From Centroscyllium fabricii (lineage: Eukaryota), in assembly GCA_051313645.2 (NCBI GenBank), contig JBNRSN020000013.1, positions 92,628,001-92,692,000 of the forward strand: 64,000 bases of DNA. Reading direction: 5' to 3'. The position numbers and the translations under genes were made by a program. The notes under the pieces were generated by a model. It had not been told where the DNA came from and did not search any database. It saw nothing but the letters and a program-made list of their open reading frames with translations. How positions within the stretch are numbered: position 1 is the first letter of the stretch; each line of letters starts with the position of its first letter. Below, in pieces: positions 1 to 64,000 of the stretch.

Positions 1-656
1 ACAGACAGTGGCATACCTGTAAGCACTGCAGCAAGGGTCTGTCACAGGCTCAAAGATATTCAAGGACAGCAGAGTTGGGGAATGTTTTATACCTACAGCA
101 CTTTCCATCTACAAGACTTCAAAAAATGAACTCATCTTGCAGGTGATGGTGGCTTCGCCTCCTGGACCAGCTCTTTTGACTACCTTGGAAAGCACAGCAC
201 TTTGATCTGGTATAGATGCAAGCCTGGAGGTAGCCAAGCCAGGAAAGAAATCAACACTTATTAGTATACAGTAGGTACCAACCGTTGCTTCCTTGGATGT
301 CTCTAGCCAGTAGAATGGTCAAAGGCACTGACTTTAGCACTAGTCTAATAGTTACTCTTGGTGTCCCACAAACTAAATCCGAGTGGCTCATAGTGCAAAA
401 GACCACTCAAATGGCACAACTCCATAGGAGGCAAAAGTGAATGATAAAATTAGATTTTTTCCACAACTTGCAAATGGATGACCATTGCTAGACAGCCGCT
501 TCCACTGAAAACGCCGTTTTAATAAGGCATTCTACTTTTGTTTTCTAGTTGATGCTAATCAAGACTGTAGCAGACGAGAACTTTCTCGGGCAGTAACTGT
601 ACGAGCAGAGAAGTGAGTTTTGCAGAAGGTGGTCTCATTTTCAGATTTGACCATCA

Positions 657-905
<249 letters not shown>

Positions 906-934
906 TTAACAATTCGAAAAGGTATGCATAGAGG

Positions 935-1342
935 TTAGCCTTGGCTCAATGGTAGCACCATCGCCCGAGTCTCAAGTTCTCTAGTTCAAGCACAACACTA
1001 AAGACTTGAACACACAATCTAGGTTGACACTTCAGTGCAGGACTGAGGGCGAGCTGCACTGTCGGAGATGTGTCTTCTTTCAGAGGAGATGTTACCAAGG
1101 CCCCAAATACCTTCTCAGGTGAATGTAAAAGATCCCATGGCACTATTCCAAGAGCAGCAGGGGAGTTCTCTTGGTGTCCTGGCATCATTTACCCATCAAC
1201 TAACACTACCAACATACTAATACTATTTGTGGGACTCTGCTGTGAGCATTTGTCTAAATTATAATAGTGACTACATTTTAAAAGTACTTCATTGGTTGTG
1301 AAGTGCTTTTGGACATCCTGATGTCGTGAAAGATGCTATACA
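935..1342 (+). mobile_element. DeuSINE-type tRNA-derived SINE with L2-like tail
   Basis: Head TTGGCTCAATGGTAGCAC...GTTCAAG, central CTCAGGTGAATGTAAAAGATCCCATGGCACTATT, tail GTGAAGTGCTTTTGGAC...ATGCTATA resembling the L2 3' end at about 12490-12550. Family assigned from recalled consensus. Confidence 0.7.
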
Positions 1343-3108
1343 TCCTTAAGTATAAAAAACACTCAATCGAATGGCACCTGCACCAATTGGATGATTTTAC
1401 AGCAAGATTACATAACTTAGTTTTCCTGACAAGAACGAGTAGTACTTACATCAGTAAAATACAAATTTTGACAAATAAGAAATATCTATACGTCTGAAAC
1501 ATCTTATCCCATCAGTACAACTATGCAAATCATTATGCGATTTAAAGTCAAAATACGATCCAGTTGATCAAATATTTGATAATCAAATAGCTTTTCTGGG
1601 AGCTTAACCTCATCCAAATTTCTCTCCAGCTCTGCTGAAGGTACGAACTCCTGCAGGGGCACAGTTTGAGCAGTAATAGCCACTCTAGCCATTACTTATT
1701 TGAGTGTCAAGAGGCCTTGGGGCATCTCACCTGACTTCTACATGCACTCAATCCAGGGGTTACTGGATGGCAATCAAGAGCAGGAAACCAGACAATTTTC
1801 CCTTGCTAGTTTGGGGCACTGAGGCCAATTCTGACATCCTATTGCCACCCCAGCTAGATTCAATTAACAGCACATACTGCAAATTCGATGTTTTACCAAC
1901 TAAATCATCAGGGGGCCTACTTCTCCGTTTATTGGCTGGGCTATCCACACTGATACTAACCAATTAGATTAATTTTCACAGATCTAAAAGGCTAAATTAT
2001 AAAGGTGCAACAGGTTTTTGCAAACTTGCCATCTTGTACTAATGGTATGTTATTGCTTGAAGAATTATTGCTAAAGTTAGTTAGTACTAAAATGTTAATT
2101 TCTTTAATATGTAGAACCATGAGCAGGGTACGATCAAGAGCACAAATAAAAACTATAATTAGCACCTTAGAATTTGCCAAGTATTCTGTACACATCACAT
2201 TAAGCAGCAAAGCAAAAGTACGTACAGAATGTTTTCAAAGATAGTAGCCTCATGTTTACTGAGGATAATTGTCAGCTTGTTACACATGTACTGTAAATTT
2301 TCCCTGCTACTCCTGGCATTGTAGATCACATTTATTCACAAAACCCGTGTTCTCTTCACCACACCACCACCCTGTAAAATTTCATGCTACAAAAGTTTGT
2401 GTTAAATTGTCATTCAAGAATTCTACTCCTTTAGCTTCCATTTGCATACACTTGAGGGAAGTTGTTAATAAAAATTGTGAAAATTTACAAACTCATCGCC
2501 ATGAATTACTTTAGATTCCATATTTTTAAGCATAGATAGGCCAAGCATCTCACAGGAGACAAAATATTAGATCACAGGTATGGCTGGCCTTCCTCATTCC
2601 TTGACTACAGTTAACCTCCACATACAAATGAATCAACAGTCATACAAGTGAGGTGAAAAGACATGAGGTATTATTTCTGTTGCGTTTGGCATCAATACAT
2701 AAATAAGAACTTAATAGGAGTAGGCCATCCGGCCTCTCGAGCCTGCTCCGCCATTCAATAAGGTCATGGCTGATCTGATCTTGGCCTCGACTCCACTTTT
2801 CTGCCCGTTCCCCATAACCCTTGACTCCCGTGTAGTTCAAAAATATGTCTATCTCAGCCGTAAATATATTAAATGACCGAGCCTCCACAGCTCTTTGGGG
2901 TAGAGAATTCCAAAGATTCACGACCCTCAGAGGAAATTCCTCCACGTGTTTTAAATGGGCGACCCCTTATTCTGAAACTATGCCCCCTAGTTCGAGATTA
3001 TCCCACGAAGGGAAACATCCTCTCAGCATCTACCTGGTCAAGCCCCCTCAGAATCTTCTATGTTTCAATAAGATCACCTCTCATTCTTCTAAACTCAAAT
3101 TAGTGTAT

Positions 3109-3446
3109 CATAGAATCCCTACAGTGCAGATAGAGGCCATTTCGGCCCATCGAGCCTGCACCGACACATATCCCACCCTATCCCCACAACCCCACATATT
3201 CCCACCCTATCCCCGTAACCCCACATATTTAATCACCCGAACACTAAGGGTCAATTTATCCTAGCCAATCAACCTAACCCGCACATCTTTGGACTGTGGG
3301 AGGAAACCGGAGCACCCGGAGGAAACCCAGGCAGACACGGGGAGAATGTGCAAACTCCACACAGATAGTCACCCAAGGCCGGATTTGAACCCGGGTCCCT
3401 AGCGCTGTAAGGCAACAGTGCTAACCACTATGCCACCGTGCCGCCC
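3109..3446 (-). mobile_element. V-SINE (HE1-like), short-tail variant
   Basis: tRNA-like head GGGCGGCACGGTGGCATAGTGGTTAGC...GGGTTCAAATCC, V-domain TGTGTGGAGTTTGCACATTCTCCCCGTGTCTG, CR1-derived tail ending GATTCTATGA. Confidence 0.9.
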
Positions 3447-3889
3447 AAAAGACCCAACCTGCTCAACCTTTCCTCACAAGACAACCCCTTCATCCCAGGA
3501 ATCAACCTAGTGAACCTTCTCTGAACTGCCTCCAACGCAAGTATATCCCTCCTTATATAAGGAGACCAAAACTGCACGCAGTACTCCAGGTGTGGTCTCA
3601 CCAACGCTCTGTACAGTTGTAGCAAGATCTCCCTACTTTTATACTCCACCCCCCTTGCAATAAAGGCCAACACTCCATTTGCCTTCCTAATTACTTGCTG
3701 TACCTGCATGCTAACGTTTTGTGTTTCATGTACAAGGACACCCAAATCCTTCTGTACCGCAGCATTCTGTAGTCTGTCTCCATTTAAGTAATATTTTGCT
3801 TTTCTATTCTTCCTACCAAAGTGGATAACCTCACATTGTCCGACATTATACTCCATCTGCCAAATTTCTGCCCACTCTCAACCTATTTA

Positions 3890-4536
3890 CAGGAAACTCT
3901 TTTATCTGGCACCGACGGGACCGGTGTGGTGCCGGTTTATCAAAAAGTCCAGATTACAGAGAGGTATAATAAAAGGTACGAGAGCCCCGTACACAGCAAC
4001 AGATCCAGGCGTCCCTGTTGCTCAGCAACAGGTGCAGGAACCCCGGCCACAAGATCAGTCGTTCCCGTTGCTTAGCAACAGGTGCAGGAACCCTGGCCAC
4101 GAGATCCAGGCGTCCCTGTTGCTTAGCAACAGGTGCAGGAACCCCGGTTACATAGAAACATACATAGAAACATAGAAACTAGGAGCAGGAGTAGGCCATT
4201 CGGCCTTTCGAGCCTGCTCCGCCATTCAATGAGATCATGGCTGATCATCCAAACCCAGTACCCCGCCCCTGCCCTCTCCCTATATCCCTTGATCCCTCTC
4301 AAGCCTGCATCGACACACATCCCACCCTATCACCGTAACCCCACACATTCAATCCCCCTAACACTAACGGTCAATTTATCCTGGCCAATCAACCTAACCC
4401 GCACATCTTTGGAATTACACGGCCACAGATCCAGGAACAGCCACTAATATGAAGTAAAACTTACCCGAACCAACTTCTGAATTTTGCTGGTTAACAGAGA
4501 TTTCCGGTTATTTGGGTGCCGGTAAATTGAGAGTTT
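3890..4536. mobile_element. Tc1/mariner(pogo/Tigger)-type non-autonomous element with internal ~50-bp tandem repeat
   Basis: TA|CAGGAAACTCT left end, clipped right end GAGAGTTT. Same end sequence as 49181-50023. Contains a truncated V-SINE. Confidence 0.7.
4150..4411 (-). mobile_element. 5'-truncated V-SINE
   Basis: Matches 9830-10083; terminal TTTCTATG-type repeats. Confidence 0.85.
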
Positions 4537-5329
4537 GCAGACTCTGTCATCCTCACAATTTGCTTTCCCACCTATCTTTGTATAAGCAGCAAATTTGGCT
4601 ACAGTACAGTTGGTCCCTTCATCCAAGTCATTGATATAGGTTATAAATAGTTGAGGCCCCAGCACTGATCCCTGTGGTACCCCACTAGTTACAGTTTGCC
4701 AACCTGCAAATGACCCATTTATCCCGACTGTTTTCTGTTGGTTAGCCAATCCTCTATCCATGCTAATATATTACCCCCAACCCCGTGAGCTCTTATCTTG
4801 TGCAGTAACCTTTTATGCAGCACCTTATCGCATGCCAATTGGAAATCCAAATACACGACATCTACTGATTCCCCTTTCTCCACCCTGCTCGTTACATCCT
4901 CAAAAGAACTCCAATACATTTGTCAAACACGATTTCCTTTTCATAAAACCATGTTGACTCTGCTTGATTGTATTATGATTTTCTAAATGTCCTGCTACTA
5001 CTTCCTTAATAATGGATTCCAGCATTTTCCCAGTGACAGATGTCAGGCTAACTATCCTATAGTTTCCTGCTTTCCATCTCCCTCCTTTCCTGAATATGGC
5101 CATTACATTTACGGTTTTCCAATCCGCTGGGACCTTTCCAGAGTCCAGGGAATTTTGGAAAATTACAACCAATGCATCCACTATCTCTGCAGCCACTTCT
5201 TTTAAGACTATAGGATGTCGGCCACCATGTCCAGGGGACTTTCAGCCTTTGGTCCCATTACTTTGTCTAGTACTTTTTCTCTAGTAATGGTGATTGTTTT
5301 AAATGAACAACATGCTGTGGTATTTCTGA

Positions 5330-6980
5330 TCACTTCCTTGTATCCCTCACCATTCACAGCCTTCTAACCCCACTTCCTTCTGTATTCATCCCTGAAAAAC
5401 ACACTCCCCCCCCCCCCCACCTCAAGTCACTTGCAAGTTAACTGCACTTTCAAACTCCCAACAATCTAGCCTTTGGCTTTCCACTCGCCACAATACAATC
5501 TGTTCAATCACACCCTCACCTCCATCTTTGATGGCCTTATCCACAGCGAGACCCAGTCTCTCCCACTCTGGACATTCCCCTTGGCACGGCCCCCATCGGC
5601 GTTCCCTTACGTCCAAGGGACGCAGATTTGAATGTTTATGGCACACAATTGGTTGAGCCATTCTTTGCCATATCTGGCTGGAGCACATCAAGCACTATCG
5701 AGCCCTGCTCTCCTCTGCCAAAACTGCTCACTACTCCAGGATCAACCTGGAATGCAAAGATAATGCTCTCCACTACCAACTAAACTCCTCTCCCCTGCCC
5801 CTTCCAACAAGTGCGAGGAGCTCATGGACTTTAGTCACCAAGATGGAGACCATACGTTCAGCTGCCTCTGCCAGATCCCTCCCTTCCCCTTGCCCACCAA
5901 GCCAAATTTCCCTCAAAGTTCCCCTTGCCCTATTCTGGAACTCACATCTTTCTCTAGTTTCTCTCCTATCTCCCCTCAAGCCATCTCCAAGCTCTGCTTG
6001 TCCATAAGACCCACCTCCTGCTCTCACAAACCTCCTCGCACTATGCTGCTGCCCATCCAACTTTCCTTCCCAGCCCACATGCTAGCAGACATTGTAAATA
6101 GTTCTGTCCTCAGGATCTTCCTTCCTATTAAATCTGCCGTGTCATCACCACCTCCTTCAAAACATCCACCCTTGACCCCTCTGCCCCATCTTCAACCTCC
6201 CTTTGCTCTCCAAAGTCCTTGAACTCGTTGCCGCCTCCCAAATTCGTGACCACCTTTCCCGCAACTCCATGTTTGAAACTCTTCAATCAGGTTTCTGCAC
6301 CTGCCACAGCATTGAAATGGTCCTAATCAAAGTCGGAAATGACATTCCATGTGACTGCGATCCCATCCTTCCTCGTCCTGCTCAGCCAATCTGCAGCTTT
6401 TGACATGGTTGACTGCACTATTTTCCTGCAACGTCTTTCCTCCATTATCCACCAGAGTATAACCGCCCTCGCCTGGTTCCACTCTTACCTATCCAGTCGT
6501 AGTACGTGAATCGCCTACAATGGCTCTTCTTCCCGCCACCGCACCTTTACCTCTAGAGCCCCCCAAAGATCTATCCTTGGAGCCATCTATTTTTCATCTA
6601 CACGCTGCCACTCGGCAACATCATCTGAAAAATGTCAGGTTCCACATGTACACTGATGACACTCAACTCTACCTCTCGCGATTGCATCTGTGTTGTCAGA
6701 CTGCTTGTCAGACATCCAGTCCTGGATGAGCTGAAATTTCCTTCAATTAAACATCGGGAAGACCAAAGTCATTGTCTTCAGCCCCTGCCACAAACTCCAT
6801 TCCCTAGCCACCAATCCCATCCCCCTCCCTGGCCAATGCCTCAGGCTAAACTAGATCATTCGCAAACCTCGGCGTCCTATGCAACCCCGAGCGGAGTTTA
6901 GACCACACATCCCTCTCTATCACAAAGACCACCCACAGTTCCACCTCTAATATCGCCCGTCTCCAACCCTGCATCAGCCC
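5330..6980 (+). mobile_element. Decayed L2-like LINE, 5' part
   Basis: Fragments LSKVLELVAASQIRDHL...FETLQSGF and FHMYTDDTQLYLS. Continues at 12008 after the CR1 insertion. Confidence 0.75.
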
Positions 6981-7065
6981 ATAGAAACATAGAAGATAGG
7001 AGCAGGAGTAGGCCATTCGGCCCTTCGAGCCTGCTCCGCCATTCAATGAGATCATGGCTGATCTT

Positions 7066-9810
7066 TCAAACCCAGTACCCCGTCCTTTCTCCGTAACCCC
7101 TAATCCCCTTAGCCCGAAGAAATATATCCAATTCCCTCTTAAATATATTTAATGAACTGGCCTCCACTGCCCTCTGTGGCAAGGAATTCCACAGGCTCAC
7201 CACTCTCTGGGTGAAGAAATTCTTCCTCATATCTGTCCTAAATGGTTTACCCCTTATCCTTAGACTGTGGCCCCTGGTTCTGAACTCCCCCGCCATTGGA
7301 AACATTCTTTCTGAATCTAGCCTGTACAGGCCTGTCAGAATTTTATATGTTTCGATGAGATCCCCTCTCAATCTTCTAAACTCCAGCGAGTACAAGCCCA
7401 AACTACACAATCTCTCCTCGTAGGTCATTCCTGCCATTCCAGGTATCATCCTGGTGAATCGCCGCTGCACTCCTTCCATGGCAAGAACATCCTTCCTCAG
7501 ATGAGGCGACCAAAACTGTACACAATACTCAAGGTGTGGTCTCACCAGTGCCTTGTACAGCTGTAGTAAGGTATCCTTATTCCTATACTCGAACCCTCTT
7601 GATATGAAGGCCAACATACCATTTGCCTTCTTAACCGCCTGTTGCACCTGCATGCTTGCCTTCAGTGACTGGTGCACAAGAACAGCCAGGTCTCTCTGCA
7701 CTTCCCCATCTCCCAATCTATTGCCATTTAAATAATAATCTGCCCTCCTGTTTTTGCCCCCTAAGTGGATAACCTCACATTTATCCACATTATAGTGCAT
7801 TTGCCATGTATCTGCCCATTCCCCCAACTTGTCCAAATCGCACTGGAGCTTCCTGACATCCTCTTCAGAGCCCACCCCCCCTCCTAGTTTAGTGTCGTCT
7901 GCAAATTTGGAGATGTTGCATCCAATTCCCTGGTCCAGATCATTAATATATATTGTGAACAGCTGGGGTCCCAGGACAGATCCCTGCGGCACCCCACTAG
8001 TCACCGCCTGCCACTCAGAGAACGAGCCATTTATTCCAACTCTCTGTGTTCTATCTGCCAGCCAGTTCTCTATCCACGTCAATACTTTGCCCCCAATCCC
8101 ATGAGCCTTAATTTTGCATGCTAATCTTTTATGTGGGACCTTATCGAAGGCTTTCTGGAAGTCAAGGTACACCACATCTACTGGCTCTCCCCCATCTATT
8201 TTACCAGTTACTTCCTCAAAGAATTCCAATAGATTAGTCAAGCACGATTTACCTTTTGTAAATCCATGTTGACTCTGTCCGATCCCATCCCTATTTGTCA
8301 AGTGCATTACATCCTTAATAATGGACTCTAGCATTTTGCCCACTACTGATGTAAGGCTTACTGGTCTATAATTCCCTGCTTTTTCTTTACCCCCCTTTTT
8401 AAATAGTGGGGTAACATTAGCTACCCTCCAATCCATGGGTACTGTTCCCAAGTCTATCGAGTTCCGGAACATGATCCTTAAAGCATCTACTATCTCCAGG
8501 GCCACCTCCTTAAGTAGCCTAGGATGCAGATTATCAGGCCCTGGCGATTTGTCGGCCTTCAATCCCTTCAACTTCCCCAACACCATATCCTTAGAAATAC
8601 TGATTTCTGTCAGCTCCTCCCTTGCATTAATCCCTATGTTTCCCAATATCCCAGGGAGGTTATTTGTGTCCTCCTTTGTGAAGACAGAACCAAAATATGA
8701 ATTTAATTGTTCTGCCATTTCCTTATTCCCCATTATATATTCCCCTGAATCGGACCGCAAGGGACCGACTTGAGATTTTACCAATCTTTTCCTCCTGATA
8801 TACCTATAAAAGCTTTTGCAGTCGGTTTTTATGTTTGCCGCAAGCTTACTTTCGTAATCTATTTTCCCGCTCCTGATTAATCCCTTTGTCCTCCTTTGCT
8901 GTATCCTGAACTGCTCCCAATCTTCAGGTCTGGTGCTTTTTTTGGCCAATTGATATGTCCTTTTTTTGGATTTTATGTTGTCCCTAATTTCCCTTGTTAT
9001 CCACGGCTGAGTCACCTTTTTAGGTTTATTTTTATGCCAAACCGGTATAAACAAGTTCTGTAATTCTTCCATTCTATCTTTGAATGCTTGCCATTGTCTA
9101 TCCACTGTCAATCCCCCCAGAAACACCGCCCAATCAATCTTACTCAATTCCCTTCTCATACCATCATAATTCCCTTTATTTAAATTCAGGCCCTTAATCT
9201 CGGAGTCAATTTCTTCACTCTCCATCTCAAGTGAGAATTCGATCATATTATGATCGCTCTGACCCAAGGGGCCTCGTACAACAACATTGCCAATTAGTCC
9301 CTTCTCATTGCACAATACCCAGTCTAAGATGGCCTGATCCCGAGTTGGTTCCTCGACATATTGGTCCAGGTAACCGCCCCGTAAACATTCTAGGAATTCT
9401 TCCTCCTCAGTATTTTTACAGATTTGGCTAGTCCAATCTATATGTAAATTAAAGTCACCTATGATGACAGCTGTGCCCTTATTGCACGCTTCTCTAATTT
9501 CCCTTTTTATGCCTTCCCCCACCTCCATATTACTGTTTGGAGGCCTATATAACACTCCCACTAACGGTTTCCGCCCCTTGCTATTTCTCAGTTCTACCCA
9601 TATAGATTCCGTATCATCCGAGTTAATATCCTTCCTTTCAATTGCGTTAATCCCTTCTTTCACCAGCAATGCTACCCCACCTCCCTTTCTCTTTTGCCGA
9701 TCCTTCCTAAATATTGTATACCCCTGGATGTTAAGTTCCCAGCCTTGCCCCCCCTGCAGCCATGTTTCTGTAATCCCAATCAAATCATATTCGTTTACCT
9801 CTATTTCCAC
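7066..9810 (-). CDS. CR1 ORF2: APE endonuclease + reverse transcriptase (N-terminus disrupted by a SINE)
   Basis: 914-aa ORF with ITETWL, YRPP, GDFN, SDH, YLDFQKAFD, QGSVLGP and FADD motifs. Confidence 0.95.
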   Translation of the reverse strand: MEIEVNEYDLIGITETWLQGGQGWELNIQGYTIFRKDRQKRKGGGVALLVKEGINAIERKDINSDDTESIWVELRNSKGRKPLVGVLYRPPNSNMEVGEGIKREIREACNKGTAVIIGDFNLHIDWTSQICKNTEEEEFLECLRGGYLDQYVEEPTRDQAILDWVLCNEKGLIGNVVVRGPLGQSDHNMIEFSLEMESEEIDSEIKGLNLNKGNYDGMRRELSKIDWAVFLGGLTVDRQWQAFKDRMEELQNLFIPVWHKNKPKKVTQPWITREIRDNIKSKKRTYQLAKKSTRPEDWEQFRIQQRRTKGLIRSGKIDYESKLAANIKTDCKSFYRYIRRKRLVKSQVGPLRSDSGEYIMGNKEMAEQLNSYFGSVFTKEDTNNLPGILGNIGINAREELTEISISKDMVLGKLKGLKADKSPGPDNLHPRLLKEVALEIVDALRIMFRNSIDLGTVPMDWRVANVTPLFKKGGKEKAGNYRPVSLTSVVGKMLESIIKDVMHLTNRDGIGQSQHGFTKGKSCLTNLLEFFEEVTGKIDGGEPVDVVYLDFQKAFDKVPHKRLACKIKAHGIGGKVLTWIENWLADRTQRVGINGSFSEWQAVTSGVPQGSVLGPQLFTIYINDLDQGIGCNISKFADDTKLGGGVGSEEDVRKLQCDLDKLGEWADTWQMHYNVDKCEVIHLGGKNRRADYYLNGNRLGDGEVQRDLAVLVHQSLKASMQVQQAVKKANGMLAFISRGFEYRNKDTLLQLYKALVRPHLEYCVQFWSPHLRKDVLAMEGVQRRFTRMIPGMAGMTYEERLCSLGLYSLEFRRLRGDLIETYKILTGLYRLDSERMFPMAGEFRTRGHSLRIRGKPFRTDMRKNFFTQRVVSLWNSLPQRAVEASSLNIFKRELDIFLRAKGIRGYGERTGYWV

Positions 9811-9829
9811 AACTAATTCATCTACCTTG

Positions 9830-10234
9830 GAAACATAGAAACATAGAAACTAGGAGCAGGAGTAGGCCATTCGGCCCTTCGAGCCTGCTCCGCCATTCAA
9901 TGAGATCATGGCTGATCATCCAAACCCAGTACCCCGCCCCTGCCCTCTCCCCATATCCCTCGATCCCTATCGAGCCTGCATCGACACATATCCCACCCTA
10001 TCCCCGTAACCCCACATATTTAATCCTCCTAACACTAAGGGTCAATTTATCCTGGCCAATCAACCTAACCCGCACATCTTTGGACTGTGGGAGGAAACCG
10101 GAGCACCCGGAGGAAACCCACGCAGACACGGGGAGAATGTGCAAACTCCACACAGATAGTACCCGAGGCTGGATTTGAACCCGGGTCTCCAGTGCTGTAA
10201 GGCAACAGTGCTAACCACTGTGCCACCGTGCCGC
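9830..10234 (-). mobile_element. Full-length V-SINE inserted in CR1 ORF2
   Basis: tRNA head, V-domain, and a 3' tail nearly identical to the tail of the host CR1. Confidence 0.92.
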
Positions 10235-10404
10235 ATTAAGATACAAAGCCGTCAGGCTTGCTTTTTTCACACTCTCATTATGAATTAGTTTGGCCCTTTG
10301 TGTTTCTCGCCTTTGCCTATTGCTTCTCACCCTTCTACCATTTATTTCTGGCTGCATATGACTTCCCTCTTTTCCACTACCTAGGTTCCCATCCCCCTGC
10401 CATA

Positions 10405-11349
10405 CTAGTTTAAATCCTCCCAAACAGCTCTAGCAAATATTACCCCGAGGACATCGGTACCATTCCCGCCCAGATGCAGACCGTCCCTCTTGTACAGGTC
10501 CCACCTCCCCGAGAACTGGTTCCAATGCCTCAAGAATTTAAATGCCTCCCTCTTGCACCACTGCTCAAGTCACGTATTTAGCCTAACTATCCGGCTCTCT
10601 CTATTCTGGTTAGCACGTGGCACTGGTAGCAATCCAGAGATTACTACCTTTGAGGTCCTACTTTTCAATTTAGCTCCTAGCTCCCTAAATTCAGCTTGTA
10701 GGACCTCATCCCTCTTTTTACCTATATCGTTGGTACCCACATGTACCACGACAACTGGCTGTTCACCCTCCCTCTCCAGAATGTTCTGCAGCCGCTTCGA
10801 GACATCCTTTACCCTTGCACCAGGGAGGCAACATACCATCCTGGAGTCTCGGTGCCGGCCACAGAAACTCCTATCTATTCCCCTTACAATGGAGTCCCCT
10901 ATCACTATAGCTCTGCCACTCTTTTTCCCTCCCTTCTGTGCAGCAGAGCCAGTCATGGTGCCTTGAACTTGGCTGCTGGTGCCTTCCCCTGATAAGTCAT
11001 CTCCCACAACAGTTTCCAAAACGGTAAACTTATTTTGGAGGGAGATGACCGCAGGGTACTCCTGCACTACCTTCCTGATCTTACTCTGTCTTTTGGTCAC
11101 CCATTTACTGTCTAAGCTATCCTTTACCTGCGGTGTGACCAACTCACTGAATGTGCAATCCACAACTTTCTCGGCTTCGTGGATGCTCCACAGTGAGTCC
11201 ATCCGCAGCTCCAGTGCCGCCATGCGGTCCGTCAGGAGCTGCAGCTGGACACACTTCCTGCACACATAGTTGTCAGGGACACCGGAAGTGTCCCTGATTT
11301 CCCACATGGCACAGGAGGAGCATGGCACGGGTCTGAGCTGTCCTGTCAT
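10405..11349 (-). pseudogene. CR1 ORF1: Cys-rich N-terminus, coiled coil, SGNH/GDSL esterase; one premature TGA at 10570-10572
   Basis: CSSC...CRKC, GDSIVRG and HVGTND. The same frame continues through DGLHL to ...WEDLN-TAG at 10405-10407. Confidence 0.9.
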
Positions 11350-12007
11350 GACTTAACCCTTATATTATCCTTTTACTAAGATTTAACTTACTTATTACAT
11401 TTCACTTCCTGAAATTTAGTTAAGACCAAGTTTGAGGAAAATACTCACCAACCAGTCACCTACCTGTTTTCTGGTGATGTCCTTTTCTCCGCTGCCTCCT
11501 GTTGCCTCCTCCGAGGTCTGACCTGCTGTTAGCTCGCCCCTGTCCTGGTTTTTTAGAGAAAAGACACACAAAATGCCGGTTCTGAACCTGTTGCCACCTC
11601 CGACTTTTTGCTCTGTCCAGGAACTCTTACCACCTAAGTTAAGTCCCTGAAAACAAAATATAAATCTAACCTACCTTTTAATTTCCCTCTACCCCTAAAG
11701 GTTAGAGGAGGTGGGAGGGTGGGAGACACTACTAGTGTAGTGTCTCGGGTTTAGCAACTGCTCCACCTATATACTGGTAGCAAATGAATTGGCCCCACCC
11801 CCTGGCTTTAAAAAAAGCCTGCGTTAACTGCCTTCAGCTGCCCTGACTTGCTGGACTTGTTTATCTCTTTTTTAACCCTGCTTAAATCTGGGGAAAACAG
11901 TAAAAAGTACACAGTAAATGTGAAACAAACAAAGTTTTCAGCAACCAGTAAGACTGCTACTCACCCAGCTCCAAGAAGCACTCTGTTCAAACCACACTAC
12001 AGCCAAA

Positions 12008-12553
12008 CCATCTGCTGCTGAAACCCTCATCCATGCTTTTGTTACCTTTAAACTTGACTATTCTAATGTTCTCCTGGCTGGCTTCCCAGGTTCCCTCCCC
12101 TCCATACGCTGAAGCTCATTCAAAACTCTGCTGCCATATACTAATTCTCACTAAGTCACATTCACCTATCACCTCTGTGCTCGCTTACCTATTTTGGCTC
12201 CCGGTCCAGCAACACTTCCATTTCAAAATACTCATCCTCGTGTTCAAGCCCCTCCCCATCTCCAGGCCGACAACCGTCCTCCAACTCTGGCCTCTTGTGC
12301 ACCCTCCGTTTCTTTTTCTTCTCCATTGGCGGACGTGCCTTTAGCTGACTGGGGCCCTAAGCTCTAGAATTCCCTCCCTAAACTACTCTGCCTCTCCATC
12401 CTCCTTTAAGACGTTCCTTAAAACCTCCCTCACCTGTCCTAATTTCTTCTCCTTTGGTTTGGTGTCAATTTGTGTCGGATTACGCTCCTGTGAAACGCTT
12501 TGGGGCATTTTACCACGTTAAAAGGTGCTATATAAATACAAGCTGTTGTTGTT
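12008..12553 (+). mobile_element. L2-like LINE, 3' part
   Basis: GCTGAAACCCTCATCCATGCTTTTG (AETLIHAF) and tail GGTGCTATATAAATACAAGCTGTTGTTGTTG. Confidence 0.75.
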
Positions 12554-14324
12554 GGTACTGAGCTAAAGGAAAATCCTACTTTCAATTCTTGAATTAACTG
12601 AACTCTGCTGAGGAAGTAGGTTTGAAGACAGGGGAGGGAAAGAGAAGAAGTCATGTCGGCGGCGATGGAAACATCCAAGGACACTCAAGTGTATGTGTGG
12701 TCATTGAATGTATACAGGATCCAACTTAGCTGCAATGCTCCCAACGAATAGATACTCGTCTTCCCTTACCCTTGCTGTATATAGAACTCATTCTAAAAAG
12801 TTACCTCAAGTTTTTTGAATGTATGTGGCATCATGGAAACTAATTGAGCAAAGGCAGGAAGTTAACTGTACAGAAAAAATAGGAAGTCCAAAGATATAAT
12901 CGGGTCATACAGAAAACCAAAAGGCACGTGGAGGTTGAACTACATTCAAAGAATAAGAAAAACCATACCTAAGGCACCATAATTTCCCATGATGAAAAAC
13001 GCTCCCATTATTTTAAGCACAAACATTGGTTTTAATCCTCATGTTCAACTGAATGAGGTGGCTCTACTAGAACATGCAGTTTACAAACTCTGCATGCTGA
13101 AATAAATCCAAGCTCAGCAACAGTCTTAAAAGCAATTTAAGATCACAAGAAACAAATCAGTTCAAACAGATCTGATACTAGCTTGTGGTTTAATTTTCTA
13201 GGCTTCTTTCATGAACTTGAATACAAAATGACTGCTCACCGTCCATCCCCATCAGTATTAGCTTGCAATAGCGTGGGTAAAGGTAAACATTAGGGCAAAC
13301 TGCATACAGAGCATGAAATGAAAAGACTTGATGGGCCATTGTCCTTTATCATTCCATGCTCTGGGTTCTAAGAGAACCAGTAACAGCTAGGTAGAACATC
13401 ACATCACCAGTTTTCTGTAGAAAAAAAAAATTATGCTGAAGCTCCTGCCTTATTATGTAATTTAAAAACTACAGGTTATGCAGGAGTAACTTCAGATTAT
13501 GTGAAAGTTTTGTGCCTCGTATGTGGCTATAAATTTGATTACTCAAGATTAGGTTATAAAAAAATGATACTGCTATGTGATGATGAGTTTATCTTTCCTG
13601 TTACTAAATATTTAAACTTATTTTAAACAATTGTTGGCATGCTTTAAGTCTTTTTCCCTGAAGAGTGGCAGAATTTTACTAGTAGACAACTAGAAGACCT
13701 TAAACTTCACATGTGCATGCTTTAGTTGGAACTTACTAATTGCTAGGTGATTAGACCGGAAATCTGATTTCAGCCTCTAAATATGCCAATACCCAGTCGC
13801 AGAGGGCCCTGTGCAAAGGTTTGGTTTGAGGTCGCTACAGTTTACTAGACAGCAATACTAAATGCTACCTACTTAATCTGGTGTCAAATCTGCTCATGTA
13901 CAATCATGAAAAGGAATGTTTGTAATATGTATTATAAAAATAGTTGACAAGTGATAAGCAATAGATAACACAAGAGTAAATGAAACTCTTATAAAAGTCT
14001 TGAAATACGTTATTTCAGTATATGAGCCGCATAACAACTTAGAAACTAGTTTTTCCATGCTTTAGCTGCAGTGAACTCTTGTATACTATCCGAGTAGTCA
14101 AGTAGTACTTACAGTTTGTAAGAACTGAATTCCGTCTTCTTCGCCCACCTCAGCCTGACTGCGCGAGAATGAGTGGGGTATACATGGAGGCAAGTGCTGA
14201 GGTTGTAGCCGCTGCAGGGCCCCTGGATCACGACTCCTATTCCCACTCACTGACACCCACTCCTTCTCCCGCACTCGCTCACTGATGCACACTCTCGTGT
14301 TCACTCAAACTCTCATTTGCTCAC

Positions 14325-15233
14325 TATTCAATTTTTCAATTCAATTCAATTCAAGTTTTATTGTCATTGCAGAGTACGAGTGCAATACAACGAAACGAAG
14401 ACTCGCCGCTCCAGAGAGTAGTGCAAATAAGTTACATACAATTTCATACAATAAAGTACATTTTCAGCTGTGCAGATACTGGAGTTTTTTGTTAGAGTTC
14501 AGGAGACTGACAGCCCTGGGGAAGAAGCTGTTCTTGAATCTGGTCGTGCGGGTGCGGATTGATCTGTAGCGTCTCCCGGAGGGCAGGGGGCGAACAGAAT
14601 GTGGCTGGGGTGTGTGGGGTCTTTAATAATGTTCAGAGACCTCCGTAGGCAACGTTTGAGGTAGGTGCGTTCGATTGACGGTAGCTGGGTGCTGGTGATT
14701 CGTTGGGCAGTTTTGACTACCCGCTGCAGTTTCCATACCAGACTGATGCAGCTTGTCAGTATGCTTTCGATTGTGCAGCGGTAGAAGTTGGTGAGGATGC
14801 CGGATGACAGCTTGGCTTTTTTCAGCTTCCTTAGGAAGTACAGGCGCTGTTGGGCCTTCTTAATCAGAGAGGAGGTGTTTAGTGACCAGGAGAGGTCTTC
14901 CGAGATGTGGACCCCGAGGAACTTGAAGCTGGACACCCTTTCCACCTCAGCCCCTTGGATGAAGATGGGGGTGTGTCTTCTGCTTTTAGTCTTCCGGAGG
15001 TCCACTATGATCTCCTTGGTGTTCAGTGCCAGGTTGTTATCGGCACACCATCCCACAAGGCGCTGAATCTCATCCCTGTAGGCTGACTCATCGTTGTTGG
15101 TGATCTGGCCAACCACCGTGGTGTCGTCCGCGAACTTGATGATCGTGTTGGAGCCGCGGACAGCCGCACAGTCGTGGGTGAAGAGGGAGTAGAGGAGGGG
15201 GCTCAGCACACAGCCTTGTGGGGCCCCCGTGTT

Positions 15234-15270
<37 letters not shown>

Positions 15271-15678
15271 GGTGAGGTTGCCTAACTTCACAGACTGTGG
15301 TCTGTTGGTTAGGAAGTCCAGGGTCCAGTTGCAAGTCCAGGGTCCAGTTGCAGAGGGAGGTGTTCAGGCCGAGGGGGAGGAGTTTGGTAGACAGCTTGCT
15401 GGGGACGATGGTGTTGAATGCTGAGCTGTAGTCAATAAACAGCATTCTGATATATGTATCTTTGCTATCCAGGTGGTTTAGTGCAGAGTGAAGAGCCGTA
15501 GTGATTGCACCTTCCGTTGATCTGTTTCCTCGATAGGCGAACTGGTATCGGTCCAGGGCGGCGGGGACGCTGGCTTTGATGTGGGCCAGGACCAGCCGCT
15601 CGAAACACTTCAGGATTATGGGTGTGAGTGCGACAGGGCGGTAGTCGTTCAGGCACGTCACGGCCATTTTCTTGGTCA
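14325..15678 (-). mobile_element. 5'-truncated Rex1/Babar-like LINE
   Basis: ORFs 15203-15679 and 14499-15209: [43 protein letters not shown]. Tail CAATGACAATAAAAC followed by TTGAA repeats. Confidence 0.85.
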
Positions 15679-17070
15679 CAAATTCACCCTCTCACTCATA
15701 AACTTGCTCTGTCTCACTTTCACACTCACTCTCAATTTCTCTCCTCAAACTCAGTCTTTGACTTACTCTTGCATGCATTCGCACACTCAATCTCGGATTA
15801 ATTTATTCAATCAGTAACTCGGGCCTTTTACACTCTCACTCAAGCTGGCACACCCACACACTCATCCGGTAACTATCCTCCTTTACCTGAGGGGAGAGGG
15901 AATTGTACACATCGAGTGTAGTGGATCCACTCAGGGCTCTTATTGGCTCTGGGCACCGTGCAATTGCATGGACTGTTCAACCCCAACTCTGCTCCTGCCC
16001 GGATAGCATACACTGACATGACCGCTTGATCAATCCTACAGGGTACAGCATTAAGTGACGTGTTGGGATTGGTCAAGCATTAAGCACTGTGTCGAGATAG
16101 CAAAGTGTCCTCCTCCCTTACAAACATGGGCACTGCCCAACATTCCAAACTGAACATTCCATTTTCTCCTTTACAAACATGGACGGCCAAAATTTTTATA
16201 ACGATTTAAAAGTATTAATTTTTTATTTTTTTTAAATCAATAAAAAATACCAGGTGGGGGTGGGGGGGGTTTGGCAGCCGCCCCCTCCCCTAAGGGCTGC
16301 AGCGCGTCGCAGCTCGCCACCCCCCCCCCCCCCCCCCCCCACGGCCATGTGGTTCCACCTGGTCGGGACACCGCCATTACTCGACGCCCTGGTCTGGGCC
16401 CCGCTGCTAAGAGCGGCTAGGCCTCAAACTGCGTGTTTAGGCCTGCGGCCTGGCCCCGGCTCCAAGAGAGATAAAAGTTAATGTAATTTGTAGATGTTAA
16501 ATGACTGCGAAAGTCAAACCTATAATTTAATCTAAATTTTATGCTCTCCTCACCCCCACCCCTCTACTGTTCTGCCTCCCCCCTCTGCTGTCCTGACCCC
16601 TCACTGTGCTGCCCTCACTCTGTACAATACAAGCTATTGAGTTTGCAAACTTTTACCATAAGGAGTTTTCACTCAGTGTTTTGTTGAAACTCCAGGATTG
16701 TGTAAAATGGTCTGCTGTTATACTTTATTATAATAAATAAATGTTTACTGCTGATTTCTAAAATGACCTCTAAATGTCTGAAATAGTTTATTTTATTTCT
16801 CCATTGCAGTAATACACCTTAAGTTTGTGAATAATGTCACATTACTCTTGGGTACTTAGGAAGAGCTCGTTAATGCCAACAATTTAATGAACATGTCATA
16901 GTGTTGCTGATTTCCCTCAAATGCATCCGATGGGACTGTGGACATGTTTGTACACAAGCTGGAGGTTGTTCTGGAGAAGTGACCTTTGAGGGGAGAGGAG
17001 AAAGGGGGAGGACATGAAAGGGGGGGGGGGGGTCGGTGCCTGGAATGTCAGAAGCATCGAACCACTAAAT

Positions 17071-17185
17071 TTCCTCTCTCTCTCTCTCTCTCTGCTTCCC
17101 CCTCTCTGTCTCTCTGCTTTCCTCTTTCTCTCTGCTTCCCTCTCTGTCTCTCTTTCTTTCCTTCCCTCGCTCTCTCCTTCTCCCT
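17071..17185. repeat. CT-rich microsatellite / low complexity
   Basis: (TC)n and degenerate CTCT runs. Confidence 0.85.
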
Positions 17186-17659
17186 GTCATGGCACGTTTT
17201 CGAATTCCCTCGGCACCGCCGGGCACTCTCAGCTAGTAATCTATATTCTAGTAGTGTGCACAACAGTGTCTGTTTCATAGATGTTGTGACAGTGCACTGC
17301 TTTAGAACAGCTTTAGGACAGAACCATACCGATCCAGTGAAAGATTGACTTGTGTCTATTCTGATGGCTTTGGATCTGGGAAGTTGTGGAGCTGATGACA
17401 GTGGGTTAGTGATCTAAGTTTGAATCTAGTTTAGACCATTGGCACGAGGGTCTCTTCTCTTCACCCCCTTGCCAGTTAAGAGTCCATGTAAAATGAACTT
17501 GGGCAATCTCAACTCAGTGCAGTGGACACGCATCCAAAACACAGTCTGCTCAAGGGCCAGATCAGAAGTGCGAAATGGAAACATCACGTAAGTATAGTAG
17601 AATGTGATTATTATTGAGATACATTGTTTGGACTGGAGAGGCGGAACTGTACTCTAGTA

Positions 17660-18109
17660 CAGGTTGAGCACCGTTAATCCGTTACCCGAAAAATTGGCAA
17701 CTTCGAACGCCCGGCAATAATTTCCCCGCCTGCCCCGCGCATGTGCAAAATGGCCGCTGCGATTCACGCTTTGGCGAATGATCTGCGCATGCGCCGCCGA
17801 ACAGCGAGTGCATGCGCAGATCATTCACAATGGTCTCTCCGAGCCGATAGCGGGTTGGGCCGGGGCTCCCCGAACGCAGGCTGGGCCGGGACTCCCCGAA
17901 CAATGCTGGGCCGGGACGCCCCGATCGCGGGCCGGGACTCCCTGAACAATAAGTGCATGTGCAGACCACTCAAAATGGCCGCTGGCCTTTTGCGGCGGCC
18001 ATTTTGAATGGTCTGCGTATGCGCTTGCTGAAGCTTCAATCGTTGGGGATTTTCACTTTCCCGGCACGGGCCGGGTCCCTCCCGTGCCGGATTAACGGTG
18101 CTCATCCTG
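17660..18109. mobile_element. Tc1/mariner(Tigger-like) MITE
   Basis: TIR CAGGTTGAGCACCGTTAATCCG / CGGATTAACGGTGCTCATCCTG. TA on the left, CA on the right. Confidence 0.85.
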
Positions 18110-18474
18110 CACTTCATAATGCAGACTAGGTGTCAGAGTAGAAAAAAAACTTCACCCCGCAGCACTGACGCAACAGTGAAATCTCTCATTAATATCATAT
18201 AATGTATCAAACAATTGTTTGCAAAAAGCTCCATGTGCAAAGATTTGCAACTGTGCAAGACCTAAAATATGCATAATGCTAAAGTTCTTAAAGCTTCATG
18301 TGTGCTGCATAGGTTAGTACCAGTCTGATACTAATGCGAATTTACTGTTCTATAAAGATCTGTCCAGCAGAAAAACATTAAAGATTGCAAATCTAGATCA
18401 TTCCCAATTTACAATACAAAGATTAATGGCTGTGACAGGCTAAAGTTAACTTTTTCAGTATCTGAAAGCAACTA

Positions 18475-19354
18475 CAGGTCCGACACCGTTAATCCGGCAC
18501 CATCGGGACCAGGCCGGTGCCGGACTAGTGAAAAATCCGAACTGAAGCTTCAGCGAGCGCATGCGCAGACCATTCAAAATGGCCGCACGCATGCGCAAAC
18601 CTAGTCTGGCACCGGTCCGATTCCCAGAGTTTCTCCTGAAGGGTATGTCAGGGCCCATACCTGCAATAACCATTCTCATTTAAATAAGGTCGATGCGACA
18701 ATACTAGCCACCTGGTACTGTACACAATTTTAGTAATCATGAATTAAAATGAGTCTGCTAATTTGATCACCCAAATGTTTGTTCCCTCTTCTGTTACTAA
18801 TGCTGTCCTGTGCTGACGGGCAGTGTTTCCACTTTGAATGGCTGCATGATCATCCACACTCTTATATATTCAGCATTCATAGAAGATAGGAGCAGGAGTA
18901 GGCCATTCAGCCCTTCGAGCCTGCATTATTTCTAGTACGCTGATGGTTGCAATCGGTGCGGTAGCAAAGCTTTGAGACGTTAAAAGTTTCATGTTAAAAG
19001 TGGTTGCGCAGACCATGCTGGATTTCCTTTAAGCTTCTATTGATGGAAACAAGCTGATGGAATAGGAGCAGTTTCCTAACTTCCAAAACATCCGCAATAG
19101 TTCCAAGACTGGGAAAAAAATCCATGCTTTGTAGAAACAATAAAAAGTGATTTTAAAAAGTGTGTAAGTACTTATCCAAAAATAGCTTCCATCTCCTTCC
19201 GCAGGTAAACCTTTAATTATAATAAATGCAAAGAAAATGGCCGCGTGCATGCGCAAACCGTTCAAAATGGCCGCGCGCACTCGCAGACCAGTCGGGGAGA
19301 GGCCCGGATTCGTGCCGGACGACTGAAGTTTCCGGATTAACGGTGCCGGACCTG
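18475..19354. mobile_element. Tc1/mariner(Tigger-like) non-autonomous element
   Basis: TIR CAGGTCCGACACCGTTAATCCGG / CCGGATTAACGGTGCCGGACCTG. TA on the left, CA on the right. Confidence 0.8.
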
Positions 19355-19582
19355 CATTATGTTTAATGAAGATTTTATCTCCTTAATAGAGTACCAGGCA
19401 AGGAAAAGAACTAGCAACTAAATATAGGTCTATATCACCTTGGAGAACTTTTCATGGTAGCTTCTAGTGTCAGATTCCCAAACTCCAGTATTGAGCATCT
19501 ATCCCTGCCTGGGGGCGTTACCAGTTCTTGGCCTGCTAAATGAGGCTCTGTGTCACCACAGAAATAACTTTCATTTGCTTAC

Positions 19583-19678
19583 CTTAGTCCAAGGATGTGC
19601 CTTGATCTGTGGGAATTTGAACTCAGTGTAGTTGGGATTCATCTCTCGGATTTGCTCCCTTGTTGGCGTTCCCAGGAC
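19583..19678 (-). CDS. GSK3B: GSK3B coding exon (96 bp; equivalent to exon 8)
   Basis: Read by hand, not in the ORF track: [32 protein letters not shown]. Acceptor TTCCAG, donor GTAAG, phase 0/0. Confidence 0.97.
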
Positions 19679-21873
19679 CTGGAAGCAAACATGTAATAAA
19701 TCTTATGTATTGTATAATCTGATGAATTATTATACAAGAATACAATTCATTAGATGATACAATTACCAACAAGTTGAACAACAGCCCTCAAATTTATCAC
19801 ATCCAATATATGAAGATTGGCCACTAAGTTGTAATGATCCAATTTTAAGCAATTGGAGCAGAGCGGACCTAGGTGGGTCCCGAGCAGCAGCAGCGAGGCG
19901 GAGCAGAGCAGACCTAGGTGGGTCCCGAGTGACCGCAGCAGCAGCAGCGAGGAGGCGGCTATAAAGAGCCGAGGCAGCGAGGCCCAGGCACAGAGGCAGC
20001 GCGGAGCGGAGCAGTAAAAGAGCCAAGGTCAGGAGCGAGCAGTTTCGCGGGCTTTTTTTTCAAAGCCAGGGGGCGGGGCCGATCCATTGGCACCTGTATA
20101 TAGGTGGAGCAGTTGCTAAACCCGAGACACTACACTAGTAATGTCTCCCACCCTTCCACCTCCTCTAACCTTTAGGGGTAGAGGGAATTTAAAAGGTAGG
20201 TTCGATTTATTTTTTGTTTTCAGGGACTGATCTTAAGTGGAAGGGGCTCCTGGACAGAGGTAGGAGTTGGCGGCGGCAGCAGGACCAGGACAGGAGTTTT
20301 TTCGCGGGTTTTATTTTCAGGAGCAGGCAGCAGGGCGGTACTAGGAGGAGACAACAGGAGGCGGCGGATATAAAGGTAAGGGGGTAAGGGATTTATTTAT
20401 TTTTTATTTTATTTATTTTTCTGAGGTCTCTCTGGTGTAAAAGGGGACTTCTGATAGCTGAGCGCCCTAGTATATAGCTTGTTTTTTGGTGGTGTTAAAC
20501 TTTTTGTAAAAGTAATTAGAGGGGTACATCATGTCAGTGGAGCTCGGTGCAGTGTTTTGCTCCTCCTGCCACATGTGGGAAGTCAGGGACACTACTGAAG
20601 TCCCTGACGACCATGTGTGCGGGAAATGCGTCCACCTTCAGTTACTGACTGACCGCATTGCGGCACTGGAACTGAGGGTGGATGGGTTATGGAGCATTCG
20701 CGATGCTGAGAGGTGCGTGGATTACTCATTTAGTGAGCTGGTCACACCGCAGGCTAAGGGTGTACAGGCAGAAGGGAAATGGGTGACCATCAGAAAGAGC
20801 AGTAAGGTCAGGCAGGTAGAGCAGGAAACCCCTGTGGCCATCCCCCTCACGAACAAGTATACCGTTTTGGATACTGTTGGGGGGGAACGATCTACCAGGG
20901 GAATGCAGCAGTAGCCAACCTCCGGGCACTGGGGTTGCTTCTGCTGTTCAGCTGGGGGGGGAAAAGGCGTGAGAGAGCAATAGTGGTAGGGGACTCTATC
21001 GTAAGGGGAGCAGATAGGCGTTTCTGTGGCCGTAGAAGTGACTCCAGGATGGTCTGTTGCCTCCCTGGTGCCAGGGTCAAGGATGTCACGGAACGGCTGC
21101 AGGGCATCCTGAAGGGGGAGGGAAACCAGTCAGAGGTCGTTGTACACATAGGAACCAACGACATAGGTAAAAAGAGGGATGAGGTCCTGCAACAAGAATT
21201 CAGGGAGCTAGGCAGAAATTTAAAGTGCAGGACCTCAAAGGTTGTAATCTCTGGATTACTCCCTGTGCCACGAGTTAGTGAGTATAGGAATAGGTGGATA
21301 GAGCAGCTTAATACGTGGATCAAGAGTTGGTGCAGGAGGGAGGGCTTTAGTTTCCTGGATAACTGGCCCTGTTTCTGGGAAAGGTGGGACTTGTATAAGC
21401 CAGACGGTCTCCACCTTAACCAGAGGGGGACCAATATCCTGGCGGGGAGGTTTGCTAGCACTGTTGGGGAGGGTTTAAACTAATTTGGCAGGGGCCTGGG
21501 ATACAGAGTGGAGCAAAAATAGGGGATGACGAAAAGGCATATATTGAGGAAAAAACAAGTATGATTGGAAGGCAGAACAAAAGTTCGACACAAGGGAGTA
21601 GGGCAAGGTTAAATGGCATTTATTTTAATGCAAGGAGTCTTGCAAACAAGGGGGATGAATTGAAGGTGTTGTTAAACACATGGGAGTATGACATTGTTGC
21701 CATTACAGAAACATGGCTGAGAGGGGGGCAGGATTGGCAGCTCAATATTCCAGGGTATAGAATCTTCAGGAGAGACAGAGTGGAGTGAAAAAGAGGAGGG
21801 GGTGTTGCAGTATTAATCAAAGAATCAATTACTGCTGTAACAAGGGATGACATATTGACTGAGTCCTCTAACG

Positions 21874-22205
21874 CAGGGGTCCCCAACCTTTTTGGGACCG
21901 CGGCCCATTTTGGGCGTGTCAATTTTTTCACGGACTGGCGGGGGGGGTGTGTGTGTGGTGGTGGCGCAGTTTTTTTGACTGACCGGGGGGGCGGGGGGTG
22001 CTGGCGGAGGTTTTTTCACTGACCGGGGGGGGGGGGCTGTCTTCCATCTGTGCCTCGTTAACCGTCTTCCGTCGGCGAATGATCTGCGCATGCGCCGATT
22101 CACAGACCCTTCCGCGGACCGTCGACGAATGATCGGCGCATGCGCCGATTCACAGACCCGTACACGGACCGGTAAAACCGGCTGACCGGCGGTTGGGGAC
22201 CTCTG
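21874..22205. mobile_element. hAT (Charlie-like) MITE inside CR1 E2 ORF2
   Basis: TIR CAGGGGTCCCCAACC / GGTTGGGGACCTCTG. Perfect 8-bp TSD CTCTAACG at 21866-21873 and 22206-22213. Confidence 0.93.
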
Positions 22206-22351
22206 CTCTAACGAGGCCATTTGGGTGGAACTTAGAAATAAAAAGGGGGCAAGCACATTACTGGGAGTATACTACAGACCAACAGTCAGAGGGAAATAGA
22301 GGAACAGATTTGCAGGCAAATCTCAGAGGTGTGTGGAAACAATAGGGTAGT

Positions 22352-22729
22352 TGTGGAGTTTGTTGGCGGGCGAAGGACTTCCTGAGACAGGTAACTTTAA
22401 ACAACCTTCTTTATTAAAAACGTTAAACAGAGAGAGAGCTCTCGAGCCCTTTTTATTTGAATAAAAAGCGGTTGCAACGTCATTCAGTATTATCCAAATG
22501 ACGTATGCGCGTCTGCGCGTTGTGCGCATGCGCGGGGCGTCCTTGCGTCGGCACTGGCCTCTCGAGAGAAGCGCGCCTCAGGGCCCGTGCCTTCAGGGCA
22601 CGTTGGGCGCATGCGCGGGGCGTCTTTGCGTCGGCACTGGCCTCGCGAGGATAGCGCGCCTCGGGGCCGGTGCCTTCATGGTCCATGACTCCGGTGGATT
22701 CGCCAATAAGTCCGTGGCGATCCGCCACA
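22352..22729. mobile_element. Solo LTR inside CR1 E2 ORF2
   Basis: TGTGG...CCACA termini. 4-bp TSD TAGT at 22348-22351 and 22730-22733. Removal rejoins the CR1 NRVVILGDF motif. Confidence 0.85.
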
Positions 22730-24790
22730 TAGTAATATTAGGGGATTTCAGCTTCCCCAATATTGATTGGGATAGCCAAAGTGGGAAGGGCTTAGAGGGT
22801 GCAGAATTCCTAGGGAAAAACCAGGGAACTACAGGCTGGTGAGCCGGACATCGGTGGTGGGGAAGCTACTAGAAAATATTCTGAGGGACAAAATCAGTCT
22901 TCACTTGGAGAGTCAGGGATTAATTAAGGATAGTCAACATGGCTTTGTCAAGGGAAGATCGTGTCTGACTAATTTGATTGAATTTTTTGAAGGGGTGACC
23001 AAGTATGTGGATGGGGGTAGTGCAGTTGATGTGGTCTACATGGATTTTAGTAAGGCTTTTGATAAGGTCCCGCATAGGAGACTACTCAAGAAGGTAAGAG
23101 CCCATGGGATCCAGGGCACCTTGGCACAATGGATCCAAAACTGGCTTGGTGACAGAAGGCAGAGGGTGATGGTCGAAGGTTGCTTTTGTGACTGGAGGCC
23201 GGTGTCCAGTGGGGTACCGCAGGGATCGGTTTTGGGTCCCTTGCTGTTTGTAATCTATATTAATGATTTGGATATCAACGTAAAAGGCATGATCAGCAAG
23301 TTTGCAGACGGCACGAAGATAGGAGGGGTGGTAAATAGTGAGGAAGAGATCTGCAGGCTGCAGGGGGATATAGAGGAGCTGGTCAGATGGGCGGAACGGT
23401 GGCAAATGGACTTTAACCCTGAAAAGTGCGAAGTGATGCATTTTGGCAGGACTAACATGGAGTGGGAATACACCATGAATGGTAGGACTCTGGGGAAGAC
23501 AGATGATCAGAGGGTCCTTGGTGTACAGGTACACAAGTCCTTGAAGGCAGCAGGGCAGGGGGTCAAGAAGGCATATGGGATACTTGCCTTCATTAGCAGG
23601 GGCATAGAATATAAAAGTAAGGTGATGATGGAGCTGTACAAAACACTGGTGAGACCACAGCTGGAGTATTGTGTGCAGTTCTGGTCGCCACACTATAGGA
23701 AGGATGTGATAGCTTTGGAGAGGGTGCAGAGGAGATTCACCAGGATGCTGCCTGGGATGGAGAGCCTCAGCTATGAGGAGAGACGGGACAGGCTGGGGTT
23801 GTTTTCTTTGGAGCAGAGGAGGCTGAGAGGGGACCTGATTGAGGTGTACAAAATCATGAGGGGAATAGATAGGGTGGATGGCGGGGAGCTTTTTCCATTG
23901 GTGGAAGGGTCAATAATGAGGGGGCATGGATACAGGGTGAGAGGCAGGAAGGTTTGGGGGGATGTGAGGAAGAACTTTTTCACCCAGAGGGTGGTTGGAG
24001 TCTGGAACTCACTGCCTGAAAGGGTGGTAGAGGCGGGAACAGTCACAACGTTCAAAAAGCATTTGGATGTACACTTGAAAGGTTACAACATTCAAGGCTA
24101 CGGTCCAAATGCAGGAAAGTGCGATTAGAATAGACTCGGTTTGGATGGGTGGCACGGATGTGATGGGCCGAAGGGCCTCTTTCTGTGCTGTATGACTCTA
24201 TGACTCTATAAATGTCCATAAGGATGTTAGATTACCAACCATAGGTATGGCCCCATTCTTTGAAACAAGTTCAACCATATACAAAACAGCAATCTCAGAA
24301 GGCTGGGTTCACCTGCAGATCATCGCATTGTTAGTTTGGTCAGATGTAGCTCACTCAGATGTACACAAAGCCCGGTTCCCAACAGAAAAGAGTTAGATTG
24401 CTTCCACATGGCACGATTGGATAGAAAGTTAGTTGGTTTAAACAACTTCCATGAAGCGTAAGTAAATCACTGAACATTAAGGCAATTAGGAACTATCTCT
24501 AGGCCTCAAGTAGTGTCAAGATATGAAAAGCTGAATGAAGTGGCAGAAAATAATGCGTTTCAAAGTGACTTGTAATTAATTATTGTTATGCACCATTACT
24601 GTTAAACTGAACAATTAGATTTTTGTAGAACAGTGCTGTAGTTTAAAACTAGCCTTTCTTTGCTGAAGCAACATAGTTGAGTAGGCTGCAGGAAAGAGAG
24701 AAAGCTTAGAGAGAGAGGTAAAACAATCATAAAACTGACCATTTAGAAATTAGTACACGAAAGGCTCACATGTTTGAACAATTGACATCA

Positions 24791-24946
<156 letters not shown>

Positions 24947-26911
24947 TTACTTTTTTTTAAGCTATCTTGCTATTGGAGCCATGTCATTGATTACACTGAT
25001 AAATTGATACCACTTCACTGTTTCAAACATTTACTATTCCAGATCGCTTTAAGGTGGAAAACAGTGGAAGAATTACAAGTTAAGCAACACAGTACCCAAC
25101 TGTAGCACAACATAAACAAGAAATACAGAGCTAGGAAAATAAACCAACATTGTGGGAAGTCCAGGATGCTTCTCGTGTCCTGGACAATCACGTGCAGGGA
25201 GTGTCATCAGCTGGAGGAGCTCGAGCTCCGGGTTTTGGAGCTTAAGCAGCGGCTGGTGTCACTGCGGTGCATCCGCGAGGCTGAACTTCATGGATAGCAC
25301 GTTTCAGGAGGTGGTCACCCCACAGCTTAAGAGTTTGCAGGCACAGAGGGAATGGGTGACCACCAGGCAGACAAGGAGGACCAGGCACGTAGTGCAGTTG
25401 TTCAGAGTACATCTCATTCTCTAACCGGTATTTTGTTCTGAACATTGGTGAGGGCAATGGTTCCTCTGGGCCGTACAGCCAGAGCCAAGTCCACGGCACC
25501 ATGGTTGACTCAGTTCTCCGGGGTGGTGGTGGTGGTGGTGCGGAGGCGGGGGAGAGCGGGTGGTCATAAAAGCAATAGTGATGGGAGATTCAATAGTGAG
25601 TGGTGCAGACAGGTGTTTCTATGGCCGCAGACGTGACTCCAGGATGGTATGTTGCCTCCCTGGTGCTAGGGTCAAGGATGTCATTGAGTGGCTGCAGGGC
25701 ATTCCGAGGGGAGGGTGAACAGCCAGAGGTCATGGTCCATATCGGTACCAATGACAGGTAGAAAAGAGGGATGAGGTCCTGCAGGTAGATTTTAAGGAGC
25801 TAGGAAAGAGAGTAATAAGCAGGACCTCAAAGGTAGTAATCTCTGGATGACTCCCAGTTCTATGAGCTAATGAGTACAGAAATACGAAGTTAAGAGCAGA
25901 TGAATGCGTGGCTGGAGAGATGGTGCAGGAGGGAGAGCTTTAGGTTCCTGAGCCATTGGGACTGGTTCTGAGGGAGGTGAAACCTGTACAAGCTGGGCGG
26001 GTTGCACCACTACAGGGCTGGGACCAATATTCCCGCGGGGAGGTTTGCTAGTGCTGTTGGGGAGGGTTTAAACTAGCTTGGCAGGGGGATGGGAACCTGA
26101 GCTGGAAATGGAAGGCAGTAAATTAGTAAGTGAGTTTGGAAGGCAGAGGAAACAAAGGCTAGAAAATAGACAACATGGAGTTTGGCAGTGCTAAATGGTA
26201 TATACTTCAATGCAAGGAGTCTAGTAAATAAGACAGATGAGCTGAGGGTGCATAGACATGTATGATATCACAGCTATTACTGAAAGGGCAGGAATGGCAG
26301 CTTAACATCCCTGGTTACAGGGTTTTCTGATGAGATCGAGAGGGGAAATGAAAGGGGGGGGGGTTGCAATATTGGTTAAAGAAACAATTACAGCTGTGAG
26401 GTAGGTTGATACGTCAGAAGGATCATCAAATGAGGCCATATGGGTTGAACTGAAGAACAAAAAAGGGGCAATCACACTGCTGGGTACGTGCTATAGACCC
26501 CCAAATAGTCAGAGGGAGATAGATATATGTAGGCAAAATGCTGAGAAGTGCAAAACAATAGGGCAGTAATAGTAGGGATTTCAACTATTCTAATATTAAC
26601 TGGGATAGAATCAGTGTAAATGGTATAGAGGGTGCAGAATTCTTAAAATGCATTCAGGAGAACTTTTTGTTAGCAAGCCCAACAAGAGAGGAGGCAGTTA
26701 TGGACTTAGTTTTAGGGAATGAAGCTGGGCAGGTGAAAGGGGTATCAGTGGGAGAGCATTTTGGTGGCAGTGATCATAATTCAGTCAGATTTAGTGCAGT
26801 TATGGAAAAGGACAAAGACTGACCAGTAATAACATTTCTTGATTGGGGAATGACCAATTTTACTAAGCTGAGATGTGATTTCGCCGAAGTAAACTGGAAA
26901 CAGCTACTTGA

Positions 26912-29715
26912 AAGTTGCATGGTGTAACAGGAACAGTAGCATAGTGGTTCAATTCGCACCACGGCAGCTGGGGAATTTAAATTCAGTTAATTAAATAATC
27001 TGGAACAAAAAGCTAGCATCAGTAATGGAAACTATCGGATTGTCGTAAAAACCCATCTGGTTCACTAATGTCCTTCAGGGAAGGAAATCTGCCGTCCTTA
27101 CCTGGTCTGGCCTATATGTGACTCCAGACCCACAGCAATGTGGTTGACTCCTAACTGCCCTCTGAAATGGCCGAGCAAGCCGCTCAGCTGTACACAACCG
27201 CTACGAAAAACAATAATAATAAAACTGGACAATCCACCCGGCATCGACCTCGGCACCGGTTTCAGACACGTCAACGGCACAACCAGCCCAGTCGACCCTG
27301 CAAAGTCCCCACATCTGGGGACTTGTGCCAAAATTGGCAGAGCTGTCAAGCAATAGCCTGACATAGACATACTCACAGAATCATACCTTTCAGCCAATGT
27401 CCCAGATTCCTCCATCACTGTCCCTGGGTATGTCCTGTCCCACCAGCAGTGGTATACAGTTGGGAGGGAGTGGCCCTGGGAGTCCTCAACATCGACTCTG
27501 GACCCCAGTTCAAGCATGGGAAAGGAAACCTACCGCCCTCCCTCAGCTGATGAATCAGTACTCCTCCGTGTTGAACGCCGCTTGGAAGAAGCAGAGGGTA
27601 GCAAGGGCACAGAATGCACCACGGGTGGGGGACTTCAATGTCCATCACCAAAAGTGGCTCGGTAGCATCACTACTGACTGAGCTGGTCAAGCCCTGAAGG
27701 ACACAGCTGCCAGACTAGGACTGCGACAGGTGGTGAGAGAACCAACACGAGGGAAAAACCTACTTGACCTCGTCCTCACCAATCCACCTGTCGCAGATGC
27801 ATTTGTCCATGACAGCATTGGTAGCAGTGACCACTGCACAGTCATTGAGACAACAAAATCACATCTTCACACTGAGGACACCCTCCATCGTGTTGTGTGG
27901 CACTACCACTATGCTAAATGGGATAGATTCTGAACTGATCTAGCAGCTCAAAACTGGGCATCCATGAGGCGTTGTGGGCCAACAGCAGCAGAATTGTATT
28001 CCACCACAAGCTGCAACCTCATGGCCCAGCATATCCCTCACTCTACCATTACCATCATGCCAGGGGACCAACCCTGGTTCAATGAAGAGTGCAGAAGAGC
28101 ATGCCAGGAGCAGCACCAGACGTACCTAAAAATGAGGTGCCAACCTACGGAAGCTGCAGCGCTGCATGCTAAAAAGCGGAAGCAGCGTGCTATAGATAGA
28201 GCTAAGTGATATCACAATCAACGGACCAGATCAAAACTCTGCAGTCCTGCCACATCCAGTCGTGAATGGTGGTGGTCAATTAAACAACAGGGGGTGGCTG
28301 CTCCAAGAATATCCCCATCTTCAATGATGACGGAGCCCAGCATGAGAGTGCAAAAGACAAGGCTGAAACGTTTGCAACCATCTTAAACCAGAAGTGCTGA
28401 GTGGATGATCCATATCAGCCTCCTCCCGAGGTCCCCACCATCACAGAAACCAGTCTTCAGCCAATTCGATTCACTCCACGTGATATCAAGAAATGGCTGA
28501 GCGCACTGGATACAGCAAAGGCTATGGGCCCTGACAACATCCCGGCTGTCGTGCTGAAGACTTGTGCTCTAGAACTAGCTGTGCCTCTAGCCAAGCTGTT
28601 GTACAGCTACAACACTGGCATCTACCCAATAATGTGGAAAACTGCCACGGTATGTCCTGACCACAAAAAGCAGGACAAATCCAACCTGACCAATTACCGC
28701 CCCATCAGTCTACTCTCAATCATCAGCAAAGTGATGGAAGGTGTTGTTGACAGTGCTATCAAGCGGCACTTACTCACCAATAATCTGCTCTACCTAGCAC
28801 AAAGGAAGATGGTTGTGGTTGTTGGAGGTCATTCATCTCAGCCCCAGGACATTGCTGCAGGAGTTCCTCAGGGCAGTGTCTGGGCCCAACCATCTTCAGC
28901 TGCTTCATCAATGACCTTCCCTCCATCACAAGGTCAGAAATGAAGATGGTCACTGATGATTGCAAAGTGTCCAGTTCCATTCACAACTCCTCAGATAATG
29001 AAGCAGTCCATGCCCGAATGCAGCAAGACCTGGATGACATTCAGACTTGGGCTGATAAGTGGCAAGTAACATTTGCGCCACACATACCGTGGCTACAAGA
29101 ATAGGTCAGAGGTTGGGTATTCTGCGACGAGTGTCTCACCTCGTGACTCCCCAAAGCCTTTCCACCAACTGCAAGGCACAAGTCAGGAGTGTGATGGAAT
29201 ACTCTCCACTTGCCTGGATGAGTGCAGCTCCAACAACGCTGAAGAAACTCAACACCGCCCAGGACAAAGCAACCCGCTTGATTGGCACTCCACCCACCAC
29301 CTTAAACATTCACTCCCTGGCACCACCAACACACCGTAGCTGCAGTGTGTACTATCTACAAGATGCACTGCAGCAACTCACCAAGGCTCCTTCGGCAGCA
29401 CCTCCCAAAACCCACAACCTTTACCAACCTAGAGGGACAAGGGCAGCAGGCGCATGGGAACACCATCACTTGCAAGTTCCCCTCCAAGTCACACAGCATC
29501 CTGACTTGGAAATATATTGTTGTTTCTTCATCATCGCAGGGTCAAAATCCTGGAACTCCCTCCCTAACAGCACTGTGGGAGTACCATCACCATATGGACT
29601 GCAGCGGTTCAAGGCAGCAGCTCACCACCACCTTCTCCAGGACAAATAGGGATGGGCAATAAATGCTGGCCTTGTCAGCGACGCCCACATCCCAGGAACA
29701 AATGTAAAACAAAAA
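26912..29715 (+). mobile_element. Decayed APE-RT LINE of a different lineage with a SINE-like 5' head
   Basis: Fragments GDFNVHHQKWL, PTRGKNLLDLVL, GSSDH, KAMGPDNIP, NYRPISLLS, AGVPQGS and QVRSVMEYS. Tail GGGATGGGCAATAAATGCTGGCCTTG. Confidence 0.85.
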
Positions 29716-30236
29716 TCAGTGACAGGCATTCAAGGAGGAGATAGTGAGGGGTCAGAGCAAATATGTTCCCACAAACAGGTGGGACTCCCAAATCTAGAGT
29801 CCCCTGGATGTCAAGGGGCATACAGGGTAGATAGAATAAGGCAAAAAAGGGAAGCTTATGTTAGATACCAAGAGCTAAATACTGCAGAAAGCCTAGAGGA
29901 GTACAGAAAGTACAGGGGTGAAATTAAAAAGGAAATTAGGAAAGCAAAGAGGGCATGAAAAAAATATCGGCAAGTAAAATCAAGGAAAACCCAAAGATGT
30001 TTTTAATAATACATAAAGAGCAAGAGCATAACTAAAGAAAGAGTAGGGCCTATTAGAGACCAAAAATGTAACTTGTGTGTGGAGGCAGAAGATGTGGGTA
30101 TGGTTCTTAATGAATACTTTGCGTTTGTCTTCACAAAAGAGAGGGACGATGCAGACAGTGTAGTTAAGGAGGTGCAGTGTGAAATATTAGATGAGAGCAA
30201 CATAGTGAGAGAGGAAGTATTAAGGGGTATAGTATC

Positions 30237-30464
30237 TGTTGTAAGAATGAAACTTACATGATATGAACTTAAGGTAAGCTTTAATCAACTTATAACTGTG
30301 ATACATACAAAAGAGGTCTGCACCATGCCTCTTACTAAATCATACTGAGTAGCCCAGTATTTATACTGGGCTAATTACAGGAAGTGACATCATACAAAGT
30401 TCATAGGTCCCCAGAAGTGATGTAAGCAAAAACTCCAAGCTAGAAGCTGTTCTGTATTACCACA
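30237..30464 (-). mobile_element. Solo LTR (228 bp)
   Basis: TGTTGTAA...TTACCACA termini. 5-bp TSD GTATC at 30232-30236 and 30465-30469. TATAAATA then ATTAAA on the minus strand. Confidence 0.85.
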
Positions 30465-30776
30465 GTATCTTTGAAAATAAATAAATCACCAGGCCTGGAT
30501 GAAGTGCATCCAAGCCAGTTAAGAGAAGCAAGGGAGGAAACAGCAGAGGCTCTGACCATCATTTTCCAATCCACTCTGGCTACAGGTGGGGTGCCGGAGG
30601 ACTGGAGGACTGCTAACGCTGTACTGTTGTTTAAAAAGGAATAGACCGAGTAATTACAGACCAGTCAGCCTAAACTCAGTGGTGGGCAAATTATTGGAAA
30701 AAATTCTGGGGGACCGTATCAATCGTCATTTAGAAAGGTACGATTAATCAAGTATAGTCAGCATGGATTTGTTATG

Positions 30777-33700
30777 GTCTGTGCAGTCGCGACCGGGAAT
30801 CCTGAAGGTTGTGCTGCCTGCCTGGTGCCAGGATAAAGGATGTCTCCTCGCAGCTGGAGAAGAACTTGGAATGGGAGGGTCCAGTTGTCATGGTCCATGT
30901 AGGAACCGACGACATGGGTAGAACTAGGAATGACATTCTGCCGAGAGTTTGAGGAGCTGGGGTCGAAGTTAAAACGCAGAACCTCACAGGTAATAATCTC
31001 TGGATTGTTAGCTGAGCCATGTGTAAATTGGCATAGGGACAAACAGATTAGAGGATTAAATGTGTGACTCGAAGAGTGGTGTGGGAGGCAGGGGTTTCAA
31101 TTCATGGGGCACTGGCACCAGTACTGCCGAAAGAGAGACCTGTTCCGTGGGGACGGGCTCCACTTAAACTGGGTTGTGACCAGTATCCTGGCGAATCGAA
31201 TAACTAGGGCAGTAATAGGGCTTTAAACTAACGAAAGGGGGTGGGGGGGGGGGGGGGGGGAGGATTCAGGAAAGGGTAAATTCAAAAGCAGTAAGAGAAA
31301 TGTCAAGGCTGTAGAGCAGAGTAGTGATCTGGGTAAAGATAAGCAGAGTGGGTCAGGAAGGGACAAAGATTAACAAAGGTAATAGGGCATTAGTGACTAA
31401 AGTGACATCAGGGAAAAGTAGAAAAAAGTTAAAAGCAAAAAAGGTACTATATGCACGAAGCATTCGCAACAAAATAGATGAATTAATAGCGCAGATAGAA
31501 ATAAATGGGTATAATTTAATAGCTGTTAGAGACGTGGTTGCAAAGTGACCAAGGTTGGGAACTGAATATTCCAGGATATTTGACTGTTAGAAGAGACAGT
31601 CAGAATGGAAATGTTGGTGGGTTAGCCCTGATAATAGAGGAGGGAATAAAGACAGTAAAGAGAAAGGATCTTGGCTTGGAAAAACAAAACAAAATGTAGA
31701 ATCAGTAGAGCTAAGAAACAACAAGAGGCAGAAAACACTAATGGGAGTGGTCTATAGGCCCCCTAACAGTGGCTGTAGTGTCAAGCAGAGTATAAATCAG
31801 GAAATTAGAGATGCATGCAACAAGGGTAATACTGTAATCATGGGGGACTTTAACTTTCAAATATACTGGGCAAACCAGATTTACAGAAATAGTGCAGAGG
31901 AAAAGTTCATGGAATACATTCAAGATAGTTTTCTAGATCAGTATACCAAGAGGGAATTGGTTACTTTAGATTTAGCACTGTGCAATGAGACAGGGTTAAT
32001 TAATAACCTTGTAGTAAAGGAGCCTCTGGGGAACAGCGATCATATGATAGAATTTTATGTTGAGTTGGAGAATTTTATGTTGAGTTGGAGAGTTTTATTT
32101 ATGTTGAGTTGGAGAGTGATTTAGTTAAGTACGAAACTAGGGTCCTAAACCTGAACAAAGCAATCTACGTAGGTATGAGACGCAAGTTGGCTAAGGTAGA
32201 TTGGGAAACTAGATTAAAAGATATGGTAGTAGAAAAGCAATGGTGAAATAATTCATAATTCGCAATGAATATATATTCCCTTAAGGAATAAAAACACCAC
32301 AGGAAAAATGGTCCAACCATGGCTAACAAGAGAAATTAAAGATAGTTTTAGATTAAAGGAAGAGGTTTATAATGTTGCCAAAAAAAAGTAAGCCTGAGGA
32401 TTGGGAGGATTTTAGAATTCAGCAAAGGAGGACCAAGAAATTGATAAAGGGAAAGTTGAATGAGAGTAAACTAGCAAGAGACATAAAAACAGACTAAAAG
32501 CTTTTATAGGTGTGTAGAAAGGAAAAGACTAGCGAAAGTAAATGTGGGTCCCTTACAGGCTGAGACAGGAGAAATTATAATGGGGAATAAGGAAATGGTA
32601 GAGAAATTAAACAAATAATTTGTCCGTCTTCAAGGAAGACAATGCAAAATACCTCCCGGAAATAGTGGAGAACCAAGGGTCTAGCGAGAATGAGGAGGAT
32701 TTTTTTTTAGTATTGGTTAAAAAAAAAAGTACTGGAGAAATTAATGGAACTGAAAGCTGATAAATCCCCAGGACCCGATGGCCTACATCCTAGGATTTTA
32801 AAAGAGGTGGCTATAGAGATAATGGATGCATTGGTTGTCATCTTCCAAAATTACATAGATTTCTAGAACGGTTCCCACGGATTGGAAGGTAGCAAATGTA
32901 ACCCCACTATTTAAGAAAGGAGGGAGAGAGAAAACAGGGAACTATAGACCAGTTAATCTGACATCAGTAGTAGGGAAAATGCTAGAATCTATTATTATGG
33001 TTGTGGTAACAGGGTACTTAGAAAATAATAATAGGATTGGGCAGAGTCAACATGGTTTTATGAAAGGGAAATGTTTCACAAATCTGTTGGAGTTTTTTGA
33101 CATAACGAGCAGAATAGATGAGGGAGAACCAGTGGATGTGGTGTATTTAGATTTTCAGAAGGCATTCGATAAGGAGCCACACAACAGGTTATTAAACAAA
33201 ATTAGGGCTCATGGGATTGTGGATAATATACTGACAGGGATTGAGGATTGGTTAACGGACAGAAATCAGAGAGTAGGAATAAACAGGTCATTTTCGGGTT
33301 GGCAGGCTGTAACTAGTGGGGTACCACAAGGATCAGTGTTTGGGCCTCAGCTATTGACAATCTACATCATTGATTTAGATGAGGGGACCAGATGTAATGT
33401 ATCCAAATTTAATGATGATACAAAGCTAGGTTGGCATGTAAGTTGAGGAGGAGGATACAAAGAGGCTTCAAGGGGATATATATATAGGCTAAGTGAGTGG
33501 GCAAGAACATGGCAAATGGAATATAATGTGGAGAAATGTGAAGTTATTGACTTTGGTAGGAAAAATAGAAGGGCAGAGTATTTTTTTAAATGGAGAGGGA
33601 TTGGGAAATGTCAGTGTTCAGAGGGACCTGGGTGTCCTTGTACACAAATCACTGAAAGTTAACGTGCAGGTACAGCAAACAATTAGGAAAGAAAATGGTG

Positions 33701-34035
33701 TGTTGGCCTTTATTACAAAAGGATTTCAGTATAAGAGTAAAAATGTCTTACTGCAATTATATAGGGCCCTGGTGAGACCACACCTGGAGTATTGTGTACA
33801 GTTTTGGTCTCCTTACCTAAGGAAGGATATACTTGCCATAGAGGGAGTGCAATGAAGGTTCACCAGACTGATTCCTGGGATGGGAGATTGTCCTATGAGA
33901 AGTGATTGAGTAGACTCGGCCTCTATTCTCTAGAGTTTAGAAGAATGAAAGGTGATCTCATTGAAACATTTTTTTTCATATACAGGGCGTGATATGGTAG
34001 ATGTGGGAGGATGTTTCCCCTGGCTGGGGGAGTCT
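30777..34035 (+). mobile_element. Decayed CR1 LINE (E5), starting in the ORF1 esterase
   Basis: VCCLPGARIKD, VHVGT, DGLHL, ...RALN-stop. ORF2 pieces YRPP, GDFN, SDH, YLDFQKAFD, LVRPHLEYC. Confidence 0.88.
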
Positions 34036-34207
34036 CAGCCGGGTCAAAACGCTGGAACTCCCTGCCTAACAGCACTGTAGGAGTACCTTCACCACACGGA
34101 CTGCAACGATTCAAGGTGGCTCACCACAACCTTCTCAAGGGCAACTAGGGATGGGCAATAAATGCTGGCCTTGCTAGCGACGCCCACATCTTATGAACAA
34201 ATAAAAA
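34036..34207 (+). mobile_element. 3' tail fragment of the LINE family seen at 26912-29715
   Basis: Matches 29537-29700. Confidence 0.8.
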
Positions 34208-34337
34208 AGGAGACTGAGGGGTGACTTAACTGAGGTGTATAAAATTATGAGGGGCCTAGATAGAGTGGATAGGAAAGACCTATTTCCATTAACAGAGAGG
34301 TCAATAACCAGGGTGCATAGATTTAAAGTAATTGGTA

Positions 34338-37300
34338 ACCTTCAGTTACTGACTGACCGCATTGCGGCACTGGAACTGAGGGTGGATGGGTTATGGAGCA
34401 TTCGCGATGCTGAGAGGTGTGTGGATTACTCATACAGTGAGCTGGTCACACCGCAGGCTAAGGGTGTGCAGGCAGAAGGGAAACGGGTGACCATCAGAAA
34501 GAACAGTAAGGCCAGGCAGGTAGAGCAGGAAACCCCTGTGGCCATCCCCCTCACGAACAAGTATACCGCTTTGGATACTGTTGGGGGGGGGGGAACGACC
34601 TACCAGGGGAAAGCAGCAGTGGCCAACCTCCGGGCACTGAGGTTGCTTCTGCTGTTCAGCTGGGGGGGAAAAGGCATGAGAGAGCAATAGTGGTAGGGGA
34701 CTCTATCGTAAGGGGAGCAGATAGGCGTTTCTGTGGCCGTAGACGTGACTCCAGGATGGTCTGTTGCCTCCCTGGTGCCAGGGTCAAGTATGTCACGGAA
34801 CGGCTGCAGGACATCCTGAAAAGGGAGGGAAACCAGCCAGAGGTCGTTGTACACATAGGAATCAACGACACACGTAAAAAGAGGGATGAGGTCCTGCAAC
34901 AAGAATTCAGGGAGCTAGGCAGAAAGTTAAAGTGCAGGACCTCAAAGGTTGTAATCTCTGGATTACTCCCTGTGCCACGATTTAGTGAGTATAGGAATAG
35001 AAGGATAGAGCAGCTTAATACGTGGCTCAAGAGTTGCTGCAGGAGGGAGGGCTTTAGTTTCCTGGATAACTGGCCCTGTTTCTGGGAAAGGTGGGACTTG
35101 TATGGGGACGACGGTCTCCACCTTAACCGGAGGGGGACCAATATCCTGGCGGGGAGGTTTGCTAGCATGGTTGGGGAGGGTTTAAACTAACTTGGCAGGG
35201 GGTTGGGATAGGTAGTGGAAAAGAGGGAGGTCATAGGAAGCCAGAAACAAATGGTAGGAAGGTGAGAAACAATAAGCAAGGGAGAGAAACACAAAGGGCC
35301 AAACAAATTCATAATAGTGTGATCAAAACAAGCCTAAAGGCTTTGTATCTTAATGCAAGAAGCATTAGGAACAAGGTGGATGAACTAGCTGTGGAAATAG
35401 AGGTAAGCAAATATGAGTTGATTGGAATTACGGAAACATGGCTGCAGGGGGGGCAAGGCTGGGAACTCAACATCCCGGGGTATACAACATTCAGAAAGGA
35501 TCGGCACAAAAGAAAGGGAGATGGGGTGGCATTGCTGGTGAAAGAGGGGATAAATGCAATTGAAAAGAAGGATATTAACTCAGATGATACGGAATCTATA
35601 TGGGTAGAACTAAGAAACAGTAAAGGGCGGAAAACATTAGTGGGAGTTATATACAGGCCTCCAAATAGTAATATGGAGGTGGGGGACGGCATAAAAAGGG
35701 AAATTAGAGAAGCTTGCGATAAGGGCACAGCTGTCATCATGGGCGACTTTAATCTACATATTGATTGGACTAGCCAAGTTAGTAAAAATAGTGAGGAGGA
35801 GGAATTCCTAGAATGTCTACGGGATGGGTATCTGGACCAATATGTCGAGGAACCAACTCGGGATCAGGCCATCTTAGACTGGGTATTGTGCAATGAGAAG
35901 GGACTAATTAACAATCTCGTTGTACGAGGCCCCTTGGGTCGGAGCGATCATAATATGATCGAATTCTCAGTTGAGATGGAAAGTGAAAAGATCAACTCAG
36001 AGACTAAGGTCCTGAATTTAAATAAAGGGAATTATGACGGTATGAGAAGGGAATTAAGCAAGATAGATTGGGCAGTGTTCCTGGGGGGATTGAATGTGGA
36101 TAGACAATGGCAAGCATTCAAGTATAGGATGGAAGAAATACAGAACTCGTTCATACCGGTTTGGCATAAGAATAAACCTAGAAAGGTGACTCAACCGTGG
36201 ATAACAAGGGAAATAAGGGACAACATTAAATCCAAAAAATGGGCATATCAATTGGCCAAAAAAAGTACTAGGCCGGAAGATTGGGAGCAGTTCAGGATAC
36301 AGCAAAGGAAGACAAAGGGATTAATCAGGAGGGGGAAGATAGATTATGAATGTAAGCTTGCGGCAAACATAAAAACTGACTGCAAAAGCTTTTATAGGTA
36401 CATCAAGAGGAAAAGATTGGTAAAATCCCAAGTCGGTCCCTTGCAGTCCGATTCAGGGGAATATATAATGGGGAATAAAGAAATGGCAGACCAACTAAAT
36501 TCATATTTTGGTACTGTCTTCACAAAGGAGGACACAAGCAACCTCCCAGGGATAGCAGCGAATATAGGGTCCAAGGCAAGGGAGGAGCTGGCAGATATCA
36601 TTATTTCTAGGGAGATGGTTTTGGGGAAGTTGAAGGGATTGAAGGCCGACAAATCCCCAGGGCCTGATAATCTACATCCTAGGGTACTTAAAGAGGTAGC
36701 CCCGGAAATAGAGGGTGCATTAAGGATCATTTTCCAGAACTCAATAGACTCTGGATCAGTACCCACGGATTGGAGGGTGGCTAATGTTACCCCACTATTT
36801 AAAAAGGGGGGCAGAGAGAAAGCAGGGAATTATAGACCAGTAAGCCTTACATCAGTAGTGGGCAAAATGCTCGAGTCCATCATCAAGGATGTAATCTCGG
36901 AGCATTTGACAAGTAGGGATGAGATCGGACAGAGTCAACACGGGTTTACAAAAGGTAAATCATGTTTAACTAATCTATTGGAATTCTTTGAGGAAGTAAC
37001 TCGGAAAATAGATGGCGGAGAGCCAGTAGATGTGGTGTACCTTGACTTCCAGAAAGCTTTCGATAAGGTTCCACATAAAAGATTAGCATGTAAAATTAAG
37101 GCTCATGGGATTGGGGGCAAAGTTTTGATGTGGATAGAGAACTGGTTGGCAGACAGAAAACAGAGAGTTGGAATTAACGGCTCGTTTTCTGAGTGGCAGT
37201 CGGTGACTAGTGGAGTACCGCAGGGGTCTGTCCTGGGACCTCAGCTGTTTACAATATATATTAATGATCTGGATCAGGGAATTGAATGTAATATCTCCAA

Positions 37301-38234
37301 ATTCGCGGACGACACCAAACTAGGAGGGGGGGCAGGCTCTGAAGAGGGTGTCAGGAAGTTACAGGGCGATTTGGATAAGTTGGGGGACTGGGCAGATAGA
37401 TGGCAGATGCACTATAATGTGGATAAATGTGAGGTTATCCACTTTGGGGGCAAAAACAGGAGGGCAGATTACTACTTAAATGGCAATAGATTGGGAGATG
37501 GGGAGGTGCAGAGAGACCTGGGTGTTCTTGTACACCAGTCGCTGAAGGCGAGCACGCAGGTGCAGCAGGCGGTTGGGAAGGCAAATGGTATGTTGGCCTT
37601 CATATCAAGAGGGTTCGAGTATCGGAATAAGGATACCTTACTGCAGCTGTACAAGGCACTGGTGAGACCACACCTCGAGTATTGTGTACAGTTCTGGTCG
37701 CCTCGCCTGAGGAAGGATGTTCTTGCCATGGAAGGAGTGCAGCGGCGTTTCACCAGGCTGATTCCTGGAATGGCAGGAATGACCTACGAGGAGAGATTGT
37801 GTAGTCTGGGCTTGTACTCGTTGGAGTTTAGAAGATTGAGAGGCGATCTCATTGAGACGTATAAAATTCTGAAAGGTCTGGACAGGCTAGATTCAGAGAG
37901 AATGTTTCCAATGGCGGGGGAGTCCAGAACCAGGGGCCACAGTCTAAGGATAAGGGGTAAACCATTTAGGACAGACATGAGGAAGAATTTCTTCACTCAG
38001 AGAGTGGTGGGCCTGTGGAATTCCCTGCCACAGAGGGCGGTGGAGGCCAGTTCATTAAACATATTCAAGAGGGAATTGGATATATTTCTTCAAGCTAAAG
38101 GGATTAAAGGTTATGGAGAAAAGGCGGGGACGGGGTACTAGCTTGCTAAAGATCAGCCATGATCTCATTGAATGGCGGAGCAGGCTCGAAGGGCTGAATG
38201 GCCTACTCCTGCTCCTATCTTCTATGATTCTATG
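34338..38234 (+). mobile_element. Young, 5'-truncated CR1 LINE (E3) with intact ORF2
   Basis: ORF1 remnant to 35190, ORF2 to 38141, tail TTCTATGATTCTATG. TGGTA occurs at both junctions (34333-34337, 38233-38237). Confidence 0.95.
35181..38141 (+). CDS. CR1 ORF2: intact APE endonuclease + reverse transcriptase; frame open from the ORF1 stop region
   Basis: 959-aa track ORF from GTG at 35262. The frame is open from at least TTT AAA at 35181. LYLNARS, ITETW, GDFN, SDH and FADD are present. Confidence 0.95.
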   Translation, partial: FKLTWQGVGIGSGKEGGHRKPETNGRKVRNNKQGRETQRAKQIHNSVIKTSLKALYLNARSIRNKVDELAVEIEVSKYELIGITETWLQGGQGWELNIPGYTTFRKDRHKRKGDGVALLVKEGINAIEKKDINSDDTESIWVELRNSKGRKTLVGVIYRPPNSNMEVGDGIKREIREACDKGTAVIMGDFNLHIDWTSQVSKNSEEEEFLECLRDGYLDQYVEEPTRDQAILDWVLCNEKGLINNLVVRGPLGRSDHNMIEFSVEMESEKINSETKVLNLNKGNYDGMRRELSKIDWAVFLGGLNVDRQWQAFKYRMEEIQNSFIPVWHKNKPRKVTQPWITREIRDNIKSKKWAYQLAKKSTRPEDWEQFRIQQRKTKGLIRRGKIDYECKLAANIKTDCKSFYRYIKRKRLVKSQVGPLQSDSGEYIMGNKEMADQLNSYFGTVFTKEDTSNLPGIAANIGSKAREELADIIISREMVLGKLKGLKADKSPGPDNLHPRVLKEVAPEIEGALRIIFQNSIDSGSVPTDWRVANVTPLFKKGGREKAGNYRPVSLTSVVGKMLESIIKDVISEHLTSRDEIGQSQHGFTKGKSCLTNLLEFFEEVTRKIDGGEPVDVVYLDFQKAFDKVPHKRLACKIKAHGIGGKVLMWIENWLADRKQRVGINGSFSEWQSVTSGVPQGSVLGPQLFTIYINDLDQGIECNISKFADDTKLGGGAGSEEGVRKLQGDLDKLGDWADRWQMHYNVDKCEVIHFGGKNRRADYYLNGNRLGDGEVQRDLGVLVHQSLKASTQVQQAVGKANGMLAFISRGFEYRNKDTLLQLYKALVRPHLEYCVQFWSPRLRKDVLAMEGVQRRFTRLIPGMAGMTYEERLCSLGLYSLEFRRLRGDLIETYKILKGLDRLDSERMFPMAGESRTRGHSLRIRGKPFRTDMRKNFFTQRVVGLWNSLPQRAVEASSLNIFKRELDIFLQAKGIKGYGEKAGTGY

Positions 38235-38789
38235 GTAGAAGGATTAGAGGGGAGTTGAGGAGAGTTCCTTTCACCCAGAAGGTGGTGGGGGTCTGGAACT
38301 CACTACCCGAAAGGTTGGTAGAGGCAGAAACCCTCATTGCATTTAAAAAGTACTTGTATATGCACTTTAAGTGCCCTAACCTACAAGGCTACGGCCCAAG
38401 AGCTGAAAAGTGGGATTACGCTGGATAGCTCTTTTTCAGCCGGCAGACACAAGGGCTGAATGACCTCCTTCTGCGCCATGAATTTCTATGATTCTATGAT
38501 TGATGCCGTTTAGCTAATTTCCAAGTAGTTACAACACAGATCCACAATCGCAAATCTTCATCTGAAAACAAGGTACCAAATAAGTTATTATTCTAAAATT
38601 GTGTTCATTGTTTGAGCGCATACTCTCTCAGTCATGCTGTTAAATAATGGAAGGGGCTACCTGCATTGCCTCCATTAATTTCAAATGGAGACAGCATTTC
38701 AAACCAGCCTGGAAGCCTATCCAGAGTTGCCAGGCTGGTAAATGCTCTGCCAGTTGATTATGCAGCAGTACCCAGGGGATGCCAGAGGA

Positions 38790-39232
38790 TCTCAGACGCT
38801 CAGGCCAACATTCCCAGCATCGAAGCTTCGACCACGCTCAATCAGCTTCGATGGACGGGTCACAAGGCACGGCAAGAGTCCCCCAGGTGGACAGAGGAAA
38901 TGCTTCAAGGACATCCTCAAAACCTCCCTGAAAAAGTGCAACACCCCCATCGACACCTGGGAATCCCTGGTCCAAGACTGCACAAAGTGGAGGAGAAGCA
39001 TTCGGGAAGGTGCCGAACACAGAGTCTGTTCGCCGAGAGCAAACGGAAGCCAAGCGCAGGCAGCGCAAATCAACCCAAGCACCCCACCCACCTGCCCCTT
39101 CAACCACCATCTGCCCCACCTGTGACAGAAACTGTAGATCCCGCATTGGACTCATCAGTCACCTGCGAACTCATTTTTAATGCGGAAGCAAGTCATCCTC
39201 GGTTCCGAGGGACTGCCTAAGAAGGAGAAGAA
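38790..39232 (+). mobile_element. RTE-type LINE 3' fragment
   Basis: QLRWTGH, GGQRKCFKDILKTSLKKC, C-terminal CPTCDRNCRSRIGLISHLRTH, short AAG-rich tail. Confidence 0.8.
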
Positions 39233-39344
39233 CCACCCAGCTACTAAGATGTTTTGGATCAGCAGCTCTAGATCGATTCCCAGGCCACACTGAAGTACTT
39301 CCCCCATTGAATTGAATTGAGTCAGTTGGCTCCTCCCTGCAATT

Positions 39345-40092
39345 GGTCTTGGGTATACAGGGCACAATTGCAAAGTTTGCAGATGACACGAAACATGGAA
39401 GTGTAGTAAACAGTGAGGAAGATAGTAATAGACTTCAAGAGCACAGACAGTCTGGTGGAATGGGCAGACACGTGGCAGATGAAACTCAACGCAGAAAAGT
39501 GTGAGGGGCTATATTTTGGTAGGAAGAACGAGGAGACACATACAAGCTAACTGGTACAATTTTAAAGAGGGTGCAAGAAGAGACAGACCTGGGGCTGTGC
39601 TTGTGCACAAATATTTGAAGGTGGCAGGATAGGTTAGCAAAGCATAAGGGATCCTGGGCTTTATAAATAGAGGGCAGTAGGGAGGGCGGGGAGAAAGAAA
39701 GAAAGAAAGAGAGGGCGGGGAGTAGGGGTTTAATATCATTTAGAGTTTAGATAGAGTAAATAAAGATAAACTGTGTCCAATGGCTGATGGGTCGATAACC
39801 AAAGGGCACAGATTTAAGGGGATTGGCAAAAGAACCAGAGGCAACACGAAAAAAGAAATTATGCAATGGGTAGTTAATATTTGGAATGTACTGTCTGGTA
39901 GGGTGGTGGATACAGATTCAATAATAGCCCTCAAAACGGAATGGGATAAATACTTGAAGGAAAAAAAATTGCAGGGATATGGGGAAAGAGCGGGGAGAGT
40001 GGGACTAACCGGAATTGCTCTTCGAAAGAGCCGGCGCAGACTCGATGGGCTGAATGGCCTCTTTCTGTGCTGTACTATTCTATAATTCTTAT
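39345..40092 (+). mobile_element. Decayed CR1 3' fragment
   Basis: KFADDTK, WQMKLNAEKCE, TKGHRFK, VNIWNVL. Confidence 0.8.
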
Positions 40093-40738
40093 TATCCGCC
40101 ATTTACTCCCTATACTGGACTTGTGCAAATATAGATCCATGCCAGAAGTGAAATCCCCAAAGTGTGGAAAATTGGGTCAGCACCAGAACTAAAATGTATT
40201 AAGTCCACACACTGAGATTAGCACCATCAATTCTACAGCAAGAGCCTTGTATCACTACAAATGAACTCTCATCTTGGATCATATTGTCCACCTGCTAAAG
40301 GGAAGTCCCTCTAGAACATAAATTAAAACTTTTTTTTTTTAAACCTGCACTATTGCATCCCTTATAAACTGACTGCTTGCTCCTGGAGAAGCAAATTTAC
40401 AGCTCAGCCTTTTAAAAAAAAGTGAGCAGGGTTCTTGCGTAACAAAACTAGATTGTTTATTGCCCTTAACATTCCAGATTAACATTAAATGCCCTGACTG
40501 CTACCTACCATAGCTTTCTCGTTCAAGTTCATTGGAACAGTCACCCATTTAACTCCACCCTCACCATTACCCACTCATCCAGTTAGTAGCAATGCACGGT
40601 GAAGCAAGTGGTGTCTCATCCCACAGGCTCCTTGAACTGACACACCCAAGAATGAATCAGTTTCAAATAGTTGTAGAGTGGGGTGTGATTTAATTAGTTT
40701 CTGCAACACAGGAAATACATAGCAATCATGACGAAGGA

Positions 40739-41463
<725 letters not shown>

Positions 41464-42048
41464 TCAAATTGATTTATAACAGCTCTAAATTAATATAAAT
41501 TTGGCAATTTTCAACACGCATTTCTACTACATACAGCATGGAAACAATCAGAATGGTTGTAGCATGGAAGGTGGCCATTCAAGCCCATGCCGACTCTCTG
41601 CAAGAGCACTTCAGCTGGTCCCACTGCCCCACCCTTTCCCCGTAACCCTGCAAATTTCTTTGCTTCAGATACTTATACAACTCCCGTTTGAAAGCAGTGA
41701 TTGAGTCTGCCTCCACCACCCTTTCAGGCAGTGCATTCCAGATCCTAGCCACTCGCTGCGTAAAAATGTTTTTTTCTTAAACCTGTGTCCTCTGGTTCTC
41801 GACCCTTCTGCCAATGGGAACAGTTTCCCTCTATCGACTCTGTCCAGACCCCTCCTGATTTTGAATACCTCGATCAAATCTCCTCGTAATCTTCTCTGCT
41901 CTAAAGGAGAACAACCCCAGCTTCTCCAGACTATCAATGTAAGTGAAGTCCCTCATTCCTGGAATCATGTTTGCAAATCTTTTCTGCACCTTCTCGAAGG
42001 CCTTCACATCCTTCCTAAAGTGTGGTGCCCAAAATTGGGAACAATAAT

Positions 42049-42419
42049 CCATAGAAAATAGAAGATAGGAGCAGGAGTAGGCCATTCGGCCCTTCGAGCC
42101 TGCCCCGCCATTCAATGAGATCATGGCTGATCATCCAAACCCAGTCCCAGCCTTGTCCCCATATCGCTCTCGAGCCTGCACCGACACATATCCCACCCTC
42201 TCCCCGCAACCCCACATATTCAATCCCCCTAACACTAAGGGTCAATTTATCATGGCCAATCAACCTAACCCGCACATCTTTGGACTGTGGGAGGAAACCG
42301 GAGGAAACCCACGCAGACACGGGGAGAATGTGAAAACTCCACACAGATAGTACCCAAGGCTGGATTTGAACCCGGGTCTCCAGTGCTGTAAGGCAACAGT
42401 GCTAACCACCGTGCCGCCC
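42049..42419 (-). mobile_element. V-SINE
   Basis: Same head, V-domain and tail as 9830-10234. Confidence 0.9.
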
Positions 42420-43013
42420 TAGTTGGGGCTGAACTAGTGGTTTATACAGGATCATCATAATTTCCACACTTTTGTACTCTATACCTCTATTTATGAATCC
42501 CAGGGTCCTGTAAGCCTTTTAAAACTGCTTTCTCAACCTGCCCTGCCACCTTCAATGATTTGTGCACATATACCCCCAGGTCTCTCTGTTTGTGCACCCC
42601 CTTTAGGATTGTACCATTTAGCTTATATGTCCTCTCCTCATTCTTTCTGCCAAAATGTATCACTTCACACTTTTCTGCGTTAAATTTCATCTGCCACGTG
42701 TCCGCCCATTTCACCAGTCTGTCTATGTCTTCCTGAAGTCCATCACTCTCCTCCTCACTGGTCACTATACTTCCAAGTTTTCTGTCCTCTGTAAATTTGG
42801 AAATTGTGCCCTGTACACCCACACATCCAAGACATTAATATATATCAAGAAAAGCAGTGATCTTAGAACTGAGCCCTGGGGAACACCAATGTATACCTTC
42901 CTCCAGTCCGAAAAACAACCAACCATTCACCACTACTCTCTGTTTCCTATCACTTAGCCAATTCTGTATCCATGCTGTCACTGTCCCTTTTATTCCATGG
43001 GCTTCAACTTTGT

Positions 43014-43131
43014 GTGTGATCTTTGACTTCAGTTTCTCTTTGCCTGACGAAGGGGCAGACGCTCCGAAAGCTTGTGATTTAAAATAAAACGTTGGACTTT
43101 AAACCTGGTGTGTGACTTTTTGCATTTGTTC
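43014..43131 (+). mobile_element. Penelope-like terminal fragment with hammerhead motif
   Basis: CTGACGAAGGGGCAGACGCTCCGAAAGCTTGTGATTTAAAATAAAACGTTGGAC, homologous to 60852-60940. Confidence 0.7.
43040..43077 (+). ncRNA. Minimal type I hammerhead ribozyme motif
   Basis: UUGC-CUGACGA-A-GGGGC(AGAC)GCUCC-GAAA-GCUU-GUGA; stems retained through G-U pairs. Confidence 0.6.
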
Positions 43132-43593
43132 AACTTTGTTGGCAAGCCTATTATGTGGCACTTGGTCAGATGCCTTTTGGAAATCCATGTACATACCGCA
43201 TTGCCCTCATCAACCCTCTCTGTTACCTCATCAAAGAATTCAATCAAGTTAGTTAAACACTATTTGCCTTTAACAAATCCGTGCTGGCTTTCCTTCATTA
43301 ATCCACGCTTATCCAAGTGACTGTTAATTTTGTCCCTGATTACTGTTTCTAAAAGCTTCCCCAGTACTCAGGTCAAAATGACTGGCTTGTAGTTGCTGGG
43401 CTTATCCTTGCACCTTTTTTGGAACAACGGTGTAACATTTGCAATTCTCCAGTCCTACGGCACCACCCCTGTATCTAAGGAGGATTAGAATATTATGGCC
43501 AGTGCCTCCGCGACTTCCTCCCTCAATTCCCTCCGCATCCGAGGATGCATCTCATCTGCTCCTGGTGATTTATCTATTTTAAGTACAGCCAGC

Positions 43594-44135
43594 TGTACTT
43601 ACTCTTGCTGCAGCTCTACAGGACCTTGGTGGGACCACACCTCGAGTAGTGTGTGCAGTTTTGGTCGCCTCATCTGAGGAAGGACGTTCTTGCCATTGAA
43701 GGAGTGCAGCGAAGATTCACCAGGCTGATACCTGGGATGGCAGGAATGACGTATGGGGAGAGATTGAGTCGATTGGGCTTATACTCACTGGAGTTCAGAT
43801 GATTGAGAGGGGATCTCATCAAAACCTATAAAATTCCGTCAGGCCTGGACAGACTGGAGGCAGGAATGATGTTCCCGATGGTCGGGGAGTCCAGAATCAG
43901 GGGCCATAGTCTAAGGATAAGGGATAAGCCATTTAGGACTGAGATGAGGGGCAATTTCTTCACCCAGAGAGTGGTGAACCTGTGGAATTCTCTGCCACAG
44001 AGGGCGGTGGAGGCCGGTTCATTAAATATATTCAAGAAGGAGTTGGATATATTTCTTCAGGCTGAAGGGATCAAGGGATATGGGGAGAAGGCGGGTACTG
44101 AATCTGAAAGATCAGCCATGATCTCATTGAATGGC
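43594..44135 (+). mobile_element. CR1 3' fragment (E1/E3-like)
   Basis: RGDLIKTYKI...FFTQRVVNLWNSLPQ...GYGEKAG. Confidence 0.9.
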
Positions 44136-44151
44136 TGATCTTTCAGATTCA

Positions 44152-44615
44152 GGGCGGCACGGTGGCATAGTGGTTAGCACTGTTGCCTCACAGCACTGGA
44201 GACCCGGGTTCAAATCCAGCCTCGGGTACTATCTGTGTGGAGTTTGCACATTCTCCCCGTATCTGCGTGGGTTTCCTCCGGGTGCTCCGGTTTCCTCCCA
44301 CAGTCCAAAGATGTGCGGGTTAGGTTGATTGGCCAGGATAAATTGACCCTTAGTGTTAGGGGGATTGAACATGTGGGGTTACATGGATAGGGTGGGATAT
44401 GTGTTGGTGCAGGCTCGATAGGGATAGAGGGATATGGGGAGAGGGCAGGGACAGGGTGCTGAGTTTGGATGATCAGCCATGATCTCATTGAATGGCGGAG
44501 CAGGCTCGAAGGGCCAAATGGCCTACTCCTGCTCCTATCTTCTATGTTTCTATGGCGGAGCAGGCTCGAAGGGCCGAATGGCCTACTCCTGCTCCTATCT
44601 TATGTTTCTATGTTT
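44152..44615 (+). mobile_element. Full-length V-SINE with duplicated 3' tail
   Basis: GGGCGGCACGGTGGCATAGTGG head, V-domain, two tandem copies of ATGGCGGAGCAGGCTCGAAGGGCC...CTATGTTTC. Confidence 0.92.
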
Positions 44616-45815
44616 CAGCCTTTCTAATACCTTCTCTATCAATTTTTATCCCATCAAGTACCTCCTCCTTCACCATGTCTATGGCAGCATCTTCTTCCTT
44701 GTTGAAGACAGATGCAAAGTACTTGTTTAGTGCCTCAGCCATACCCTCTGCCTCCATGAATAGGTCTCCATTTTGGCCCCACCCCTTCTTTTACTATTCA
44801 TATGCCTATAGAAGACTTTTGGATTCCCTTTCATGCTGGCTGCTATTCTATTCTCATACCCTCTCTTTGCCCCTCTTATTTTCTTTTTCACTTCTCCTCT
44901 GACCTTGTGAAATATTGTGAATAATTGTGAAATATTAAGATTTTGGGGCTCACGGTCTCTTCAATTTCACCAATGTTCCAAATACACAACTTTTAAACTG
45001 ATATATTATTTTTATATTGAGGTTGCTGCAATGTGAACACATTTTTGTACACCAGGTGGCATAAGAAGCTGCAGGTGGCTACCGGAACAGCAAGACAGAA
45101 ATGAGTTGTCAATGGCCAAGTCTGAAATTTTCAGACTGCGGCGTGTTCAAACATTGGTTGTGGCAAATTATGGGTAACGTCTGCATTTGAACTTTTGCAG
45201 TGTGTTTTTCTTCAGGCAAAAGCAATAATATGCGCTGCTGTTTTCCACAGTCTCCTTGAATTGATACAAAATCTGGACATTTGAAGCTTGAGAAAATGAT
45301 GCCCTTTTATGAAAGTGACTTGTTCAATTTAACCAAATCATTGCTGCAAAGGCAATGGGAAAAAAGATATATAGGAATCTGTGGAGGATCTTATTTTGCA
45401 TAGCGACCCTGTTCCAATTGAAGGTATCTACCACCTTGTTTCTTACTCTGCTTGATGTTTGGCTGACAATTTCACCAGTGTATCCCAGTCCTTTATCTAC
45501 AGAGAATCAAGGCATATGGCTTTGGACTGAGCACCATCTGCGCTTGTGTATTGGACTATTATTGAGTTGTCAGGTCCTACTTATATTTCCTATATAGAAA
45601 ATAGACAACATTTGCCACAAATTGGAGAAAATCTAATGGCACACCTCCAAACAAGAGATCAAGAGCAGATTCCCTGGATGATTTTCCCTTCACTCACATA
45701 CTGCAGCAAATTCTAATAACATTTAGAGGTACAACAAATGTGAAAGATGGAAATTGCAAGTCAGCTTCTAAAGAGGGAAGTAATGTGGTTCAAGTGTAGG
45801 TAGGATAACCAACTG

Positions 45816-47420
45816 TGCTAATTAAGTTGAACAATGTCAGTGTTATGGAATGGAACATTTTCCACTTTTTCTATTGGGCAGTAATAGGTTAGTTAAAACA
45901 TTGGATAGATGCACGATAAAGCGCGCTCTCCAGTGCTGCAATAGTATCTCAAACCAACAGAATGTGGAGAGGACAGGTTCCTAAACTGTTTTTAAGTTTT
46001 GCTGCAATGAACTTTGAATAATTATGCAACCCTCTACATAAAGGGTCTCAGACGCAGAAATAAATCAGGACCACAATGTAAAGACGTTGGGCCAGTATTT
46101 CCGATCGCTATTTATGATTTGGAGCTCGGGTGTAAGCGCATCCGAGCTCCAAATCGCATGAAGCAGCCGTTTGCAGCTGCCCATGCATTTCCGAAGGCGG
46201 CCAGCGGGGGGGGTTTGAGCTGAGCTGCTGCATTGATTATCGCACGAACCTGCGCACCAGGAGGTGCGCAGTGAATTTCCGGTTTTATTTAAGGATTTTC
46301 ATCGGGGTAAGTATTGAAGATTCTACGCTTGAAAATACCAGTCGTAAGCACCCGTTTTTAGCAGGTAAGTCTTTATTTTATTGATTTTAAGTGTTGTTCT
46401 TTCAGGTTTATAATTTTTGTTAACTTTAAAGACAGGTAAGTATTCTTTTAGGCCTGCTAAAGAGTGTAAAAAAAAAAAATCTAAATTTTTATTTTTTCTT
46501 TAAAATAGGTAATTTATGTTAGTTGGAGTACTGTTAAAAAATGTGGTGTTTTTAAAATTTTATTTGAGTTTAGATGGGTTTTGTAAGATCTCTCTTTTCA
46601 AAAGTTACAGCGATTTCTCCGTGTAAGTTTTGAATGGAGGATTGCTTCCATTGATTGGCTCCCTGCCGATCACGTGATCTCGTGGGAGATTTCGAACTAA
46701 TTACGCCGTTCATTTGCACAAGCAGCTCGCACAGAGCTCTGACAAGCTGTACGACTCGGAAGGTCACAGTGCAAAAATTCAAAATGGAAAAAGTGCTGGG
46801 TAAGTGCAAATAGGAGCACTGCACTCGCACAAAGGCTCCAGGGCTAATTTCTGGCCCAATAACTGGTCTGCAGATCAACCTCTACTGTCAACAGGCGATG
46901 TGATGGTGTGGGGGGGTGGGGGGGGGGGGAAAGAGAAAAGAGTATAGGAAAAAGTAAGAAAATATCACTGGATACAAACCTAAAGCAATGCGATTTACAA
47001 TGAAATTAAGTAAAAAATACTACGGAAGGCAACTTTGGCATTTAGGTACTAATACTTTGTGGTAAAGTGTCGGTCATTGTTTGTATTTAAAATTTCCCAG
47101 GATTCTGGGTTTGAATTCATTCACCAAAAGTGCAATAGCTCAAACAAAAGGTATACATCCATTTCAGTTTTGACATATGATGAAAAATGTGAGCATAATT
47201 TAACAAAGTCACCATCTGCTCACTATTTAGCCTGTTGGATATGTCATTACGTGGAGAGGGAGGGAACTCTTCGGAGAGTTGGTTTAAGATACTATTGCAG
47301 CACTGGAGAGCGCGCTTTATCGTGCATCTATCCAACGTTTTAACTAACCTATTACTGCCCAGTAGAAAAAGTAGAAAATGTTCCATCCCATCGCACTGAC
47401 ATTCTTCAACTTAATTAGCA
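45816..47420. mobile_element. Element bounded by ~143-bp inverted repeats
   Basis: 45816-45958 is a close reverse complement of 47278-47420. Confidence 0.75.
46089..46857. mobile_element. Possible MITE with GGGCCAG termini
   Basis: GGGCCAGTATTT / AATTTCTGGCCC ends and a CpG-rich interior; no convincing TSD. Confidence 0.5.
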
Positions 47421-47599
47421 GAGAATTCAGCTTGAAAAAGAAACAAATGCTGTAAATGACATTTTCTCCCTTATACAGTTTTAATCAGTTTATGCTAGAA
47501 GTTATAAAATATGTATTGTGGCTATTCTTGGTAAGAGGAATAAGGAGGCCATATACTCCTTGGAAGAGAGAGTCTAACTGGGGTGAAGGCGCAAAGGGA

Positions 47600-48270
47600 T
47601 CTCGGGCTAAAGATTCACAAATCATTAAAAGTAGATTGCAGGTTAACAAATCCATAAAAAAATGCAAACAAAGAACTGGGGTTCATTTCTCGAGGAATAA
47701 CATTGAAAAGCAGAGAGGTTGTGTTAAACTTGTATATAACCGTGTTTCGACCACACTTAGAATGTTGTGCACAGTTCTGGTCTCCATAATTACAAAAAAG
47801 ATATAGAGGCACTGGGGAAGCTGCAAAAAAGATTTAAAAGGATGATACCAGAACGTAGAGGTTATAACTATCCAGAAAGACTGAACAGGCTGGGGCTCTT
47901 TTCTCTAGAAAAGGGAAGGCTGCGGGGTGACCTGATAGAGGTCTTTAAAAATCATGAAGGGGTTTGATAGGGTAGACGCAGAGATGTTTCCACTTGGGGA
48001 GTCCAGAACTCGGAGTCATAAAGAGAAAACAGTCACTAATAAATCCAGTGAGGAATTTGGGAGAAACTTTACCCAGGGAGTGGTTAGAAGGTGGAACTTG
48101 CTGCCACGTGGACTAGTTGAGGCAAATAGCATAGATACATTTAAGGGGGTGCTAGAGAGAAAAAGGTTAGATGTAGAGTGGGAGGAGGCTCGTGTGGAGC
48201 ATAAGCACTGGCATAGACCACTTGGGCTAAATGGCCTGATTCTGTGCTGTAAATTCTACGTAATTCTATA
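47600..48270 (+). mobile_element. Decayed CR1 3' fragment
   Basis: RLNRLGLFSLEKGRLRGDLIEVFK and TQGVVRRWNLLP. Confidence 0.8.
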
Positions 48271-48948
48271 TATCGCATAAATCTAGCCAATAAGCCAAGC
48301 AATTTTTAAAGAGAAAATAGAACTCCACAGTAAAGTTATTAATCAAGTTACTCACTTTTCTTTCAAGTGCTAGACATTTCTAATTCCCTTGATCAGAGAC
48401 CTCTAGTTTTGTGCCTTCAGTCTTAGAGAAAGTTGTTCTCCCTCCTCACTCCCTTCCCTTTTGCCTTCCTTCACCTTTCTGAACGCATTGCTTCACACTC
48501 AGATACAGTTATATCGGTGCCAGTAGCTCGCCACCACTTTACCCTGGTGTTCATTTTTATGTCTGAGCCTAGACACTGAATATCAACAGGTGATTGGATT
48601 CTGTATGTTTGGGGTAGGGGGAGAAGGAGAAGGGCATTACAGCCAGGCCTAATCAGGTGTAGATTTCACTTTGAACATGTATATTTTTCAGAAGGAATCA
48701 CTGGATAGCAAACCAGCAGGGAATCTGGTCTAGTGAAATGGTGGGGCTGGATCTGCAGAGATCAGCCAACAGCATAACCTTGAAAATGAGCCTTCCATCA
48801 GTGATATACTCCCCAATGCATTTACTTGTTAAGCATCAGGGAGCTTAATGTTAAATAAAAGCTAGGGCTTCCTTTGCCTCCTCCCCAAAATCCCCCACCC
48901 ACCATTTGTTAAGGACTGGAGTACAACAAAAAGCATTTCTAGCACTCA

Positions 48949-49080
<132 letters not shown>

Positions 49081-49180
49081 CTACAAAAAGAAAAATCATT
49101 TTTCATAAATTATTAGAACAGAGTTCTCTAGTTTTTACTGCACTAGTTAGAAAAAGAATGAATTGCATTTATGCAGCATA

Positions 49181-50023
49181 CAGGAAACTCTCGTTTAAAT
49201 GGCACCTAAATATCCGGAATTCTCTATTAACTGGCAAATTCTCACTTCGAAAATACAGGTTGAGCACCGGTAATCCGGCACCTGATGTCCGGCAGCTTCA
49301 GTGGTCCGGCACAATTGGAAACCGGCGCTCTTCATTTTGCGGAGCAGCCGCTCGGCGGCGCCACCATTTCCCGCGAAGGGTGAGCGAGGGCCGGTAGGGC
49401 GTTTGGGTTTCTGGTTTTTTTAAGGTTTTGTAAGTGTTCTATCCCCAGGCTCCTTCCCGGGGAGCATTCTACCCGCGCGCTCCGGGCCCCGGGGAGTGTT
49501 TTACCGCGCGCTCCCCCCGAACCTTCAGTGGTTTGGAATTTTCAGTGGTCCGGCACCGGCCTTGGTCGAGGGTGCCGGATTAACGGTGCTCAACCTGTAC
49601 CTCAATAACCAGCAATCTTGCCGAGTCAGAGTCCCCCGCGGTGGCCGAGTTTGTCAGTGGGGGTAGTTCTCCAAACTGCCACTACTCGGCTTCTTGGCGC
49701 TGTTGGAAGTCCGAACACCTCAATCCCCCTGTAACAGGAGTCTGACTGTCCTGCCCTGCCGGTAGTCTCTTCTGATCTGCCATTTTACAGGGGTACTGTG
49801 TGTCTCCCACGCTACTGGTAGTCATTGCATTTCATTATCAAGGGGCAATACTGTACTTAACACAACATTCTGTAGGTGAGTACCCAATTACTGTATGCTG
49901 CACATTTCTTAATTAAAAAAAAAATTTCTTTGTTAAAAATAGCCTCATAGATAACCCTCTCCGTCATCCGGTATTTTTGATCAACCGGCAACACGCCGGT
50001 CCCGGATATCAAAGAGTTTCCTG
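49181..50023. mobile_element. Tc1/mariner-type non-autonomous element 100 bp from the exon 5 acceptor
   Basis: TA|CAGGAAACTCT ... AGAGTTTCCTG|TA. Confidence 0.85.
49256..49597. mobile_element. Tigger-like MITE nested in 49181-50023
   Basis: 27-bp TIR CAGGTTGAGCACCG(G/T)TAATCCGGCACC; TA on both sides. Confidence 0.92.
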
Positions 50024-50397
50024 TATTATGATGTCCCCACCTCAAAATGCTTTATAACCAAGTTATGTAGCAAATGCAGCAGAACATTTGTACAGATGCA
50101 GAAACAGCAAATGACTGACCAGATCATTTGTTTTTGGTGGTGTTGGTTCGGGGAGGAATGTTGACAGGGGGAGAACACCCTGTTCGTTACATCTACTTGA
50201 GAGCAGCAGATAGGGCTTCAGTTTAACATTTCAAAACTGGCACCTCATGCAGCACTTAATAATTTGACAAATTAAAACACAGCAGTGCACACATTTCAAT
50301 TGACACTCAGTTTGGCCGAATTGGTCTTATTCTCGCCTCAGACATTTGTGGGCTCAAGCCACTTCCAGGACTTGAGCACAATCACACCAGCGTAGTG

Positions 50398-50550
50398 ATG
50401 ATGTGGAGATGCCAGTGTTGGACTGGGGCGGACAAATGTTAAGAAGTCACAGTCCAACAGTTTTATTTGAAATCACAAGCTTTCGGAGCGTTGCTCCTTC
50501 GTCAGGTGGAGTGAAGAGATGCATAAAGGCACAGCATATATAAAGAACAG
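50398..50550 (-). mobile_element. Penelope-like terminal fragment with hammerhead motif
   Basis: The minus strand reads CACCTGACGAAGGAGCAACGCTCCGAAAGCTTGTG. The first 40 bp have an inverted partner at 58673-58712. Confidence 0.72.
50474..50508 (-). ncRNA. Minimal type I hammerhead ribozyme motif
   Basis: CAC-CUGACGA-A-GGAGC(AAC)GCUCC-GAAA-GCUU-GUG. Confidence 0.65.
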
Positions 50551-51773
50551 TGAGGTGGGGTCACAAGGGGTCAAATGTTGCACATGCTGGGGTCTGTAAG
50601 AAAAACAAAAAAGACAAAAAGCAACAAAAAATAAAACATTTTGCTGGAAATTGTCGTATTATTCAAACTTGCGCGTGGGCAAAAACATCAAGAGTGTATA
50701 TCTTTTGTGTCTTTTATTCCAGCAACCAGAACACGTTAACACAGTACTTTTGGTTTCAGTTTCCCTTGTTTCCTGTAACCCGGAACCTCAAGTAATGACC
50801 TTTGACCCTCCCATAATGCCCCTTGCCATTATGCTATCAGATTACACCACATCTCCCCTTTTCAGTTAAACAAAACCATACCTTTGCTTCTTTGTTTACT
50901 TTTGGCTTATAAATTAACATTGCCATAAACATAAGTATTTTCTCTAAAACAATATTGTCACATAACAATTCCCTTTATCAGAAAACCTTATATAAGGAAT
51001 TTTCCATAAACAGTGACCAAGATATGCATTCCCCACATTCAATTCTTTACACAGCAATGTTTCTTTCCCCCCCAGTTGTTACCTTAACCGTTTTTTTCAC
51101 AAGTCCAGTCTAGTGGGTTTTTGGGTTTTACTACAGGTCTTCCAGATCTCGTTCTGAAAGTGTGCTCCGGACTAGGTGTTTGTGGTCTCGGGGATGACAC
51201 AGGAGTGTGTGTCTGGGCAGGCACCTGTAAGTTGGTTGTGTCCATGACGCTCTCAGGTCCATCCATAGGAATAAGATGGTGCCTGTTTCTACGTACAGTC
51301 CCCTGAGGCACGTCTACTATGTAGGATCGTGGCGCTGAGTGTTCATTCACCACAGTCCCAGTGACTTTGGCGTCAGTCACCCACACCTGTTGCCCGGATG
51401 GGAGACTGCTGAGATCAGACGCTCGGTGACGCTTGTTGTAGCGTGTCAGATCGCGCTCCTTCTCTCCTTCTCTTTAACTATGGTGCTGCTCGGCAGTGCT
51501 GGGTCCAATAGTGATGGAGAGGTTGGCACAGTAGTGCGAAGCTGGCGCCCCATGAGCAGCTGAGCAGGACTAAATCAGTTCTGGAGTGGCGTTGATCTGT
51601 ATGCCAGCAAGGCAAGATACGGATCAGTGGCTTTCTTGAGGAGATTCTTTACCGTCTGCTTCTCCGTTGCTTTTCGGATATCTCGGGCTGCTGGTCACAT
51701 GCTGGAATCCATATGTCGCAGCGAAGGCTGAGAATATGCCACACGAGAATTGCGGCCCGTTATCAGTCACTAG

Positions 51774-52712
51774 CAGAATTGAGCAAGCTGGCGGCGCGCA
51801 TAGACGCAGCAGCTTTGCGTCTCCCGAATTTGTAGTGTCCCTGGTTCCCGCACTGTTCCTGGAGAGGACGGCGGGGTCGGTGGAGTAGAGCACCGGTGCT
51901 CCTCAATCAGGGCACCGGTGTTGACGCACCAAGCCGTCGTGGTCGTCGGAGCGCTGAGAGCTGCGAGGCCGTCGAGGGCCGGGAGCTGTGGGGCCGTTGG
52001 GCGCTGAGAGGCCCGGGAGCTGTGGGGCCGTCGGGCGCTGAGAGCTGCGAGGCCCGGGAGCGGAGAGCTGCGAGGCCCGGGAGCTGTGGGGCCGTCGGGG
52101 GCCGGGAGCTGCGAGGCCCGGGAGCTGTGGGGCCATCGGGGGCCGGGAGCTGCGAGGGCCGGGAGCTGTGGGGCCGTCGGGCGCGGAGAGCTGCGAGGCC
52201 CGGGAGCTGTGGGGCCGTCGGGGGCCGGGAGCTGCGAGGCCCGGGAGCTGTGGGGCCTGGGAGGCCCGGGAGCTGTGGGGCCGGGAGCCCCAGGACCGTC
52301 GGGGGCCGGGAGCTGCGAGGCCCGGGAGCTGTGGGGCCGTCGGGCGTTGAGAGCTGCGAGGCCCGGGAGCTGTGGGGCCGTCGGGGGCCGGGAGCTGCGA
52401 GGCCCGGGAGCTGTGGGGCCGTCGGGCGCTGAGAGGGCCGGGAGCTGCGAGGCCCGGGAGCTGCGAGGCCGTCGGGCGCGGAGACCTGCGAGGCCCGGGA
52501 GCTGCGAGGCCGTCGAGGGCCGGGAGCTGTGGGGCCGTCGTGGCCGGAGCGCCAGGGCGCATCGTGGCTGCAGCGCCGGGTGGTCCTGGTGGGATGGAAT
52601 GGATCAGACTGGGACTAAAGGACATTTTAATAATTTGGGAGATTGCATGTTTGCATTTCGTTGTTTTGTGTATGTTCACTTTACAATGACAATAAATTGA
52701 ATCTTATCTTAT
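51774..52712 (+). mobile_element. Non-coding retroposed insert with GC-rich minisatellite and Rex-like tail
   Basis: TAG duplicated at 51771-51773 and 52713-52715. Tail CAATGACAATAAATTGAATCTTATCTTAT. Repeats of GGCCCGGGAGCTG(CGA/TGG) at about 51950-52545. Confidence 0.75.
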
Positions 52713-55175
52713 TAGTGTCTCAGGTATTCCATGACGCGCGAACATTGATTTGAGATGAACTGTAACATCAGTGGACTTAGTGAAGGTGAGGTTTGCTATC
52801 TCAACATACCTCGAGTAATAGTCCACCACCAGCAGGTAGGTTTTTCCTTTAAGTGCAAACAAATCCGCACCTAACTTCTGCCAGGGTCTGTCAGGAAGTT
52901 CTGTCTGGATGAGCGGCTCTGCGTGGTTTGTACGTTCCCTGATACAGGTTCTACAGCTTAGCACTAGCTCGTTTAGCTGCTGGCTCAGGCCAGGCCACCA
53001 CACACTCTGTCGCGCCCGCTCCCTACATTTCACGACGCCCTGATGTCCTTCATGTAGCTTATCGAGGACATCATTGCTTAGGGGTGAAGGAATGACCAGC
53101 CTTGTGCCCTTCAGTAGAAGACCGTCCTGTACGGTTAGGAAGGCGCGCTCCGTCCAGTACAATTTTGAAGTTCCCTCACATGCGTTGTACTCAGGCCATC
53201 CATCCCGACACATCCGCATGACGGTAGAGCACACGTTGTCCGTTTTCAGGTGCTCTCTCAGGTTGTCCAGGTAGGAAACGCTCGCTGGGAGGTTCTCCAT
53301 GATGCTGTCCACATAGATGTTTGTGCTCTCCATGAGCTCTGTGTCTGTGTCTGTGTCTACTGCGTTGTTCTCCATCGGTGCTCGTGACAGCGTGTCTGCG
53401 GTCCACAAGCTTTTTCCAGGAACATGAGATATTATGTAAGAATACCTCATCAGTCTCATTCTGAAACGCTGGATCCTGGGGGGTAAGGCGTCCAAAGTTT
53501 GGGCCCCCAGGAGACTTAGCAGAGGTTTATGATCCGTCTCTAACTCAAAGTGTTGGCCTATCAGAAAGTCTCTGAACCTTTCACAGGCCCATGTCAGTGC
53601 CAGCGCCTCTTTTTCTATCTGTGCGTATCTCTGCTCGACTGGTGAGAGAGATCTGGAAGCGTAGGCGACAGGCCTCCATTCCTCGCCCCATTTCTGTAGC
53701 AGGACCGGTCCCAGTCCGAAACTGGACGCATCTGCTGACACCTTACTCTCTTTGTTGGGATCATACAGAGCTAGCACAGGTGTGCTCGACAGCTCCTCCT
53801 TCAGGCTGTTGAAGGCTTTGACCTGGTCGACTCCCCAGAGCCAGTGATTTTTCTTAGACAGCAAGTCTCTGAGTGGTTTATCCTTTTCTGCTAGCTGAGG
53901 GATAAACTTTCCTAACTGATTCACCATCCCCAGAAAGCTGCGTAGCTCACTTACATTGGTGGGCTCCTGCATCTCTCTTACTGCTGCTGTTTTAGTCGCG
54001 TCTGACTTTACTCCCTCATCTGTAATTATGTGACCCAGGAATTTATCTTCCCTTACTGAGAACTCACATTTCTCCAGGTTGAGAGTTATTCCTGCCTTCT
54101 CTATCTTCCTCAACACTGCATGAAGACGAGAGTCATGTTCTGTCTGCGTGTGCCCCCATATTAGTACATCATCCATATGGCAAACGACGCCCTCTAAGCC
54201 CTCAGTGATCTCTGTGACCATTCTATTCTGGAAGTGCTCGGGTGCTGATGCAATCCCAAAGGGTAACGTATTAAAGTAATACCTCCCGAATGGTGTAAAA
54301 AAGGTCGTCAGTTTAGCTGATTCTTCGGCTAGCGGTATTTGCCAGAAGCCCATGTTAGCGTCTAGCTTGCTAAAGATCTGAGCATCAGCTAGTGAGCCTA
54401 GAGTCTGCTCTACCGAAGGCAGTATATACTTCTCCCTACACACTGACTTGTTTAGCATTGTGAGATCGACACATATGCGAGGCTCTCCTGACTTTTTTGC
54501 TACTACTACCATGCCGGAGCACCATTCAGTGGGCTCCTCTACCCGGCTGATAACTCCTATCCTTTCCATGCGCTCAAGTTCTTTTTTCACCTTTGGCATC
54601 AGTGGAAGAGGTATCCGTCGCGGTGTCTTCATGGAGAATGGCTCCGCCCCAGGTTTCAGCTTGATGGTGTATGGCTGCTGTGTAAGGCCAAGACCGCTGC
54701 ACAGCTTTGGATAACTGTTTTTCAGTGTGTCCAGGTCGATGGTGTTGAGTCGTGCCACCAGCTCCAGCTTGGTGATGGCGGGTCTGCCTAGTAACGCTGT
54801 GTGCAGGTTTCTTATCACATACACGTCCTCTTGTATCTGCTGTCCTCCTTTCTGTAGCGTGATGTTTGAGACTCCCAGGACATCCAGTGGAGTGCATCCT
54901 GGTCCCAGTATCGGCCTTTTTGCTTGTTGAAGTTTTGGAATGTCACCTTTGAATACAGTATTAAACACATAGTCAGGGATAACAGTCACATCTGCGCCAG
55001 TGTCTATTTTAAATTGGACCTTTCTGTCTTTGATCTTCAGGTTCACCATCCAAGGATCTCCGCCTGCTGCCACTGTGCCCAGGAATAAGCTGCTGTCCTC
55101 CTCCTCTTCTTGTACCTCGTGCACAACTTTGGAGGATGCACACATGCTTATAGTGGCCTTTCTTGCCACACGCAT
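52704..55175 (-). pseudogene. Gypsy pol (PR-RT-RH-IN); integrase interrupted, remainder at about 51084-51773
   Basis: FKIDTGAD, LPFG, HMDDVL, ADAS, TDHKPL, HEGH...CRTC, VVDYYSRY. Continues LVTDNGPQF beyond the insert. Confidence 0.93.
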
Positions 55176-55865
55176 GACACATTACATCATTAGCAGGGCA
55201 CTCCGTTTTTGAATGGGAGGGACTGTTTCCACATTTGAAGCATGATTTTGACTGTGTACGTTTTGTTTGGCTTGTTAAACTTCTTATTTCTATAAAATTG
55301 TTTGCCTTTACCCACGACACAGAGCATGTCTCCTTAGTATTTTTTCCCCGCAGGTTGCACTGTTGCTGTCTCACTGCTTCCGTCTGTCTGGCCATTGCCA
55401 TCGCTTTTTCTAGTGTGAGGTCTTTATCCAGCTGCATTCTCTGTGACAGGCACACGTCTGCTAGCCTGACAACTAACCTGTCCCTAATCAGTTCATTGTG
55501 CAAAGCTCCGTAGTTAGTGTTCAGCCAAGGTATACAATGCGGTCACAAAAGAATCGATTGTTTCACCTGTTCCTTGCTTCCTCATATTAAAACGTGCTCT
55601 TTCATAAATCACGTTCTTCTTCAACACAAAGAATGCCAGAAATCCATCTCTTACTGCGTCATACTGTAGTTGCTGAGCGTCGGATAGATTCAGTCCTTTC
55701 AGAACGTCATCCGCTTCGTCTCCCATACAGTACATAAGAGTGTTCACTTGGTTCGCCTGTGTGGTTGTATGGAGTTTACTGGCCTGACGAAAGCGCTCAA
55801 ACCTCCGTATCCACTTTTCCCATTCTTGGGGTTTGGTGAAGTCAAACGGCTCCGGTGGCTGGAAG

Positions 55866-58674
55866 CTATCACGGAGATGTGGCTGAAGGAGGGGCAGGAA
55901 TGGCAGCTAAATATTCCGGGGTATAGAATTTTCAGGCGGGACAGAGACGAGGGAAAAAGGGGAGGGGGGGGTAGCGATACTGATTAAGGATTCAATCACA
56001 GCCATCAGGCGGGTCGACCTAATGGATGATTCCTCAAACGAGGCACTATGGGTGGAGGTAAAAAATAAAAACGGGGGGGGGGGGGGGGGGCACCTTACTG
56101 GGAGTATATTATAGACCACCAAACAGTAAAGGGGAGATGGAGGGTAAGATATGTGAGCAAATCACGAAGATAAGCGAAAATAACAAAGTAATAATATTAG
56201 GGGACTTTAATTTCCCCAACATCAACTGGGATTGTCAGAGTGTGAGGGGCACGGAAGGTTCAGCATTCTTAAAATGCAGCCAAGAGAGTTTTTTGAAGCA
56301 ATATGTTGGGTCACCTACAAGGGGGGGGGGGGCGGTACTAGACCTAATACTTGGGAACGAGGACGGGCAGATAGAGGAGGTAACAGTGGGGGAGCACTTC
56401 GGGGATAGCGACCACAATTCAGTTAGTTTCAAGATTGTAATGGAGAAGGATAAAAATGGACCAGGGGTAAAAGTACTAAACTGGGGGAAGGCGGATTTCA
56501 TTAAAATTAGGCGCGATGTAGCCGCAGTAGATTGGGGCCATCTTCTCAGAGGAAGATCTGCATCAGAGCAGTGGGAGGCCTTCAGAGGGAAGGTCGGGAA
56601 GATACAGGAGGAACATGTTCCTGCAAAAATCAAGGGCGGGGGAGGTAAACAAAGGGAACCTTGGATGTCTAGGGATATATGTAAATTAATGAAGAAAAAA
56701 AGGGGGGCCTTCAATGAATATAAACGGCTAAAAACTGAGGAGGTGCTAGGGGAGTATAAGAAGTATAGGGGGGAATTAAAGAAGGAGATAAGAAAAGCCA
56801 AGAGGGGTCACGAGATTGCAATGGCCGGCAAAATCAAGGATAACCCTAAGGCATTTTACAGTTATATAAAAAACAAAAGGATCACGAGGGAAAGAGTGGG
56901 GCCCATTAAGGACGATAGCGGAAAGTTGTGCGTCGAGCCCGAGGCGGTGGGGGAGGTACTAAACGAATTTTTCTCTTCAGTATTCACAAGAGAGAGGGAC
57001 GGAACCGACATTGTAATCGGACAGAGTGTAGGGGGGGTAATTGAGGATATTACCATTACAAGGGAAGAAGTACTAGAAATCTTGGGAAGCTTAAAGGTAG
57101 ACAAATCACCAGGGCCGGACGCGATGTTCCCCAGGCTGCTGTTCGAGGCCAGGGAAGAGCTTGCGGGCCCCCCGTCTCAAATTTTCAGGTCCTCTCTCGC
57201 GTCAGGGGATGTACCCGAGGACTGGAGAACGGCTAATGTAGTACCCCTGTTTAAAAAGGGTAGTAGGGACAAACCGGGTAACTATAGGCCAATCAGTCTT
57301 ACATCTGTAGTGGGGAAAGTAATGGAAAAAATTCTGAGGGACAAAATCAGTCTGCATTTGGAAAAGCAGGGTCTGATAAGGGATAGTCAACATGGCTTCG
57401 TCAAAGGTAAGTCGTGCCTAACTAATCTGTTGGAATTCTTTGAAGAGGTAACAAAGAGGGTGGATGAAGGGAGTACTGTTGACGTGGTGTATATGGACTT
57501 CAGCAAGGCTTTTGATAAAGTCCCACATAGGAGACTAATAACAAAGGTTAAAGCACATGGGATACAGGGCAACTTGGCACAGTGGATTCAAAATTGGCTG
57601 GGGGATAGGAGACAAAGGGTAATGGTAGAGGGCTGCTTCTGTGACTGGAAACCAGTAACCAGCGGTGTCCCCCAAGGATCGGTTTTGGGACCCTTACTGT
57701 TTCTAGTATACATCAATGATTTGTACATGGGAGTAGGGGGTACGATCAGCAAATTTGCTGATGATACGAAAATTGGAAGGGTGGTAAATAACGATGAAGA
57801 TAGTAAAAGGCTCCAGGAAGATATAAATGTAATGGTTAGTTGGGCAGAAAAATGGCAAATGGAGTTCAACCCAGAGAAATGCGAGGTCATACAATTCGGC
57901 AGACCAAATGGGGTAAGGGAATATACCATGAACAAAAAAACGTTAGGTAGGACCGAGGAACAGAGGGACCTTGGGGTACAGGTGCACAGCTCCCTGAAGG
58001 TTGCTGGACACGTAAACAAGGTGGTTAAAAAGGCATACGGAATTCTGGCCTTTATTAACCAGGGCATAGTATACAAAAGTAGGGAGGTAATGTTAAACTT
58101 GTATAACACGCTGGTGAGACCTCAGCTGGAGTACTGTGTGCAGTTCTGGTCACCGCACTTCAGGAAGGATGTGGTTGCCCTGGAGAGGGTGCAGAGAAGG
58201 TTTACCAGGATGATACCTGGTCTGGGGGACCTATGCTACGAGGAAAGGCTGGACAGGCTGGGGTTGTTTGCCTTGGAGAAGAGAAGATTGAGGGGTGACA
58301 TGATTGAGGTGTACAGGATCATGAGAGGACACGATAGGGTGGATAAAGGGGCATTGTTTCCCTTGGTGGGAGAGTCAAGTACTAGGGGACATAGATTCAA
58401 GATTAGGGGGGGGAGGTAAGGAGAAATTTCTTTACTCAGAGGGTGGTGGAAGTGTGGAACTCCCTGCCTGTAAGGGTGGTGGAGGCAGAAACCATCGCAA
58501 CATTTAAAAAATATTTGGACCAGCACATGAAGGACCGTAACATACAGGGTTATGGGCCAGGTGCGGGCAAATGGGGTTAGTATAGTGAGGAGTTTCCTGG
58601 GCCGGTGCGGACTGGATGGGCCGAATGGCCTTTATCCGCACTGTAAAGTTTCTATGATTCTATGATTCTATGAT
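55866..58674 (+). mobile_element. 5'-truncated CR1 LINE (ORF2 only; 760-aa open stretch 56137-58419)
   Basis: ITEMWL, GDFN, SDH, YMDFSKAFD, FADD; tail of TTCTATGA repeats. Confidence 0.94.
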
Positions 58675-58809
58675 TTGCCCGCCACAGACCAACACCGGCA
58701 TCTCCACATCATGTCATATTGACGTCACATTAAGCTAACTAATAAATGTTTGAAATGGGGCTATTCCATGAATTGCCTGACCTTGTATTACAAAACTTGC
58801 TACATGTTA

Positions 58810-59095
58810 AGGCAGTGAGCTGAGTCACAGATCAAGTTCCTGGTTCAATCCTTGGTCTGCACGGAGTAGTTAGCTGATCTCAGCTACAGCAACGATAAGA
58901 ACACTATGATCAGCCTAATCACAGCTGGGCTAGAAAAGGGGTGCAAAAGGTCCCTATTCCGGATCACCATCTGGTAACTCCCAACAGGATGTGCATTACG
59001 TAGGCTTTAGGTAAGGACAGGATTGGATAGCCAGCCAACACATCTAACGTCACACATGAAAAATGGCCACTCGGGCTAGGTACTGGAGGCCCAGC
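58810..59095 (+). mobile_element. Old tRNA-derived SINE-like fragment
   Basis: B-box-like CCTGGTTCAATCC followed by GTTAGCTGATCTCAGC. Loosely similar reversed sequence at about 1750-1890 and 48620-48790. Confidence 0.4.
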
Positions 59096-59099
59096 ACCA

Positions 59100-60152
59100 A
59101 CCTCCCGTTACTAAACCTCCTGAAGACCTCCTAAACCCGTGGCCAACTTTCCTGCAACTCCAGGTTTACAATTCTCCAATCAGATTTCCATCTCTACCAC
59201 AACACCAAAATTGACATGGTTACCACACCATCCTCCTTCAAAGCCTCTCCTCTGTTGTCCAGATCAGTCGGACTGCCCTCACTTGGTTCCACTCTTACCG
59301 ATCCAATCATAGTAAGATCACCACCAGTAATGGCCCCTGCACTGGTATCGCTGGAGTCCCCAAGGACCTATGCCTGGCCCCTCTTCTTCCTCGGCTACAC
59401 CTTGCCCCATGGTGACGTCATTGGCCGACACGGGTCAGCTTCCACACGTACGCTAAAGACATCCAGCTCTACACCACCTCTCAACCAGGCCACTGCTCTG
59501 TGCTGTCAGACTGCTTGCCCAACATTCAATCTTGGATGAGCTGCAATCTCTTTCAGATCAAAATTGGGAAGACTGAGCCATTACCCTCACCACAAATTCC
59601 GTAACCTTGCTACTGATTCCATCCCCCTCCCCAGTCACAGACTCAAATTGAACCAGACTCTCCAGAACCTATTCAACTCCAAGCTGAGCTTCGGACTCCA
59701 TATCCTATCCCACATTAAATCCCACTCACCCATCACCATTGTCCTTGGATACCAATCCCAACATCTCAGATTTAAAATTCTCATGTTCAAATCTCTTCAT
59801 GGCTTTGCCTTCTCCAACCCTGTAACTGCCCAAAACCACCACCACCCCCGCCTCCACAAACCTGCATTCCTCAGATTCTGGCCTCCTGTATATCTCCCTC
59901 ACACCTAACCACTAGCAGCTGTGAGTGAAGCCGTTTAGGCCCTACGTTCAAATTTTTTCCCTAAACTCTTCAACTGTTCACCTCCCTCGCCTGCTTCAAG
60001 ACCCTCCTTAGAAGCCGCTTCTTTGACCAAGTTTATGGTTACACCTCCCAATATCTCTTTCTTTGGCTCAATGTCCATTTATTGTTTAATTATGACTCTG
60101 AAGCATCTTGTACGCTTTTCTATGTTAAAAGCACTATATAAATGCAAGTCGC
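59100..60152 (+). mobile_element. Decayed L2-like LINE 3' fragment
   Basis: Collinear with 6200-6980 and 12008-12553; tail GCACTATATAAATGCAAG. Confidence 0.7.
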
Positions 60153-60186
60153 TGGCATATATTACAATTTAGGCCACTTCCTTATA

Positions 60187-60574
60187 CAGGTACACAATCC
60201 TTTATCCGAAAAACTCAGGACTAGGTGGGTTTTGTTTTTTGGATAAATACGGTTTTTAGAGTTGGCCCTAGTGGGCATGCGCAGATCGCTTGCGCATGTG
60301 CATTTCTGTGTTTGCGGCCCAGCTCGCGGTCGGGGAACGGCATATCGGCCGTTTGGAAGGGGGGGGGGGGGGGGGAAGACCGGCCGTTTGGAGGGGGGAG
60401 ACCGGCCGTTTGGAGGAGGAGATCGGCCATTTTTTTCCTCAGCACAGCATCGGGGTAGGAATGTGTTTTTTCTGCTGCAGCTTAAATCATTTTTTTCTTA
60501 AATAAATTGAAGAAAAACTTCGTTTTTTGGAGCTTTTCGGTTTTTGGAGTTGCGGATAAGCGATTGTGTACCTG
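60187..60574. mobile_element. Tigger-like MITE
   Basis: TA|CAGGTACACAATCCTTTATCCG ... CGGATAAGCGATTGTGTACCTG|TA. Confidence 0.88.
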
Positions 60575-60764
60575 TACTACGTTCTTTAACTGCAGGAGTC
60601 TACTTCCATAGGCACATCTGTGCTTTATATGAACCTCCTTGCCCTTATCGCTAAATATCTGGGATAGCGTTGCTGCAGGACAAACAATGAACTCTTCTAC
60701 TGTAGTGCTCCTGAAATAACATGGATATCCACCATGTATTCCCAATCTCTCTGAACCAGAACAC

Positions 60765-60973
60765 AGAAGTCACACAACACCAGATTATAGTCCAACGGTT
60801 TTATTTTAAATCACAAGCTTTCGGAGCGCTGCTCCTTCCTCAGGTGGAGCTCCTGAGGAAGGAGCAGCGCTCCGAAAGCTTGTGATTTAAAATAAAACCG
60901 TTGGACTATAATCTGGTGTTGTGTGACTTCTTGCATTTGTCCACCCCAGTCCAACACCGGCACCTCCACATTA
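60765..60973. mobile_element. Palindromic Penelope-like mini-element
   Basis: Perfect 80-bp arms 60765-60844 / 60852-60931. Flanking 22-bp direct repeat at 60748-60769 and 60974-60995. Confidence 0.8.
60812..60846 (-). ncRNA. Minimal type I hammerhead ribozyme motif
   Basis: CAC-CUGAGGA-A-GGAGC(AGC)GCUCC-GAAA-GCUU-GUG. Confidence 0.65.
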
Positions 60974-61125
60974 TCTCTGAACCAGAACACAGAAGAACCA
61001 CATTCCTCAGGCTAAAAAAGAACTTGTTTTTACTAAAAAAAAAAGTAAAGTCCTTAGTTGTCACTATTACTTTAAAAACAGTTTTTCTCTAACTAAAATA
61101 TTGAAAGAAGCTTTGAGGGTTTCCC

Positions 61126-61990
61126 CTCACTTAACCTGTCTATATCCCTTTGCAGGCTCTTTGTGTCCTCTTCACAGCTTTGGGAAAGTAAGCTGAGGAG
61201 GACACAAAGAGCCTGCAAAGGGATATAGGCAGGTTAAGTGAGTGGGCAATAAGGTGGCAGATGGAGTGTAATGTGGGGAAATGTGAGGTTATCCACTTTG
61301 GTAGGAAGAATAGAAAAACAGAATATTTTTTAAATGGTAAATGTTTAAATGTCGGCATTCAGAGAGATTTAGGTGTCCTCGTACAGGAAATACAAAGTTA
61401 GCATGGAGGTACAGCACGCAATTAGGAAGGCAAATGGCATGTTGGCCTTTATTGCAAGGGGGTTGGTGTACAAGACAATTGTACAGGGCTTTGGTGAGAC
61501 CACACCTGGAGTGCTGTGCAGTTTTGGTCTCCTTATCTGAGAAAGGACATACTTGCCTTAGAGGCGGTGCAACTAAGGTTCACTAGAGTGATCCCTGGGA
61601 TGAGAGAGTTGTCCTATGAGGAGAGATTGAGCCGATACTCGAGTTTAGAAGAATGAGAGGTGATCTCATTGAAATGTAATATTCCGAGGAAGGTTGACAG
61701 GGTAGTTGCTGAGAGGTTGTTTCCCCTGGGAGAGTCTAGAACTAGGTGGCAATCTCAGGATAAGGGGTAGGCCATTTAAGACTGAGATGAGGAGGAATTT
61801 CTTTACTCAGAGTTGTGAATCTTTGGAATTCTCTACCCCAAAGGGCGGTTGATGCTGAGTCGTCAAGTATATTCAAGGCTGAGAGATAGATTTTTGGACT
61901 GTGGGAATCAGGGGATATGGGAGGTCGAAGATCAGCCATGATCTTACTGAATGGCGGAGCAGGCTTGGAGGGCCTAATTCTTATGTTCTT
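61126..61990 (+). mobile_element. CR1 3' fragment with a 5' foldback
   Basis: CEVIHFGRKNRK, ALVRPHLEC and CR1 tail. 61126-61180 is an inverted copy of 61190-61242. Confidence 0.85.
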
Positions 61991-62515
61991 TGAGGGCATT
62001 TTTCGTAATTGTACAGCATTGCATTCAGAGTCCTGCCTTACTGCAACGACCTACACGTGCAATCTTGCCATATTGATCCCAGAATCAAGCGGTTTCTGCC
62101 TGTAGAACTGTCAAATCAAGATAGAATCCAAATGTATAAGGGCAACCTCCTCAGATATGACTCAAGTAATTTATGTAACCTCAGGACAAAAACAAAATTT
62201 AGAGTCATGCTCGAAGGACTCCCTGGTGAAGCAGCGTTTGGTCATTTCCAAACAGACAGCAGACATTATGAGAGACTGTAGGCCTGGAACAATTACAACT
62301 ACAACAGACTAAGCATGGGCAATTTCTATTGACAGAAATTATGAGGTAGAGTTTCTGTTTTTGGCGCAATTGTCGATTCTGCTGCAAATTGCGGCCAAAA
62401 TTGCACCAGTTTTGAAAAATGTTCCTCCCCCCACCCGAGAGTTTCTGCTTACTCATTTGCATATCACCAAACACAAAATCTGCCATGAACCAGCACAATC
62501 GGGCAGCATTTTAAC

Positions 62516-64000
62516 TAGGGTTGCAAAATTCCAGGAATTTTTAAAAGAAACAACTTTCCATGGGAATTTCCAGGAATTTAGATTTTTTTTTAAAATTGAT
62601 TGTTTTTGTCTCTGACCCCTATATTATCTTTGTCATCAATATAGACATACTGTTCCATACAAATAAAAACAGGCTTTCAAAACTTTATTTAAGTTATAAT
62701 TTTGAACTTTATTGAACCCCCACAAAAGGGACCCATCTAAAATAAAATAAAGAGCGTCAGCTTATTTAGCTTGTAATTTGTCCATATTTTGTCCCTTTGA
62801 GTCTTCTACTCATGAGTCTTCTACTCATCATTGCTCCTCCTGATTCTCTGACTCTGGCTCCATGTGTCCATTTACTCATCTGTGTCACTGTCTAGCTGTG
62901 TGGTGGACACTTCTGTATCTAGCTCAATAAGTTGTAGGTTCGCCCAGATAGCCACCTGTTTCTCCACGGCGGTCTTGTCAGTCAGTCTGTTGCGTCCCTT
63001 TGTATGCATATTCCAAAAAGTGACCAGTTTCGTTCAGAGGCCGCTGATGAAGGTGGGATTTGGTGCATCACCGAAGCAATGGGTGATAGGACCACAGATG
63101 CACAAAGTCCCATCCACGCACAGAGTCCCTTCCACCAGGTATGTGCACTGATATGCTTGCATGATTTCCATATCCCGTCCCCATTCCAAAGACCTTGCTT
63201 GGTAGAGAACTTTGCCAGACTTCCCAGAACTTTGCCCACGTCCAGATTGAGGTGGCGTGAGGGGGTAGAAATCACACTAAGCTCTGTTCTCCAGAAAGTA
63301 TTTGTCTCCCAACATGCTTTGGGTCCAGCATGTATGCTGCAGCATGAATCGGCTTGATACAAAATTCTTGACGCGTCTATTAATTGAACAATTGCTTTCT
63401 CCTCTGCTTTGAGCAGCAGGGATGTGGGTAGGGCAATGCTGATTTGTTCTTTCAAACCAGCAAAAAGCCGGAGAACATCTGAAGACAGCGTCATCTCCTT
63501 CAATCTAAGCAATTGCAGATGCTACTGGTGAGAGTAAATTAAGGCTGCTAACCACTCTCTCCCAAAACATCATCCAGCAGTATTTTTTTGATGGTGGTTT
63601 CCATATCCCCAGACTGGGATATTGCCATTTCTTGTAGCGACTCCTTAACCTCCAGAAAGCTGTTGTACATTATGACAACGCCACCCCATCTAGTGTTGCT
63701 GGGCAGCTTCATAGTGGTGTTCTTGTTCTTTGTCGTTTGCTTGGAGCTGTAGGTTTCTGCAACTACCTGTTTTCCCCTGATATAATTAACAACTTGCTTG
63801 GCTCTCTTTTACAATGTTTCCATGGTTCTCAAATCCATGATGTCCTTGAGGAGCAGGTTGAGCCCATGAACTGCACACCCAATAGGCCTCCTCCAATTGA
63901 GCCCAAACAGCCTTCATATTCGCAGCATTGTCAGTAACTGCTGCAAAGACCTTTTGTGATCCAAGATCGTTGATGACCGCTTTCAGCTCATCAGCAATGT
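62516..64000 (-). mobile_element. hAT DNA transposon with decayed transposase, running off the right edge
   Basis: Minus-strand motifs AVTDNAANMK, GCAVHGLNLLLKDI (CxxH), KLPSNTRW, WW and IPPSSAASERNWS. Putative end TAGGGTTGCAAAATTCC at about 62517. Confidence 0.85.

Follow-up and report, generated by a model that had tools for sequence, protein, structure and literature searches.

Probable programmed −1 frameshifting at a U_UUA_AAC heptamer between ORF1 and ORF2 of vertebrate CR1 retrotransposons

Coronaviral and retroviral −1 programmed ribosomal frameshifting (PRF) uses the heptamer examined here: U_UUA_AAC, the IBV site, is described in PMC5009743 as one of the heptamers at which mammalian ribosomes shift most readily, and CR1 carries it unchanged in the X_XXY_YYZ register. 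As in those viruses, according to the same source, the polymerase lies in a downstream −1 ORF and the product is a fusion. CR1 differs in that its stop codon adjoins the heptamer, in that no pseudoknot or stem stands at 5–9 nt, which excerpts of PMC7618472 give as the usual stimulator spacer in −1 PRF, and in its host, a non-LTR LINE. In the nsp2 −2/−1 PRF of PRRSV, which is stimulated by nsp1beta/PCBP, the stimulatory motif lies 11 nt downstream, behind a 10-nt spacer, without obvious RNA structure (PMC4937337, in the portion available). The CR1 motif is likewise short, unstructured, homopolymer-rich and located 11 nt after the shift site, behind a 10-nt spacer of free sequence, but it is G-rich instead of C-rich, the heptamers differ, and a trans-activator is only putative in CR1.

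Among LINEs, the L1-clade elements TRE5-A and TRE3-A of Dictyostelium are stated to require a −1 frameshift for ORF2 (PMC5911963). Like CR1 they are non-LTR elements with an APE-RT ORF2 placed behind a −1 frameshift; unlike CR1 they belong to another clade and host and have no esterase ORF1. Mammalian L1, for which unconventional reinitiation is discussed, resembles CR1 in its bicistronic LINE RNA and low ORF2 output; it has an inter-ORF spacer and, in the passages available of PMC5009743, is not thought to make a fusion, whereas the CR1 frames overlap at the slippery site.

CR1-group elements are dominant in most vertebrate genomes (PMC13343379, in part), and the elements studied here share the architecture of the canonical vertebrate CR1, an esterase ORF1 followed by an APE and RT ORF2 (excerpts of PMC13343379, PMC4120745, and PMC3905857). 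The word "frameshift" does not occur in PMC13343379 or PMC4120745, PMC3905857 has no "frame" passage on the topic, and a 2026 survey, in the part available, distinguishes ORF1(+) two-ORF and ORF1(−) one-ORF CR1 forms only, with no fused form. In the literature searched, the mode of CR1 ORF2p production was unaddressed and no report of CR1 frameshifting was found; the 1997 chicken/turtle, 2003 esterase/PHD, and 2006 L1 translation papers, Repbase entries, and supplements were beyond its scope and may mention the overlap.

CR1 junctions in the window

The window, the whole 64-kb stretch of Centroscyllium fabricii DNA that was analysed, contains five CR1 junctions (E1 to E5; Table 1). The earlier note had described each ORF1 as ending in T_TTA_AAC plus TAA or TAG; this was confirmed at 5/5 junctions and at the heptamer positions now tabulated. 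Each heptamer forms the final seven bases of an esterase ORF1, and ORF2 is in −1 relative to it. Its other observations held as well: in E1, E2, and E3 the −1 frame runs without stops as far as LNA(RS); E3 has no in-frame ATG before the endonuclease motif, the earliest one standing past NARS and ETW; the linker Mets of E1 and E2 are unshared, their positions being different; and TGGCAGGGG follows the heptamer in four copies, namely E1 to E4. In E5 the G run is longer and carries a T at +14; in E3 a second G run is located at 35205–35207.

Table 1. Features of the CR1 junctions and of element E3 in the window.
Feature	Position	Strand	Evidence
E1 junction: heptamer 10414–10408, TAG, G5 at +11..+15	10393..10414	−	
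E2 junction: heptamer 21474–21480, TAA, G4 at +11..+14	21474..21494	+	
E4 junction (decayed copy): heptamer 26067–26073, TAG, G5	26067..26088	+	
E5 junction (decayed copy): heptamer 31222–31228, TAA, expanded G run	31222..31250	+	
E3 ORF1 C-terminal SGNH esterase domain, end ...GEGLN	34660..35187	+	Pfam Lipase_GDSL_2 (PF13472), E=3.5e-15
E3 slippery heptamer T_TTA_AAC (X_XXY_YYZ), putative	35181..35187	+	
E3 ORF1 stop TAA, adjoining the heptamer	35188..35190	+	TAA/TAG in 20/20 representatives
E3 G-tract, +11..+15, after 10-nt variable spacer; predicted 3' stimulator	35198..35202	+	
E3 −1-frame linker, heptamer to NARS	35181..35351	+	57 codons, no Met
E3 ORF2, coding for APE endonuclease and reverse transcriptase; no stop from the heptamer onward	35181..38141	+	first in-frame ATG 35673
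E3 3' UTR with terminal ATTCTATG-type repeat	38142..38234	+	same tail in full-length copies

A profile of E3 ORF1 homologs matched the ORF1 protein of PDB 4C1B (E=2.5e-46), and elements of turtle, frog, bird, and sturgeon type carry homologs of the esterase ORF1. E3 is a dead copy, its ORF1 being 5'-truncated near 34340 and frameshifted at a G run near 34581–34592; despite this, its ORF2 (PF03372, PF14529, and PF00078, i.e., APE endonuclease and RT) is open for 986 codons counted from the heptamer. The 3' end of CR1 consists of short ATTCTRTG-type repeats without poly(A), and the ATTCTATG-type repeat at the end of E3 is one that we take to be a CR1-type tail. Judged by similarity of ORF1, EN motif, and tail, the elements appear to be canonical vertebrate CR1s of the esterase ORF1 type.

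Conservation of the heptamer and of the −1 frame

In an unselected 664-kb sample, ORF1 ends were located blind to the heptamer. This gave 18 candidates, from which one spurious and one duplicate entry were left out, and the exact heptamer was present at 15 of the 16 real junctions; it is therefore not a product of chance. When ORF1 ends of the same genome were anchored blindly on the His of DGxHL, 143/183 had the exact heptamer at the expected place (at most 30 of these 183 loci derive from a query containing the heptamer). The remainder comprised 14 exact heptamers with an indel shift, 12 with 1–2 mismatches, and 14 others.

Codon use was compared across representatives of 20 lineages, 11 of them from this 7.2-Gb genome and nine sturgeon- or bird-like (eight bird-like); the lineages are related by descent and not independent. 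Single decayed bird-like copies in which the heptamer or stop is broken (four) were left out, as were seven redundant rows, two of them (L254 and L274) without the full G-tract. NNT, TTA, and AAC are fixed in 20/20 representatives. Near-invariant residues upstream, which served as internal control, use two to six codons each: Asp-26 (GAC 9, GAT 9), Gly-25 (four codons), Leu-22 (six), Gly-18 (three), Leu-14 (four), and Ala-9 (four). Synonymous-site conservation at the heptamer thus exceeds the local background in these representatives, and the search for synonymous heptamer variants suggested earlier brought up no lineage-wide one in the unfused lineages. Among 46 homologous ORF1 proteins with an LN end (named sources: sharks, rays, turtles, frogs, a lizard, a sturgeon, and a mormyrid), residue −3 was K, E, Q, M, or W, the codons of which cannot end in T, in 0/46 cases; at −4 these residues occurred in 25/46. 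A conserved island at about 35170–35208 was also recovered in contigs of other organisms. The viral contigs searched held no relative, and the prokaryotic genomes searched gave only bacterial hydrolases with 21–27% identity.

The −1 offset, proposed to be fixed, holds in 124/143 copies with a readable EN motif. The modal linker is in the −1 frame in every young family, and modal linkers measure 105–255 nt (35–85 codons), all multiples of three. Modal-length copies are stop-free in −1 in 20/21, 26/26, 23/24, 8/10, 3/4, and 9/9 cases and in the 0 and +1 frames almost never; in the E3 family (26/26), never. In the E2 family, 7/8 open copies have the first in-frame Met of ORF2 at residue 266–281 of about 985; in the E3 family, 5/5 copies taken whole have it at the same place, residue 169. 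In both of these young families the first AUG is beyond NARS (57–70) and ETW (84–97). The sturgeon-like linker contains no Met, and a start codon overlapping or near the stop is absent in the 11 shark representatives and in the sturgeon-like one. The fifth −1 codon is TGG, GGC, AGT, or AGA in sharks; it is ATG, 2 nt past the stop, in 5/9 non-shark representatives, which corresponds to 5/8 bird-like ones. Linker Mets are present in three older groups of this genome and in the fused lineage treated below.

These start codons bear on termination–reinitiation, the route proposed for mammalian L1, by which ribosomes halted at the ORF1 stop would resume in −1 at an AUG or non-AUG codon close by and release free ORF2p, the conserved bases acting as a cis signal. 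The ATG 2 nt past the stop in five of the eight bird-like representatives would suit it, as would the linker Mets of some shark families; moreover, L1 ORF2 is itself thought to start in an unusual, AUG-independent manner (PMC5009743, part available). Four shark families and the sturgeon-like element, however, have neither an AUG nor a shared near-cognate codon, the exact X_XXY_YYZ form of the frozen bases is left unexplained, and the fused lineage has amplified without the stop, its EN/RT under selection. Reinitiation is accordingly considered unlikely, but it may operate in bird-like CR1s and in some families with linker Mets.

A naturally fused lineage

Copies with the same flanks were counted in the same genome by the form of their junction: 2,756 were unfused, 181 were one base longer, and 842 carried AAT-CTA (L-N-L), the reversed-pattern controls for these counts giving 0. 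Among the matches listed, 100/100 one-base-longer copies carried +A (L-K-L). The base gained inside the heptamer puts esterase, EN, and RT in one frame, the product of which contains the transframe peptide predicted for slippage. EN was found in the ORF1 frame in 60/70 and 7/10 copies of two fused sets, and one fused copy is a single esterase-EN-RT frame of 1,314 residues. The fused copies are monophyletic (support 1.0), and the AAT form falls inside the +A form. Their terminal branches (0.008–0.011) are shorter than those of unfused copies (0.033). In AAT copies, shared and private EN/RT changes differ in N/S (31/35 vs. 390/148, p=5e-5): EN/RT has been under purifying selection after fusion. 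ORF1 of the fused copies gave no purifying signal (27/12 vs. 130/59), nor did the unfused controls, and purifying selection was not detected in the linker of the fused copies. With more than 1,000 copies, this lineage is the strongest and the new element of the evidence. Obligate fusion does not explain the supply of free ORF1p, which could be borrowed in trans.

Several candidates were set aside. The −1 stop of the fused family (F-K-S-N-stop, 70/70) was discarded as evidence because it was contained in the search pattern. Longer ORF1-containing proteins (26 matches, four inspected) were gene-model chimeras and not clean fusions; L312, an open frame of 1,368 codons, belongs to a copy that is rearranged but has kept its heptamer, and is not a junction fusion; and P0075, in which the esterase is joined to EN via a deletion or a gene-model join, was not counted. 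A distant CR1 protein (39% identity), known from a single protein record, is one esterase-EN-RT chain with the junction Y-L-K-L-V-G-Q-G-G.

A fusion made in the RNA, either through transcriptional slippage that inserts one base into the A/T run or through splicing, would fit the 47 sporadic one-base insertions, mostly +A, in the WQG-type families, and likewise the founder of the fused lineage. We regard it as very improbable: T and A runs of three are short for polymerase slippage, and the invariant 5' T serves tRNA re-pairing, not A addition. For splicing, there is no conserved polypyrimidine tract, and no AG is conserved because the stop varies between TAA and TAG; a splice acceptor considered in E3 (branch-like ACTAAC..CAG) is absent from the TAG lineages. 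Contigs of other organisms, the RNA status of which was guessed, showed neither an indel nor a joint at the heptamer in the matches listed and are neutral as evidence.

The order of events within the fused clade, in which the form restoring Asn arose after +A (L-K-L), is what would be expected if the junction were kept for a protein need for C-terminal Leu-Asn and Gly7, with ORF2 translated otherwise. Such a need cannot fix synonymous positions or limit residue −3 to NNT codons; in addition, Gly7 is replaced by Val in a fused subfamily, and neither the homologous PDB 4C1B esterase nor the L2-like esterase elements end in LN. Alternatively, the junction could be a hub for ORF1/ORF2 recombination or template switching, as modules do swap at or near it (E2 and E3 have ORF1 in common, 95%, but not the linker, 50%; E1 and E3 have the linker in common, 83%, but not ORF1, 70%). 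Recombination would, however, use homology and not require a fixed open −1 frame. Maintenance for either purpose hardly comes into consideration.

The G-tract and the proposed mechanism

That these elements make an esterase-EN-RT fusion by −1 frameshifting had been suggested from the window; the proposal is supported, and we still infer it from the frozen codons, the fixed offset, the missing AUGs, the fixed G position, and the fused lineage. Programmed −1 frameshifting at U_UUA_AAC is, on these sequence comparisons, very probably the means by which CR1 makes EN/RT as an ORF1–ORF2 fusion. The proposed course is as follows: in esterase-type CR1s of jawed vertebrates, ORF1 ends in U_UUA_AAC plus stop and ORF2 continues in −1; the majority of ribosomes would halt at UAA or UAG and free ORF1p; in a minority, tRNA-Leu and tRNA-Asn would slip and re-pair on UUU and AAA; and these ribosomes would read ...L-N-L-x-x-x-G..., a basic low-complexity linker of 35–85 codons, and then EN and RT. 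The presumed efficiency of slippage would set a gag:gag-pol-like product ratio. If this is true, the annotation of CR1 ORF2p is wrong, since the functional enzyme has the zinc-finger/coiled-coil/esterase ORF1 at its N terminus; models of RNP assembly would change, assays with AUG-started ORF2 would be incomplete, and CR1 would represent an ancient −1 frameshift that is chromosomal, present in very many copies, and dependent on a non-canonical stimulator.

G occupies +11 to +14 in 20/20 representatives and +15 in 18/20, behind a 10-nt spacer of varying sequence. Folding of +6 to +75 in the 20 representatives gave no consistently stable stem or pseudoknot (z −2.3 to +1.3). Nor did duplex scans in 10 elements reveal a strong long-range partner common to them, so a canonical stimulator is missing. 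A weak C-rich site near −650 appeared in the duplex scans in some shark and bird copies. G-quadruplex potential is uneven, the sturgeon-like copy having only two G3 runs, and a 2016 review lists no known natural G-quadruplex frameshift stimulators. The unpaired G-tract 11 nt downstream of the heptamer is the probable stimulator; as the 10-nt spacer fits protein-stimulated signals, its trigger may be a protein that binds G runs, either ORF1p or one from the host, or else a contact of the G-quadruplex type.

A wider reading, which we hold to be evenly balanced, is that the gag-pol-like CR1 fusion predates the shark/bird split, perhaps extending to more distant animals; that the unpaired +11 G-tract, acting through a G-run-binding protein or a G-quadruplex, is a new kind of stimulator; and that one shark lineage escaped by hard-wiring the exact transframe product, the stimulator then decaying. 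The otherwise invariant GGG (Gly7) is GTG (Val) in a fused subfamily; GTG occurs in 190 copies and has spread almost exclusively among fused ones. Among the matches listed, 91/100 GTG copies were fused and 9/100 unfused, which by extrapolation corresponds to about 20% of fused and about 0.6% of unfused copies. The natural series from unfused through L-K-L and L-N-L to G-tract loss provides ready-made controls.

Junctions of the CR1 copies and their distribution

The earlier note had claimed five CR1 ORF1/ORF2 junctions in the window, each with the heptamer T_TTA_AAC followed by a stop, and this was borne out: all esterase ORF1s (copies E1–E5) ended in NNT TTA AAC plus TAA or TAG. The −1 frame, said to be open in E1–E3, likewise ran without a stop from TTT AAA CTA to the endonuclease (EN) motif. 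The tail of E3 is a CR1-type repeat; because its ORF1 is truncated and frameshifted, E3 is a dead copy. The features located are collated in the table.

Features located in the window and in a fused genomic copy
Feature	Position	Basis	Description
E3 ORF2	35181-38141	domain search	open; APE and RT domains
Inserted ORFs	52707-55906 (−)		abut the endonuclease region of a CR1 copy near 55906, into which they seem to have inserted; presumably a Gypsy-type LTR retrotransposon (gag-like, protease-RT-RNase H-integrase)
Host exon (presumed)	41065-41463 (−)		translation resembles a GSK3-type kinase segment
Fused example	L448:476-4417 (−), G000:C2		single-ORF CR1, esterase-EN-RT

ORF1 and ORF2 modules have been exchanged between elements, at the junction or close to it (window 10414, 21474, 35181; copies L003/L004). 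Identity was 95% between the ORF1s of E2 and E3 and 83% between the linkers (−1-frame stretch from heptamer to the EN motif NARS) of E1 and E3, and at least three different linkers were found after one same ORF1 end.

A first look at the Centroscyllium fabricii genome (7.2 Gb) gave approximately 93,500 candidate ORF1 C termini, and the named homologs nearest to ORF1 came from sharks and rays. In 664 kb of unselected sequence, with ORF1 ends placed without use of the last five residues, the exact junction was present in 15 of 16 ends. Junction-blind queries were made with the endonuclease of four ORF2 families (30 loci each); among copies having an ORF1 end, exact heptamer-plus-stop was recovered in 25/25 and 25/26 for two young families, and two old ones were more decayed. 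The blind-anchor pool comprised 183 ORF1 ends from the same genome (143 exact, 14 shifted, 12 mismatched, 14 other) and 35 from metagenome contigs (9 exact, 1 shifted, 4 mismatched, 21 other), the last 21 being, we infer, mostly L2-like, insect-like or bacterial sequences together with three decayed bird-like copies. Heptamer, stop and open −1 frame were all present in a sturgeon-like contig (96% identity to an Acipenser protein) and in several bird-like contigs. At the protein level, an LN end followed the DGLHL motif in 46 of 93 homologs; the residue before LN was non-NNT-encodable in 0/46, and the residue one further upstream was K, E, Q or M in 25/46.

Nucleotide constraint and the route to ORF2

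Indel-free copies (168) were grouped into 31 clusters, 27 of which had an exact representative; the other four were single decayed bird-like copies. To obtain 20 non-redundant representatives, we set these aside together with seven redundant rows, of which two lacked the full G-tract. Synonymous-site conservation, proposed earlier as a check, was found throughout this set: NNT, TTA and AAC were fixed, and control codons for near-invariant Asp, Gly, Leu and Ala, 9–26 positions upstream on the same tree, used two to six codons each. After the stop, positions +4 to +10 were variable, G was fixed at +11 to +14 (20/20) and nearly so at +15 (18/20); another G run often followed at +18 to +20. The sixth −1-frame codon encoded eight different residues and the eighth was mostly G-initial; amino-acid constraint therefore does not account for the G-tract. 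A conserved island at approximately 35170-35208 was common to contigs of other organisms with unlike flanks. The junction constraint thus acts on nucleotides. The −1 offset was also fixed as anticipated, modal linkers measuring 105–255 nt in multiples of three and being stop-free in the −1 frame and not in the others.

Neither a stable local fold in the 20 representatives nor a conserved distant pairing partner of the junction was found. An ORF1 stretch rich in C, approximately 630–670 nt before the heptamer (window ~34534-34552; copies L094, L095, L097), has weak pairing potential with the G-tract; shark and bird-like copies carry it at comparable distances, and it may simply mirror proline codons.

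Where ORF2 was whole and open, the E2 family had its first Met at residue 266–281 (7/8 copies) and the E3 family at residue 169 (5/5 copies), in both beyond NARS and the second EN motif, ETW; in a third family, a Met common to 2/5 copies sat between the two motifs. A usable ORF2 start thus appears to be absent in several families, which argues against reinitiation there. Reinitiation may nevertheless operate in some elements, since an ATG two bases past the stop occurs in 5/8 bird-like representatives and linker Mets occur in some shark groups.

CR1 ORF2 is very probably made by programmed −1 frameshifting at the heptamer. The slippery codons are frozen, the offset is fixed, AUGs are missing in several families, the G-tract keeps its position, and one lineage under selection encodes the transframe product: all of this was observed. 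Slippage, its level and the stimulator mode we infer. Slippage would take place at U_UUA_AAC, counted among the most shift-prone sites (PMC5009743), with the downstream G-tract as predicted stimulator. Distances given in PMC7618472 are 5–9 nt for canonical RNA stimulators and 13–14 nt downstream for the protein-stimulated cardiovirus signal; the PRRSV motif (10-nt spacer, 11 nt downstream; PMC4937337) has the geometry of the CR1 G-tract. Because of this equal spacing, a protein bound to the G-tract would be the favoured stimulator, ahead of a G-quadruplex. Frameshifting can be stimulated by synthetic G-quadruplexes, for which no natural use was known as of 2016.

The CR1 junction is a real feature, and evolutionary support for recoding is unusually strong. 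Recoding in a LINE has precedent, since Dictyostelium TRE5-A/TRE3-A are stated to require a −1 frameshift (PMC5911963). Full-text searches of the available literature returned no report of CR1 frameshifting, and a prior mention is possible. Within the portions available, 'frameshift', 'slip' and 'fused' are absent from a 2026 vertebrate CR1-group survey (PMC13343379), 'frameshift' from an ORF1 review (PMC4120745) and 'CR1' from the frameshifting review (PMC5009743), and PMC3708506, PMC3905857 and PMC11303007 do not treat the junction. What would be new is a known recoding mechanism, here with a non-canonical stimulator, at work in a transposon group that is both major and ancient.

A naturally fused lineage

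Blind anchoring revealed copies with a junction one base longer and stop-less (GCT TTA AAT CTA ATT AGT GGG). Exact matches sharing these flanks were counted across the whole genome (reversed-pattern controls, 0), giving 2,756 unfused, 181 with an extra A, C or G, and 842 AAT-CTA (L-N-L); among the matches listed for the 181, the extra base was A (L-K-L) in all 100. L-N-L is the exact expected product of tandem tRNA-Leu and tRNA-Asn slippage. The endonuclease lay in the ORF1 frame in 60/70 and 7/10 sampled fused copies, and in the −1 frame in 11/20 older unfused ones. Copies L445 and L448 were open throughout, L448 encoding an esterase-EN-RT protein of 1,314 residues. This single-ORF lineage (L387–L466; ~1,315 aa, >1,000 copies) is absent from the forms given in the accessible part of the 2026 survey.

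A tree was built with the junction left out and truncated or interrupted rows dropped (56/100 rows used). Fused copies formed one clade (support 1.0) with L-N-L inside L-K-L (0.86), and terminal branches shortened from unfused (0.033) through L-K-L (0.011) to L-N-L (0.008).

In EN+RT of 69 L-N-L copies (CpG excluded), changes in at least three copies were 31 nonsynonymous/35 synonymous versus 390/148 for private ones (p=5e-5); fused source elements therefore continued to need their own ORF2. ORF1 gave no shared-versus-private purifying signal in fused copies or in unfused controls. In its N-terminal half (L277–L306, L357–L386, L001–L030), nonsynonymous changes made up a larger part of the shared set (46/6) than of the private one (67/31, p=0.009). 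This hints at positive selection, although picking these loci by protein similarity may have introduced bias. The Gly7 codon, GGG in all 20 unfused representatives, is GTG in a fused subfamily (190 copies; 91 fused among 100 matches listed); GTG being almost confined to fused copies, the G-tract was therefore presumably freed after frameshifting had become dispensable. Free ORF1p could be supplied to the fused lineage in trans, by cleavage or by slippage on U_UUA_AAU, apparently still of slippery type, into a near −1 stop. The fused heptamer still reads X_XXY_YYZ, and a −1 slip would reach a stop two codons on.

In WQG-type families, one-base insertions were found in 47 copies only, scattered across many linker types; fusions therefore arise sporadically and spread rarely. 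A KWQG-type linker was common to approximately 12 of 30 sporadic +1 copies (L487–L516), possibly a second, small fused subfamily. In the record of a distant CR1 protein (P0120, 39% identity), esterase, EN and RT form one chain, joined at Y-L-K-L-V-G-Q-G-G; on this one record, the same junction seems to occur well beyond sharks. Another distant record, P0071, is an ORF1 ending N-L-N; both are possibly from invertebrates.
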